A DNA stretch of 64,000 nt from Vicugna vicugna (Eukaryota): positions 197,985 through 261,984 of the forward strand of contig MU057887.1 in the NCBI GenBank assembly GCA_013265495.1. The letters are read 5' to 3'. How positions within the stretch are numbered: position 1 is the first letter of the stretch; the number at the start of each line of letters is the position of its first letter. Made by a program: the position numbers and the translations under genes. Positions 1 through 64,000 of this stretch are shown in pieces. The notes beneath the pieces are model-generated. The model saw nothing but the letters and a program-made list of their open reading frames with translations, was not told the origin of the DNA and did not search any database.

Positions 1-1971
1 CCCATCATTCAAGGTTTGCCCACGTGTTCTGGTTCACACTGGCCAGCCAACAGTACACCATCCGGACTCTCAATGTGGGTCAGCTGGCCCCAGGCCACCG
101 GGGCCAGACTCTGAACATAAGCTTAGCCAGAGGCTCAAGATTTGGCTCAAACATGTGGGCCTTCAACCCAGAGAAACACATTCGAGAGACCCCAGAGCTC
201 AGGACCTTTTGCTGGTGCTACCTGGCCCCAGGCCCGGTCCTCCTCCCAAAGGAGCCTCCAGGGGTCCTCCCCGCCCTCCACGCGCCTTCCTTTCTCTGGG
301 TCTGGGGTCGGGCCCCATGCAGGCTGCCTCTCCTGCTCCCCACGTGGCTTCTGGCAACAGCAGCGGCCAGCAGCCAAGCTGGTGGGCACCTTTTGGCCTG
401 AGCTGACCCACCTGGAGGCCACCGAGTCAATGGCAGGTCCAGACGTGTGTTGGGAGGATGCAAGGGCAACACATGCGATCAAAGTCCCAGAGCAGCAAGG
501 GGAGATGAAGGCTCAGGAAAGGTGCAGAGGCCGAGCTGAGTGGCTACGTGAAGATGGCTCATGCCTGCGTATTTTGTGTTTAGCTGTGCGCGTCCGTGTG
601 CGGCATGTGTGTGCACGTGTGTGTTTGCAGTGCACACGCTGGCATGGAGGGAGGGGCGGGCCTTGGACTTTCACAGCTGAGGGGGGCACATGAGAGTGAC
701 AGCTCCTAGGGACACAGCACTGACCTTGGTCAGAAGCCTCTCCCTGGAGGCCCAGTCCTGACTGTCCCTTGCCCAAACACCTTCCATAGCTCCCCATTGC
801 CAGCAAGTCACTGACAACCAAAGCTCAACTCCATGACTCAACATGGGAGGCCCCCAAAGGCCCACGTCTCCACCTCTGTGCCTGCTCCCGCCTCCCCCTC
901 CAGTGCTGCGAGGCCCGCGGTTCCAGCCTCCCACTGCCATCTGCCTGCAGTTCTCACCGGGATGCCCGTTCCCTGGGGCCTGCCTCCACCTTGGACTGCC
1001 AAGACTGTCCACCCTCAGAGGCCTGCTTCAAGCACCACCTCCTCCAGGAAGGCCTCCCTGACCCCCAAGTAGGCATGGGCCTCTGCAGGGCTCTCAGAGC
1101 TCCTGGGAATCCTTCTGACTCAGCCCAGTCACTCTGGGTTCGTCTGATTCCTCATCTGCCCCCTCCTGGAATCTGAGCCTCTTAGGGGCAGGACCTGTCA
1201 AGTTCAACCCAGGCAGGCCCTCAGCGAGTGAGGCTGCTGTGAGGACAAGAGGGCCAGGGCAGCCCCTCCCTGTCCCCGAGTTGGGGGCCTCTGCCCAGCC
1301 CTGTGGCCCCAGGACAGGCAGGAGCCGTGGTCACCTGTGCAGCCGGCAGCCCCTGGCAGCTCAGCGGCAGGTGCCCCACGGAGCTGAGCACCGGGTGGTA
1401 ACCCTCGGGCTTCTGCTCCGGGCCGGGCGCCACAGTAAAGGCTTTGTGCCGCCCAGTTCTGTCCTCACGGCCCCCAGGAGGCACCAGCATCCCCCCCCCA
1501 TTGGCAGACAGGCCGACTTGGCCAGGAAGGTTAACAGGCCAGGCGACTTGTCCGAAGTGCGGAGCCCAGTCAGGGGGCCCCGGCCCAGCGTCTGTGCCGT
1601 CTCCCAGAGGGCACCGCTTGTGACCCACACTCAGAAGTCTTCATGACACGTGACCCAGTCCAGGAACAAACTGCTCACGAAACAATGCTTATGGTGTCTC
1701 TTGGTATTTTCTCTTCTGTTCTAGTCCAGCCTGGCTTATGTCATTAAAAAGAATTCCGGTCATAACTCACTAAATCGACTCACAGCTCCTCCCGGTGTGG
1801 AAACCGCGTGTGGTGCAAATGTCTCCTCTGAAGGATGGGCAAAAGAGACGGGGGGGGGGGAACTCCCACGTGGGTCACGCCCAGCTCAGTGCCCACCTAA
1901 AACCTCAGTGCTGAGGGGCCGCGGATGGACAGACAGACAGACACCCCGGGGCCTGCCCGTGGGTGGCTTAC

Positions 1972-2064
1972 CTGAGGTAGCACTGCCGCTCCTTGCCCGG
2001 CCAACCTCTGCAAGGAGCTGACCTGAGGACCCGTGACAGGCACTGCAGTGATGGTTCCCAAAGC
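1972..2064 (-). CDS. PHF21B: PHF21B coding exon 3 (93 bp): [31 protein letters not shown]
   Basis: Minus strand reads ccctcctctgtcttccag|GCT TTG GGA ACC ATC ACT...CTA CCT CAG|gtaagc. Acceptor and donor are canonical, the exon is phase 0/0, and the peptide matches the recalled PHF21B N-terminal region. Confidence 0.96.
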
Positions 2065-4774
2065 CTGGAAGACAGAGGAGGGCAGTGCTGAGATGGGACA
2101 TGACGCTGGGGTGCACGTGACCCTGCCCAGCCTGGAAACAGTGAGCTCTGCTCTCTCTCTGAATTACAAGTTGTTCAGTCACAAAAGTAACATGTATCAT
2201 GCAGGAACTTCTGGAAACCAGAGAAAGAACAGCATCCCAGAGAACAATCACCCTTTGTCCCACGTTAGCTGCCTTGTACGTACGTTTCCTGTGTAGCTGC
2301 ACAGAGAATTCTGTAACCGGTTTTTCCATTTTTTACTTAAACACATGTAAGATTTCCCGATGTGGCTACACTCTTCATAAATCACTCCTTTATCGTCTTT
2401 CATTCAGCAGATGTCATGGTATTTCCTCAACCAATCCCCTCCTCTTAAAAAAACTTGGTTTTTTCCCCATCCTTTTTTGATTAATAACCAGTGCTTGCAG
2501 CGCACATCTCTGTGATTGATGCCGTTGCCACATCACAGAGAATTTCTGCAAGGGTCTGAAAACAGGGGTCAGTGGGTGGGAATTTCAGGAGGCAGGACTA
2601 TGTGGGGCCCCTGATACAAGTCCCCACCAGGCTACTCAGGAGGCGTGACGACCAGGGCTCACTCTGACGCAGACACAGACCTCAGCCTCCCAGTCAGGGC
2701 TCTCTCCACGCATGACCGGGCGGCCACAGCAGCAGCAGGGCGGGCACTTAGGGTGGGGAGACGGGCGGCGACACCCTCCCCGGGGCCCCAGGCCCACACA
2801 GGTGCAGAGGCTGTGTTTCGGGGTGCCTGTCTACCTCAGGTCCCCTTTCTGGGAATCACCACAGTTCCACGCAGCTGCCGTGGTACCCACAGGCCTGCCT
2901 GATGGAGAGAGGCGCTCTCACTCGGAGCCAGCCAAGCCACCAGTGGCCAGCGACCAGGGAGGTTCTCTCTTGAACTTAGAAGCCGAAATTCTTAACAAAG
3001 TGTTAGCAAATCAACCCCAACAATAATAAAAAATGAGTAACACGTGCTGAACACACCGAACGCGCCCCGGGAACGCGAGGCTGCCCCACCGCGGGGAAGT
3101 CAGTCGGCAGAAAAATGGTACGGTTCTCTCAACAGCTGCAGAGAGAGCACTGAGCAAAATTCAACGCATGAAAAAAATTTCAGCAAACTGGAATGAAAGA
3201 TAACCTCCTTAACCTGATAAAGGGCATCTATAAAATGTGAGCCGCTACCCTCAGACTTAATGATGAGAGAGAACGCTTCTGCGCTGAGGTCAGGACTGAG
3301 GCAAGGTGTCCTCTCTCTCCACTCCTTGCCGCCCCTGGACTAGAAGTCCTAGCCGCTGCAATAAGCCAAGAAAAAGAAAGAAAAGGCCTTCAGATTAGGA
3401 AGAAATAAAACTGCCTCTGCAGATGGCAGTAGCATCTATGTAGAAACTCGTATGGACTCTACCAAAAAAAAAAGCTGTTAGAACTAATAAATGAGTTTAG
3501 TGAGGTTGCAGGATACAAGATCAACATAGAAAAAGCAACTGAATTTCTACATACTAGCACCAACATTTAGAAATTAAAAAATGTTTACTAGCCATTTGCA
3601 GTAGAATCAAGAAATAAGGAATTTCTTATTGAAATTTTAATGAGAGAAATTTTTAAAAGACCTACCTAAAGAGAGAGACACATCATAACCATGGATCAGA
3701 GGCTCAGTATCGTTAAGATGTCAGTTCTCCCCAAACTGATCTGTGGCTTCAATGCAACCTCCATTAAAATCTATCCCCCCCAAAAAAGGTAGAAATTGGC
3801 AAGATCCTTTCCAAATGCACGTGGAAATGCAAAGGACCCACAACAGCCAAAACAACTTGAAACAAACAAAAACAACATCAAACAAAATAAAGGACTTACA
3901 CTTCCTGACTTCAAGACCTGGTATAAAGCTATTATAATCAAGACTGTGGTATAGGTATTAAGTTACACAAATAGATCAACGAAACTGCGTAGAGTCCAGA
4001 AACAGACTCACACATATGGTCAACTGATTTTCAGCAAAGACTGCAAAGTCCACTAATTAAGTGGAAAAAGGACAATTGTTTCACAAATGGAGTTGGAACA
4101 AGTGGATACCCATAAAAACAAACGAAAACATAACTTCAATCCATACCATGCACATATTGAAAAAAAACAACAGGTGGATCAGAGACCTAAATGTAAAGTC
4201 TAAAACTATAAAACTTCCAGAAGAAAACATAGGAGAAAATCTTTGGGGCTGTGGGTTAGGCAAGAGTCTTAGATACCACACCAAAAGCGTCATCCATCTA
4301 AGAACAAATTAATAAGCTGAACTTCAAAAAAATTAAAAACTATTGAAGCTGGAAAGACAGTGTTAGGGGAATGAAAGAATGAGCCACAGACTGGGGGAAA
4401 AAACATGAGCAAATCACCTCTCTGACAGAAGCTTGTATCCAGAACATATAGAAGAACTCTCAAAACTCAATAACTAGAAAACTAACAACCCAATTTAAAA
4501 ATAGTTTGAACAGATAATTCACTAACGAAGATATGCTGATGGCAAATAAGCAAATGAAAAGATACTAAACACCATTTGTGATTAGGGAAATATGAACTAA
4601 ACCACATTAAAAGACCACTACGCACCCATTCAGATGGCTACAATGAAAAGGCAGACAAGTCCAGAGCTGGTAAGGATGTGGAGCAGGGCCCCCATCACTC
4701 TTGGGAACATAAAGTGGTGTGGTCACACTGGAACTCAGTTCAGCAGTTTTGTAAAAAGTTACACATGCTTGTAC

Positions 4775-5453
4775 TGCTGTGTACTGGGTGTCATTGTCCT
4801 CCCAGAATTATGAGGAAACTAACCCCCAGGGTGACGATATTTGGAGATGAGGCTTTGGGGTGACCAGGCCGTACGGGTGGGGCCGTCATGATGGGTCAGC
4901 GCCCTTATAAGGAGAGACTTGAGAGGGCTTGCTTCCCCCGCCTCCTGCCAGGTGAAGACACAGCAAGAAGGAGTCTGCCATGATCTGAGTGTGTCCCCCT
5001 AAAAGTCACCTGATAGAGTTACAAGGCCGGGCCTTTGTGGGGTGCTTAAGCTCTTAGGGTGGAATCCTGATGAAATGAATGGGATTAGTGCCCAAAAAGA
5101 GGCTCCAGAGAGTCCTAGCCCTTCCCCCAGGAAAGAATACAATGAAAAGTCTGCAGCCAGAAAGAGAGCCCTCACCTGACAGTGCTGGCACCCTGATCTC
5201 CGAAGCCCGGCCTCTAGAACGGTGAGCAATGAACCGCCGATTACAGTGAGCTACTGAGTCTCCTGTGTTTTGTTACAGCAGCTAGAACAGACCGAGAAAG
5301 CATCCATCTGCAAACCAGGAAGAGGGTTCGCACCACAAACAAAACTAGCCAACACCTTCATCTTGGGCTTCTCCAGAACGGTGAGACAGAAATGTTTATT
5401 GTTAAAGCCACCAAGTAGATCATATTTTTGTCACAGCAGTCCTGACTAAAACA
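4775..5453 (+). mobile_element. MaLR LTR (MLT1A-like), split into 4775-4975 and ~5300-5453 by a second LTR
   Basis: Typical MaLR text: tgctgtgtactg...gatatttggagatgaggctttggg...cttataagg...gacacagcaagaagg / ccatctgcaaaccaggaagaggg...ttaaagccacc...gactaaaaca. Confidence 0.75.
4976..5299 (+). mobile_element. Second MaLR LTR (MLT1A/MST-like) nested inside the first
   Basis: Starts tgccatgatctgagtgtgtcccc, contains atgggattagtgccc and gccctcacctgacagtgctggcaccctgatc, and ends ttttgttacagcagctagaacagaccgaga. Confidence 0.72.
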
Positions 5454-6295
5454 CTCTACTTCTAGGCATTACCCATGAGAAATGACAGCACATTTCCAGA
5501 CAGAGGCTTGTTCGTGAACATTCACAGCAGCTCTCCTGTGATAACCCAAACTGGAAACAGCCCAAACATACATCAGTGGCTCTGCAGATGAACAAACTGT
5601 GGTATATCCATCCGATGGAATATTACTCGGCCATGAAAAAGGAAACAAGCAATTGATACATGTAACATAGATGAATCTCAACATAATTTTGCTGAGTGGA
5701 AGGACCCAGACAAGAAAGGAGGATGTTTTATTGTATGAGGCCATTCATATGAAATTCCAGAAAATGCAAATTAATCTAAAGGGACAGAAAACAGATCAGG
5801 GGGTATATGGAGGTGGGGAGAGGAGGAGGAAGGTGTTTCAAAGGAGAAACTTCTGAGGGTGAAGGGTGCGTTTACTATCTTGATTCTGGTGATGGTTTCA
5901 CAGGTGTGCATCTGTCAAACATATAGCACACTCTAAATATGTATATTGTATATGTTACTCCAACAAAGCTGCTAAAAATAAACTCCTTTCCTCTTTCCCC
6001 CCTTATTGCTCTCTGCCCCTGGAATGAGTGTCATCCTTCCCCAGATAACACAGCAGAGGGTCTCAGGCCCCACAAGTTCCAGAGCTGCTTGTCCCAATAA
6101 TGATAAGATGGTTCCTCCCTCCTCTGGAACGTGCCACTTGGCCCAAGTGGGCAAAACTCTGAGGTTCACATCCTTCCAGCCAGCTGCCTGCCTCTGCATG
6201 GAGCCAAAATTATCCATATTTACCTATAAATTCACTGTGGACATGTGGTGGAATGGAGCTTTACATGCAAGACAGAGGGCATTAAAAACAGGTGC

Positions 6296-6795
6296 GGGAT
6301 AAAGAAGTTGTATATTTACAATGGAATACTACTCAGCCATAAAAAAGAATAAAATAATGCCATCTGCAGCAACATGGATGGACCTGGAGATAGTTATTCT
6401 AAGTGAAGTAAGCCAGAAAAAGAAAGAAAAATATCATACAATATCACATGTAAGTGGAATTTAAAAAAAAAGACACAAATGAACTTATTTACAAAGCAGA
6501 AACAGACTCACAGACCTAGAAAACAAACTTATAGTTACCAGGGGGAGAAAGGGAGTGTGAAGGGATAAACTGGGAGTTCAAGATTTACAGATACTAACTA
6601 CTATATATAAAATAAACAAGTTTATATTGTAAAGCACAGGGAACTATATTCAATATCCTATAGTGACCTATGATGGAAAAGAATATGAAAAGGAATACAT
6701 GTATACGTATATATATATATGACTGAAACACCATGCTGTACAACAGAAACTGACACATTGTAAACTGACTATACTTCAATTAAAAAAAAAAAAAA
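6296..6795 (+). mobile_element. Young 5'-truncated lineage-specific L1 3' end with poly(A) and TSD
   Basis: caatggaatactactcagccataaaaaagaataaaataatgcc...gactatacttcaatt followed by an A-tract. Flanked by aaaaacaggtgc (6284-6295) and aaaaacagacgc (6791-6802). Confidence 0.9.
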
Positions 6796-9700
6796 CAGAC
6801 GCAGTCACTTTATGAGAAAGCGTCTCCATCCACTGTGCCATTTCCTGTCCGCCTCCAGCACTGCCCTGTGCCCACATTCTCAAAGATCCTGCCCCGGCTT
6901 CCGTAAAGGAAGGGAAGGCTGTGCCCTCCCCCTTGCCAGACCTGCTGTCACATCAGCGTCACCCGCGCAGCCTGTCTGCGGTCAGATCCCTGGGCCCGGC
7001 CTAGACTTGCGCAGGTGGGAGGCAGGCTTGGGGGAAGCACTATTTGATTAACGAGCTTCCAGGTGATTCTGCCAACGTGGGGGCCATGGGCCAAAAAGAA
7101 GCTGGGCTGTCCCTCCAGCAGGTTCGGCAATGAAAGGCCCGCAGGTGTGCCATCACTCCATCAGTGGGTGGAGCCACGTGGACCCCTAGGAGCAGGGATT
7201 CACGCGTGGGTGATGGGCCCCAGAACCACTAAGACAAATCCAGGTCCAGCACCTACAGGAGCCAGAGAGCAGGCACGAAGCTGCTTTCCCTGGGGACTCC
7301 CTGCCAGTGAAGATCTCCAAACAAGCACTTTGGATGAGGGGCGTGTGTGCCTCCGCTTTCCTGGCTTGTGTGCACCTTCGAGTCTGCGAGGAGGCGTGAG
7401 GGCAGCTGTGTGTCCGTGTCTGGGCGCATTACTGCACCAGCCGTTTGGTTCTCTGGCATCCACCTTGGGGCATGTGCCCTGTTGTGTTTCCATATGGATT
7501 CTTTTCTGGGTACCTCTTCTGCTCTGTGTCCATGGGTCTCGCAGGCACCAGTGTCTGTGGTTCTAAGCCTTCCTTCCAGACTGGCACTCAGCACTCTCTC
7601 CCGTCTTAGGACATCGGCGACTTCTGTCCATGGGCCTTAGAAATTCACAGCCAGGGAAGGGGAGGGGGGACCACAAGAGGGAGGGATGGGCCGAGGCTGC
7701 TGGAGAGGCAGAGCCCTCGAGGGTGGGGTGGGTCGGGGGAAAGACAGGGGGAGCTTCAGTTTGACTGCATTCTCAAATACTCAGTTACTAAGAAAAAGAC
7801 ACTAGGGGAAAACGCTGAACACCTGTGGGATGTTCACAGACCAAAGCATTCACCTCCCGACTCCCGCCCAATGGCCGCATTCACATCGCTGCCTGGGCCT
7901 CGAGGTGCCCGGCAGCTCTTTAAGGAGCATCTCCAGTGTGCGGGGTGCCCTCTGTGCCCGGGCAGCAGGAGGAGCGCAGACGACCCGACAACTCCCCGGG
8001 TCACAGCCCGAAGTCCCAGGCTTCTGGGGGGGAGCTTGCTACAAGCAGGCTGCTGAGCGGACCCTCGGCCGCACCGCTTCTGGGAGCGGTGGGCTTCCCC
8101 CCAGGTCACCACGGCCCCGTCCACGGCCGTCCACCTCCCGTCTGTGCTCCAGGGCTTCCAGGCGCCCTCCAGTCGCCATCTATTTGCTTCTCTTGCTCGA
8201 AGGCCGACCCCAGAGCGCGTTCTTCCACGTCCCTATAAACCTTTAATTAACAAGCTGAAGAGACATTTCATCTGGCAGGGGCTGACCTTTCTGCTCCGAG
8301 GCGGAATTTATCGGTAGCGGCAGAAACAATCATCTCAGAGACTATTTCACAAGCACCGGAGAGTTTATAGCCGCACTTTTGTCAAGATAAATGAGCTCCT
8401 TATGACTACGCTTACAGCTCTAAGCATTTTAATAGGGAGAAAAAAGGGCCATAAAAGTCAAAGATAACTTCGCATTTTTCCTGCATCGGTGGAGTCCCGG
8501 GGGCAGCCTGCGACGCCGGGGAGAAGCTCAGTCACGGCCGAGGCAGGTGGGAGGCACCGAGGAGACAGGCGGCGTGCCGACTATACTCGCGGTGGGGAGC
8601 TGGGCTCACAAGCTGGCTCTGACACCCGCTGTGTGTGCCCCTTAGCTCCCCGCACCCCATCTCGTCTTCCACGACACGGGGAGTTCCTGCTGCACCAGGC
8701 AGAAGAGGGTCAAAGAGATGGGTGCCAAGGAGTCAGCACTGCGCCCGGTGTGCGTCCCGCTCCGTGAGCGCTGGGTAGGGGGAGCGGGCAGCCCCGGCCG
8801 TGCCCGGAACTGGGGAGGGACAGGAGGGTGCTAAGGGTGTGCCCGGGAGGAAGGTACACCCTGGGGCCCTGGCGGAATGCACGGGGCTGGACCGGCGGCA
8901 CAGCCTCGGGCCTGCTAAGCTGACTCCAAGGGCTCCGACAGCAGGGGGACTGGCAGGCACCACAGGCAGCACCAGAACCGGAGGCCAAGCAGAGACAAGA
9001 ACCACACGACCAGCTCACGGTGGTCGAGTCTCCCACGCGCCACGGCCCCGGACACGCGCGGGTCAGGGAGCTCAGTCCTCCAGACTCTCTGTCCTCCCTG
9101 CAGGAGTGGAGGCGGTGGGGGGTCACAGTGCATCCCCCCACCCACCCACGCGGCCTCTCAGCCCCTCCCCCAGGCCGCCGCTGTGGGACACTCAGGAGGG
9201 CTGGGTTTCTTCTCGCCTGCATACCAGTGTTGGTATCGACACAGATCTGCAGGTAAAACTGTAGAAAAACACACAGGGAAGCCCACCCACAGCACGCCCT
9301 GCCCCCACCACGTGAGCACACACCTGAAATGCCAGGACATCCCCCGCGGAGCCGTGTCACCGGGACCTGCCGCACACGGCTGCACCAACCTCCCACTGCC
9401 CCCAAACACGAGGCCACCGCCTGGTTTCCCCAGGGGAGGAGATGGGGACTCTCATGCCCCCGTGCCTTTCGTATGAGGTCACCCAAGCTGCTGTGTCCCC
9501 CCCAGGCCATCCGCACACCACCAGGTTCCAGTTACAGCCTCCAATCCCCAGCCAGTCCTTCCAGACTAGGGGGAGCCTGTTGCTCCGACGTACTGCACAC
9601 CCCGACATCACAGAGCCGTCCAGCAGTCCTCGTTGGAGGATGCCATGTGTTTCCAATCCAGACCTCATTGAATAAGGGGGACAAGGCTCTTGAGAGGTTC

Positions 9701-12700
9701 GACCCCCATCCCAGGGCAGCCAGGGGGCTGGTCTTTGTCCGCTGAAGCCCTGAGGCTGGGAGGGGCACCCCCAGGTCCCCCTGCAGACCCAGCCTTTGCC
9801 CTTTGCCGAGGAGTGGGCGGGTCCTCCGTACCCTCAGCACCCATCACAGGATATGGTTCATGGTTCCTGGTTCCTTCCAGGGAAAACCCTCACTGAATAG
9901 TGGAAAAAGCAGCCCCCCAACCCCCTGAGAGGCTTCTGAAAGCACAGCCCCAAACTGGCCCAGGGGAAAGGTCTGCGCCCTGAGCGGCCGGGGGACACGG
10001 CGCCTGGACTGGAGCAGCCTGTTGCTGAGTTGAAACAACACGGTTTCGCACCACGCCTGGCCTGGGAGGCCCTTGGCCAGGCCTCTGTGTCTCTTCATCG
10101 CCCACCGGGGAAGAAAAAGCAGAAGTTGAGTTTTGCTAAAGGAAGCCATCAGGTGCTGGGTTCCCCTTGCATTTACTGGGACACTCTGCCATGTCTACCT
10201 CCCCACCGAGGGATGCCGAGGCCAGGGGCTGGATGTCACACCACAGCCACGCGGCCAGTCTATGGTAGGGCCCGATCTCACCGGAGCCTGAGCCCTTGGC
10301 CACCACGGGAACCCCAAACATCGGAGGGTTCCTGGGGCCCGTACACCCTCAGTCCCCAAACATCCTTACTGATCTGCCCCCTGGTTTCATTCCAGGTGAG
10401 TCCATCCCCAGCCCCTGCTTGGCATCACCCCCTGCTCAGCTGCCCTGCCCACAAACATCCTTGTGGTGCAAGGTGAGTCCTGGGCTGAGATTCTGAGCCA
10501 AAGGAGAGAATTCAGGACTTGGAGCTCAGGAGGCAGGAGGGCAAGCGAGCGCCTCCCAGGAGCTGGTGCCCCTGGCGTGATCAGCAGGGGAGCCGAGGCC
10601 AGGTCATGGCCTGACTCCTAAGGAGCTCAGACTACATCCCCGGAGCAGCGGTCCCCGAGGAATGCGGCTACACCACACAGAGACGAATGTTCCTCCTCAT
10701 CTGACCTGGGCAGCTGGGCCCCAGTCAGCACTGTGGACACGGAGCAGGAGTTCCTGGGAGCCTGGCTCCCCTGCAGGAGGAGGAAGTGCCCTGTATCCCA
10801 GGTGCCCTGTATTGGGGCACAAACCACTATTAACTTCGTCTGGGAGGCTGATGTCCCACAGGGGCCCAGGGCACTCACTGCCAGGTCTGCGTGCTGAGCG
10901 GGGCTTCAAGGACCGCAGTGTCCCCTTCTCCAGCCCCTCCGATGACCAGGAAAACATGTGCTGAGCTGACCAGAGCAGGGCTCCTGCTTTCTGCACCCCA
11001 CGAGGCTCCTGTCTCCGCCTGGCTGGGTGGGGAGAGTGGGGCAGCAGCCCCAGGCCTCTGAGAGCCACGCAGGACAGCCCAGGAGGAGCCCGCTTCCAGG
11101 CCGCGGGCCGGCCGAGCGGCGGCACAGCTTCTCGAGCTGCAGTCCTCCCCGCCTCCCTGCACCCCTGTGACGTGGGGCAGAGGTAAGCATGCGGCTCCAA
11201 TATCCGTAAGTGCCAATAAATGTTAACATCACACAAGCACCACTCTTACCGTCGTGTGAAACCGGTTTATTATTCACAGATGAAACCTGACCGCCGCCTT
11301 TATTGCTGCGGAGGAGACGGGGTAGTTCCGTGTGCTCCTGGCGGGCTCTGCCAGCCCCAGCTCGGGGCCCCCGCGCCTGCTCCCTGCCTCCACTAGCCCT
11401 GAGCTTGTCCACGGGGGGCTGTCAGGGGCCTTTGGGGTTCATGTGAAAACCCAGGGAAAGGCACAACTCCCTTCGCTGCCCCGTGTCTTGGAAGTCCCCC
11501 TCCTCCTGGCCCAGGTCGTATCTACAGCTGAGACCCAGCACACACCCGGAGCACGTGTTACCGGTGGGGGCCAACCAACCCGCACTCGAATTTCATCCCG
11601 TCCTCACCTCCGGAGCAGGGGATCAAGAACCACCTTCTCTGTTCCCAGGACCAGAGGGGCGGGCAGGAGGCACCCGGCCCAGAGCCACGGGTGTGATTCA
11701 TTCAGTGGGTCCTCAGTTCACAGATGCCTGTTAGGGACCCCGGGTGGTGACAAGGGAGGCGGAGGGAAGGACTCGAGGGGGATGGCAATGGCAGGAGGGC
11801 AACGAGGTCTCCTGATGAAGGAGGGACAAGCATGCCCAGGCCTGTGGGTCCCCCTCTGGGCACTCCTGAGGCCACCCGTGCCCATGTGCGCAGGGACCAC
11901 ACGGGAGCAGGTTCCCAACAGTGTCTGCGACGGGGAAGACTGGGAACAGCTCGGCTGTCCCCTGGGACAGATCAACTGGAATGTTCTCATGATGGAAAAG
12001 AGGCGTCGGGGAGTCCACGCAGGCTCTTGGCTGGAGGGGCAGGGGGTCCGAGTGGCTCACAGCGCTGCGCAGACCTGTTTAGATCTCCCCTCCCAGGACC
12101 AGCCGTGGTCGTCAGGCTCTTGTCCACAGGCACCCACACCCACTGGCCCCTGCCCTGGGCATCCTGCCCTCTCCCCAGGTCTGGGGCGTGCTCCCCAGTG
12201 CTCAGCAGCTCCTGGGAGAGGGGAGCTACACCCCGGGGCCTCTCAGGAGACCTCAACACCGAGTCTTGAAAACAAGCACCCTCCTCCAAAACCCGCTTCT
12301 TCAAGCCCCTCACGGGGAGTCATTTTCTGAAGCTCCGATTCTAGGGACGCTGCCTACTCCCCGCCCCAAAGCAAACCTGTTTACTGAGCACCTGGGGCGG
12401 GTGGGGGCACAGCTGCCAGCACAGGGGGCTCCAGCCAGGCTGGGTCCTGGTGACCCTGGCCGAGCAGGGCTGGTTGAGGCAGGCTGCCCGGGGCCACTTA
12501 ACCAATGCAGTGGTCTTTACGGAGGAGGCCATTCTTAATCAGAAAGCCCCAGAAAACACAAGTGGCTACTCTGTGCTGACATTTAAAACACCCTTTTGGC
12601 AACACCCAGTGTGGCAAAGTGGTTTAATTAACTTGAAAGAGTGTAATTTTACGCTATTTAGTAGGAAATACACATTCCAAATGGCATCGTGGACTAAGAA

Positions 12701-15700
12701 TTGGGGGCTGTGATCTTGAGAGTGTGAAAAAAACCAGCCATGAGTCCCTGGCAACCACAGGTGTGGGGCTGGGAGGCCGTGAGGGTGGGGCATGCTGGAA
12801 ACTTCCCTACAGACAGCAGCCTCGGAAGCCGGAAGCCGCACCAGCTCTGGGGCGGGGCGTCCGCAAGGCCGCAGCCCGTCAACTCACCTGGGAAACAAAC
12901 GCAGCGTCTGAAGAAGAACTGGCCTGGGGGGGGGGCAGTCACAACTCCCCGCCAGTCCCCTCCGCCGGGCCCTGCAGGCGCTAGTTCCCCGAGGGGGAGG
13001 TACCGCCCTCCTGCCCAGCTCTGGCTGTGGGCATGTCCCAGGTCACGGGAGAGGGGTGCTCCTGGATGGGGGCCCCTGGCTGGACGCTGCCCCATCCCCA
13101 CTGAAGGGGCCTCTTAGGGAGGAGGCCAGCCTCTCAGCGGTGAGGCAGGATGGGTGAGGCGGTGTGGCACACAGAGGACCCAGGGGCTGGGGCTGCAGCC
13201 TCACTTGGATGCTGGAAAGACCCTGGGGCTAGTTTCCCTTCCTGTCTGACCTCTGGAATGATGTAGCAAAATCTGGTACCGAAGGGCATGGGCTGGTCTC
13301 CAGGGCTGCAGGGGAGGAGGCACCACAGGGACCGCTCCCTCTCCCCGGGGTCTGGGGCGAGAGGAAGGCGTGGAGTGGTGGTGCCCACCCTTCCTGGTCC
13401 CCTGGTCCCCATGGACTGCCTGTCCCACTCACCTCGTGCTCCCCGCTATCTGCGACTCGGGAGCCGTTGTGTCTGCCCCTTGGCAGGAGGCCCCAGAGCT
13501 GCTCCCTGGGCCCTCGGATGCAGGGGCACGCATCATCAAAACAGATCCCAGTGAGGGTGAAATGCAACCTACAGGCGTGTTAAACGGGCTCTCCCCCACC
13601 GACCCCAGACCTCCATAAAACAGTCATTTAGGGGATCTAATTTCCACATGGGGTCGGCTGACGCACACTCCCACTGGCCCCAGCCTCATCATCCTGCCAC
13701 CTCCAATGCCCCAGAATCTAATTTAGGGGACACACATCTGCATGGCTCCATGGGGTGCCCGCCACAGCCCGGTCCCTCTCCCCTGTTGGGAGAGGCCCCC
13801 TGCAGTGAGCCTCATGTGGGCAGTAGTGGGGAGGGGCTCGCCCCAACCCCCGGAGGCAACTGGGGGGGTTTCGACAAACGTCTACATCCAAGTAACCACC
13901 ACCCAGACCAAGATACGGGCCCTGGAGGCTCCTGGGAGCCCCACAAAGGACGGTCTGGCTGGGGGAGCAAGGTCCTGCCCTTGGCAACCAGCTCCTGATT
14001 CGATTTACCGACCCGGCAACTGATAGGGAAACAGGATTAAATCCCCACTACTTAATCCGCTGGCACTAATTAGACTCAGCATGTTTACTGACCAGCTACC
14101 CTGTGCCAGGCCCTGTGTGGACAGAAGTAAGCAAGGCAAGGGTGCCGCCCTGTCTGTGGGTGACAGGCTCCAAGCCAGCGCAGGTCCAGGATGTCAGCCA
14201 GGATCTGACACTTCCCAACCAGCAGGGAGCTGGTGGATGGAGGTCCCACCATCAGGGAAGGGGCGTGGGGGTGTTTGACGTACACAAGGCACCTCTGCGT
14301 CGAGGTGGCTTCCACAGTTCTAAGGGATGAGTTCAGGGTCCCAACGTGCAGATGAGGGAAGTGCAGGGAGATGAAGTGACCTGCCCCAGGCGAGTGGCTA
14401 GTGAGACATGCGTGGGAGGGGACTCTGAGGGGGACTGTGGCCCTCAGGTTTTAAGTGGACAGTCATACTCCTCCACCTGGTCCTGCAGGATGAGACCAGG
14501 CCACAGGGAGGAAGGGACGACTCACAGAGGGCTCAGGGACCCTGGGGGGCTCGGCACACAGCTCAGACACACAGGGGACCACACTTGGTGGCAGCACTTT
14601 GGGAACTGGGAAATGATGCTGATGGTGGATCCCAGGGGTCACTCTTCTGCATGTGGCCCTGGGCGGTGGGAACCACACTGAGCTCGGGGAGGGGGAGGCG
14701 GGAGGACCTGGTGAAACAACCCCGGTGGTGCCTCCAGGAGTGACTCCGATCGGCACCCTCACCTCCTGACTCAATTTCCCCATGTCTGTGATGGGGCCAT
14801 CAGCACCCAGGGGAGGCGGCAGACAGGCCACTAGACAATACCTTCGGAACTTGGCAGTGAGACAACCCAGGCCAAGGGCAGGGAGCGTGGTGGGGGCGGC
14901 AGGAGCAATGACCACAGAGTGCCCTGTGCGGCAGGCGCCAGCCGGCACCCCCAGTCTGCGGGGGAGAAAGCCCCCGCCTGATCCTCCGTCTTTCCCCAGC
15001 AGACTGCTGGGGGCCAGACCCTCCTTAGGCGGAGCAAGGACCGAGGGCTCGCCTCTGGGCCGCTTCCTGGTCTTGCTGAGATCTGCGTGGAGCAAAGGCG
15101 AGGGGACACGGGCAAGGCTGGCGGGAGCAGATACCGTGTGGACACTGGCCGACTCCCACCAGAACCCCTCTGGCCTCCCCACATCCAGAGGTTGACCCTC
15201 TGCATGGGGGAGGCCGGGGTAGATCTGCCAGGTGGCCACAGACATGGGGTCACATGACGGGAGACACTGCATGGCTGTCCTTCCTCTCAGCGAGCTTAAC
15301 TGGGGCCAGAGGCCCTACTACTGCCAAGTCCCCCCCAGGCATGGCCTAACACAGCCTGTCCTAAAGGACATTCCCCAGAGCATGGGTGTCCCCTGCAACC
15401 CTGTAAGCAACACAAGGGGGCCAAAGCCACCCCCAAGCACACCTGTGCCAGACAGACGCCAAGGCACAATGAGCTTTCCTGAACGGCTCCTTCCTTCACT
15501 CCCAGGTGAATAGTTGGGCAGACTTTTCGGGACCTTTCCTCTGATTCACCTTGGCCAGGCAAGTCCCCAGGGATGGTGGTCTGTAAATACCATCCCCAGG
15601 CCAGTCCGTAGTTAGTAGTGATGAGTATGAAATTGAGCCAGAAGACGGTGGGGGAGAATCTCTTCACACTTCCGCGCCTTTGCACACACACAGGTACCAG

Positions 15701-15899
15701 TGCACACACACGGACGTGCGCACACTGCCCCCTGCCTGGAACACCCTTCCGTTTCTGTGCTGGGCCACCAGCCCTCCCTGGACCTCACTCAGTAAAGCAG
15801 TGATGCTCCCCAAGCCCAGGGCTGCTGAAGGAAGCGCTGGCTGCCTGGCCCCCAGGGACTCACTGCCTGGGCGGTGGGCGGGGCACCAAGACCCTCCCC

Positions 15900-16060
15900 C
15901 AGCTTCAGACTGGAGCACATGACCCAACCTGGCCAATCACAGCACTGGATTATCTGGGACCTATTACTGGTCTAGTGGGCGGGCATATGACCCAGTGGAG
16001 CCAATCAGAATCCTTCCCTGGGGCTGAGTCTCCAACAGGGAGAAAGATGCTGTCCTGCCA
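15900..16060 (+). mobile_element. Old ERVL LTR fragment (LTR16/LTR33-like)
   Basis: Paired motifs catgacccaacctggccaatcaca and atatgacccagtggagccaatcaga, typical of these LTRs. Confidence 0.45.
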
Positions 16061-16499
16061 GGGATCCTTGCTCAGGAACTGGAGGTTGTCCCCTGACCCT
16101 GGGGCCCCGGAAGATCACCACTGGGCTGGTTCACACTGATGACGGCCCAGGGTGTCACCCTCACCTCGTGAGTAAAGGGGAGGGCACAGAGTGGGAGCCC
16201 CATACTTGTGGCTCTCTGCTTTGGGGGTGAAGGCAGCGCCTGCTTCGCCCATGGGGAAACCCCTGGGGCCTCTGAAATCTTGACACCTGGTTAAACACAC
16301 ACCTGCATACAATGTAAGTACCTACTCTGAGTCAAGGAAAAAAGCAGAGCCTTCAAAATGCCACTCCAGCCAAATGCCCACATGTGCAAGAGCTGCCCGT
16401 GGTGGTCCCAAGGAGTCGTGGGGGTCTGTCCACTGTCACCTCCACCATCACGTCCGCCCCAACGTGCTCCCTGGGAGGCCAGCCAGGAACTGCAGGAAA

Positions 16500-16850
16500 G
16501 CAGCCCAGAGTCCTGGAGTCAAATCCTGGCCCTGCCACCGATGGGCTGTAAGACCCTGCACAGTCATCACACTCCCTGAGCCTCAGTTTTCCTCATCTGT
16601 AAAACAGGGACAATTAACATGCATGCAGATTGGCTGTGATGGTTAAAAGAGGAGTGTGTGGCACGCACCTGGAGCTTAGGAGTCCCCGAAAAAGCTGCAC
16701 AGAGGTAGGACAACGTGGCCTCAGGCAGCCGTGCCTTTGATTAGGCTACCCACCCTCCCCGAGCCTCCGTTTCGTCATCTCTAAAATGGGGATGCAGATG
16801 TCATCTTCCTAGAGTGGTGAAGAATCAGAGATTAGGAAGGTAAGGTGTTC
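16500..16850 (+). mobile_element. Two adjacent MIR SINE remnants
   Basis: MIR cores ctgagcctcagttttcctcatctgtaaaacaggg (16575-16610) and gagcctccgtttcgtcatctctaaaatgggg (16761-16791). Confidence 0.75.
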
Positions 16851-17689
16851 AGCTGCCCCGTCTCTGCCCTCCTCCAGGAACCCCAGGCCTTGAGCAGAGC
16901 CTGCGAGCTGGGCCCAGTGACCTGCTGAGCTGTGCTCTGCGTGCAGATGGTGTCCCCCGGGGGACACTCAACGCTCTGTCCTCTCTGCTGGGGTAGTTTT
17001 AGAAGGAACAGTATTTCTGATGGAAATGAATAAAATGTTGAAAACAAGCTTTAGACTTTGAGCTGAATGTCCTGGGGCGGGGTGGGGAGGGACAAACCCT
17101 CACAGGCTAAATGTAGCCAAAATCGCCTCCCAGGAGGGTCCTGACCAGGCGGCACTGCCGCCTTCTCTCCCGAAATGAGTGCGGGGGCCATGGCAATGCA
17201 CGAGGTCCTGCTCCAATACCCCCGCCTCCAGGTGGCCCCGGAGGGCTCCTCCCAGCAGTGTCGAACAGGGGAAGGGTGGTGCTGGGCGGTGGAGGCAGGG
17301 ACCAGGGAAGCCACTAGCAGCCAGACCAGTTCACATTGGCTCCTGGCAGAGGCCTTTGTGAGCTCACGCTCTCCCCTTGTCCTGGCAGAAATGCCGGCCC
17401 CTGGCCTGCAGCCCCCATCTCACTGTAAATGCCCCCACTCCCAAACCCCTCTCCTCTGAGCTCCAGGCCTGCACAGGACAACCCCTCCACCGGACGCCTC
17501 CCCTTCCTCTCAAGCCAGCTCCTCTTCCTGGGTCCCTCATGACAGGGAGGGGGTCCCACCACTGCCACCCTGTGCCCGTGTCACGCCTGGGCTCAGGCCG
17601 GCCCCTCTTTCCATCACGGAAGCCTTCTCCGACACCCCTGGCCAGGTGGGAGCCTGGGCTTCACGAACCGCGGGGGTAGGAGAGACGAC

Positions 17690-18220
17690 ACGACACTTCG
17701 AAAAAGAGTTTGGTGTTTCCTACAAATTAAACACAGCCTGTGCGCTAGGACCTGGCAACTTCTCTCCTAGGTACTGACATAGAGGAATGAAAATGTGTCC
17801 TCAGAACTGCATGCCCACGAATGTCCGGAGCAGCCTTATTCATTATCGCCCCAAAGTGGAAAAACCCAAGCGTCCGTCAGCTGGAGAGTGGACAGCCATG
17901 GTGACACATCCGGGCCATGTGACGAACAGAGCAGAGGGCGAGGCGGGCCCACCAGCAGCAGGGAGGAGCCTCGAGCGAACGCAGGGGGCCAGGAAGGCCA
18001 CTTACTGATCGGTCCCACTGACACGAAGCTCATGGAAGCGAGGAAGGTGGGAGGAGTGATGGGACAGGGCACAAGGGCCCCTCCCTCCTGGGGGGATGGG
18101 AATGCTCTGTCTTCACGGGGGGGGGTAAGTCACTTGGTGTGTACAACTGTCAAAACTCATCAAACAGTAAAGACGTGTGAATTTCAATGTATGTAAATTA
18201 TATCGCAAAGAGAAAAAATT
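17690..18220 (+). mobile_element. Old L1M 3' fragment
   Basis: L1 ORF2-end/3' UTR text ctcctaggta...gcagccttattcattatcgccccaaagtggaaaaacccaag...caaaactcatcaaac...gtatgtaaattata. Confidence 0.75.
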
Positions 18221-19235
18221 ATGTATTTAAGAAAACAGCAAGAGCTGCAGCTCCAGCCCCCACGGGAAGAAAGGAAAACGGGGGCGGGGGGCTGCTGGAG
18301 GGGCGCGGGCTGGAGTGCAGCCCCACGGCCCCCGGGGGAGGACGAGGGTCACCACCCACCCCCGCCACCTCCTGGCAGCCTCACAGCCCCCGTGCTGCGT
18401 GCAGACTGGAATCAAGTCCTAGGCACGTCAACCAGGGCCTGAGGAGCAAGGCGCCATCTCCAGGAGGGGACCGGGGACCCGGGAGTGGATCAGGAGCAGG
18501 TGTGGTTTCTGGGTGGCGCTGAGACAGCGCTGGAATCGACATGGGCCGTTTATGGAGATAAAACACACACTGGCCTCACGATCATAGACAGGACTTCACT
18601 GTCCTGTTACCGACTTCTGTTCTCATCCCTCTGATGAGCACCTGAAACTGCAGAGAAGGGGTGGTGGGTTAGGGGCTGAGAGGGATAGAGGACGTCCCCA
18701 GACTGCACTCCGGCTCCCGGCGGGCACACGTGTGCTGGCAGCACTGGCAGTGGAGGAACAGCCCAGAGACGCGAGGTGGACCAGAGGCAGCGCAAGAGGA
18801 GGCAGGGAGGCCAGGGAGGAGGAGCAGTGGCCCCAGGGGGACATGCGACATGGGGACAAGGCATGGAGACCAGGGAGCCCAGGAGGGGGGTTTTAAGCAG
18901 GAGGGTGACAGGAGTCATGAAAAATCCCAGGCAGAGCCCGGAGTTCGGTGGTGGGGACACAGACACGAAAGGGGTGTCGCCCCCGCCCTCAGGAAACTCA
19001 CTACCAGGGGCTGGGGGGTAGAGCGCGTGGACAAGCCTCTGCCGCTCTGAGCCTCAGTGTCCCCACCTGTAAAAGGGAACAGTCACGGGAAACCACAGAG
19101 ATGCCTGAAACACCGCCGACCTCCACCAGGCACCGTGTGGTTAGATGGTGAGGAAATGATTCACGCCTCCCCGTGGCAAGAGGGCCTGATCTGCGGCCGG
19201 GCTCCAGGCAGGCCTGCTTCAACCCCTCCAGTCCA

Positions 19236-21039
19236 CTCGATTATTCCCAACATGAAACCCGGCCCTTAAATTCCGCTGCGAGTTCTAATTATCAGCATTA
19301 GCATTGCTGATCTTCCGCCCGCCCGCTGCGAGCGGCTTCAGAGGCACTGTGGTCCAGCACCGCATCCTTGTGTTAATAAGCTGGAATAAATGAGGCCGCG
19401 CTGAGCAGTGGGGCCCACAGGATGGAGGAACATTTTAATTTCAGATTTGGGGTCTCAAGTTATGAGGGACAACCAGAGGGAGGAGCAGGCCCCACCCCTG
19501 GGGGCCGGAGCAGGAGGCCGAGACGTGGCCCGGGTCAGTCGGGGTGCTGGAGGACGGACGGCGCGGACGGGCCTGGGCTGCCGGGCTGGGCCCTTGAGGG
19601 AGGGGGACTTTCTGTTCAAGCTGCACAGATGCGTGGGCCCCTCATGCCATCCCCACCTGGCCCTGTTTCTGCACACACCCGGGGGCTGGGACAAAGTAGG
19701 GCACAGCTTAGAGGGAGCCCGTCTCATCAGCCTTCACTGAGGGGGGAAAAGAAGGGTCACTCTCAGCCACGACCCCAGCCCTCGGCCCCTCCGAATGCAC
19801 CCGCACCTGTCCCTGGCGCAGCCTGGATGCCCTGGGGTCCCCCAAATGCTGAGGGTAAAAACAATGAAGCAGCAGCACTCAGGAAGGAGAATCAAGAGGC
19901 CACGGAGGAAACAGACACCAACAGCCAAACCGCACGCAGGGCCTGGGACACCTGCTCCCCGAACCGCCCCGCTGGGCAGAGGCAGCGGCAGATGCACGGG
20001 GGCTCCCTGCCCTCAGGGGTCATGGGCCTCCCCCCTCCCCCAACTGGGACCTCCCCCTCCCACCCAGGCTGGGGGTGGGCTGGCCAAACCGGGGCCCACA
20101 TCCTCGCCTGCATCCTCCAGTGAGGTGGACTNNNNNNNNNNNNCTCGATTATTCCCAACATGAAACCCGGCCCTTAAATTCCGCTGCGAGTTCTAATTAT
20201 CAGCATTAGCATTGCTGATCTTCCGCCCGCCCGCTGCGAGCGGCTTCAGAGGCACTGTGGTCCAGCACCGCATCCTTGTGTTAATAAGCTGGAATAAATG
20301 AGGCCGCGCTGAGCAGTGGGGCCCACAGGATGGAGGAACATTTTAATTTCAGATTTGGGGTCTCAAGTTATGAGGGACAACCAGAGGGAGGAGCAGGCCC
20401 CACCCCTGGGGGCCGGAGCAGGAGGCCGAGACGCGGCCCGGGTCAGTCGGGGTGCTGGAGGACGGACGGCACGGACGGGCCTGGGCTGCCGGGCTGGGCC
20501 CTTGAGGGAGGGGGACTTTCTGTTCAAGCTGCACAGATGCGTGGGCCCCTCATGCCATCCCCACCTGGCCCTGTTCCTGCACACACCCGGGGGCTGGGAC
20601 AAAGTAGGGCACAGCTTAGAGGGAGCCCGTCTCATCAGCCTTCACTGAGGGGGGAAAAGAAGGGTCACTCTCAGCCACGACCCCAGCCCTCAGCCCCTCC
20701 GAATGCACCCGCACCTGTCCCTGGAGCAGCCTGGATGCCCTGGGGTCCCCCAAATGCTGAGGGTAAAAACAATGAAGCAGCAGCACTCAGGAAGGAGAAT
20801 CAAGAGGCCACGGAGGAAACAGACACCAACAGCCAAACCGCACGCAGGGCCTGGGACACCTGCTCCCCGAACCGCCCCGCTGGGCAGAGGCAGCGGCAGA
20901 TGCACGGGGGCTCCCTGCCCTCAGGGGTCATGGGCCTCCCCCCTCCCCCAACTGGGACCTCCCCCTCCCACCCAGGCTGGGGGTGGGCTGGCCAAACCGG
21001 GGCCCACATCCTCGCCTGCATCCTCCAGTGAGGTGGACT
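19236..21039. repeat. Near-identical 896-bp direct duplication (19236-20131 and 20144-21039) separated by 12 N
   Basis: The offset is exactly 908. Five substitutions were seen by eye (19526/20434, 19563/20471, 19668/20576, 19784/20692, 19817/20725). Confidence 0.97.
20132..20143. other. Assembly gap (12 N)
   Basis: Run of n in the sequence. Confidence 1.
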
Positions 21040-24000
21040 CGTGGTCCACTGTGCACAGGAGCAGACAGACACGCACAGGGGAGGTATCCGCCTGACCTGG
21101 GGACCGGCCAGCTTACTGTCATTCATGGAATTTAATTTTGTGTTAGTATGTCAACTTCTGAACATTCCAGCTTGTTCCGACTTTTAAAGGCTCAATAAAT
21201 ATTCGTTGAATGAGTAGAGGGATTAGAGAATAATGGCAACTTTGGCCCTTACCGAGGCCCTGCCACATGCCACACAGTCATGATTGTATTTACTCCTTCC
21301 ACCCAGGAGGACACAAAGGGCCAGGAGGCTCAGTGACCTGCCCAAGGTCACTCGGCTTTGAGCCCGTGATCCACGCGGGGGGAATCCCAGAGACCCTGGG
21401 GAGGAGTGCACCAGGGCACCGCCAGGCCCCCTCCCAGTGTCCCCAGGTGCCAGGCCTCCCTGCAAGCTGGGCAGTGCTGGGCTCCTGGGGGCCAGGCGTG
21501 GTGGTAACCCCAGTCGGCCATGGAGCTGGCCTTTGGGGGGCCATCTGCCCGGGTAGGTCAGGGCAGCCTGCCCCTTTGTGCCTCAGGTCCTGCACCCACA
21601 GCCTCTCTCCTCCTCTTCTCCAGCAGGTCTGGCTTCATCTCATCTCGGTCAGAACAGCAATGGGCACAGGAGATGAAGGCAGAAAGACCAGAGGACTACA
21701 GACCCCACGGAAGCTGAGGACGCCCCGATTCTCTGACCTTGTGGTAGACGCGGGGTGCAAAGTGGTGAAACGGGCAACTCCGTCATCCACACAAACAGGG
21801 GCCCAGAGGGCTCAGCCTCGACTCTCACAGCCCGCGCCTCAAAGGCCCGCACTGCACACCTACTGTGTGCCAGGCACAGGGCTGCGGGCGGGCCTTTGGT
21901 CCCGCGGATGGTGACTGACGAAGCTGAGGGCAGTGGGGGCCACACCGGAGCAACGTGGGGTGGGGAGGCCCCGTCCAGCCTTTGGAGCTGCATTCACTCC
22001 TCCGTTGGTTCCCTCCTCCCTCTCTTCATTCTGTATTTTATTCCAGGCATGAATCTGAGGCAGCCTGTCCTCCAGGGGTTCCCAGTTGTGGGGACAGACC
22101 TCCTGCCCTGTTTGTGGGGGCAGAGGGAGTAGGTCACCCGCCCAGAGGAGGGGACAGTGAGCCAGGCCACGAAACAAGGCAGCACGGCGCAGGCAAAGGT
22201 CTGGCAAGGAGGAGCGGGGCCCTGGGAGGCCAGACTCAGGACCCGCATTTGTGCCGAGTGTTCATTCCTCTCTCCCAGCCAGACCCAGGGAAGAGGCAGA
22301 CACTCCTCTGAAACCTGGCCCCGGGGGCTGGTGACACGGAGCCAGGCCCCCGGATGGTGTGCGCTCCAAACCCTGCCTGCCAACCAGCGAGCGGACCCGA
22401 CGCTTGGCCAGGCTGCTGACTCTGGACCCCCGTCGATGGATGGGGGTGAGGACACCATGCTTTTAAGTGGGATGTCCACGTGGGGAGTGTGTCCTCAGGG
22501 CAGCGGAGGAGGAAACAGGCAGGGCTCCTGAGAGCGAGTGAATGAATGAGGGGCTTAGGGGACAGTATTCGCTATAGAAATAAAGTCACGGATGTGGAAA
22601 GAAGGACGCAGGGAAAGGGAGCGTCGGGTTTGGGGTCAGCAGAGTGCTTCCCCGGTGCTCACTCGCTCCGCCCTGTCGCAAGTCCGCCTCTCTGAACCTC
22701 GGTTTCCTCCTCTGTCAGCTGGAGAGATGTCTGCCTCCTGGGGTCACACAGGTATCTGCACGGAGGGCTGACGGTGCACCCAGAAGGTGCTTTGACCTCC
22801 CCCGCCACCTTAACTCCCTGTAAGCTGCTGGCGACGACGCCTCAGTGACATGAGGAGGGGAAAGCCCTCCGCGAGTGTGAGGAGCTGCGGGAGCAGGTTC
22901 CGATCAAGCTCGGTTCACGGGTAGCTCACGTCACGTTGCTCCTGCACCTCAGGAGGCCCCACCTCCCCAGGAAGGCCTGGTGCTCACGGGAGCCAGGAGG
23001 AAGCGGCGGGTGAGCCGGGGTCTGCCCAGGCTCCCCTGCACCCCCTCCCCTGAGAAATGGGGCAACTTTGCTCCGGCCAATGACATGAGGCCCGGTGCTT
23101 CCCACGCAGACACACGCCTGGATCTGCGCCCCTTCCAGCTCCGAGTGGGAACCCGGAGCTTCCGAGTGTCCTGCTCCGTGAGCGCCTGTGGGCCGGTTCC
23201 CAGGCCAGCGGCCGGCAGCCTGGCCCGTGGCCCCGACCCCCGGTCTCTGCTCTGCTCAGGTCTCCTGCACTGGGTTCAGGGCGAAGCACCTCCAGGAGGG
23301 CTGGAGTCGGGGGACAGGCAGTGATGGGGCTCCTGGCAGCCCCTTGTCTTCTGCCACCTGACCAGGCTCCCCCCAGATACTGGTGGCAGGATGGGGGGTT
23401 GTAAGGGGCCCTGCTTACCTCGCCCTTGGCAGGCAGCTGTGGGCAAGCACACGGGGGTGACAGCTGGGACACACCTGAATCTTGGGGCTCCAAGAGGGCT
23501 GGCGTTCAGGTGGGACAGGCGCTCTCCCAGTCCCGGCAGTGAATGGAGAAGACGCTGTAACCCGCACCGGAATCACAGGGCTGTGCCTTCCGCCCGGATC
23601 GCTCTTCCCTCTCCCCCAGCCTGCGTCACCTGTTTATTCATTCCGCGAGGCGGTGGGCTTGGAGTCTTGGGGACACTGCAAACTCTCAGGGCCCACCTTG
23701 TCAGCCCTCAGAGGAGCTGAATAGTGGGTACTCGGTCTCCTGACCCAGCTCCTCACCATTCTGGAGACCCTAGGGTTTTTCTCCAGCCGCCCAAGGAGGG
23801 TGGGGGTGGGTGGGTTGGATGCCAGGAGCCCCCGTTCCAGGCCTGGCTGCGGCCCTGAGCTAGTGCACACTGGGGCCAGAGAAGACTGCCTCCACAGCCA
23901 CCTCCGCGGGGACACCGCGGACGACTGCTAGGGGCATCTGCACCCTGGGACAGGTGGCACTTGCCAGTCAGGCTGCAGTTCTCTAGTTTGTTTTGTTTTA

Positions 24001-25338
24001 AGCAGAAGTCCCACCAATTCGAAACATCAAACTGGACACTGTAACGTGCAGCGGCTCCACCTCTGAAGTGCCCATGGGCCCCTCCCCATCGCCCCCAAGT
24101 CTTCCGCAGAGCCGACCCGACGCAGGTGCCACTGGGCTTTCGTGATGTGATCGCTTCGCATTTTCCCGTGTTCCCTTTCTTTTTGTTTTTCCTGCTTTAA
24201 TTTATTAATTAGTCTCTCCGCTCACAACATAATCCCAGCCCCAGAGGATCTTTTAACACAGCCAACACCTCTGAACGTTTCCTCTTCCAGTGCGTCGTGG
24301 AGGGGAGTGGAGCGGGGGCTTCCTGCTATGATGGAGACTCCCCAGGGGAGCCCCCCACCCTCCTCCTGAGACCACAGCTTCCAGGTGTGTGGGTTTGGCT
24401 GCAAGGGTTATGCTAAGACTTTGCTGTATTTAATTTGGACTGAAGATGCCCCTTCCCCCGTCAGCTGGGGCTCCCCACAGAGCCTCCCCTCCCCATCGGT
24501 CCTCCCGGGAGTCAGGCCGGGTCCTCCAGCTTCAGCCCCTCCAACCAGGCTCTTCTTAAGGAGCCTCCCAGCTGAGGACCCCACCCCAGGGGGGTGTGAG
24601 CCACCGAGGGCTCGGCCCTGAAAGGGCCCACGTTTATGCCGGGCGATGTGGGGAGCCACACAGCCAACAAGGCTGTTTAAACCCGTGCCGTCGAGGTCTC
24701 CTTGTCCGAATGCACCGGCCAGTATAGTTCCTTTCTCTTTTCAAAGCCCCTCAGAAAGAAATTCCATAAGCACCCAGCGCTCGTTCAGTGCTTCCCCGCC
24801 CCCGAAATAATCCACAGCCGCCAGGGCACATCAGCCCCTCCCTCCCCTGGGCCTGAACACCCTCACCTCAGAGGTGCCGGTGACTTTGCGAGCCCCTCCC
24901 GTGTGCGAGCGGCTCCTCTCCCTTAACCCTGAGCCCCGCACATGCAGGGATCTTACCAATTCTTTTCTCTCATCCTGGGAAGACACTAAAAACAGCTGCA
25001 GTGAATGAAGCTGCCCCACTCCCCCAGCCGAGCTTCTGTGACCGGGCGCATCATGACAACCCAGCCAACCTGAGCCACCTGGGATGTATTTGTGTGTTAG
25101 GTCCTGGCCGACTTCCCCACCTTCCATCCCGTCTCACCTGCTCCTCCGTGTGGCCTCTCTGGGGCCACTCAGGGCTACAGGTGAACTGAGAAACCAACAC
25201 TTCACCAGAAGTAACATCCCTCCCCGCATCAAGTTCATTGAGTTTACCCCGTCAGATTCAAGCCCTCCCACACCGCACCTGCAGGACACACCTGGGAGAC
25301 GGGAACCTGGAACCTCATTCTGCTCCTCTGTCTTTAAC

Positions 25339-25683
25339 AAGGGGGTCCCAGATCCTTGGGAGGCCACCAGGCTCCTATGGCCCACAGGTCAAATCAGGCC
25401 CATTGCCCATTTTTGTAACGCCCACCAACCAGGATTTTTTAAATGGTCTGTGGAGGAGAATCAAATAAAGGTTAATACTTTGTGTCATGTGGAAATTACA
25501 TGAAATTCACACATCAGTGTCCACAAGTAAAGTTGTATTGGAACATGGCCGCACAGGTTCCCTCTGTGTTGTCCACACTGCCCTGCAGCGGCAGAGCTGA
25601 GTCGTTGTGACAGGGGCCCTGTGGCCCATCAAGCTAAGCAGATGCCCTGTCTGGCCCTTTCCAGGAAGTCTGGCGACCCCCCA
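25339..25683 (+). mobile_element. MER58B-like hAT-Charlie DNA transposon
   Basis: Collinear with recalled MER58B: ctatggcccacaggtcaaatcaggccc...aaattacatgaaattc...taaagttgtattggaaca...gcagagctgagtcgttgtgacag...tctggcccttt...gcgacccc. Confidence 0.85.
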
Positions 25684-26844
25684 GCTAAGCGACGATGAAG
25701 GACGTGTCCGGTGTCTGACCACGTGTACACGTGTGTGGACGGTGCATTACTTTCTGGGGCTGTTTGTGACCTCAGAGGACACTAGGAGGCCAGACAAGGA
25801 TACAGCTCACAGCTGGGCCTCACTGTCCACTCCAGACAGGACTAAGAGGCTTGGCTGGACCAGGGGCCCTAGATGGGACAGCCAGAGGGACAGCTCCCCC
25901 CTGTGCAGCTACCACAAAACCCAGTGAATCCAGAACCCAGGCTGCCACGTGCTGGGTGGGATGTGAGGGGCGCTTTTGAATGCAAACATCTACACAGCAC
26001 CGATGAAGCTGGAAAGAGAAGGTTCTGTAGCAGAGGAGGATGGTGGCCTTTTGGCCAGACGAGAGCCGCCTGGACCACAAGGTGGTGGGGCTCAGGGCCC
26101 GGGCTGAGCAATCCCACCGGCTCAGGTTTGAGTCCCAGCTCTGTCCTCAGTACCTGTGAGGGCCTGGGGAGGGCACATAACCCCCTGGGCCCCATCTCCC
26201 CGACTGTCTAGGCTTGCACGAGGAACAGAGAGGCACGGGGAGCAGTCAGGCCTGAGCACGTGCTCGGTGAGTCGCAGCTGCTGCCATGACCACTAGTCTA
26301 TCTCAGCTCACCTCCCAGACAACACTGAGGGCTAAGGACTCTTGCCCGTACTTTTGAACATCTTTTGAAATAGACTCAGAGAAGTGAAGTGATCTGCCTG
26401 AGGCCACACAGCAAGATGCAGTCGACCTAGCTAGACCTGGGCCTCCTGACACCCAAGCGCGTGCCCTGGGACAGTGACGACGGAGCTGTTCTACCCGGCT
26501 GTCCAGACGGAAGCAGGGCCGTTTCCCTGGAGGATGAGCACTGGACAGGGCACTTCAGCTGGGCTTTGAAAAAGAGGGAGATCTTGACACATGGTGCAGG
26601 GTCCACCCTCCAGAGACAAGAGAAGGGAAAGCCAAAGCAAGGAGGTGTGAGGTGTGAGCAAACGGGGACAGTGGTGCCACAGGGCGGGCAGGATGGAGTT
26701 CCAGCCCAGCAGCCACGGTCAAGCTAAGCCCAGAGCGACCACAGGATGGACCACCGGCCAGTGATCCGGCTGCGTCAGGCCTGTGTGGGCAGAGGGTGGC
26801 GGCATGGCGCCTGGTCAGGATCCCCATTTCTGGGCTTAGATGGA

Positions 26845-27020
26845 CTGGTGCAGAATCCTGGTCACCACTCCTTGGCTGTGTGACCTCAGAAAGGTCCCTG
26901 AACCTCTCTGGGCATCAGTTTCCTGATCTGGGTAACCTTGACCTGTGCTCACGGGGAGGTTGTGACTATTAAGTGGGATGATACAGGAAATGATGGAGCA
27001 GATGTTCTGTGTGTGTCCTA
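26845..27020 (+). mobile_element. MIR SINE remnant
   Basis: aatcctggtcaccactccttggctgtgtgacctcag...aacctctctgggcatcagtttcctgatctg. Confidence 0.65.
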
Positions 27021-29108
27021 AAGCAAAGTCCCAACAGGCCGGCCCCAAAGGCCAGGGATCCAGGATCCTCATGGGAAACAAAGTGAACCGAATCCTCCTT
27101 ACCCAGGAGGAGGACACGATTCTGTATTTCTGCCTGGGGAGGAGCTGGGCAGGAGGGACAGGCGGAGGGCGGTCCAGATGGTGCCAAATAGACGGGGTGG
27201 AAGCCTGACCTGGGGCCTGAGAGTCAGGACCAGCTCACCATCTCAAGTGCGTCTTTTCCTCATCACTCAACTCGTAACGGGGATGACAGCCGGGATTAAA
27301 TAGTAAGTCATCTCCAGCCCCATTACGGCCCCAGCAAGATGGCTCCAAATTAAATCTAACAGTCAATGAAATCGTCAATATTTAATTTACTCATTGCAGG
27401 TGGCAATTCAGCCCTCATGACGCTGCTGTTTAATGGCAGAAATACTGGGATTTATCATCATGGGCCTCAGAATCGCTGGGCTGTCTCCACCAGGCAGCCG
27501 CTGCCCAGGCGAGCTGGGGGTGGAGCCCTGGGGGACCCTCCGCAAGCTGCTCGGGGAGCACGTGGTCCTCAGGGAGCTTGTCCCTGGGGTCCCAGGATAG
27601 TGGTTCCTATTTTTTAATCCACTTGGCCCTCTCTGGAAACAGGAAACTTGGGAAGAATTAAGGGGTGGTGGACCCTCCTGATCCTCTGACCTCCCTTACC
27701 TGGTCTCCCTGGATCTGGGGAGGGAGAAAGGGCTCTCCTGAGGGCAGCATCCAGACGCCTGAATCACTTAAAAGCATCACCTCACGTACTTCTTCCGCTG
27801 GTTTGCTGTACCTGGTGGCCCTGCCCTCCCGCCCTCCCCCGCCTCCTTTCTACCTGCTCGCTCCCCGGGCTCCCTGCAACCCCGCGCCCCACCAAGGATG
27901 CATCCTGTGGACCCACGGCCACGGCCACTGCCCGGCCCACCCCTGCCCTTCTGCTGAGGGACCACAGATTCCACTCCCCGGGCTTCAAGCTCGACCAGGA
28001 GGCCCTTTCATGGGTCAAGCGTACGACTGCGTCAAGTACTAACTCCCTTTAAAAAGTTTCCCACCTTGATTATGTGCACGAAAAACCTTATGAAGGCACA
28101 AAAGCAGGTGCCCTGGGAGTGGGATGGGAACCCAGCCTGCGTGGCAGGGCTGGTGCATGAGGCCCTGGCTCTTTCCTGCCACTCATCCTCCACGCAGCTT
28201 CCAGGGGAGTTTCTAAATTAATTTTTGTTTGTATTTAATTAATGCAAGTACAGAATCAATAGTCAACTCTCCCTCTCACAACTTGCTTTCTTCTGCCCTG
28301 AGTTTTCCCTGGCTTGGCTTTCTGTGGTCCTCTTGCCACGTTTTCCTAGGTTTCCTGACGGAATTAGAAACCCCTTTTCTGTATAAATCACTGGGTGCCA
28401 GTTCCTTTGTTTTCTAGAAGGTTCCATCTGCTGGTCCAGCCTAACCGGGTTTCTCTCAAGGTGACTGGTCTCCTCCTGCGCTTAGATGCCCTGCTCTTCT
28501 GGGTTTGATTCTCTTATTTCGGCAAAGCACCTCACCCAGAGGGCTGCATGTGAACACACATCTCCGAGGCCCTGCGTGTCTTCAAGCAGAGCCCTAGGTT
28601 GGACAGTATTACCTCGTGGTGTTTTGAGCGCGTGGTTCTGCCGGCGTCCGGCTTCCGGCCCGCGGCTGGGACAGCTCCCGCCTTCCTGGTTCCTTTGCAA
28701 GTGACTGTGCTATCCTGCTCCCCAAGTTTGAATCCAAAAGTCAAACCACGTGCTCTAGACTTCACAGTGATGCTCTGCAGGGTAGACCTTTAGGAATCTT
28801 CCATCTGGAAACTTGTGTCCCCTGATTACAGAGAGCGTTCTTATTTCTTTGGTCTTGTTCTGTCCCTTTCCTCGTTTTACGTGGAACTCTTCCCACCAGA
28901 CAGACCCTCCAATCTTCTCCACGTCTCTATCCATTCCCATCCATTTATCATTTTATTCTACTTTTTGAGAGCTCCCCCAGCTCTCCTGCTGACTGCTGAA
29001 TCCCACTGTCACGCACTTTATTTCCAATGGTCCCTGCAGGTCTGTGGCTATTCCTCTTTCAAGCACCTGTCCCGACCTCACGGGTACCGCAGATTGCCTG
29101 ATTTCTTG

Positions 29109-29579
29109 TGTAACCGAGCAGGACCCTGTGAGGTCTTCCTAGGAGAGCCCCCCAGTCCTCTGCTGTGGCTCCTCTCTGAAACACCTGAAGTAGCCACATA
29201 ACACAGTCTCGTGTTTACTTCCTGAGTTTTTCAGGTACTGAAAACCACCACCAAAGGGAAGAAATTAATACTTGTTGATCCAGGGCACGTGGCCCCCAGA
29301 CCTGCTGGCACCCAGAGGTTGGTAGTGTTGACCGCCCTGTTACCTCCACATCAGCCAATCAGAGAACTGTGCACGAGTTAATCACGCCCCCTGCAACACC
29401 CCTCACTCCTCACCTGCCCTAAAATACGCTTTGCTGAAACCCTTTGGAGAGTTCGGGGTTTTCTCGGGCAGGAGCCACCCCTTGCTCGGCCCGGAGGTAA
29501 ACATTTCTCTGCTCCAAACGCTGATGTTTGTTTGTTTGGCCTCGTGGTGCACTGGCACATGAACCAGCCTTCAGCAACA
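29109..29579 (+). mobile_element. Solo ERV1-type LTR (471 bp)
   Basis: TG...CA termini (tgtaaccgagcaggaccc...cagcaaca), a 4-bp TSD cttg/ctcg, and internal gccaatc plus TATA-like ctaaaata. Confidence 0.8.
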
Positions 29580-30959
29580 CTCGGAGGACTCTGAAGGCTT
29601 CGGGAAGGTTTTCCGGCTTCCTGCATGGCCTCCTCCTCCTCTTCAACCCTGTTTTCTGTCTGTCTTGGTCTCTTCCTTGTTAGAAGCTCCCTGAAGGTAT
29701 GGTGATCACTGACTGTCCGCTCCCCTTTCAGGACAGAGCGCTGGAAGGCCTTCCGGAGGGCCTGTCTGGGTAATCACAGCCTGCTACAAAATGATGGCCC
29801 TTTGGCCTGATCCGTCTTCTTTCTCACACGCCTACTTGATGCTTGGGGCTTCAGCTTCGGAACCTCCCACAATTTCTGGGCCCCTTGGTGCCTCCATGCC
29901 TTCGCTCCAGCTGTGCCTCCTGCTAACTGTGGTCCAGATGAAGGAGGCACCTAAGCCCCCTGGAAGCGCCCTCTCAGTCAGCAGGCATCTGTAACGCCTG
30001 CTGCAGCTGCTCTGACCCAGAGGAAGCCGGGGCGTGGGGCGGGCAGGCAGGTGTCAGGGACACGCAGGAGAGGGCCCAGGGCTCTGCAGGACGGTGGGCT
30101 GGTGCAGCGATGAGCCCAAGGGAAGGGAAGCCTTTACGACTAGCGGAGGACTGAAAAACAAGCCGACGATGGGCGGGTGAACAGCAGAGAAGACACTCCA
30201 GGAGAGGCGGGAAGGGGGTCAGCGTGTTCGGGGAGATGCAGGGATGGGGTGTGAACGGAGCGAAGGCGAGGGCGGGGGTGAGTCAGGCCAGGGCCCCAGA
30301 GTCACGGGAGCCCTGGGTCTGAGTGGGGCACAGGCACGACCCCTCTGCACTTCAGATGGCGCCCTCTCCGGGCGCGCAGGCACAGGCTTCCCTACACACA
30401 CTGCCTTCTCCCTGAGACCCGCTTCCAAGGGCGCTTACTCATCGTGGCGCATCCAGCATCCAGCACAAGGCCTGGCACGTTGCGAACGCTACGTAAACAT
30501 CCGCCTGGAACAAACAACCGCTCGAGAGCTCCTTGGAGGCCGAGTCCTCCACGAGCCAAGGGTCCCACCTCCTGAATGTATTCCTGCCGATCATCTCCAG
30601 GTGTCCTGGCCCTGCAGACCCCACCCCTCGCTTATGTCCACGGCTACCAAAGTTCAGTGTCAAATGCTGGCTTTGAGAGGTAACATCAAGACACCGTTCC
30701 TTTCTTTTTCCTCACTGTCTCAAGTATTAAGGAAATCTCCATGTGGCCCAATGCAGTTTGGATAGCGTCGTGCCGACACAGCCGAATCTCCTGTCCCCCA
30801 GGGCCAAGACTACCCGCTGTCCGCATCCTCCCCCACCTCTCCTCTGCCTGCTGGAAATCACTTCCGGCTCCTCCACGCTTCTGGGCACCGTAGCAGGGAG
30901 TGTGCCCTGCGCCCCCAGAGCCGCTGGCTCTTTCAAAGGTCTGGTCTCCCCACGAGCTG

Positions 30960-31363
30960 TGTGACAGTTAATCTCGTGGGTCGTCATGACTGGGCTGTGG
31001 GGGTGCAGACATCTGGTTGGACACGATTCTGGGCGCATCTGGGTTGGGATTTACAGGTGAATCATACACTGAACCAAGCAGATCACCCTTCCCGACGTGG
31101 GTGGGCCTCACCCAAGCCACTGAGGGTATGGGCAGAACCGGAGGCTGAGTCAGACGCGGGCCCTCCTGCCGACTGTCTGAGCTGCACGTCAGCCTTATCC
31201 TGTCTGTGGACTCGAATTGCCAGGGGCCCTTCCCGGATCTGGAGCCCGTCGGCGTTTGGACTGGAACTTGCACCATCAGCCCTCTGGGGGCTCCAGCTGG
31301 CCGATGTCGATCTTGGGATCTCCCAGACCCGGAAGGGCATGAGCCGATTCCCTGTAATAAATC
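30960..31363 (+). mobile_element. MLT2-type ERVL LTR lacking its 3' tip
   Basis: Starts tgtgacagttaat...gactgggct, contains aagcagatcacccttcccgacgtgggtgggcctca, and runs to tgagccgattccctgtaataaatc. Confidence 0.78.
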
Positions 31364-31364
31364 G

Positions 31365-31576
31365 TACATCCTGGAACAACACGGGCTTGAACTGATACGT
31401 GGAGTTTTTTCAATAAACATGTACCACAGCAGTAGCTTCAAAACCAAGGCTCGTTGAGTCCATGAATGCAGAACCAAGGATGCGGACGGCCAGCCGGAAG
31501 GTCACAAGCGGATTTTCCACGGCTCAGGGGGTTGGCGAGCCCCAACCCCAGGAGACCCCGTGTAGTCCATTAACTG
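31365..31576 (+). mobile_element. Tigger2-family MITE (MER8-like)
   Basis: gaacaacacgggcttgaactg...ttttttcaataaa...gcggattttccac...ccccaacccc...aactg. Confidence 0.65.
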
Positions 31577-32949
31577 CTCACCCCGCCCTCAGCCCAACTC
31601 CAGCACCCTCGGCCCCTCCCCTGGGGGCTCAGGCCCGACCCCAACACCGCTGCCCTCCGGCGGACAGACGATGCCCCCAACTCCACAGGAGAGAAACTCA
31701 CGCACTGTGCCCGGCATGTAAACGAACCGATTATGCTGATTTCAGCTACAGTGATGGATAACTACATTTTAGAGGGCGATACCTCCCAGGGCGAGATCTT
31801 TGGAGGAAAGTTCTTGCCTGCAGCGAATGTTCTGATGTGACTTTAGACAAGAAGCGGGTCTCCTCCATTTATACATTTACGTGGCGGGTGGGGGGTAAAA
31901 GCTTCTTCCATCACCAGGTTTCGGCCTGAGTCACCCGTGGCCCAAAGGAGCCCTGCCACTGGGCCCCCCGCGACTCATCAAACACTGAGCCTGAAGCTGC
32001 CTCTCTGGATGGTTCTCAGGGCAGAGCCTGTGGCCCAAACCTGCTTTCGCTGCTTTCTGCTGTGTGAGTCCCGGCAAGCACCTTAACCTCTGATCTTAGC
32101 TTCCTGTCCATCCACTGAAGATGAGGCAGTTGGGGAAGGATTTGTAACAGGGCTCATTCCCATCCTCTCTCTTCCGTGAGGCTGGTGGGTCTCCCGGCTG
32201 GGCCGCCTCATGTGATGTGGACGCAACAGCTACTCTGAGCCTCAGCCTTGGGCTCCAGCAGCCTGAATTGCCAGCCTGGAGGTGGGCTTTGCTGGACACC
32301 CCCAGCGTCCTGTCCCCCAGCCACATCCCCCAGATGCTGGTATTTTGGGACCCGTGGCCCCGCACGACTGCCCTGACAGAGCATCCCCCACTCGCCTCCC
32401 ACTCCCACCACTCCAGCCGCTTCCATCTGGGTCCCCCTTGACCCTCCTCAGCTCCCAAACGCCCTCATCGGAGCTCCTCACCTTCTCTAGCAGAACCTGG
32501 CCATCCCCACCCCTCCCTCCTCAGCCCCCACCCCTGGGCTCTGGGCCCTGGAGCAGCAGGGCCTCGGCCAGACTTTCGAGGCAGCCCCTCTGCCCCAACG
32601 CCCTGCTTAGCTCAGACATGGTCCCATGGGAGCCGAGGCCATGCTGCCCACTGGCTGGGAGGTCAGGCAGCAGCCAGACCAGATGCCAGGCAATGGCGGG
32701 GATGGACCCATCCCAGCAGCCTGGACACGAGCAGAACACCAAGGACCCTCCCACCCCAAGCCCCACCCCCACACACATCACTCCCTCCCCACGGGAGGCA
32801 GAGCCCCACCCAGGAATCCAATTCCCCAAGGCCCCACTTCCACATGCCCACCCCCCACCCGTCATGGAGGGCAGGGCTGTGTCTTCAGTGGAACCAAGCA
32901 AGACAGGAAGGCACGGGGCAGGGGGAGGCGATTCTAGAAACCACTTCCC

Positions 32950-33490
32950 ACGGCCCCTGTGGAGGCCTGACCGGGCGGTGGCTGTAGGATACCCCTGGTT
33001 TGGGCTCTGTCTGTTTTTCTCACGCTTAGACTGGGGTTATGGGTTTGGGGGGGAAGAGCAGAGAGAAGTGACCTTTCTGCCCCGTCACACCAGAGCACGG
33101 GCTGTCAGCCTGCCTGATCACTGGTCACTGACCTTGATCACCTGGTGGGGGGTTGTGCATCCGGCATCTGCGCTGTGGAGTTTGCAAACTGGTCACCCAG
33201 CTCACACTCTGAGGGGGCAGGGCTGCGCCCCACCTCCCGCAGGGCTGAGCAGGACGTCATTTACGCGGAATTCTTCCGCGTGGACTTGTCTCTGCTCCCT
33301 CGTTTATTTAATCACTTATTGATACCGTATGGGCTAACTGACATCTACTTGACACTCTGAGTTATAATCCAGTACTGTATTTTGTTGCTCAAACTGCTCC
33401 AGCTGCAGCCGCGGGCACTCGAAGAGCTGGCTCCTGTGTCCCTCTGACATGTCCCCACCGTGAACTTGTTTCTGCCGCTACAAGATGCTC
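32950..33490 (-). mobile_element. Old L1MC-like 3' UTR fragment
   Basis: ttagactggggttatgggtttgggggg...accttgatcacctgg...gttataatccagtactgtattttgttgctcaaactg resembles the reverse of L1MC 3' ends. Confidence 0.55.
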
Positions 33491-34527
33491 AGCTCTGGGA
33501 TACCCATCACTGGTCCCTCTGAAGGACACGGACACTTCCTGAGGCCAGAGCCACCCCTGGCTTCACAGAGCTGCTATGACAAGGGTCAGAACAGCAGTTT
33601 CCAGGGCTGATTCTCCCACTGTCCCTACAGCTGTGGGCTCAGTGGGCAAAGGCGGGGCTGGGCCCGTGTGCTCGAGCTGCCCCGGCCGCTCTGATGCAAC
33701 CCGTCCTCAGACCGGCTCTGGGGAAGGATGCCTCGGTGGGCGTCCCAGAGCCCAGCCTGGAAATCGGGACACCTGCATCTGGGTCCCACCTCGACTTCCG
33801 GTGTTCCTCTCCCTGCACCCAGGGAGGTGTCTCTAATACACCCTGGGGCACTTCACGGCACGTCTCCTCACTCATCACCCCCACCCCATGCCCACAAAGC
33901 CTGTTCAATGCGAGGGCCTCTCAAGTCCCTGGGGAATGTCCCTCTCCACGCACTGCAGCTGGTTTTAGTATTTCATCCTCTTTTAGGGGCCAGTGAGGGC
34001 TGGTGGTGGAGGCAGTGCCCCCAAGGTACCCACACGCACAGCAGACCCTCTGGAGTCAGGAAGTGGAAAGGGGCTTTACATTTCCACTCTGGGCACGTCC
34101 ACTGTGTGTCATGCGGTCACCTGAGGGTCCCAACAGAGCTTGGCTTGACTCTAGGATGTCCAGTGCCTCCAGGCAGCCGAGATGGGGCCTGGCCTTTGTG
34201 CAGCCCGCTCCCCTCTGCTGTCCTGCCCCCTGGAGAGCACAGACCCACCCCTGCCTCTGTCTCAGGGATCTCCCCATCCTGACACTCTGTCCTCTGGGTC
34301 ACCGCGTGCCATGACTTGAGCCTGTGCTGACCCTTCCCACATGGGGGTTGGGTCTGTCTCCCCACTGGGCTGAGAGCTCCCTAAAAGGTTCTGTCTCACA
34401 CACCTCGCACCCTACCCGGTCAGGACACAAGACAGGTGCCCTGCAGCTGCTGACAAACAGAAAGGAACCTGGCTTGGGGGTTCGGGCGGGGCGGGGGCGA
34501 GGTGAGGAGGAGGGTCACGGGGGCTCA

Positions 34528-34607
34528 CGATGGGGCGACCCATGCTGTCGGCAGCCAATGCTCGATGCTCGATGGGGCGACCCACGCTGTCGGCAGCCAA
34601 TGCTCGA
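34528..34607. repeat. 42-bp-period tandem duplication (2 copies)
   Basis: cgatggggcgaccca(t/c)gctgtcggcagccaatgctcga at 34528 and 34570. Confidence 0.95.
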
Positions 34608-35429
34608 CTATGGGCACTGATGCCACGTTATTCCCATTCACAGGCTAGGTCCCTGATGGACGCGAGGCAGGGTCTTGGGGGAGCCCTCACAGCAGAAAAC
34701 ATTAATGAGGGATAAAGGCTTGGCTTTGAAATTCAAATGCCTTTGCATTCTTCATCAATTTCTTCTGAGATGACTCTGATTCAGATTGGTTTTTCCAGAC
34801 CTAATCGCTTTGATGTTGTTAATGAAAATATGAAAGGTGATTAAGGAGAACTCTTCCTTTTTTTTTTTTTACTTTGGGAAAATGTATGAGTTACGGATTT
34901 GAGTATTTTGGCCTATTGTGCATTTCAACATTTTGTTAAGGGTGGGGGAACCTTGCAAAGCCAAAGAAGTCTGGAACCTAAGTCCTGGCTGAACTGACTT
35001 CCAGAGTGGACGGAGGTGCTCTTACGGCCCACATGGTTGAGCCCAAAACACCTCTGTGTGGGTCAGCTCAGGGGTGCTCTGGGCAAAGCCAGGTACAGGC
35101 CTGGCACTTACAAGCCCTCACTCAGCCAGTCAACAGACACCGAAGGAGCACCCCCCATGTGCCTGGCCCTGGCAGAGCTGACCCCTGGGGCTAATATGAC
35201 CCCAGCCCTTTCCCTCCCCAAAGCAGTGAACACCAGAGCTGTGTGCAGGGAGCTCCTTACTCAGCAGGGATGGTGTCTCTGCTGCCAGACAACTGAGGCC
35301 CTACCACAGGCCTGGTACCTGCCAGGTCAAAGGAGGGGAGGCAGGGGACAGAGGCAGGAGGCTTCCTGGACAGACAGACAGGCGGCTACAGAGAATCACA
35401 GCTTACCATGAGCAGAGGCTGGCCAACTG

Positions 35430-35660
35430 GGTACTGGCAGGAACACTTAAAAGGTAACTTCAACAAATTGCTGGAGGCTGAGTGTAGACTAGCTTGAGAG
35501 TTACAAACTCTTGGGACCAGTCTGAAGGTGGAGGGGGGCACATTTGTGGGTTTAACCTCCAGAATCCCACCAGGGTCTCACAGAGAACCTGAAGAAAACT
35601 CCTCCAGTGCTTGGCAGCGGGAGGGGAACAGTAACTATTCTGAAATACAGCCACCGTGTT
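35430..35660 (+). mobile_element. Possible old L1M 5'-region fragment
   Basis: caggaacacttaaaaggtaacttcaacaaattgctggaggctgagtgtagactagcttgagagtt resembles L1M 5' UTR text. Confidence 0.45.
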
Positions 35661-37554
35661 CCCAGCTTTGACAAGGCACCACCAGAGGTGGATGCGGCAC
35701 CGCGGGAAAGACTATGTGGCCCCGACTCCCAGGGCTGTGCAACCAGCTGAGGAAGACCTAGCCTAGCACTGTGAAGTCAGGACGACTTCTTGGAGGAGGT
35801 GCCAAGTCAGTTCTTAAAAGATTAGCAGGAATAAGTCAGAAGAGCCAGGAAAGGACAACAAAGACAATTATCAGGAACAATACTTTGGACACTGATGAAT
35901 AATCCAAGTCTACGGCTTGGCCGGGGAGGTTGTGTCTCAGGACCCCTGGGCTAAGTTTACCCCTCCTGGCCCAAAAGCACCATGACCTTTGGACTGGGGG
36001 TCACAGCAGTTTTGACGACAGACAGGAGTGAAACATAGTTCCATTCTTGGCTCTGAAGTATTGGTGTGAGATGGTGTAAACACGTATGTGTGTGTGGAGA
36101 CAGGTTTCACAAACATGCTCTGATGTGACCCAAGCCTGCATTCTCACAGACACAACCTGCACACCAGAATGTGCTTGTGCTCCACGGCACCGATCCCCAC
36201 ATCCTTGGGTTTACACCGAGTCTGAACGCTAGACAAATGCACTGCGCCCACAGCTGGTCACTTCCAGCTCCTGTCACCACCTCACCAGCTCTGACTACTG
36301 TGTATGTCAAATCAGGCTGCAAATCAAGGAGAAAGAAAGATAGCTCTTCAAACAGCAGGAATCCTTCCACCCATGCTGGGCTTACAGTTCAAATCAGAGC
36401 TGCCCAGTGTGAATATGATTTAGACTTAATAAGACCAGGGTGGTATATGGAGATACAGATGCCAACCAATTTGTTTCAATTAATATTATGTTTGCCTTGT
36501 TACTGAGAGTTTAGATCATAAAACACCACTCAGTAGCCTATCACTGAACAAATAAATTTTTAAAAATGTGAATTAACAAATGGGTGTTGTTGTGACTGAA
36601 GCAAATACCCCAGGATTTAAAGCTGTGAGAATCCTCAAAGCTCTTCCTGTCAGTCTTTGCCCTCCTCCAGCACGGAGCCAGGGCCTGGCTGGCTCCCCTG
36701 GCCAGATGATCTGCCCCACTGTCACCTCTGTCCTCCAGCCTCCTCTACCTGATCCCCAGCTGCACACATGGCTGAGGCCCTTGCTTTTGACTTCACTGAG
36801 AAAAGAGCAGAGAACTTTCCAGAAGCTGCTGCCACCACCACCTCGTGCATCAAGCCACTCTCTCTAGAGACTGAGGGTCAAGGGTCCAAGCACCTGGCTG
36901 AGACACCTCTGTGCCCTCCACTTGCCCCACCACTGGGAGGCAATGCTGACACCTGTCTGGCCTCGTTCCTCCCCTGCTACCCTGTGGGTAGTCCCGGGCA
37001 GGAAGTACAGGGGGCAGCTGGGCAGGTGCCTTGCAGAGCCGCAGTGGGGATCCTGTCCCCCTGCCCCGTGCCACCAGTCTAGGAAGTGTGTGAAGAGCCC
37101 GGTGACCCTAGTCACCACTCAAGGTGTCCCCCAGATGTCACCTGACTCCCACCAGCAGGACGAATCTTCTCCCACTCTGACCTACTCACCCCAGTCCCCT
37201 TGACGACCCTGTCAACTAATTAGACACTTCAGAGACACGTTTCAGACCCACCTGTGTTGTGGAAAGGCGCCCCCTCCCCTCCGGGAGCACAGACGGTTAT
37301 CTAACCAGGATGACCATTCCCAGACCTCAGGCTGGGTACTACGGCAGCAGCTTCCCTGCTTATCTCCCCCTACAAGGAAGCCAGGAGAGAACTGAGGCTC
37401 CAGGGCCCTAAGAGATATGCCCAAGGCCACATATCTAATAAGTGCAAGAGGCAGGATTCCCACCCAGGACTTCAGGCTCCAGAGCCGACACCTCAGCAAA
37501 GCTGCCCTACGCGGCGAGATGCACCTGCGGCAACGCAGGGGAAGCAGCCCCGCG

Positions 37555-37575
37555 GGCGCTGTCCGTGGTGCTGAA
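37555..37575 (-). promoter_or_regulatory. RE1/NRSE (REST-binding site), perfect consensus
   Basis: Plus strand GGCGCTGTCCGTGGTGCTGAA is the exact reverse complement of the canonical RE1 TTCAGCACCACGGACAGCGCC (21/21). Confidence 0.93.
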
Positions 37576-37628
37576 CCAGCGCGGCGCGGCCGTCCTCCCA
37601 CTGGGGTCTCCAAGGCTCCTTCTCACCT

Positions 37629-37647
37629 TGCCCAGGAGGGGGCGCTA
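37629..37647 (+). promoter_or_regulatory. CTCF-like motif
   Basis: TGCCCAGGAGGGGGCGCTA vs consensus TGGCCACCAGGGGGCGCTA (16/19), with the AGGGGGCGCTA core intact. Confidence 0.6.
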
Positions 37648-37989
37648 ATCGGTTTTGCTTCATTTCCGGAATTCATTTTGGTTAAAAACAAAACTTTAAA
37701 AATGTGGCTTTTATACTACTTTAGAGGGGGAAAAAACCACCTTATGACTTCAGTTTCACAATATGCACAGCTGGCTTCATACACTTTCGACCATGCTGTC
37801 TTCTGAAAGTTACACAACTTTCTTCCTCTATGACAGTGCACCTCTAGGAGATGCCCTGTCCCTGGAGGTTTGATGGCGAAGGACAGAGCCCTTGGCCCCT
37901 GTCTGCCTGTCTAAAGCACATAACCTCACTGTGGGTTTGAGGCAGGAAGCCCTATACCACAGGTTCACTTTTAAAATGTAGGTGTGTTG

Positions 37990-38975
37990 TTATTAAGTCC
38001 TGAAAAGATACTAGAAATGATACAATGTGTGACATTTAAAGAGTAACAATACCACCTGTGTACGAAGTGCCCAGCTTAAGGAAAAAGAATAAATGGCCCT
38101 TCTGACTGAGATGGACCCCATTCTGTCTATGGAGTGTGTGTATACTGAGCGCCCAACCCGCACATCTTGTGGCCCTTTTCTGGCCTTCTGAAGCAGCCTG
38201 CATTCTGTCTATGGAGTGTGCATCTCTCTGAATAAATCTGTTTTTACTCAAAAAAAGAAAAGAAAAAGAATAAATGAACACCAGCTTTGAAATATCCTTG
38301 CCTGCCCTCCCTATTCCCTCCCACATGCAGGTAATAGCTATTTCATATTTATTGTTCTCTGACTTCCCTTTATAGTTTACCAAACACATTTATAAAAACA
38401 TATATTGTTTTATTTTGCATGTTTTGAACTTTATGTAAAGGGACTCATACAAAGCCTTGTTCTGCACCTTCCTTTCTGGACTCAATTACATGTTCCTAAG
38501 TTCACTGTTGTCACTGCACATGGCCTGGCTTGTCCCTTTTCTCTGTCAGACAGGCCAGGCATGTCCCTGTTTATCCAACTCCCCTCAGAGACATCTCAGT
38601 TCTCACCACTTTCGTTTGTTTTGGCTGCTAGAGAAGAGCAGGTCTCCAAGTACACCTGTGTAAGAATTTCTATAAGATATACACCTAGAAGTGGGGTTTC
38701 TGGTCAGGGGAAATGTGTATCGTCAGCTTTACTAGGCGACTCCAAACTGTTTTCAAAATTCTCCAATTTCTGGCCCACAGCACTGCCCAGAGTTCAGGTG
38801 GCTCGCACACTCACCAGCCCCGGGCAGCGTCAGCACCTCCCATCAGTGTTAACCCGACAAGGAGGAAATGGAATCTCACTGAGGTTTTCATGAGCATTTC
38901 CTTGTCTCCTGCAGGGATGAGCATCTTCTCACATGTTCATTAACCAAGCTTTTTCTTTTCTAAGAAGGCTTGTCC
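37990..38975 (-). mobile_element. Old L1ME-like fragment interrupted at 38096-38261
   Basis: Reverse L1 3' text: tttgcatgttttgaactttatgtaaa...atatacacctagaagtgggg...tcagctttactagg...ccaaactgttttcaaa...gcatttcc...gagcatcttctcacatgttcatta. Confidence 0.7.
38096..38261 (+). mobile_element. Retroposed, polyadenylated LTR-derived fragment (MER41/ERV1-like R region) with a 15-bp TSD
   Basis: gaaaaagaataaatg at 38081-38095 and 38262-38276; AATAAA at 38231; A-rich tail at 38250-38261; internal repeat cattctgtctatggagtgtg at 38119 and 38201. Confidence 0.8.
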
Positions 38976-39924
38976 AAACCTCTAGTTCCCGTAGGAAAGC
39001 TTTGGATCATGGTTTCATTCCAAGGGACCAAACACGTGTCCTTTGGGGGACTCTATAGGCTAGTGCTCTGTGTGGACTCTGCCCGGAGTCCCACAGTGAG
39101 GCAGCCCACCCCTCCATCCTAGGCACCTTGCCTCACAGGGCAGCTGATTTTCCCAGTTCGCAGCTAAACTTTTTTTTTTTTTTTTGCTGCTTCACTCCAA
39201 TAATAATCTCTTAAACTGAAGTTGCACTTTGTTCAGAAAGCGTTTCCTCAAGCGGTATCCCTTTCCAGCTCCCCTCAGCACTCCCAGGACATGGCCTCGG
39301 GCAGCTCTGGACCAACACCCCGTGGTGGGCAGAGCACATCTGTCTTACTCTGCTGCACATGCAGTGCCTGGTCAGGGCGCGGTACAGATCTGGAGCCCAG
39401 AGGGCCCTCCTGCCAGTCTGGGGGCCATGGGAAATGGGAAGGAGCTGCTGTCTGGGGCTGCCCCTCTGAGCAGCCCTGGCAGATGCTGCTTCTGGCGCCA
39501 AGTCCACCCGTGATGCGAGGGAAAGGGTGGCCACACTCCAGAGGCTGCTGCGGTCTCTAACGTGCCCAGGCAGCCTGGGGGCATCGGGCAGCCTCCTCCC
39601 AGCCACAAAGATGCCCCTTAATGCTCCTTCCTGCAGTCCCTGGAGGGTAGCCAGAAACAGAAAGGAAACATGGTCTCACCTCTGCCCACTTTTCTCTTCA
39701 CCTCTCCCTCACTCTCCCCCAAAAGATGCACTGCACCTCTGTGCCTGGGTCTTAACCACCAAGAGGCTCACCCCTCCGGCTCCTTCCCACCTCAGAGGCA
39801 GACTTGGCATCCATGATCAGCTCTGTTTACAGCACCGAGTTTTCAGAAACTTTATCTCACTAAAGCCTCTGAGATGCCCCGAGTTTACATGTTTGGGCTT
39901 CCAAAATACCTCTTAGCACTTGGC

Positions 39925-40062
39925 CTTTTTCTTTTTTTAAATTGAGGTGAAATTCACATAACATAAAAAGAACCATTTTAAAGTGGCATTTAGTACATTC
40001 ACAAAGTTGGGCAACCACCACATCTATCTGGTTCCAAAACATTTTCTTCATCCCCCAAGAAG
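39925..40062 (-). mobile_element. L1MB-like 3' terminal fragment
   Basis: ttttaaattgaggtgaaattcacataacataaaa...gtggcatttagtacattcacaaagttgggcaaccacca...ttccaaaacatttt. Confidence 0.8.
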
Positions 40063-43000
40063 CAACTGGCTTTTTTCTGCAGGATGTCTGCTTGTCTGGC
40101 GCCCCCACAGGAAGACTGCGGAGTCTTGGGCATTTCCATCCCATCTCCTCTTCTTGTTGAAAGTCACTGACAACATACACTGAGGTCAATTAACTTGTAA
40201 ACATGCAGTCACGCAGTCCCATATGCCAGCACCTTACAGAATTCCCGGCAGGCACCGTAAAGGTCCTTGCTGCAGCCCTGGCCGGGCCTGAGATGCCGCA
40301 CAGGCCCGGGTACCAGGGCAAGAGGGCACAGGTAAACCTGAGTGAATGGAAGGTTTGAACGAGCCGTGCTGTGATGGAGACCCATCAGTGGTGCCAAAAC
40401 TGGGCAGACTGGGAGGAGTTCAGGCTCCCCAAACGTCAGGCCCACAGCCCCCTAAACATCTCGAAGTCACTCTGCACAACACAAGCAGGTCTGGTACATG
40501 TCTGCGATGTGACTCATCAGCTGTTACTCAGACTTGCCGACAACCGGGCCGGGGTCCCAGGCCCCCCGGGAGCCGAGCCCCTTCACCAGGGTAGAAGTGC
40601 CCTCCCAGGCTAGCCCGGGACCAGGAAGCGACATCTGTCACCCGGCACTGCCACCCAGAGTCATGAGCACAGCTAATTACCACTAATTGTAATATCGTTT
40701 CTGTCTTGCTAATACATTTAGACTTGCTCATCAAATCAAGCCATTCCACCTTGCCCTGCTGCTTTCAAATAAACATTTCTGCAAAGCGAGAAATAAGTAA
40801 GTAGCTCCCAAGCTTTGTTCCCTCCTCCCTGTAGCCACTGTCTGAAGAGACATGGGGGTGGGGGTGCTGGGAGGGGGTACCGTTTATTTGTCTCTGGGAC
40901 CAAAGGCACAGAAGGAATCTGATGAGGAACCAGCCTGCACTGTCCAGAGCTTCCAAAGAGAGAGGGAGACAGAGGGGAAGAGATGCCTGGGGGGCACTGG
41001 GAGGGAAGGAGGGAAGTGGAAGTAGAGGAAGGAAGGGAGGGAAGGAGGGAGGGAGGGAGGGCAGGAGAAGACGGGAAACTATCATAAGGCAGCCTGCAGG
41101 CTGTTACGCACTCCCCCTGTGTCACACCACCCTCTCTGGGATGCAGTCTCCTGTGGCCTCGGCTGGACTGGTGGCTCCTTCTCGGGACCCTCTCAGACCT
41201 CTGACATCCCCACTTCCACTCCTCAAGTTGGCTACTCTGATCTGTGGCAAACCCAGCTGTGAGCTGGTCAAGGGTGGGGACTCTGTGCTGCTGGCCTGTG
41301 TTCCCAGCACCGCCCCTCAGGAAACACACTCCCTCCCTGCTGAACAGACAGCCTAACCATCAGGCAAACGCCACTCTCCGTGTTTGCAGATGAGGACACC
41401 GGGGTCCTGAGGATGCTAACGACCAGCCTGGAGTTTGTGATCAGCAAAGAGCAGGACCTCAGGGACAGTCCCGGGAGGGTCTGGCCCTGAACCTGTGCTC
41501 CTTCAGGAGAGGGGCAGGGGGAGGGTGGCCCTGGCTCCGCTGCGGCCCTAAACAATAGCTACACAGGGACCTGTGAGGAAGTGTGAAGGCCACAGGGTGC
41601 TCTGCTCAAGGACACACCAGAGAGATTCCGAGAATTCTGGAATGGAAACTGACAAAGGGTTGACCATGAATGCAACTTAATATAAATGCATCCAGTTACT
41701 ATAGCAATCCTGCAGAAGAATTTCCTCACCCCGACACATCCACCCCGCTGCTGAGAGAGGGGCTCACGTTATGCCAGGAGGTCAGCGGATCACAGAGCTC
41801 CTCAGCCACGGCCCTCAGCCTTTGCCTCAGCAAACGCCAGCCTCGAGATGCAGGGGTGGGTGGGGTGGTGGAAAGAGGTCCTTAGCTGGGTCTGCTGGCC
41901 TGGCCTGGCCTGGCCAAGTCATCTCCCCACTCCCAGCCCCAGCATTTCTGCCCGGATGAGAGGGACTGTCTGGTGTTCCCATCCTCTCTGCTTGTTTATT
42001 TGATGGCAGAAGTGAGGGAGGGAGGGAAGGGATGAAAGCATGGAGCCTCTGCAAAGGCTGGTTTGCAGCAGGGAGAGTAGAGAGGAGGGACAGGTGAGAA
42101 CAAGCCCTGACTCTGGGCGGCACATTCTCGCCAACATCACCAGCAATCCCGTGAGGCTGCTATTACTCAACCCATTCCACAGATGAGAAGCCTGAGGCTT
42201 GGAAGTCATCCAACCACCATAAGAGGAGGCAGGACTGTCAGCCGGGTCTGGACCACTCCAAACCCGTGTTCCTCCCACTGCTGCACAGAGTCCTCCAGCA
42301 AATTGGCCCGCCTGGCATCTCGTAGCCACTGCTTCTGCCCGAGCGATACCCACGCGGCTCACATACATAACTAAAAATGAGAAGCACATCCCGCATCAAA
42401 TGAGGCTGTCAATTTCAATTAATTTCAGACTTTGTGTGTTTCTGGCAATTATTTGTAACAAGGTTTACAGAGGGCATTTAAAATTAATTGTGATTTTTAT
42501 CTAGAAATCAATGCTTATTTTTTAAGCAGCTCATTAGGGGTAAGTATGTATTACAGGAGCAGCAGGCTCCATGGCAAGAAGGAGGCACCTGGGGCCAGGA
42601 GTGAGCAGCCAGCAAGGGAAGATGTCTCAACTGGAAGGCTGAGATCAAAGCCAGCGGGATTGAGACATGAAGCTCCAGAAGACAAAACGAGGTCTGATTC
42701 AGATGGAATGAAGGCAAAGTTTAACAGCCTGAAGCAGGAGAGGAGGGCTGGGCTCCCTTCACCCCTCACCTTGGCTGTGGCTCTCGGGCCGGTCCAGCCG
42801 TCCCAGCCACCTGGCTCCGGGGAGACTCGCCAACTCAGCAAAGGCTGCAGGGACTGGGAGTGGCAAGGTCCCTGCGTGGAAGGCAGAGCAAAGGCTGTGA
42901 GGAAGGGCCACCCCCAGGCCACCGCAACCAGCCTGGAGGAGCCAGGACATGGCACCTGGCACCCAGGCCAGAGGGCAGGTAATGAGGACAGTGAGATGAT

Positions 43001-43422
43001 TTCTGTGTTTGTTTTGCTTTGAAGTGTTAAAAGAAATATGTTTAAAATTCAACCTAGAAAGACCGATGCAGACGAACAGAAATGTGTAAATACATAAAAC
43101 AAGAGAGAAAACCGCCTAACATCACAGACAAGCTACAAATTGTAAGCCCTCCTTCTACCCTTCCCCCTTTACACAAAGACATCGCATGATTAAAATCGAG
43201 TGAAGTCCTCTGAGTTTTAATAATAAAACCACTAGTATTTGCACAGGCCTTACAGCTTATAAAGATATTACTAGTTCCATTCTGCAGGCAGGGCAAATTA
43301 GGCTCGGGAAGTTTCCACGCCTTACCGAAGTGTGTGAGATGAGTCATCTGGGAACTTGGGGCCTGGCCTCTCCTTTCAGGCCCTCATCTCCTCAGTGTTC
43401 CCCCGAGGTTAGCAAGGTATGA

Positions 43423-43563
43423 CAATCACCACCACCACCACCATCACCACAAACTCACTACCATCGTCACCATCACCACGTCACCATCACCAGTACCACA
43501 ATAAACGTCACCATCACCATCATCACTACCATCACCACAATGATCACCGTCACCATCATCACA
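43423..43563. repeat. (CAC/CAT)n low-complexity repeat
   Basis: accaccaccatcaccac...catcaccatcatcactaccatcacc. Confidence 0.9.
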
Positions 43564-44756
43564 AGAGGAAAAGACCCAGCAAGGACTGAAGAAGCATGCT
43601 GTCCGTACCTTTCTGTTTTGTCAGGTGGCCAGGGAAAGGGCTATCCTCACCCAGAGCCCTGGTTCTCACACTTCAGGGGCCCCAGAATCTTGTGGGGAGC
43701 ATGTCACACACCCTCTTGGGCCCAGCGGTGGGGCTCCTGGTTCCACAAGTGTGAAGTAGCACCAGGCACCTGCTGGCAGATGGAGCTCCGGGCAGATTCA
43801 GATGCAGAGAGTCACGGGGCAGGCTCTGGGGGACCCTGAGAGAAGATCCAATCAGGGCCTGAGACTTTGCAAAGGCTGAAAACACTAGTTGAGAGGAGAG
43901 GATCACCGGAGAGTTAAACATACATGTTAAGGAGCAATTATATCAGTGAAAGTACTTGACATGTATGCTTATCTGTGTTCAGTCTGGCTCCACAATTTAC
44001 CAACTACATTTTCAAGGTGGGAGGACTACATATCTTGTTGTTATTTTTCATTTTAAAGTTTTAATTTTCAAGAAGAATCATACACCGTTTTCCACGCCTG
44101 GGATTTCCTTCCAGAATTTCACGGTCATCTGCCGGCAGCGAACAGAACGGCAGGCTCAGACAGACGAGGAACAGACGACTCCAAGGAGCGGACCTGGGAT
44201 TGTTCAGATCTACCAAGTGGCATCAAAAGGCACACAAAAAACTGCAAAAAAAGACACACTTGCATCGGAACACACTATCTGAGTCCCACAGTCTTTAAAA
44301 GTAATGTCAGCAGCATCTCGTACTTCACATCATCTTGTCATTAATTATGTCGGGGGCTCCAGGGAGGGACACAAGGGACTTTGTTGCTTGGGTGTGCCAA
44401 CCTCAGTGACTTGAGAACTTGTAAAGCTTTTTGCTTCTTCTTGATACAAATATCTTGTCTTTAGGACAGAACGTAACAGCAGTGACATTTCCATCACATT
44501 TCCAGGCTCTCAGGCACACCTGTCATCCGTTACATACAATGGAGCTGCTGTGTGCCCACATCAGACACGGACGTTCGACTGAGGAGTCTGAGCACCACAA
44601 AGCAGTGAAGCCAAGACGGACCAGCCTCTGACACGTGTCTGCTCCCTCCACTGCACAGTGGGGATAAAACTTCCTCACAAGGACGTGCTGTGATGATAGG
44701 TAAGTTAAACTGGAAACCACTTCGACCGACTGCGGGAAGTGGTCAATAAACGGAAG

Positions 44757-44886
44757 CTGCCACCATCATCACTGACGTCATCACCATCATCACCACTAGC
44801 ATCACTGTCATCACTGTCACAGCCGTTATCCCCATCCCCCATCACTGCCGCCACCACCACCGTGACCGTCATTACCACCACCATGA
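44757..44886. repeat. Degenerate (CAC/CAT)n low-complexity repeat
   Basis: caccatcatcactgacgtcatcaccatcatcaccac...accaccaccatg. Confidence 0.85.
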
Positions 44887-46025
44887 TCCCGTCCAGGCGA
44901 ATCCAGAGGTGCCTTTCTTGAGGGTAAGGAGCTGATCTGGGCTTTGGGGGATGGGCAGGATCTTGCTCAAGGGAAGAGGGCAGTCCAGGCAGGAGCGCCA
45001 CCCTAGGCAAGGCCCGTCACCCACAGGCACCAGTCTATCTGGGAAACGGTCAGTGGTTCCATGCCAGGAGATGAGGCTGAGGAAATGATCTGAAACCAGA
45101 GAATGAAAGGCCCTGGCTCTCGACAGCAAAGACTTTGTGACGCTTCTTCCTCAGGTCACTGACTTACAGACTGTGTTCCCTCGAGCCCCAGGTGTCTCCC
45201 ACCTGCCAGAGGCCCTGCAGTTGGGGGTAGAGGGCAGGCTGTGCGCTGGGACCCAGCTCAGCACAGCAGCCCTGTCTGACTCAACTCGCTGGGGCAAGGG
45301 GCTCAGGAAGGCGTGAAGTTCTTGCTGTGGGCAATGGGGAGGGAGTTGGGGGGGGCGGTCGTTTTCAAGCACAGAGAAGTAACGTGAGGGAAGGATACCC
45401 TTGGTGACGGTGTGGAAGACAGACTGGAGGCAGAGAGCAGTCAGGAGGCTGCTGGGAGGTGAACCAGAGCAGCAGAGGCGGGAAAAGTGAGCGGAACAGT
45501 TAGGAGGTGAGATTGGCAAGACGACAGTGGGAGCTGGGAGCAGAGATGAAAGCCAAGGCCAGCAGGACCCCCAGAGAGACGGATGCTTCGGATACTCAGC
45601 ATCGGAGGGTACCGGTCTGGCCTCGAGACACACGATGAGAGCTCGCTTCTCCAGGGCCCTCTCCGCGCACCAGGCTCTGTGCAGAGCTCTATCATCCATC
45701 GTTCTGCCCCATCCTTCCAGCTCTGCAAGGCAGGTGCCCCTGTCACCTCTGCTTCACAGGTGAGTAGAGGGAAGCTTAAGAACAGTCAATAATTTGCTTG
45801 AGGTCACAAGACTAACAAGGGTCAGAGATGGGACCTGAGAGTTGAAACTGCACAGTTGTTGAGGCTCAGGATTTGGAGCAAGAGCTCTCCCAGTCCTTTG
45901 ATCCCCTGAGGCACTGACGGTGCCATCTCTGGTCATCACTCCCTGTTCCCAGGCTGCTGTGAACCTGCTCTCCATGTAACAAGTCACGCCCTGACAGCAG
46001 GTACCGAGGCTTACGGTTCTTAAAT

Positions 46026-46053
46026 CTACGGAGCCCCTAACAACACACACACA

Positions 46054-46092
<39 letters not shown>

Positions 46093-46388
46093 TCACTTAG
46101 TGGTTCACTGATCAAAAAGGCCTCCGCCAATGGGCAGATGGAAGAATGGAAGTATGGGAAGTAATGGACCTCAAGATAAGGGGGACCACTCTGAAGATCA
46201 GAGTTGTCCAGACTACGGAGCCCCTAACAACACACACACAGAGACACACACACACACACACACACTGCATCACTTAGTGGTTCACTGATCAAAAAGGCCT
46301 CCGCCAATGGGCAGATGGAAGAATGGAAGTATGGGAAGTAATGGACCTCAAGATAAGGGGGACCACTCTGAAGATCAGAGTTGTCCAG
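46026..46388. repeat. Tandem duplicate (46026-46211 and 46213-46388), each copy with a (CA)n microsatellite of different length
   Basis: Flanks are identical (ctacggagcccctaacaa...gagttgtccag). The copies differ only in the CA/GA tract, 186 vs 176 bp. Confidence 0.96.
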
Positions 46389-48116
46389 GCCTGGATGGAC
46401 TTGTTTGGAGATAGTAAGCTCCTAAGATAGAAAGATCTCAACCCAGTGGGAATGATAAAGAGGGAATTCTTGGAGAATTTGCCCAGCATTTTGTCAGATT
46501 TATTTAGGAAGCAGAACCTGAAGATAACGCTTTGCAGAACACCATGAACCCCTGATGTACCTGGTCCCACCAGGAGCAGACTTCAGGAGCACAGCACTGC
46601 ATCTACCTGCGCGCAAACACACAGAACGCTCGCAGGCCTCCTCCCAAGTCTTCCGAGAAACCACAGCAACTGTAAATCTTCGCCCACTACTTCTTACGTC
46701 ACTCTGTCCTCTGCTAGAGCCCAGACACCAAAAGTTTAAGAAATACTAACGCAAGAAGAAGTTTAATGAAGAAAAGCGGCTTACTACTCATTCCTGCACG
46801 TCAGAGGAAGGCTGTATTAAAGTCAGCAGGGGCGTTCCTCGCCCTGGCCCTGGCCACGTCCACGCAGCACAGGGACACAGAGAAGGAGGGGTCTTCCCGG
46901 AGATGGGGTCCCAGCTGGCGGCTCTGTGGCTGCATGCGGCCCCCTCCTCCAGCTAGACTGTTGGCTCTGCCGGCCTCCATCCACGCACATAGCAAGAGGA
47001 CTCACCTGGGGACATGGGACAGAGTTCCCCCTGGTTTTTCCGTGCTGGCCAGGGGGTCGGCTGGGTTTGGAGGGGGAAGGGACTGCTGAGAACCCTGGAC
47101 TTCACTCTCCTGGTCCCTTCCAAAGCGCACTTAGTAAACATGTCCACTGAGCAACCTAGAAAAGGAAGCTGTGGCCGGGGCGGAGAAGGGGCTGTCCGGC
47201 CGAGTTAGAGAGGCCACCTCCCGGGCGGAGGGCATCCTGCCTGGCCTGGTCCAACCCCGCGTGCAAACGCGCCTGGCACCCCCCGCTCCCAACCGCTCAG
47301 GCATCGGTAAGTCGTGACCTCCTGGGGCAGCCAGCTCTCTCTGTGCACACCCTGATTCTTAGGAAGTCTCTGAGGTTAAACCAAAATTCAGCTTGGTGTA
47401 ACTCCCGCCCCTCCATGCCCTCTGCAGTCTCAGGAAGTGCGGCTAACACCCCCTCCAGGGGAGATTCCGCAAGTGTTTGGACAGAGCCACCCGCAGCCAC
47501 ATCCCAGGGAAGGACAGCGCTGCCCTGACTGCCGGGACGGAGCAGGTGCTCGGGAGGATGGTGGTGGCGGCACAGAGCCGCGGGAATAGCTGGAGCCCTG
47601 AACCGCCCGCCTAGAAGTGGTAAGAGGGTGAGCTGTGCATGCGTGCATTTCACAATTAAAATAAAAAATTTTTTAAAAAGAAGGAATTGAGATCCTGCAG
47701 TAAAGCTGAGCTCACAGGTGCCCCTGATGATGGAGGAGGTTCCGAGGGCTGCCGGCCTGGTGCTGCCCAGAACCACGTGCCTGGTGGGGAAACTCCAAGG
47801 CCGGCTCTGCCCACAGGCCACCAGGCAAAGAGCTGGCATCTGATCTCCGGCCGCTGACCTGCCAAGCTCGCAGAGGCAGAGGCAGGATGTGGCGCCAGGT
47901 GTGCCACCTCAGAGGCCACTCTCATCGCGGCTCATCCCGTGCCTCGTCTGGACTCTAGGACCTGCGGTCAGGGTGGGGGCGGGAAGTATGTGTGCAAAGG
48001 AGCCACCTGGGCAGGAGACTTGCTGGGTAACTAGCTACACAACATGGCAGGATGACATCCCGCCTGTTGCCACATGACCCTCAGGGCCTGCAGGCTGGAC
48101 TTACCATTGTGTTTTT

Positions 48117-48238
48117 GTGGGGGGAGGGTAATCAGGTTTATTTATTTATTATTTTTTAATGGAGGTACCAAGGACTGAACCCAGGATGTCGTGCATGCTA
48201 AGCACGCGCTCTACCACTGAGCCCTCCTCCCCTTCCCC
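48117..48238 (-). mobile_element. tRNA-Ala-derived SINE (camelid Vic-1-like) with TSD
   Basis: Minus strand reads gctcagtggtagagcgcgtgcttagcatgcacgacatcctgggttcagtccttggtacctccattaaaaaataataaataaataaacctgattaccctcccc. TSD ttgtgttttt at 48107-48116 and 48239-48248. Confidence 0.88.
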
Positions 48239-48942
48239 TTGTGTTTTTTCATCTCACCCTCACAATTACCCTCCGAGATAGACAGGGAAGGGTCACCCCA
48301 TTTCACAGATGCAGAAACTGACTCAGAAGATCAAAGCTTACCCATCAGGGGATGCAGTGGGGACGTGGTACCCTCACACTCAGTCCAACAGGGACACCCC
48401 TGCCTGTCTGTCCCTGAGACGCCGAGGGCCACACCACATCAGGTACGGGTGAACCTCAAATGACACATACACCTACAGCACCCCGGGGAGCTGGGGTGCC
48501 AGGTGAGCGGGGAGTTCTGCCTCAGTGGCAGCCAGCAGGCCCCACAGCCGGCGCAGCGGCTGGGAACCAGACACCCGGGATTCACTTCAGTCCCAGAGCC
48601 GAGGCCTTGGATGAGGCACTGTAGCCGCCGCGTCTCAGTTTCTTCCCCTGAAAAATGGGGACAGGAGTAGGACTCACAGAACTGTTGGAAGAAGTAAAGG
48701 CGTATTCTCACCTGCCATGGGGAGCGCTGGCTGCACCCTCCCACCCGCAATGGGTAACATGGGCAGAAGACACAGCCAGACTCCCACGACACAGCACAAC
48801 GTCAGTGATTTCCCCGTCTCAGCTCCGGGCTGCAGGGAGGGGAGGGACGGCGCTGCTGGTGGGGACAGCGTGGAGCAGACCCCCCCACCTTGCATCCCTC
48901 AACTGTAACCTGAGGCAGACGGGACTAGCTTCGCCTGGCAGG

Positions 48943-49356
48943 TATAGCAGGGTAGACAACAAAATTCATGTCTGCCCAAAACCTCACAGTGGGTCCTTAT
49001 TTGGAAATTGGGTCTCTGCAGACAGGATTAGTTGAGATTATACTGGACTGGAGGGGGGCTAAATCTAACAACTGGGGTCCTTATAAGGAGAGAAGACATG
49101 GACTTAGAGGAAAGACAGTCCAGCGAAGACAGAGCCAGAGACTGCGGTCATGCAGCCACAGCCCAAGGAGCCCCTGGAGTCCCCAGAGGCTGGAGGAGGC
49201 AGGAGGGATCCTCCCCTGGACTCTGGAGGGGGCGTGGCCCTGCCGGCACCTTGATTCCAGACTTCTAGCCTCCAGACCCCGAGAGAGTAAACTTCTGTTG
49301 CTTTAAGCTGCCCAGTTTGTGGCACTCTGTTACAGCAGCTACAGGAAGCTCACACA
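48943..49356 (+). mobile_element. MLT1C-like MaLR solo LTR
   Basis: aaaattcatgtc...ccttatttggaaat...ccttataaggag...atgcagccacagcccaagga...ggccctgccggcaccttgattccagacttctagcctccaga...tttaagctgcccagtttgtgg. Flanked by gcagg/gcaga, a 5-bp TSD with one mismatch. Confidence 0.88.
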
Positions 49357-51189
49357 GCAGACGAGAAAGCTCAGACTCAGGGAAGGGAAGTAACCGGCCC
49401 AGGTCCCCGGGCTCAGGAGCAGCCGAGACAGGCCAGATGGTCCCCTGGCCCTGTTTCTGCCCGTGTGCCGCCCTCCCCGATGTCCACTTCATCCAGAACC
49501 CTTCCCATCCCCCGCTTACAGGCTCGCTGATCAGGAGGAAAGATTTGCAAATGTCCCCACTTCCGCCGTATCCAAAAGAGTGTCATTACAGGAAAGAAGT
49601 CCAGATAAAAATACTCAAACCCAGAGTGCGCTGGGGGAAGACTGCACATCCACGAGGCAGCCTCCGAACCGGTCGGCCGCCCATCTTCCAGGCCAGGGGG
49701 CGCCGTCCCTCCTACTGGCCAGCAAGGTGCCCTGCTCCCGGCACCCCCTTTGCCTTTTCCATCAACGAAACAAAGCCGAAGAGAAGCAAACAGCCTTGGA
49801 AAAGTGGGTCAGTACATTCCTCCCTCCAGTCACCAAACAGAGGCGGGGAGGGGGGATAAATTACTGTGCCCAAGTCCAGCTGCACCAGGATGTCATAAAA
49901 TGTGCTGCTAAGATACAAGCGCCAAAGAAGTTCATCAAAGGACACTTTAACCCACGCTGCCAGGCGCTTCTCCCTTTAAAGGCTGCTTATTTGGTACTGT
50001 CCCTCGTGTTTATAATTAGATCTGCAATATGAGAGCTCGGGCCCCATTCAAGCCCACTCAGCAGAACTCATTAATAAACTAACTTCCAAAGAGCCACCGC
50101 CTTCTGCCAGGGCGGTGGGGGGGGGGCTGTTTTATTTACAGAAACATATTTGAGCTCCACTTACTTATCTAAACAAGAGACAAAGGCTCTTGAAGAACCT
50201 CAGCGGCCCTCCAGCTGCACCACTGGCTGCTCCCCCTGGAGCTGGGGTCTCTAGGGTGGCGGAATCCCAGGCCCCAGGGCTCACGATCAGACTCCCATCA
50301 CCGCAGAACTGGAAGGTTATCCAGCCTGAGCGCTCAGTCAGGCTCTGACTCGCCACGCGGGAGGGTGAATGGGGGACATGGGGGTGAAGGAGGCGGGAGA
50401 TTACCAGATCGCAACCCAGTGTGATGGAGCCGGCTGCAGGGACACCAGATCCCGTCAGGGAGTCAGGACAAATGCCCACCTCAGCCAGGCCTGGACGACG
50501 AAGGAGGAGCCAGGGGTCCGGGGCTTGGGGAGGGGACTCAGAGGGCCCCCAGAGGAGGAGATCTGGGTCTGGCCTGTGGGAGTGTCCTTGGACCAACAGC
50601 GTTTAGAAAAGGCCTTAATGCACAGCCCACGTCCAAACTGCAGATTCCACGTAAGCGTGGGTTTCTGGCTTCTCTTGAAAAAAATCAAACAAGCAGGCTG
50701 CCTGGGGCTCCTGCCTCGTGATAACAGGGGTGGTGCTGGGCCTCCCTGGCCCCCACACTGCCCACAAGGCACCATCTCTCCAGCAGGCCTGGCCTTGGCA
50801 GGACCACACGGCAGGACCACTTGCCAGCCCCCAGCGTTAGAGCCTGCAGTCCTGCAACGGACCATCTCAGGTGACACTTGGGCAAGGGTGGGATCCTGGA
50901 TGAGCCACAGACCTCACTCAGCACAGGGACCACCGGCCTGGTCTCCTATCCAGCTCCTGCTTCCCCTCTGCTGAGCAGGTGTTGATTCGGCTGTTGAAGG
51001 TCTCAGAATGACCAATTCTGTCCCCAGGCAGATCCCTCTGGAAGGGAATTCCTCCAGACTGGAGCTGAAATGGGCCTTCTGGTACCTTCCAGCTTCTAGT
51101 CAAAATTCTGCCCCATGAAAGGTCTGCTTCTACATCACGGCCAGATGGCAATTTAAAGGCAGGGGTCAGTCATGCTGGAGAGGTCAGTC

Positions 51190-51640
51190 CCCACCCTGTT
51201 CCATCAACTCTCTGATCTCTTCCCTCACACTCTCCTACCACTCACTCTCTCAGTCACACTGGCCGCCACTGGACAGGCTAGGTACGTCCCGCCTCAGGGC
51301 CTTTGCACGGGCTGTTCCATCTGTCTAGGACACTCTCCCTACAGAGAGCCACAGGCTTCACTCCCCAGCTTCTTCTACGGGCCTGGGCTCCAATGCAGAG
51401 GCCCCTCTTGACCACATTTAAAATACCCACCTGCCCCCACCTCCATCCTGCTACCTGGCTCTCCTCTCTGCCAGAGCACCCATCCCCTTCCCACCTGCTC
51501 CGTAATCCACTTATGATGCTTCTCTCTTATTACTCCTCCCCCGAGACTGTGAGTGCGTCTCAAGGGCCTATTCCGTCCACTGCTGTCTGTGCGGTGCCCA
51601 GCACAGAGTGAGCGCATGGTAGCTGTGCAGTGAATGTCAC
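51190..51640 (+). mobile_element. L2 LINE 3' fragment
   Basis: cctcagggcctttgcacgggctgttcc...gactgtgag...cactgctgtc...gtgcccagcacagagtgagcgc...gtgaatg. Confidence 0.7.
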
Positions 51641-52001
51641 AACTTGACACCGAGTGGTGGCCGCCACCCTCACCCATCCGAGCGCTCTCTCCCGGACCCA
51701 CTGGTGGGCAGACTCTGGAGTAAACGCAGTAGAGCATGAGACACCCCACCCCGTTCTGCCACCCTGTTCCCTTCCAGCCTCTGGCGCCAAAACTCCCTGC
51801 CTCCTCCCCACCCCTAGCTCCTGCTTTAAGACCCCAGCCAGGTGGCTCCCCTCTGACCCGGCCACAATGACACTGTTTTATCACCTCTCCTGTTAATCAG
51901 GACAAGCCCTTGGAGGGACCCTCTTGAGCACACTTCCCCTTGGCAGCAGCACCTGGGAGAAGGATGTTGGTGACAGAGGCAAAGAAAACTCGGCACAAGG
52001 T

Positions 52002-52225
52002 GGGGGGGGAATAGCTCAGTGGTGGAGAGCAAGGCGTGAGGTCCTGGGAAGGAAGGGAGGAAAGAAGGAAAGAGGGAAAGAAAGAGAAAGAAACAAAGAA
52101 AGAAAGAGGGAGGGAGGGAGAGAGAAAAGGAAGGAAGGGAGGCAGGGAGAGAGAGAGAGAGGAAAGGAAGAAGAAAGGAGGAAGGAAGGAAGGAAGGAAG
52201 GAAGGAAGGAAGGAAGGAAGGAAGG
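52002..52225 (+). mobile_element. Truncated tRNA-derived SINE head (52002-52047) fused to a GA-rich/(GGAA)n tract, inside a TSD
   Basis: ggggaatagctcagtggtggagagc...gaggtcctggg followed by ~180 bp of almost pure purines. Flanks aactcggcacaaggtgggg (51987) and aactctgcacaaagtgggg (52226). Confidence 0.75.
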
Positions 52226-53203
52226 AACTCTGCACAAAGTGGGGCTGTCACACTGCAGCTTAAGAAACTCCCCAGCGTTCACCTGGGATGCATTTATCGC
52301 CGCCGAGACGCATTAATCACAGAGAAGAGTGGGTATCACTGATTGTAGGAGATGCTGCTTGTCACTTTGTAACTTGCAGCTCACATTAAATTCTGGATCA
52401 CAGTCTCTAATGTGTATATATTTTAATTGCATTTTCAAGTTCATTTACATGTGCAGATTGGCTTTCCGCCTGAGTGACATCAAAGAGAAATGCGTCTCCC
52501 TCCCTTCCTCTCTCCCCTGCCCCATCCCTGTCTCGTTCTCTTTCCTGGGGCAAAAAGCTTCTCCCCAAATTGATTACAGCATCACCCATGGATGTCCTGC
52601 TGGGGCCCCCCAGGGAAGCCCCAGCAGAACCCCATCTGCCATTTCAAGTACCTTTCTGCTGCCTCCGCTCCAGGGACCCAAAGGCAGCCACTATTCTCCC
52701 TAAAGGTGACCCCGCCTGTTACCACCTTTCATCACCTTTTCTACTTGGAGGGTGACTTTGCCAGATCTGACAGATGCTTTCTTGCTTGTGAAGGTGGAGG
52801 GTATGGCCTCTGCCTATACACGCCCACACCCGCCTTCACCCCCAGTGTAGACTCCGAAGCAGAAACATGTGCAGAGGGTCCCAGTGGTGAGCAGGCCCCA
52901 GACACTCATCTTTCAGAAAGTTACCTGCACCTGGAGATCGAGTCAATTTGATTCAGTAAGTTTCATAAAACGGACAGTTCCAGAACACACTCACTGGTCC
53001 CGCCAGAGCTGCCTCCCCAACCACTGTGAATTGGAAGCCAATGACTCTGACAGTCGGACTACATTCTGAAAACCTCTGGGGTGGTGCCGCCAGCTGCTGC
53101 TGTCGGTACAAGGGCATCGTGATATGGTGTGCGGGACCCCAGCACATCTTGCCCAGGGGCCACCCCGCGGGCAAGCAGCTCCTGAAAGAAAACACCAGTG
53201 AAC

Positions 53204-53330
53204 AGAATGGAAAAGAATCTAAAAACACGTGTATATACACGTATGTATGTGTATAACTGAATCACTTTGCTGTACACCTGAAACTAACACTGTAAATCAA
53301 CTACACTTCAATAAGAGATGAAAAGAAAAG
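53204..53330 (+). mobile_element. Very short L1 3' tail (artiodactyl type)
   Basis: aatggaaaagaatct...tataactgaatcactttgctgtacacctgaaactaacac...aatcaactacacttcaataa, flanked by repeated cagtgaac (53196 and 53335). Confidence 0.82.
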
Positions 53331-55859
53331 AGAACAGTGAACGGGACTGAATGGCTTAAACAACAGGCATCCTGCACAGCTGCGCGGGGGTCGGGAAGAC
53401 CGGGGCCCCGGGGCCCGGGGGCCTGGGGCCACCCCTCCCCACTCAGGGATGCAATTCCAGCTGTGAGGAGGGGACCTGGGCAGGCGCCCTGCAGGGACCC
53501 CTGGCCTCCACATCCTGCGCTTTACGCCCTCAGGCCAAGTCTGGGGGACTTGTGCCCTCAACTTCCACCAAAGTCCACGTTCTAGCTGTGGACACACCAG
53601 TCCGTGGAGACAAAAGCAACCTGGGGTTTCTACCCCGACAGAAAGCCACCGCGGCCTGTCTTCTCCTCCACGGCAGCAGTGCCCCTGGGGCGCCGCCTGC
53701 GTCCTGCTTCCTGAATCACTGGCAATAAGGTTACATTGACAACAGCCCCCCTCTAACGCAGCTGCCCCGCGCTGCGCCGGGAATTCCACCCGGCACGCGC
53801 GACACGAGCGACGCGCGTCCTCGCGGAGCCTCGGGACAGCCCTGCCCGGGAAGCAGCACTAGCCCCGCTCTGACTCAAGGACCCGGACAACCTGCCCTCG
53901 CATCTCACTCGGGGGCTGGGGAGCTGCACACCTCTGAACAAAAACAGAAAAATCCCCCACAGATGGACTTCTTTCTGCTGCGCTTTAACAAGCCCAACAC
54001 AGGTGCTAGGAAGAAAGAATTAGGGGAAAATACAAAAGCAAAGTGCAGCCCATCCGAGACCGTGGGGGACGCCCACCAGCAGCGGTCAGAGGCCATCACC
54101 AGAACGAAGCTGTGTCTCACCACACTCGGGAAACTACTACCAAACGGTAAGTTAAAGACCAGAGGGAAAAAAATTAAGTTAAGGAAGCACGTTTGCTCCT
54201 CTGGAGAACAGAAGCCGCCTCCAAACGAGCAGACGCCTCCACCTTAAGGTATAAACCAACTACAGTGGTAATAATCAAAGGACAAGCCGAGGCGGAGGAG
54301 CTCAGGCGAGGCAGCCCCGACGGAGCAGAGGCTGCAGGAGCATTCGCTTCGGGGTCAGTCCAAGCCTTCCCCCGGCCCCACCCCCGTGACAGACGCAGAG
54401 GCTGGGTGCAGACCAGGCTCCCTCCAAAATCCTGCCATCTTCTACTCGAGCAAAGAACTCCCACTCACCATGAACGGCTGCTCGTTTGCTGGTGGTTCTG
54501 ATGCGCTAACTCCATTTCCTTCTATCGGAGCACGTGCCCTGGACTTAGATGACACACCCAACTATGCAGACATGTGACACAGTGTGTTGTCACGTCTCCC
54601 CGACGTGCGCCAGCACAGGGGCTGAGGTCTGGGAGCCACTATGGCCCAGAACTGGACCGCAGCTCCTCCAATCGCCAGCTGTGTGCCGCCAGCAAGCCAC
54701 TCAGCCTCTCTGGGCTTCAGCCTCCTCTCAGTTAAAATGGAAACTAAGAGCAGGCCTTCCCCAAACGGCGGTGTGCATAGTGACTGAGCTGGTCCACGGA
54801 GAGCACAAGAAGGGGCCTGGTCGGCAGCAGAGGGGACAGCGGTGACCTGTGATGCCCAGGTCCCTCTTGCTGAGGACCTACCAGGGGCCCGGGGATCCAC
54901 GGACCTCACTTAACCCTCCTGGCGCCGTTTCCTGAGCGCCTCCCACCCACGGCGCTCTGCTGTCTGACGTTTGATGCCTGTTCCTCCCATCTCCCAGCCC
55001 GGGGAGCGGGGAGCCGGGTTTACCACGCCAGTCTGTCCAGTTTTAAAGCCTGTGCTTAGCCTCTTTCTCACGTTCCTCTCGGAGACAGGAGTTAAAAGCC
55101 TTCTCAGTGGCACTCCTCTGCAAGGAAAGTCACACCCAGAGTCCCAGCTCCTTGAAAGCTGTAAATTCCCAACAGTGCGGGGAAGACAGCAGGGGCTTCA
55201 CCCTTCCTCCAGAAAACCGCCTCTCCCCCAAAGTCCTCCGCGTCTGAGGCAAGAGCCTTGGAGGACGGGCCAACAGACACCTCCAGAGGGGCTCCCTCCA
55301 GCCCCTCCGTGTGTGACCGGGGGTTCCCGAGACGCTGCTCCTCGGGCAGGAACGCCACTAGCTCAGGCCCCGAGACGGGCTCCAGCACCGGCAGGCGGAC
55401 CAGGCAGCGGCCACGTTCAGCACCACCGCCCACAAGTGGAGTGAAAAACCACAGCGAGCCCACAACTCGGTTCCTGAACAGACAAAGGCACTGGAGGAAA
55501 AACTTGCTAAATCACGGGGCTAATCGTCATAGCCAGCGGCTCTAATGAGGCGTCCTGGGATTACCAAAGTTATTATCAGAGTCGTCTCACTGAAAAAATT
55601 CAAAGTTAATTGAAATCAGTTGTACAGTTGCGACAGCAGGTGTTTTAAGAGGCTAACATATCAAAGCCAACTCCGTGGACAGGGAGAGGAGGCAGCACGG
55701 TTCCCAACAACCAGAAGTGACAAGCAACGCCACCCGAAGGGAGACAAGCCACAGGGCAAAGGCTCCAAGACTGTCCCCCCCACCCCACCCCCGGTGTAGG
55801 GCGGGCCTCTCCCGGGGTCACCATGCAGCGCACACACCCTCTTCAAATCAGCCCCTTTG

Positions 55860-56050
55860 CTCTGCTTGGTACTTTACACGCACTTTCTCATCTATTATCT
55901 GATTTCACCTCTGTAACTCCATGAGGTAGTTTTTACTATTGCACCCACTTTACAGATAGGAAACAGAGCTCAAGGAAGCAAAGTGGCTTGCCCGAGGCTA
56001 CTCAGTGGGAGGTAGCGAGCCGGGATAAGACTTTAGGGCCCCTGCTCTCT
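55860..56050 (-). mobile_element. MIR SINE remnant
   Basis: atgaggtag...cccactttacagataggaaacagagctcaagg...aagtggcttgcccgagg. Confidence 0.7.
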
Positions 56051-57060
56051 GGGCTAGAGGCGAGAGCACCCTCCCGGTGGTCCCGAGCTGTCTGACCTTG
56101 GGAAACTGCCTTTCCCTGACCTTTCTCTTCCACAGGGAAGATTCACCTGCCCAGCCTGACCCAAGTCATGAGATTACTCTGACAATGAAATAAAAAGACA
56201 CCCATCAGAGGCATGCTGCAACACAGGGCATCGGTGCTGCAGACAGCCAGCATGTCGTGTGTGCGATCTGTCTCTCTGCTTCTCTCCAGGTGCAAAGGTC
56301 ACTCCTCAGAAGGACCCCAGGCACCTCGTCACAGCACATCACCCCGTCTCCTGCCAGGCGAGCCTGCCAGTGAAACATTGCGTGCAGACACCTCACTGGA
56401 TTAGGTAACTGTGGATACAACTCCCTTCCCAACTACATGTGGAACTTTCTGCAGGCAGAGACCAAGTGAAAGCATTTTGTAAGTGTAAAGCCTTATAACG
56501 AGATGTCGCTATCACCAAGAGCAGCACATCACCCACCTTCACCTCCACAGCCCCACACCAGGCAGGAGCTCATTGAATGTTTGTGGAATTAAACTGAGTT
56601 GTTTCCAAGAATACAATGTCCAGTTTAGGAAAAGCATGCTTATTAGTGTATCCACCAAGCATGCTTATCCATGTTATAAATGCTCGTGTGCACAGGACAC
56701 ACCCTGTGAACACACCTCAGAACCACGTGCCGGGATGAGCAGTGAGAGGGGCTCACGCTTCATGACTTTCACGGCTGTGCTAGGAATTTTTTCTCCAACG
56801 AGCATGCACTGCTTTTACAATAAAAACTTTGTTACGGGTGGAATTCTCCCTTATCTCCTCAGTGTTACAGGAATAATAGGAAGAATATTAATCACCGCCT
56901 TCCTCGGGAAGATTTCACTTTAGCAGGAGGATGGCAATTCTTTTTCTTACTTCAACAAATCCTTCCTCTCATTTTAGAAATATAATCCTGGACAAGGTAT
57001 CAACTGCCTTGATATACGGTGCGTAGACTTCATGCGTATTTATCAGCATACGTCAATACA

Positions 57061-57275
57061 CAACTGACCCTCGAACAGCGTGGGTCTGAACTGCACGGGT
57101 CCACTTCCACACGGAGGTTTTCAGTAGTCAGCACAAGAGCAGCTCGTGATCCGCGGCTGGCCGACCCGCGGATTCGGAGGACCTGCCTGACGTGGAGGGA
57201 GGTCCAGCTACGAGTTACACGGCGTCTGCACGGAGGGTCACCTCCCCTAACTCCCACGTGGTTCAAGGGTCAAGG
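57061..57275 (+). mobile_element. Tigger2-family MITE (MER8-like)
   Basis: Inverted termini caactgaccctcgaac...gttcaagggtcaa, with internal tgaactgcacgggtccactt and gatccgcggctgg. Confidence 0.78.
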
Positions 57276-58429
57276 GCACTCACCGTTTGTTATCATACAC
57301 TTCATGAACAGTTGAAATAAAATCAATTGTAAGAACGTAAACGACAAATGTAGATATGTACATATGTACACATACACTTTCTTAAATCAACGGAGCAAAG
57401 TTGCCCACTGAGTCATCTTTTGAGGCTTCCGGAAGTGTCCCCCACTAATTCCTCAGCCCCAAGCAGCTCTGGGGAAGGCAGGAGTGGGGGGTCACACACA
57501 GCCCCTGCCCTCACCAGTCTGTTAGGTATCGGCCCCCTGGAGCACTGGGTCCAGCAGCCCCCCGCCCACATCGTGCACGGTGCCCTCATCCCTGCAACAG
57601 CCTCCCCAGTAGGTGACAGGCATCGAGGAGCTCACATGGCCGGGCCGAGCAGCCAGCGAGCTCAGGCCCCCCTCACTCTCCTCCCTTCTCATCTGCCCTC
57701 AGCTCCAGAGCCCCGGAAGCCCCAGGCCGTTTCTGAGCCCTCTGCACAAACCCTGGCCCTTCCTTGCTCTGGCTCCTAGAGGACCCCTGTCCCGTCTCCC
57801 CCAGGAAACTGTCTGCCACCTCCAGGGGCCCACACAGCATAGCTGTCACACAACTTTCCTGGAATCTCCTTGACATGTGGCCATCTACACCTCACTCTCC
57901 TGTGAGGTTTCCAAGAACAGGGAGCTGCTTTTGGAATTGAGCTCTGTGTCTGCTCAATTCACATGCATAATTTTAAAAATCTGTTCATTGTAAGCCTGTG
58001 GCAAAGGACGACACCAGGGACTCGTCTAGGACCGTCCTGCACATCATGGCTAACCCGCACACTCACCATGCTGCAGTCACCTTCTGCTCAGCAAGGATGC
58101 ATTCAGCCCGGACAGGGCAGGGCTCTCAGAACCCGGCGGGGGAAGGGAGCAGAGCAACGCGGCCCTGCCCTTCAAGGAGCGCACAGTCCAGCAGAGACAG
58201 CGGACTTCTACGAAAAGGTGAGGCCAGCTGGTGGTCAGCGGTCTCCAGGGCAGGAGCATGTTCGCGGCACCGGAGGGCCTGCAGGAGAGCAGCCGAGGAG
58301 CTCACTGTCGGGGGCAGCGCCACCCCTGCAGAGAGTGGTGGAAAACCACCAGAAGGTCTCAAGCAAGGGAGCGCCGTGACCTCATTCAAGTGTTCAGACT
58401 CTTACTCTGGTGGGGAATGTACCAGAGGG

Positions 58430-58915
58430 GGCAAGAGTAGATGCAGTTCACTGTTCACAAGAGGCAAACGGTGGAAACAACCCAAGTGTCCATCAGCTGG
58501 TGAAGGGATACCAAATGTGGTCCACCCACACCGCGGAGGGTCGTTCAGACATGAGCAATCAAGTACCGACCTGCACTACAACTTGGAGGAACCTTGAAAC
58601 CTTATGCTAAGTGGAAGAAGCCTGTCATATAAGACCACACATGACATGATTCCAGTCACGTGAAAGTTCAGAATGGTAACTCTACAGAGACAGAAAGTAG
58701 ATTTATGGAGACAGAAAGTAGATTAGTGGTGGCTTAGGGCCTGGAGGGAGAAGGGGATGAGACCCAAAGGGTTTTTGAGATGATGAAAATATTCTAAAAT
58801 TGATGGTGGTGACACTTGCAAATATTGGTGCACATACAAAAAATATTAAACTGTACACTTTACATGGGTGAATTATGTGATATATGAATTATATTTCAAT
58901 AAAGCTGTTTTTTAA
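58430..58915 (+). mobile_element. L1MB-like 3' end containing a small internal duplication (gagacagaaagtagatt x2)
   Basis: ggtggaaacaacccaagtgtccatca...aaccttgaaaccttatgctaagtg...gaaaatattctaaaattg...tgaattatatttcaataaagctgtt. Confidence 0.85.
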
Positions 58916-59588
58916 AGTGGCTGCAGGGAGGAGGCTACTGTAATCTTTCAGCTAAGAGACGATGGTAGGAGGGACCTGAGGGGCAGACAGAGGGAGGGGA
59001 AGAGGGGCCCCAGGAACACGGCTCAGGTAAAAGTGTGGGTCTGGGAGACTCTGGCTGGACGACGGGGAGTGAGGGGTCAAGGCCGAGCAGGTGACAGCGG
59101 GCACAGCCAGGACTGTGCCTCTGCTGTCTCAACCCCAAGCTCTTTTCCAGAACATGAGCCATGGAGCTTTGAGAAGCAGCACTTGCTTTCTCTTTCACGT
59201 GTAATGGTGGTGCTTTAAAAGTGAGAACTTGAACTTCAGGTCAGGAAGATTAAAATTTTCCCTCCTGATCGAGAGCAGGCTTGGGGGGAGAGCTCGGAAA
59301 ATGGAACACCCTCTCAACCGAAGGACCGAGACAACTGGGGAGCTTCCAGGATAAATCCACCCTGCGGTTTTGTTTGGTGGATACTTCCACCATGGAATCC
59401 CTCTGGTGGCCAACGTAGCTAGTGAATCACAGTGAAGACATGATTCAGCGCCTGGGTGACTGTCACATTCATAATACCTTTCAAGATGACATATTTTTAT
59501 TGCTGCACTTGAGGACAGCCCTTCGGAATCCAGAGTCCATCAAATCAACAGATTGAGCAGCACGCAAGGCCCCAGGTTCACTCTAGGG

Positions 59589-59619
59589 CGTGCGTGTGTG
59601 TGTGTGTGTGTGTGTGTGT
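59589..59619. repeat. (GT)n microsatellite
   Basis: gtgcgtgtgtgtgtgtgtgtgtgtgtgtgt. Confidence 0.95.
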
Positions 59620-62600
59620 CTTCCACACACCAGCGTGGCCTGCAGCTCTCACATAAGGCTCTTCTCACTCTATGGTGAAGTGAACTCGCCTGAAGTTCAG
59701 GTCTGAAGATGCCCGCTTCACATGGCATCTGAATGTTGTCGTGAGAAATCCAAAGAGGGAGGCAAAAACCGTTCAGTATTTATGATGGGCCTGCTATTCA
59801 CATGGCAGTGCTTGTTGCTTGACAATTTAGATAAAAATGTTACTGCCTCTCTGCATGTGCTGCAAATTCATGGCCTAAAACCACTGGAGCAACTAATGGA
59901 GTCTTCACACATCATATCTTGTTTAAGACGAGGGGGTCCATCCTCCACTGAGATCACAACCCAGTGGTGAGGTGCTGTCACATCTGAGAATGCAGCCTGG
60001 CCACGGTGGGCTGGGCCACAACGCAGCTCTGACCAACTGCCCCATATCTCCCTTTTTTTTTTTTAAGGAAAAAATATAAACTCTGTTTCTGCATAGCAAG
60101 GTCCTATAGAAGCTGGTTTCCAGTTTATCCCCTAGGCCACCAACAGTGGGAGAAACTCCGGCCAGTTACACAGTTTGTGTCTCTCTGCGTCTGACCAACA
60201 AACAGCCTATCTACTTCTAGCGTCCTTGATGAGCGTCTTTAAGCACTTGTCCATGTTTCTAGAAGTAACTAAAAACATTCCAGTGCCAAGGGCACATATG
60301 GGAGATTGATGGCAGGGCAGCAAAAGATATTAACTCACTGCTATTGTATGTCTAACAAATGTGGATGATGGGGTCATCCGTTCATTTTACTACAGCTCAT
60401 CATCCACATGTGCACTTTTAATTGAAACCTGACCTTTCCATCCCATATTCCAAGTGGGAGCAGCACAAAAACACATCTCCAGAGGTGAAGATGGTGTTTC
60501 TCCCCAGGCAAGTCTCCAAAGGGACACTACCTTTACTTTTACATTGAGTTAAAAACAAACTCTGAAATACTGGCTCCTTCATTCCTGACCCTACATTTCA
60601 GCTCCTCATAGGCAGGTGCTGGAGTGACAGAGCAGAGCCCACGGCTCCTCTTCAAGACCCTGAGGGCAGCCCCCATCACCTCAGAGAGCTTACTCAGCGA
60701 CCTTTCCCCAGCCAAGCTGCCAATCACCACCAAACTCTCCCAACGAGAGAGAGACAAGTAAATGTTAAGTCTACCCAACTCGTTTTATAGGTGACCTCTG
60801 GAAGATTTCACCGCAGAGCCTGGAAGAGACAGGGCTGCTTTATTAGCATGCTGCCTCACGGCCCCAGCCCCTCCCTCTCGCTTTTATGAGCCCTTGCTAT
60901 ATAAAATGCCACAAAGGGAAAAGGAGAAACAACACACTTACACTGGCAAACACTAGTTCCAACAGTCAGGACAAACCCTGGCTGCTTACCAGATGTTATT
61001 TTCAGTCATTTAAAAGAAATATTTTTAAAGGCCAGAGAACAAAAGTTTTTGTTGTTTTCTTTCTTCTTAAACATACACTCACACACACAAAAAGATGGAG
61101 GTACATTCCGTTCACAAGCATCCTTCCCCGAGTTCAAATTTAAAGGCGAAGGCAGTCGGGAGTAGGGTAGTTCCTTCCCCAAGCGGCACCACAACCTTCA
61201 AGCACGATTTTCAAACGTTTCTCTCTTCAGCCTCATCTAAATTCAGGCATGACAGATAATAAATAGCTACTCATTTACTATCACCATAAAAATTTAAACA
61301 GCCTTGAAATAGTTGCTAAAATACAGAAATGATCAAACCTAAGCTCCGAAAAGCCACTCCAAATAGTAAAACTATTGCCACGAAGAAGCACACATAAAGA
61401 GACATTGTTGCGATAAAAGCTGCTGGATTATTGGATTTTCTCGCTCTCTCTTTTAAATCTTCTACTCGGAGCGTAAGAGTCAACAACTTGCCGTTTTACC
61501 CGATGAAAAAAGGGCTTAGTAACCCTCAGCTATAACACTGTACCAGATTTGGTGGTGGATTTTTTCCTTTTTAAAGAAAGTACCTGATTCGATTCTACAC
61601 AGTGATTAAACATCTTTGTGCTCAGCGGAGAAGGGTCTTCCAACCCCTCCCCCTCCAAAAATGGCATCAAAGCAATCAAAATGGTAATGCCGGGCCTGGG
61701 TCCCCTCCCCCCGCGAACTCCCCGACTTCGCCGGGGCCGCGCGCCGGGCCCCCCTCCGGCGGGAATGGAAGCTTCCACTCCTGGACGGGGGCGCGGGCCG
61801 GGCGGGCGCGCGCGGCCGGGGAGGGGGCCGCGGCACCGCCAGAAAGGGGTTAATAAGCATTCGTCCCAACCCTCCCGTCCAGCCGGGCACCCCCGACCAG
61901 GCGCAGACCCGCGGGAACAGCCATCTTTCTTTCCGTAACCCCCGGCCCCCTCCTCTTTCGCACACCCCCTCCCACCACTTTTCAACTTTAAAGACTCGAA
62001 ATGAACACCCGGCCTCCGAGTTCTCCCTCGCCAGGTTCGCCGCCATCCCCTCCAGTCTCGTCCACGTCTCTCCCCGCAACGACATTCCCTCGGGGGAGGG
62101 GGCTTCTGATCAGGCCGGGGCGGCCCGGAGTTGGAGGAGGAAGGGGACAGATCGGCCGCCCGGGCGGGGGCGGGGGCGGGCACTGGCCAAGTTTGGTGCT
62201 GACGGCGGCGGCCGGCATTCCGAAGGAAGCGCGATCGATGGCCTGGGGGCTCGGCGGGGCGGGGGCGGGCCGGCGGGGCTGGCGGAGGGAGGGGAGAGGG
62301 CAGCGGGGAGGGCGCCGGCGCCTCCGCCCCCGCCAGCCTCGGAGCCCCGAGAGCGCCATTGGCTGCGCCGCTCAAAGTTCTCGGCTCCGGGCGGCTCGGG
62401 GAAGGGGAGGGAGTGCGAAAACCCCTACCGCTGAGCTCAGCGCAACTAAGTCACAATGGACAACTTTTCCTCGCCAAGGGTCCAGGAGGGGGTCTGCAGC
62501 AGAGCCCCCCACCGCGAGAAGCTTCTCGCGTGTCCCAGTCTAAACCTGACGCCCAGAGACCAAAGTTGGGGCAAAACTGGGGGGTCCTTGGGGCGCCTTT

Positions 62601-63111
62601 CTTTTGTTCCCCGGGAGCTGGCGTCAGGTTCCAAGAATAAAAGTGATGCTGGAGAAGTGGAGGGGAGGGGGGCCCGGAGGAACAATTCTTTAAATAAGAT
62701 TTGCAACGGAACCCAGAAATCGCTTCCAAGTAGTTTGGTGTCCAGGCCCGAATTACCACTCCCTCTCCCCCCACCCTCATACCCGCGTGAAGCGGGGGAC
62801 ACTGAGCCGGGTGAAATTTCCACATTCCAAAAACATGTCCACCAACTCAAAATGGACGCCGGGCTGCTCGCCGCCTTTTAAGTGCAGCTTCTCTCTTTCG
62901 GCCACTGCGGGAACCGCGCTCTACCCCCTCGGCCTCCAAGAACCCGGCTCTTTCTTTCCAGAAAAGGTAACTTTGAGGACTGGAGAGACTCTTTCCGCAG
63001 TCTGGGCGCGCGACGCCAAGGCCAGCACTTTTTAGGGTGCTGCCAAAGTGCCCGGCGACCCCTCCTCCCCACCCCGGGCCGGGGGCGGGGGGCAGGCTCC
63101 AGCTCGCTTAC

Positions 63112-63177
63112 TTGTTTGTCGCTGAGCGCGGCGATCCGCGTCTGCCTCTCGTGAAGCTGTTTCTTGAGGTCGCCGTT
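63112..63177 (-). CDS. PHF21B: PHF21B coding exon 2 (66 bp): [22 protein letters not shown], N-terminal coiled-coil segment
   Basis: Minus strand reads cccgtgtttccgcag|AAC GGC GAC CTC AAG...GAC AAA CAA|gtaagc. It matches recalled PHF21B (paralog PHF21A has [22 protein letters not shown]) and splices in frame to 2064. Confidence 0.96.
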
Positions 63178-63346
63178 CTGCGGAAACACGGGGTAGCGGG
63201 CTCAGGCCGGCCGCCGCGGGGGTCAAGTTCGCCCGGAGCCCCACGGGCCGCAGCCCCCAGCCAGGGCCGCCGGCCGCGCGCCCCAAGTTCCCTGGGCCGC
63301 GTCCCGCACGCGCGGCGGCAGGGCAGTGCCGCGCGGGGCCGCTTAC

Positions 63347-63364
63347 CTGTGGCTGCCGCCTCAT
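63347..63364 (-). CDS. PHF21B: Coding part of an alternative PHF21B first exon: MRRQPQ (5' UTR extends to higher coordinates)
   Basis: Minus strand reads ccccgATG AGG CGG CAG CCA CAG|gtaagc with a strong donor. A 169-bp intron (63346-63178) joins it in frame to exon 2. I recall a human PHF21B isoform starting MRRQP, not verified here. Confidence 0.8.
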
Positions 63365-63654
63365 CGGGGCAGCTCGCGGGGCGGGGCGGGGGCCGAGGCC
63401 ACCCGGCGGCGCGCCCCGAGCCGTGCAAGTTTGCAGGCCGGGGTGCGTGTGCGAGTGAGTGTGAGTGTGTGCCGGGGGAGGGGGGAGGAACAAAGAGCCA
63501 AGTAAACACGGCGAGTCCGTGTCGAGCAAAGCTCATAAATATTCAAGTCGCGTCCTAATCTCCCCAACACACACACGTACAAGCCGCAATACCGCTCGGG
63601 CTCCGGCCGCCACGCCGCTGCTCGCCCGAGCAACAATCGCCAAAACTACTTTTG

Positions 63655-63998
63655 CAAACTGTGCAGGATTGCACGGAGGGTGGGGGCTGGAGGGGGTCGG
63701 CGCACACACTCTCACACGCACCCCGGGCAGGCTCACGAAGGGGACCCTTCCCGGTACCCTCGCCCTGCAGACCCCGCTCGAGAAAGAGAAGATGCCGGGC
63801 TCGGGTCCCACGGGCCTCCAACCCCTCAAACTGTGCAGGATTGCAGGACAAGGCTACAGAGGGGACGCCCAGAGAGGGGTCCGTGCATGTACATACTCCC
63901 CTCACCTCTGAGGCAGGCTCAAGGAAGGGCCCTCCAGCCCTGCAGACCCTGCGACGAGGAGGAGGACACCGGGCTCCGGTGCCTGGAACCGCAACCCC
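63655..63998. repeat. Diverged ~172-bp tandem duplication in the promoter island
   Basis: Exact caaactgtgcaggattgca at 63655 and 63827, followed by collinear ggcaggctca, gccctgcagaccc, ccgggctc and caacccc in both copies. Confidence 0.8.
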
Positions 63999-64000
63999 GG

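Follow-up and report, generated by a model that had tools for sequence, protein, structure and literature searches.

A perfect REST-binding motif in intron 2 of camelid PHF21B and its probable role in repressing a paralog of a REST corepressor subunit

The stretch analyzed here (the window) comprises 64,000 nucleotides of the Vicugna vicugna genome and is taken up largely by the second intron of PHF21B. Immediately to the left of the window lies an exon that matches PHF21B of Camelus and Vicugna over 116 residues with 100% identity, and tblastn placed coding exon 2 at 63112-63177 (minus strand, 100% match with camelid PHF21B) and coding exon 3 at 1972-2064 (minus strand), which leaves 2065-63111 (61 kb) as intron 2. 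The coding part of an alternative first exon lies at 63347-63364 (minus strand) and gives the N-terminus shared by P0127, P0129, and P0132; by tblastn, exon 1 is found immediately beyond the right edge of the window and the PHD exon ~16 kb beyond the left edge. PHF21B is described in the literature as a reader that is required in neural stem cell differentiation and is linked to depression and social memory.

Intron 2 contains a canonical RE1/NRSE on the minus strand at 37555-37575, matching the consensus at 21 of 21 positions and consisting of two half-sites with a 2-nt spacer. Exon 2 is 25.5 kb away and the exon-1 ATG 26.5 kb. The site is the sole match in the window when up to three mismatches are allowed, compared with an average of 0.05 in shuffled sequences. 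The chance expectation of an exact 21-mer in 64 kb is 2.9e-8 with uniform bases and 6.2e-8 with the composition of the window. Throughout the 2.03-Gb camelid genome, five perfect copies were found, as were 65 matches to a looser 20-mer (strong RE1s), and the reversed-motif control gave none in either search. The segment carrying the RE1 and the nearby CTCF-like motif is single-copy in the genome at the sensitivity of the repeat search used, and an old interspersed repeat with 74 to 76% matches elsewhere in the genome (37382-37480), which we take to be MIR-like, ends about 75 bp to the left of the RE1. The presence of the RE1 in PHF21B intron 2 is confirmed, and there is a high probability that it is functional. 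A search of metagenome contigs, a collection poor in mammal DNA, returned no instance of the RE1 and CTCF motif pair.

Several other features were observed in the course of these scans. At L054 and L055 (G000:C8717), two RE1s with identical motifs and immediate flanks lie 12.9 kb apart, probably as a result of local duplication. A retroposed insert of ~170 bp with a 14-bp target-site duplication and an A-rich tail occupies window positions 38082-38276, 0.5 kb right of the RE1 element. At 19236-21150, identical copies 908 bp apart flank a gap of 12 N (20132-20143), likely an assembly artifact.

The RE1 is surrounded by a halo of 14 CpGs at 37510-37592, 12 outside the motif and 2 within it. Stretches of 83 bp with at least 14 CpGs occur at five places in the window (three of them within the promoter island, a fourth at 53735-53873, and the RE1 halo itself), against an intron median of 2. 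With 12 CpGs within ±50 bp compared to 1.1 per 100 bp in the far flanks, the site displays local CpG retention without being a full island. The same comparison was made for all 65 strong RE1s, 59 of which lie outside islands. CpG density within ±50 bp exceeded that of the far flanks in 54 of the 65; the 59 non-island sites had a median of 5 versus 1.1 CpG per 100 bp (Wilcoxon p = 7e-9), and at least 12 CpGs were reached by 16 of the 65. Since the excess recurs in 54 of 65 sites and 16 are as CpG-rich as the one in PHF21B, the halo is a general trait of RE1s, and we rejected the view that the CpG patch is a special feature of the PHF21B site. The halo at PHF21B is presumably the germline footprint of long-term REST/CTCF occupancy, arising through protection from methylation and deamination. 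The patch at 53735-53873 constitutes a second CpG-dense region of intron 2, with up to 17 CpGs per 83 bp and no RE1 by scan, and is a possible regulatory element.

Starting 54 bp past the RE1, a plus-strand motif at 37629-37647 matches a consensus that we take to be that of CTCF. By the orientation rule for CTCF motifs, it faces the PHF21B promoter. When the consensus of the CTCF core was fixed beforehand and up to one mismatch was allowed, the core was not enriched in the window (six matches versus 3.67 expected; 17 of 100 shuffles reach six). With a degenerate 18-mer consensus, widened after the site had been seen, 37629 was the only match with zero or one mismatch in 114 kb. Two of the 65 strong RE1s, that of PHF21B included, have a core with up to one mismatch no more than 150 bp away, where ~0.01 is expected per site, and the pattern widened to fit the PHF21B site was found near 0 of the 64 others. 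The sole other strong RE1 with a core within 150 bp is L025. Between 60 kb and 84 kb, neither pattern detected a reverse-strand (convergent) motif, although degenerate patterns can miss weak sites. With no convergent partner found at the promoter, looping through CTCF is unsupported, and a loop is made less needed by the second of the conserved REST peaks described below, which lies near the promoter. An E-box (CACCTG) at 37522-37527 on the plus strand is probably incidental. The window holds 107 copies of this hexamer, or 0.33 per 200 bp, and we rejected the E-box as part of the module on account of this chance-level frequency and because segment 37483-37550 is not alignable in the run from a distant mammal considered next. 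Our recomputation agreed with the layout given in the original prediction, namely, a 21/21 RE1 at 37555-37575 in intron 2, ~26 kb from the promoter and with a chance expectation of ~3e-8 under uniform composition, 14 CpGs in 37510-37592, a CTCF-like motif 54 bp after the RE1, and an E-box at 37522. A role for the E-box and looping of the REST site to the promoter found no support.

The segment around the RE1 was aligned against 4 of 24 listed sequencing runs, of which X12 and X15 inform on variation among camelids. Run X12 had 0 substitutions over this segment and may be near its source. Run X15, which at ~96% likeness is probably another camelid, had no change in the RE1 or the CTCF motif, a weak result given that zero changes in 40 nt has a p of 0.21. 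More divergence was seen in one contig of run X20 (animal fecal RNA from a more distant mammal), in which 37415-37482 aligned with changes at 10 of 68 positions and 37551-37665 with 11 changes and one gap; the 68 bp between the two pieces (37483-37550), including the E-box, were replaced by 66 unalignable letters. Nine of the 11 substitutions fell in 37582-37610, between the RE1 and the CTCF motif, and the two others, near the ends of the piece, are unlisted; hence, the RE1 has at most two changes, and 37611-37643, the region of the CTCF motif, has no listed change. Four of the five CpGs right of the RE1 were altered. When the motifs were compared with the rest by Fisher's test, p was 0.009 at best and 0.17 at worst, depending on where the two unlisted changes are placed. 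We do not treat X15, X17, and X20, whose RNA contigs cover the element, as evidence for an enhancer RNA, which contigs cannot show, and these runs had been chosen for containing the segment.

REST binding at PHF21B and its consequences are documented in published human and mouse tables. Conserved REST peaks in embryonic stem cells (ESCs) are listed at hg19 chr22:45,371,457-789 (score 5379) and mm10 chr15:84,829,436-787 (score 2981) (Rockowitz and Zheng 2015, PMC4499139, Table S2), together with a second conserved pair on the promoter side, 32.1 kb off in human and 24.5 kb off in mouse (scores of 646 and 123), and two further peaks in mouse only. In part 56 of 95 of that table, counted by hand, the main human peak is the top one of the 33 conserved chr22 peaks and the 11th of 148 rows. 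Phf21b is among the genes changed in REST-knockout mouse ESCs, with no direction given in the table (PMC4499139, Table S7); only 39.9% of the genes changed in those cells were REST bound (PMC4499139). According to the tables of Wagoner 2010 (PMC2883591), PHF21B rises 12.6-fold in HEK-293 cells after REST knockdown and at least 2-fold in HEK and MCF10a but not T47D cells (two of three human lines), is enriched in REST-less tumors, and has an intronic RE1 whose 17 letters are the first 17 of the camelid site; the main text of that paper never names PHF21B. One supplement of the mouse knockout paper PMC4371837 has no Phf21b entry, and the main text of a bioRxiv paper on REST in the hippocampus does not mention PHF21.

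Judging by gene, intron, motif letters, and spacing, the camelid RE1 appears to be orthologous to the main human and mouse peak, and REST presumably occupies it in camelids as well. A candidate for the second peak is a spaced pair of RE1 half-sites at 62179-62202 (minus strand; exact left half, 6-nt spacer, and right half with one mismatch), the only such pair found, which lies inside the promoter CpG island, 24.6 kb from the RE1; we consider it a candidate because the corresponding distance between the two conserved peaks is 24.5 kb in mouse and, in human, 32.1 kb. These data agree with the expectation of REST peaks at the corresponding human and mouse site and of a rise in PHF21B upon REST loss. 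Repression of PHF21B by REST, probably through the RE1, is supported by the peaks at the inferred orthologous site and by derepression in two of three human lines, with T47D, where the increase did not reach 2-fold, as the exception. The site, an ordinary though very strong RE1, and its effect on PHF21B are thus largely known, having been tabulated for human and mouse in 2010 and 2015, whereas the REST-PHF21B circuit is not spelled out in the literature searched. We found no text on that circuit or on a PHF21B microexon in that literature, subscription journals and splicing databases being outside the search, and no paper that discusses the PHF21B RE1 or deletes it.

What PHF21B does once expressed bears on how the site should be read. 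Phf21b is induced at neurogenesis and is bound to Lsd1, Hdac1/2, and Rcor1/2/3 (Basu 2020, PMC7462064). Its expression declines again after neurogenesis (PMC7462064), and REST is therefore not its sole control; the available portion of that paper contains no link of Phf21b expression to REST. The original prediction had PHF21B taking the place of PHF21A as neurons form. Phf21a is absent from the Phf21b immunoprecipitation (IP) lists accessible in PMC7462064, but this means little, since the in-vitro list has 12 entries and lacks Hmg20a/b too. Total PHF21A increases through neuronal differentiation, with a switch to a neuronal isoform that carries a microexon instead of the AT-hook and keeps its binding to LSD1, CoREST, and HDAC2 (Porter 2025, PMC11864812), and the PHF21A complex is likewise present in neurons (Nagai 2024, PMC11605454). 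Further, pull-downs of PHF21A from cortex at P0 were enriched for Phf21b (log2FC of 1.65 and 2.16; one peptide, below the authors' cut-off; PMC11605454), which could reflect either co-residence or antibody cross-reaction. Phf21a is unchanged in Phf21b mutants, and an activating role has been argued in the adult hippocampus (Chin 2022, PMC9431697). Judged by these papers as far as they were available, the two proteins share a core complex and are not reciprocally expressed. The addition of PHF21B to LSD1-CoREST-HDAC alongside PHF21A fits better than an exchange, and the swap is contradicted by a PHF21A that rises in neurons and stays with LSD1, CoREST, and HDAC2.

The two paralogs are asymmetric with respect to REST. 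The camelid PHF21A locus (200 kb) has one RE1-like site with three mismatches, no site with fewer, and no half-site pair, and the REST peak table of PMC4499139 has 0 entries for PHF21A. From the REST peaks and derepression at PHF21B, its co-purification with LSD1, HDAC1/2, and RCOR1/2/3, and the lack of a comparable RE1 in PHF21A, we conclude that the complex represses a paralog of its own subunit, as had been proposed from the sequence at the outset.

A further feature of PHF21B is a 23-nt exon that precedes the PHD exon (L007:5259-5281, minus strand; G000:C1013:183259-183281). It is paralogous to the 23-nt microexon of PHF21A, located in the camelid genome at G000:C11001:2229992-2230014, 73 nt ahead of the AT-hook exon, which is 164 nt long; the two 23-nt exons share 17 of 23 letters, the same phase, and the same gene position. 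Both acceptors carry TGC at -6 and -28. UGC near the acceptor marks microexons of the SRRM3/4 type, and SRRM4 controls PHF21A-n. No AT-hook exon was found in the 1015-nt PHF21B intron behind the microexon. Skipping of the PHF21B microexon alone causes a frameshift and a stop six codons into the PHD exon, while skipping it together with the preceding 55-nt exon keeps the frame, as seen in 3 of 120 homologs. A full PHD match is missing in 25 of the 120, five of which end at the skip product. The skip product was also found in 6 of 20 further cluster members, including the named human isoform 3 (302 amino acids; 46 Logan contigs), and once more among 53 short matches; the truncated records are partly automatic gene models. 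PHF21B of birds and fish has an 8-residue segment of microexon size. Conserved REST peaks are present at both SRRM4 and SRRM3 (PMC4499139), whose products drive neuronal microexons (PMC13388176), and a decrease in Srrm4 in PC12 cells left the Phf21a microexon unchanged (PMC13388176). An RE1-like site with two mismatches lies on the plus strand in the L007:183134 region of C1013, 125 bp from the PHF21B microexon, and may be due to chance.

On balance, we think it probable that the perfect RE1 of intron 2, likely with a weaker promoter-near site, keeps PHF21B low via REST until neurogenesis and that PHF21B then adds to LSD1-CoREST-HDAC. REST would likely bind the RE1 in camelids, and the two sites, likely jointly, would hold PHF21B low in non-neural and stem cells; as REST declines at neurogenesis, PHF21B would be released and would enter LSD1-CoREST-HDAC complexes alongside PHF21A. 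The upstream trigger of PHF21B is probably REST, acting via the very complex that PHF21B then joins. Which of the two sites represses is a matter of inference, and we favor the intron 2 RE1 over the promoter-near site. It could instead be that the RE1, though strongly bound by REST, serves as an insulator-like or bystander REST/CTCF site and that PHF21B is repressed via the promoter-near site or indirectly. The 25 kb separating the RE1 from the promoter, the second conserved peak, and the low share of REST-bound genes among those changed in knockout ESCs would suit this reading, and yet the intron peak is far stronger in both species (5379 versus 646 and 2981 versus 123; PMC4499139) and the RE1 has been kept as a perfect motif, so that we regard it as unlikely. 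We have greater doubts about the originally proposed switch, in which REST reaches the promoter by a loop through the CTCF site and, as REST declines, PHF21B replaces PHF21A in LSD1-CoREST. A CTCF motif so close to a strong RE1 is rare, faces the promoter, and looks conserved, and Phf21a is missing from the Phf21b IP lists; against this stand the rise of PHF21A and the LSD1, CoREST, and HDAC2 binding of its neuronal isoform, the single Phf21b peptide in PHF21A pull-downs, the brevity of a list that omits Hmg20a/b as well, and the empty reverse-strand scan for CTCF motifs over 60 to 84 kb. That the RE1 is a chance or repeat-derived motif without function is scarcely credible: the old repeat ~75 bp to its left is the one point in favor, whereas a chance of 6e-8 per window, the empty reversed control, the single-copy segment, and the conserved human and mouse REST peaks at the inferred orthologous site (PMC4499139) all argue against it.

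Another reading would add to the preferred explanation rather than replace it. REST might repress both PHF21B transcription and SRRM3/4, which inclusion of the PHF21B microexon would need; we offer this tentatively. Because loss of the microexon brings a frameshift and a stop before the PHD, it is possible, though we would not count on it, that full-length PHF21B is restricted to neurons and acts like AT-hook-less PHF21A. The likeness of the paralogous exons in letters, phase, and acceptor TGCs, the PHF21B intron without an AT-hook exon, the skip products in human and other mammals, the segment in birds and fish, and the conserved REST peaks at SRRM4 and SRRM3 speak for both parts. Conversely, the PHF21B exon could be weakly constitutive, several of the truncated records are automatic gene models, the SRRM4 dependence and the UGC rule come from general background, and the Phf21a microexon did not respond to a decrease in Srrm4 in PC12 cells.

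Taking these elements further, we speculate that PHF21B could be a hard-wired neuronal-type PHF21 that retained the ancestral neuronal microexon, is without an AT-hook exon either through loss or from the start, and is held under a double REST lock composed of the RE1 and a frame-breaking microexon that needs SRRM3/4; a fall in REST would then, in one switch, convert PHF21A to its AT-hook-less form and release PHF21B. Were this so, all LSD1-CoREST readers would lose DNA binding when REST falls, and the corepressor of REST itself would be rewired. The paralogous microexon would also mean that studies of PHF21A-n and of LSD1 complexes in neurons, REST-less tumors, and neuroendocrine cancers are missing a redundant AT-hook-less reader.

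Exchange of BAF53a for BAF53b is a familiar mechanism among neural complexes. REST-controlled neural subunits are represented by ACTL6B/BAF53b (nBAF) and CHD5 in the same REST-knockdown table as PHF21B (PMC2883591), and MYT1, like PHF21B, has a conserved REST peak (PMC4499139). Within the PHF21A complex, BRAF35 and iBRAF are reciprocally expressed (PMC11605454); for a genuine exchange, the level of the old subunit would have to drop, and that of PHF21A does not. Compared to the neuronal microexon of PHF21A (PHF21A-n; PMC11864812 and PMC11605454), PHF21B carries the paralogous exon of 23 nt and lacks an AT-hook. In PHF21A, the microexon and the 164-nt AT-hook exon are alternatives that both stay in frame, whereas PHF21B has no alternative exon and lone skipping breaks the frame. 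The short CpG-retaining patch centered on the camelid motif, known from CpG counts, resembles REST/CTCF low-methylated regions, as do the patches at most strong RE1s. The closest counterpart is the human and mouse PHF21B REST peak (PMC4499139 and PMC2883591), which is intronic in the same gene and shares the same 17 letters and a similar spacing to a second peak; there, a strong conserved ChIP peak and derepression on REST loss have been reported, whereas the camelid site is known from its sequence.
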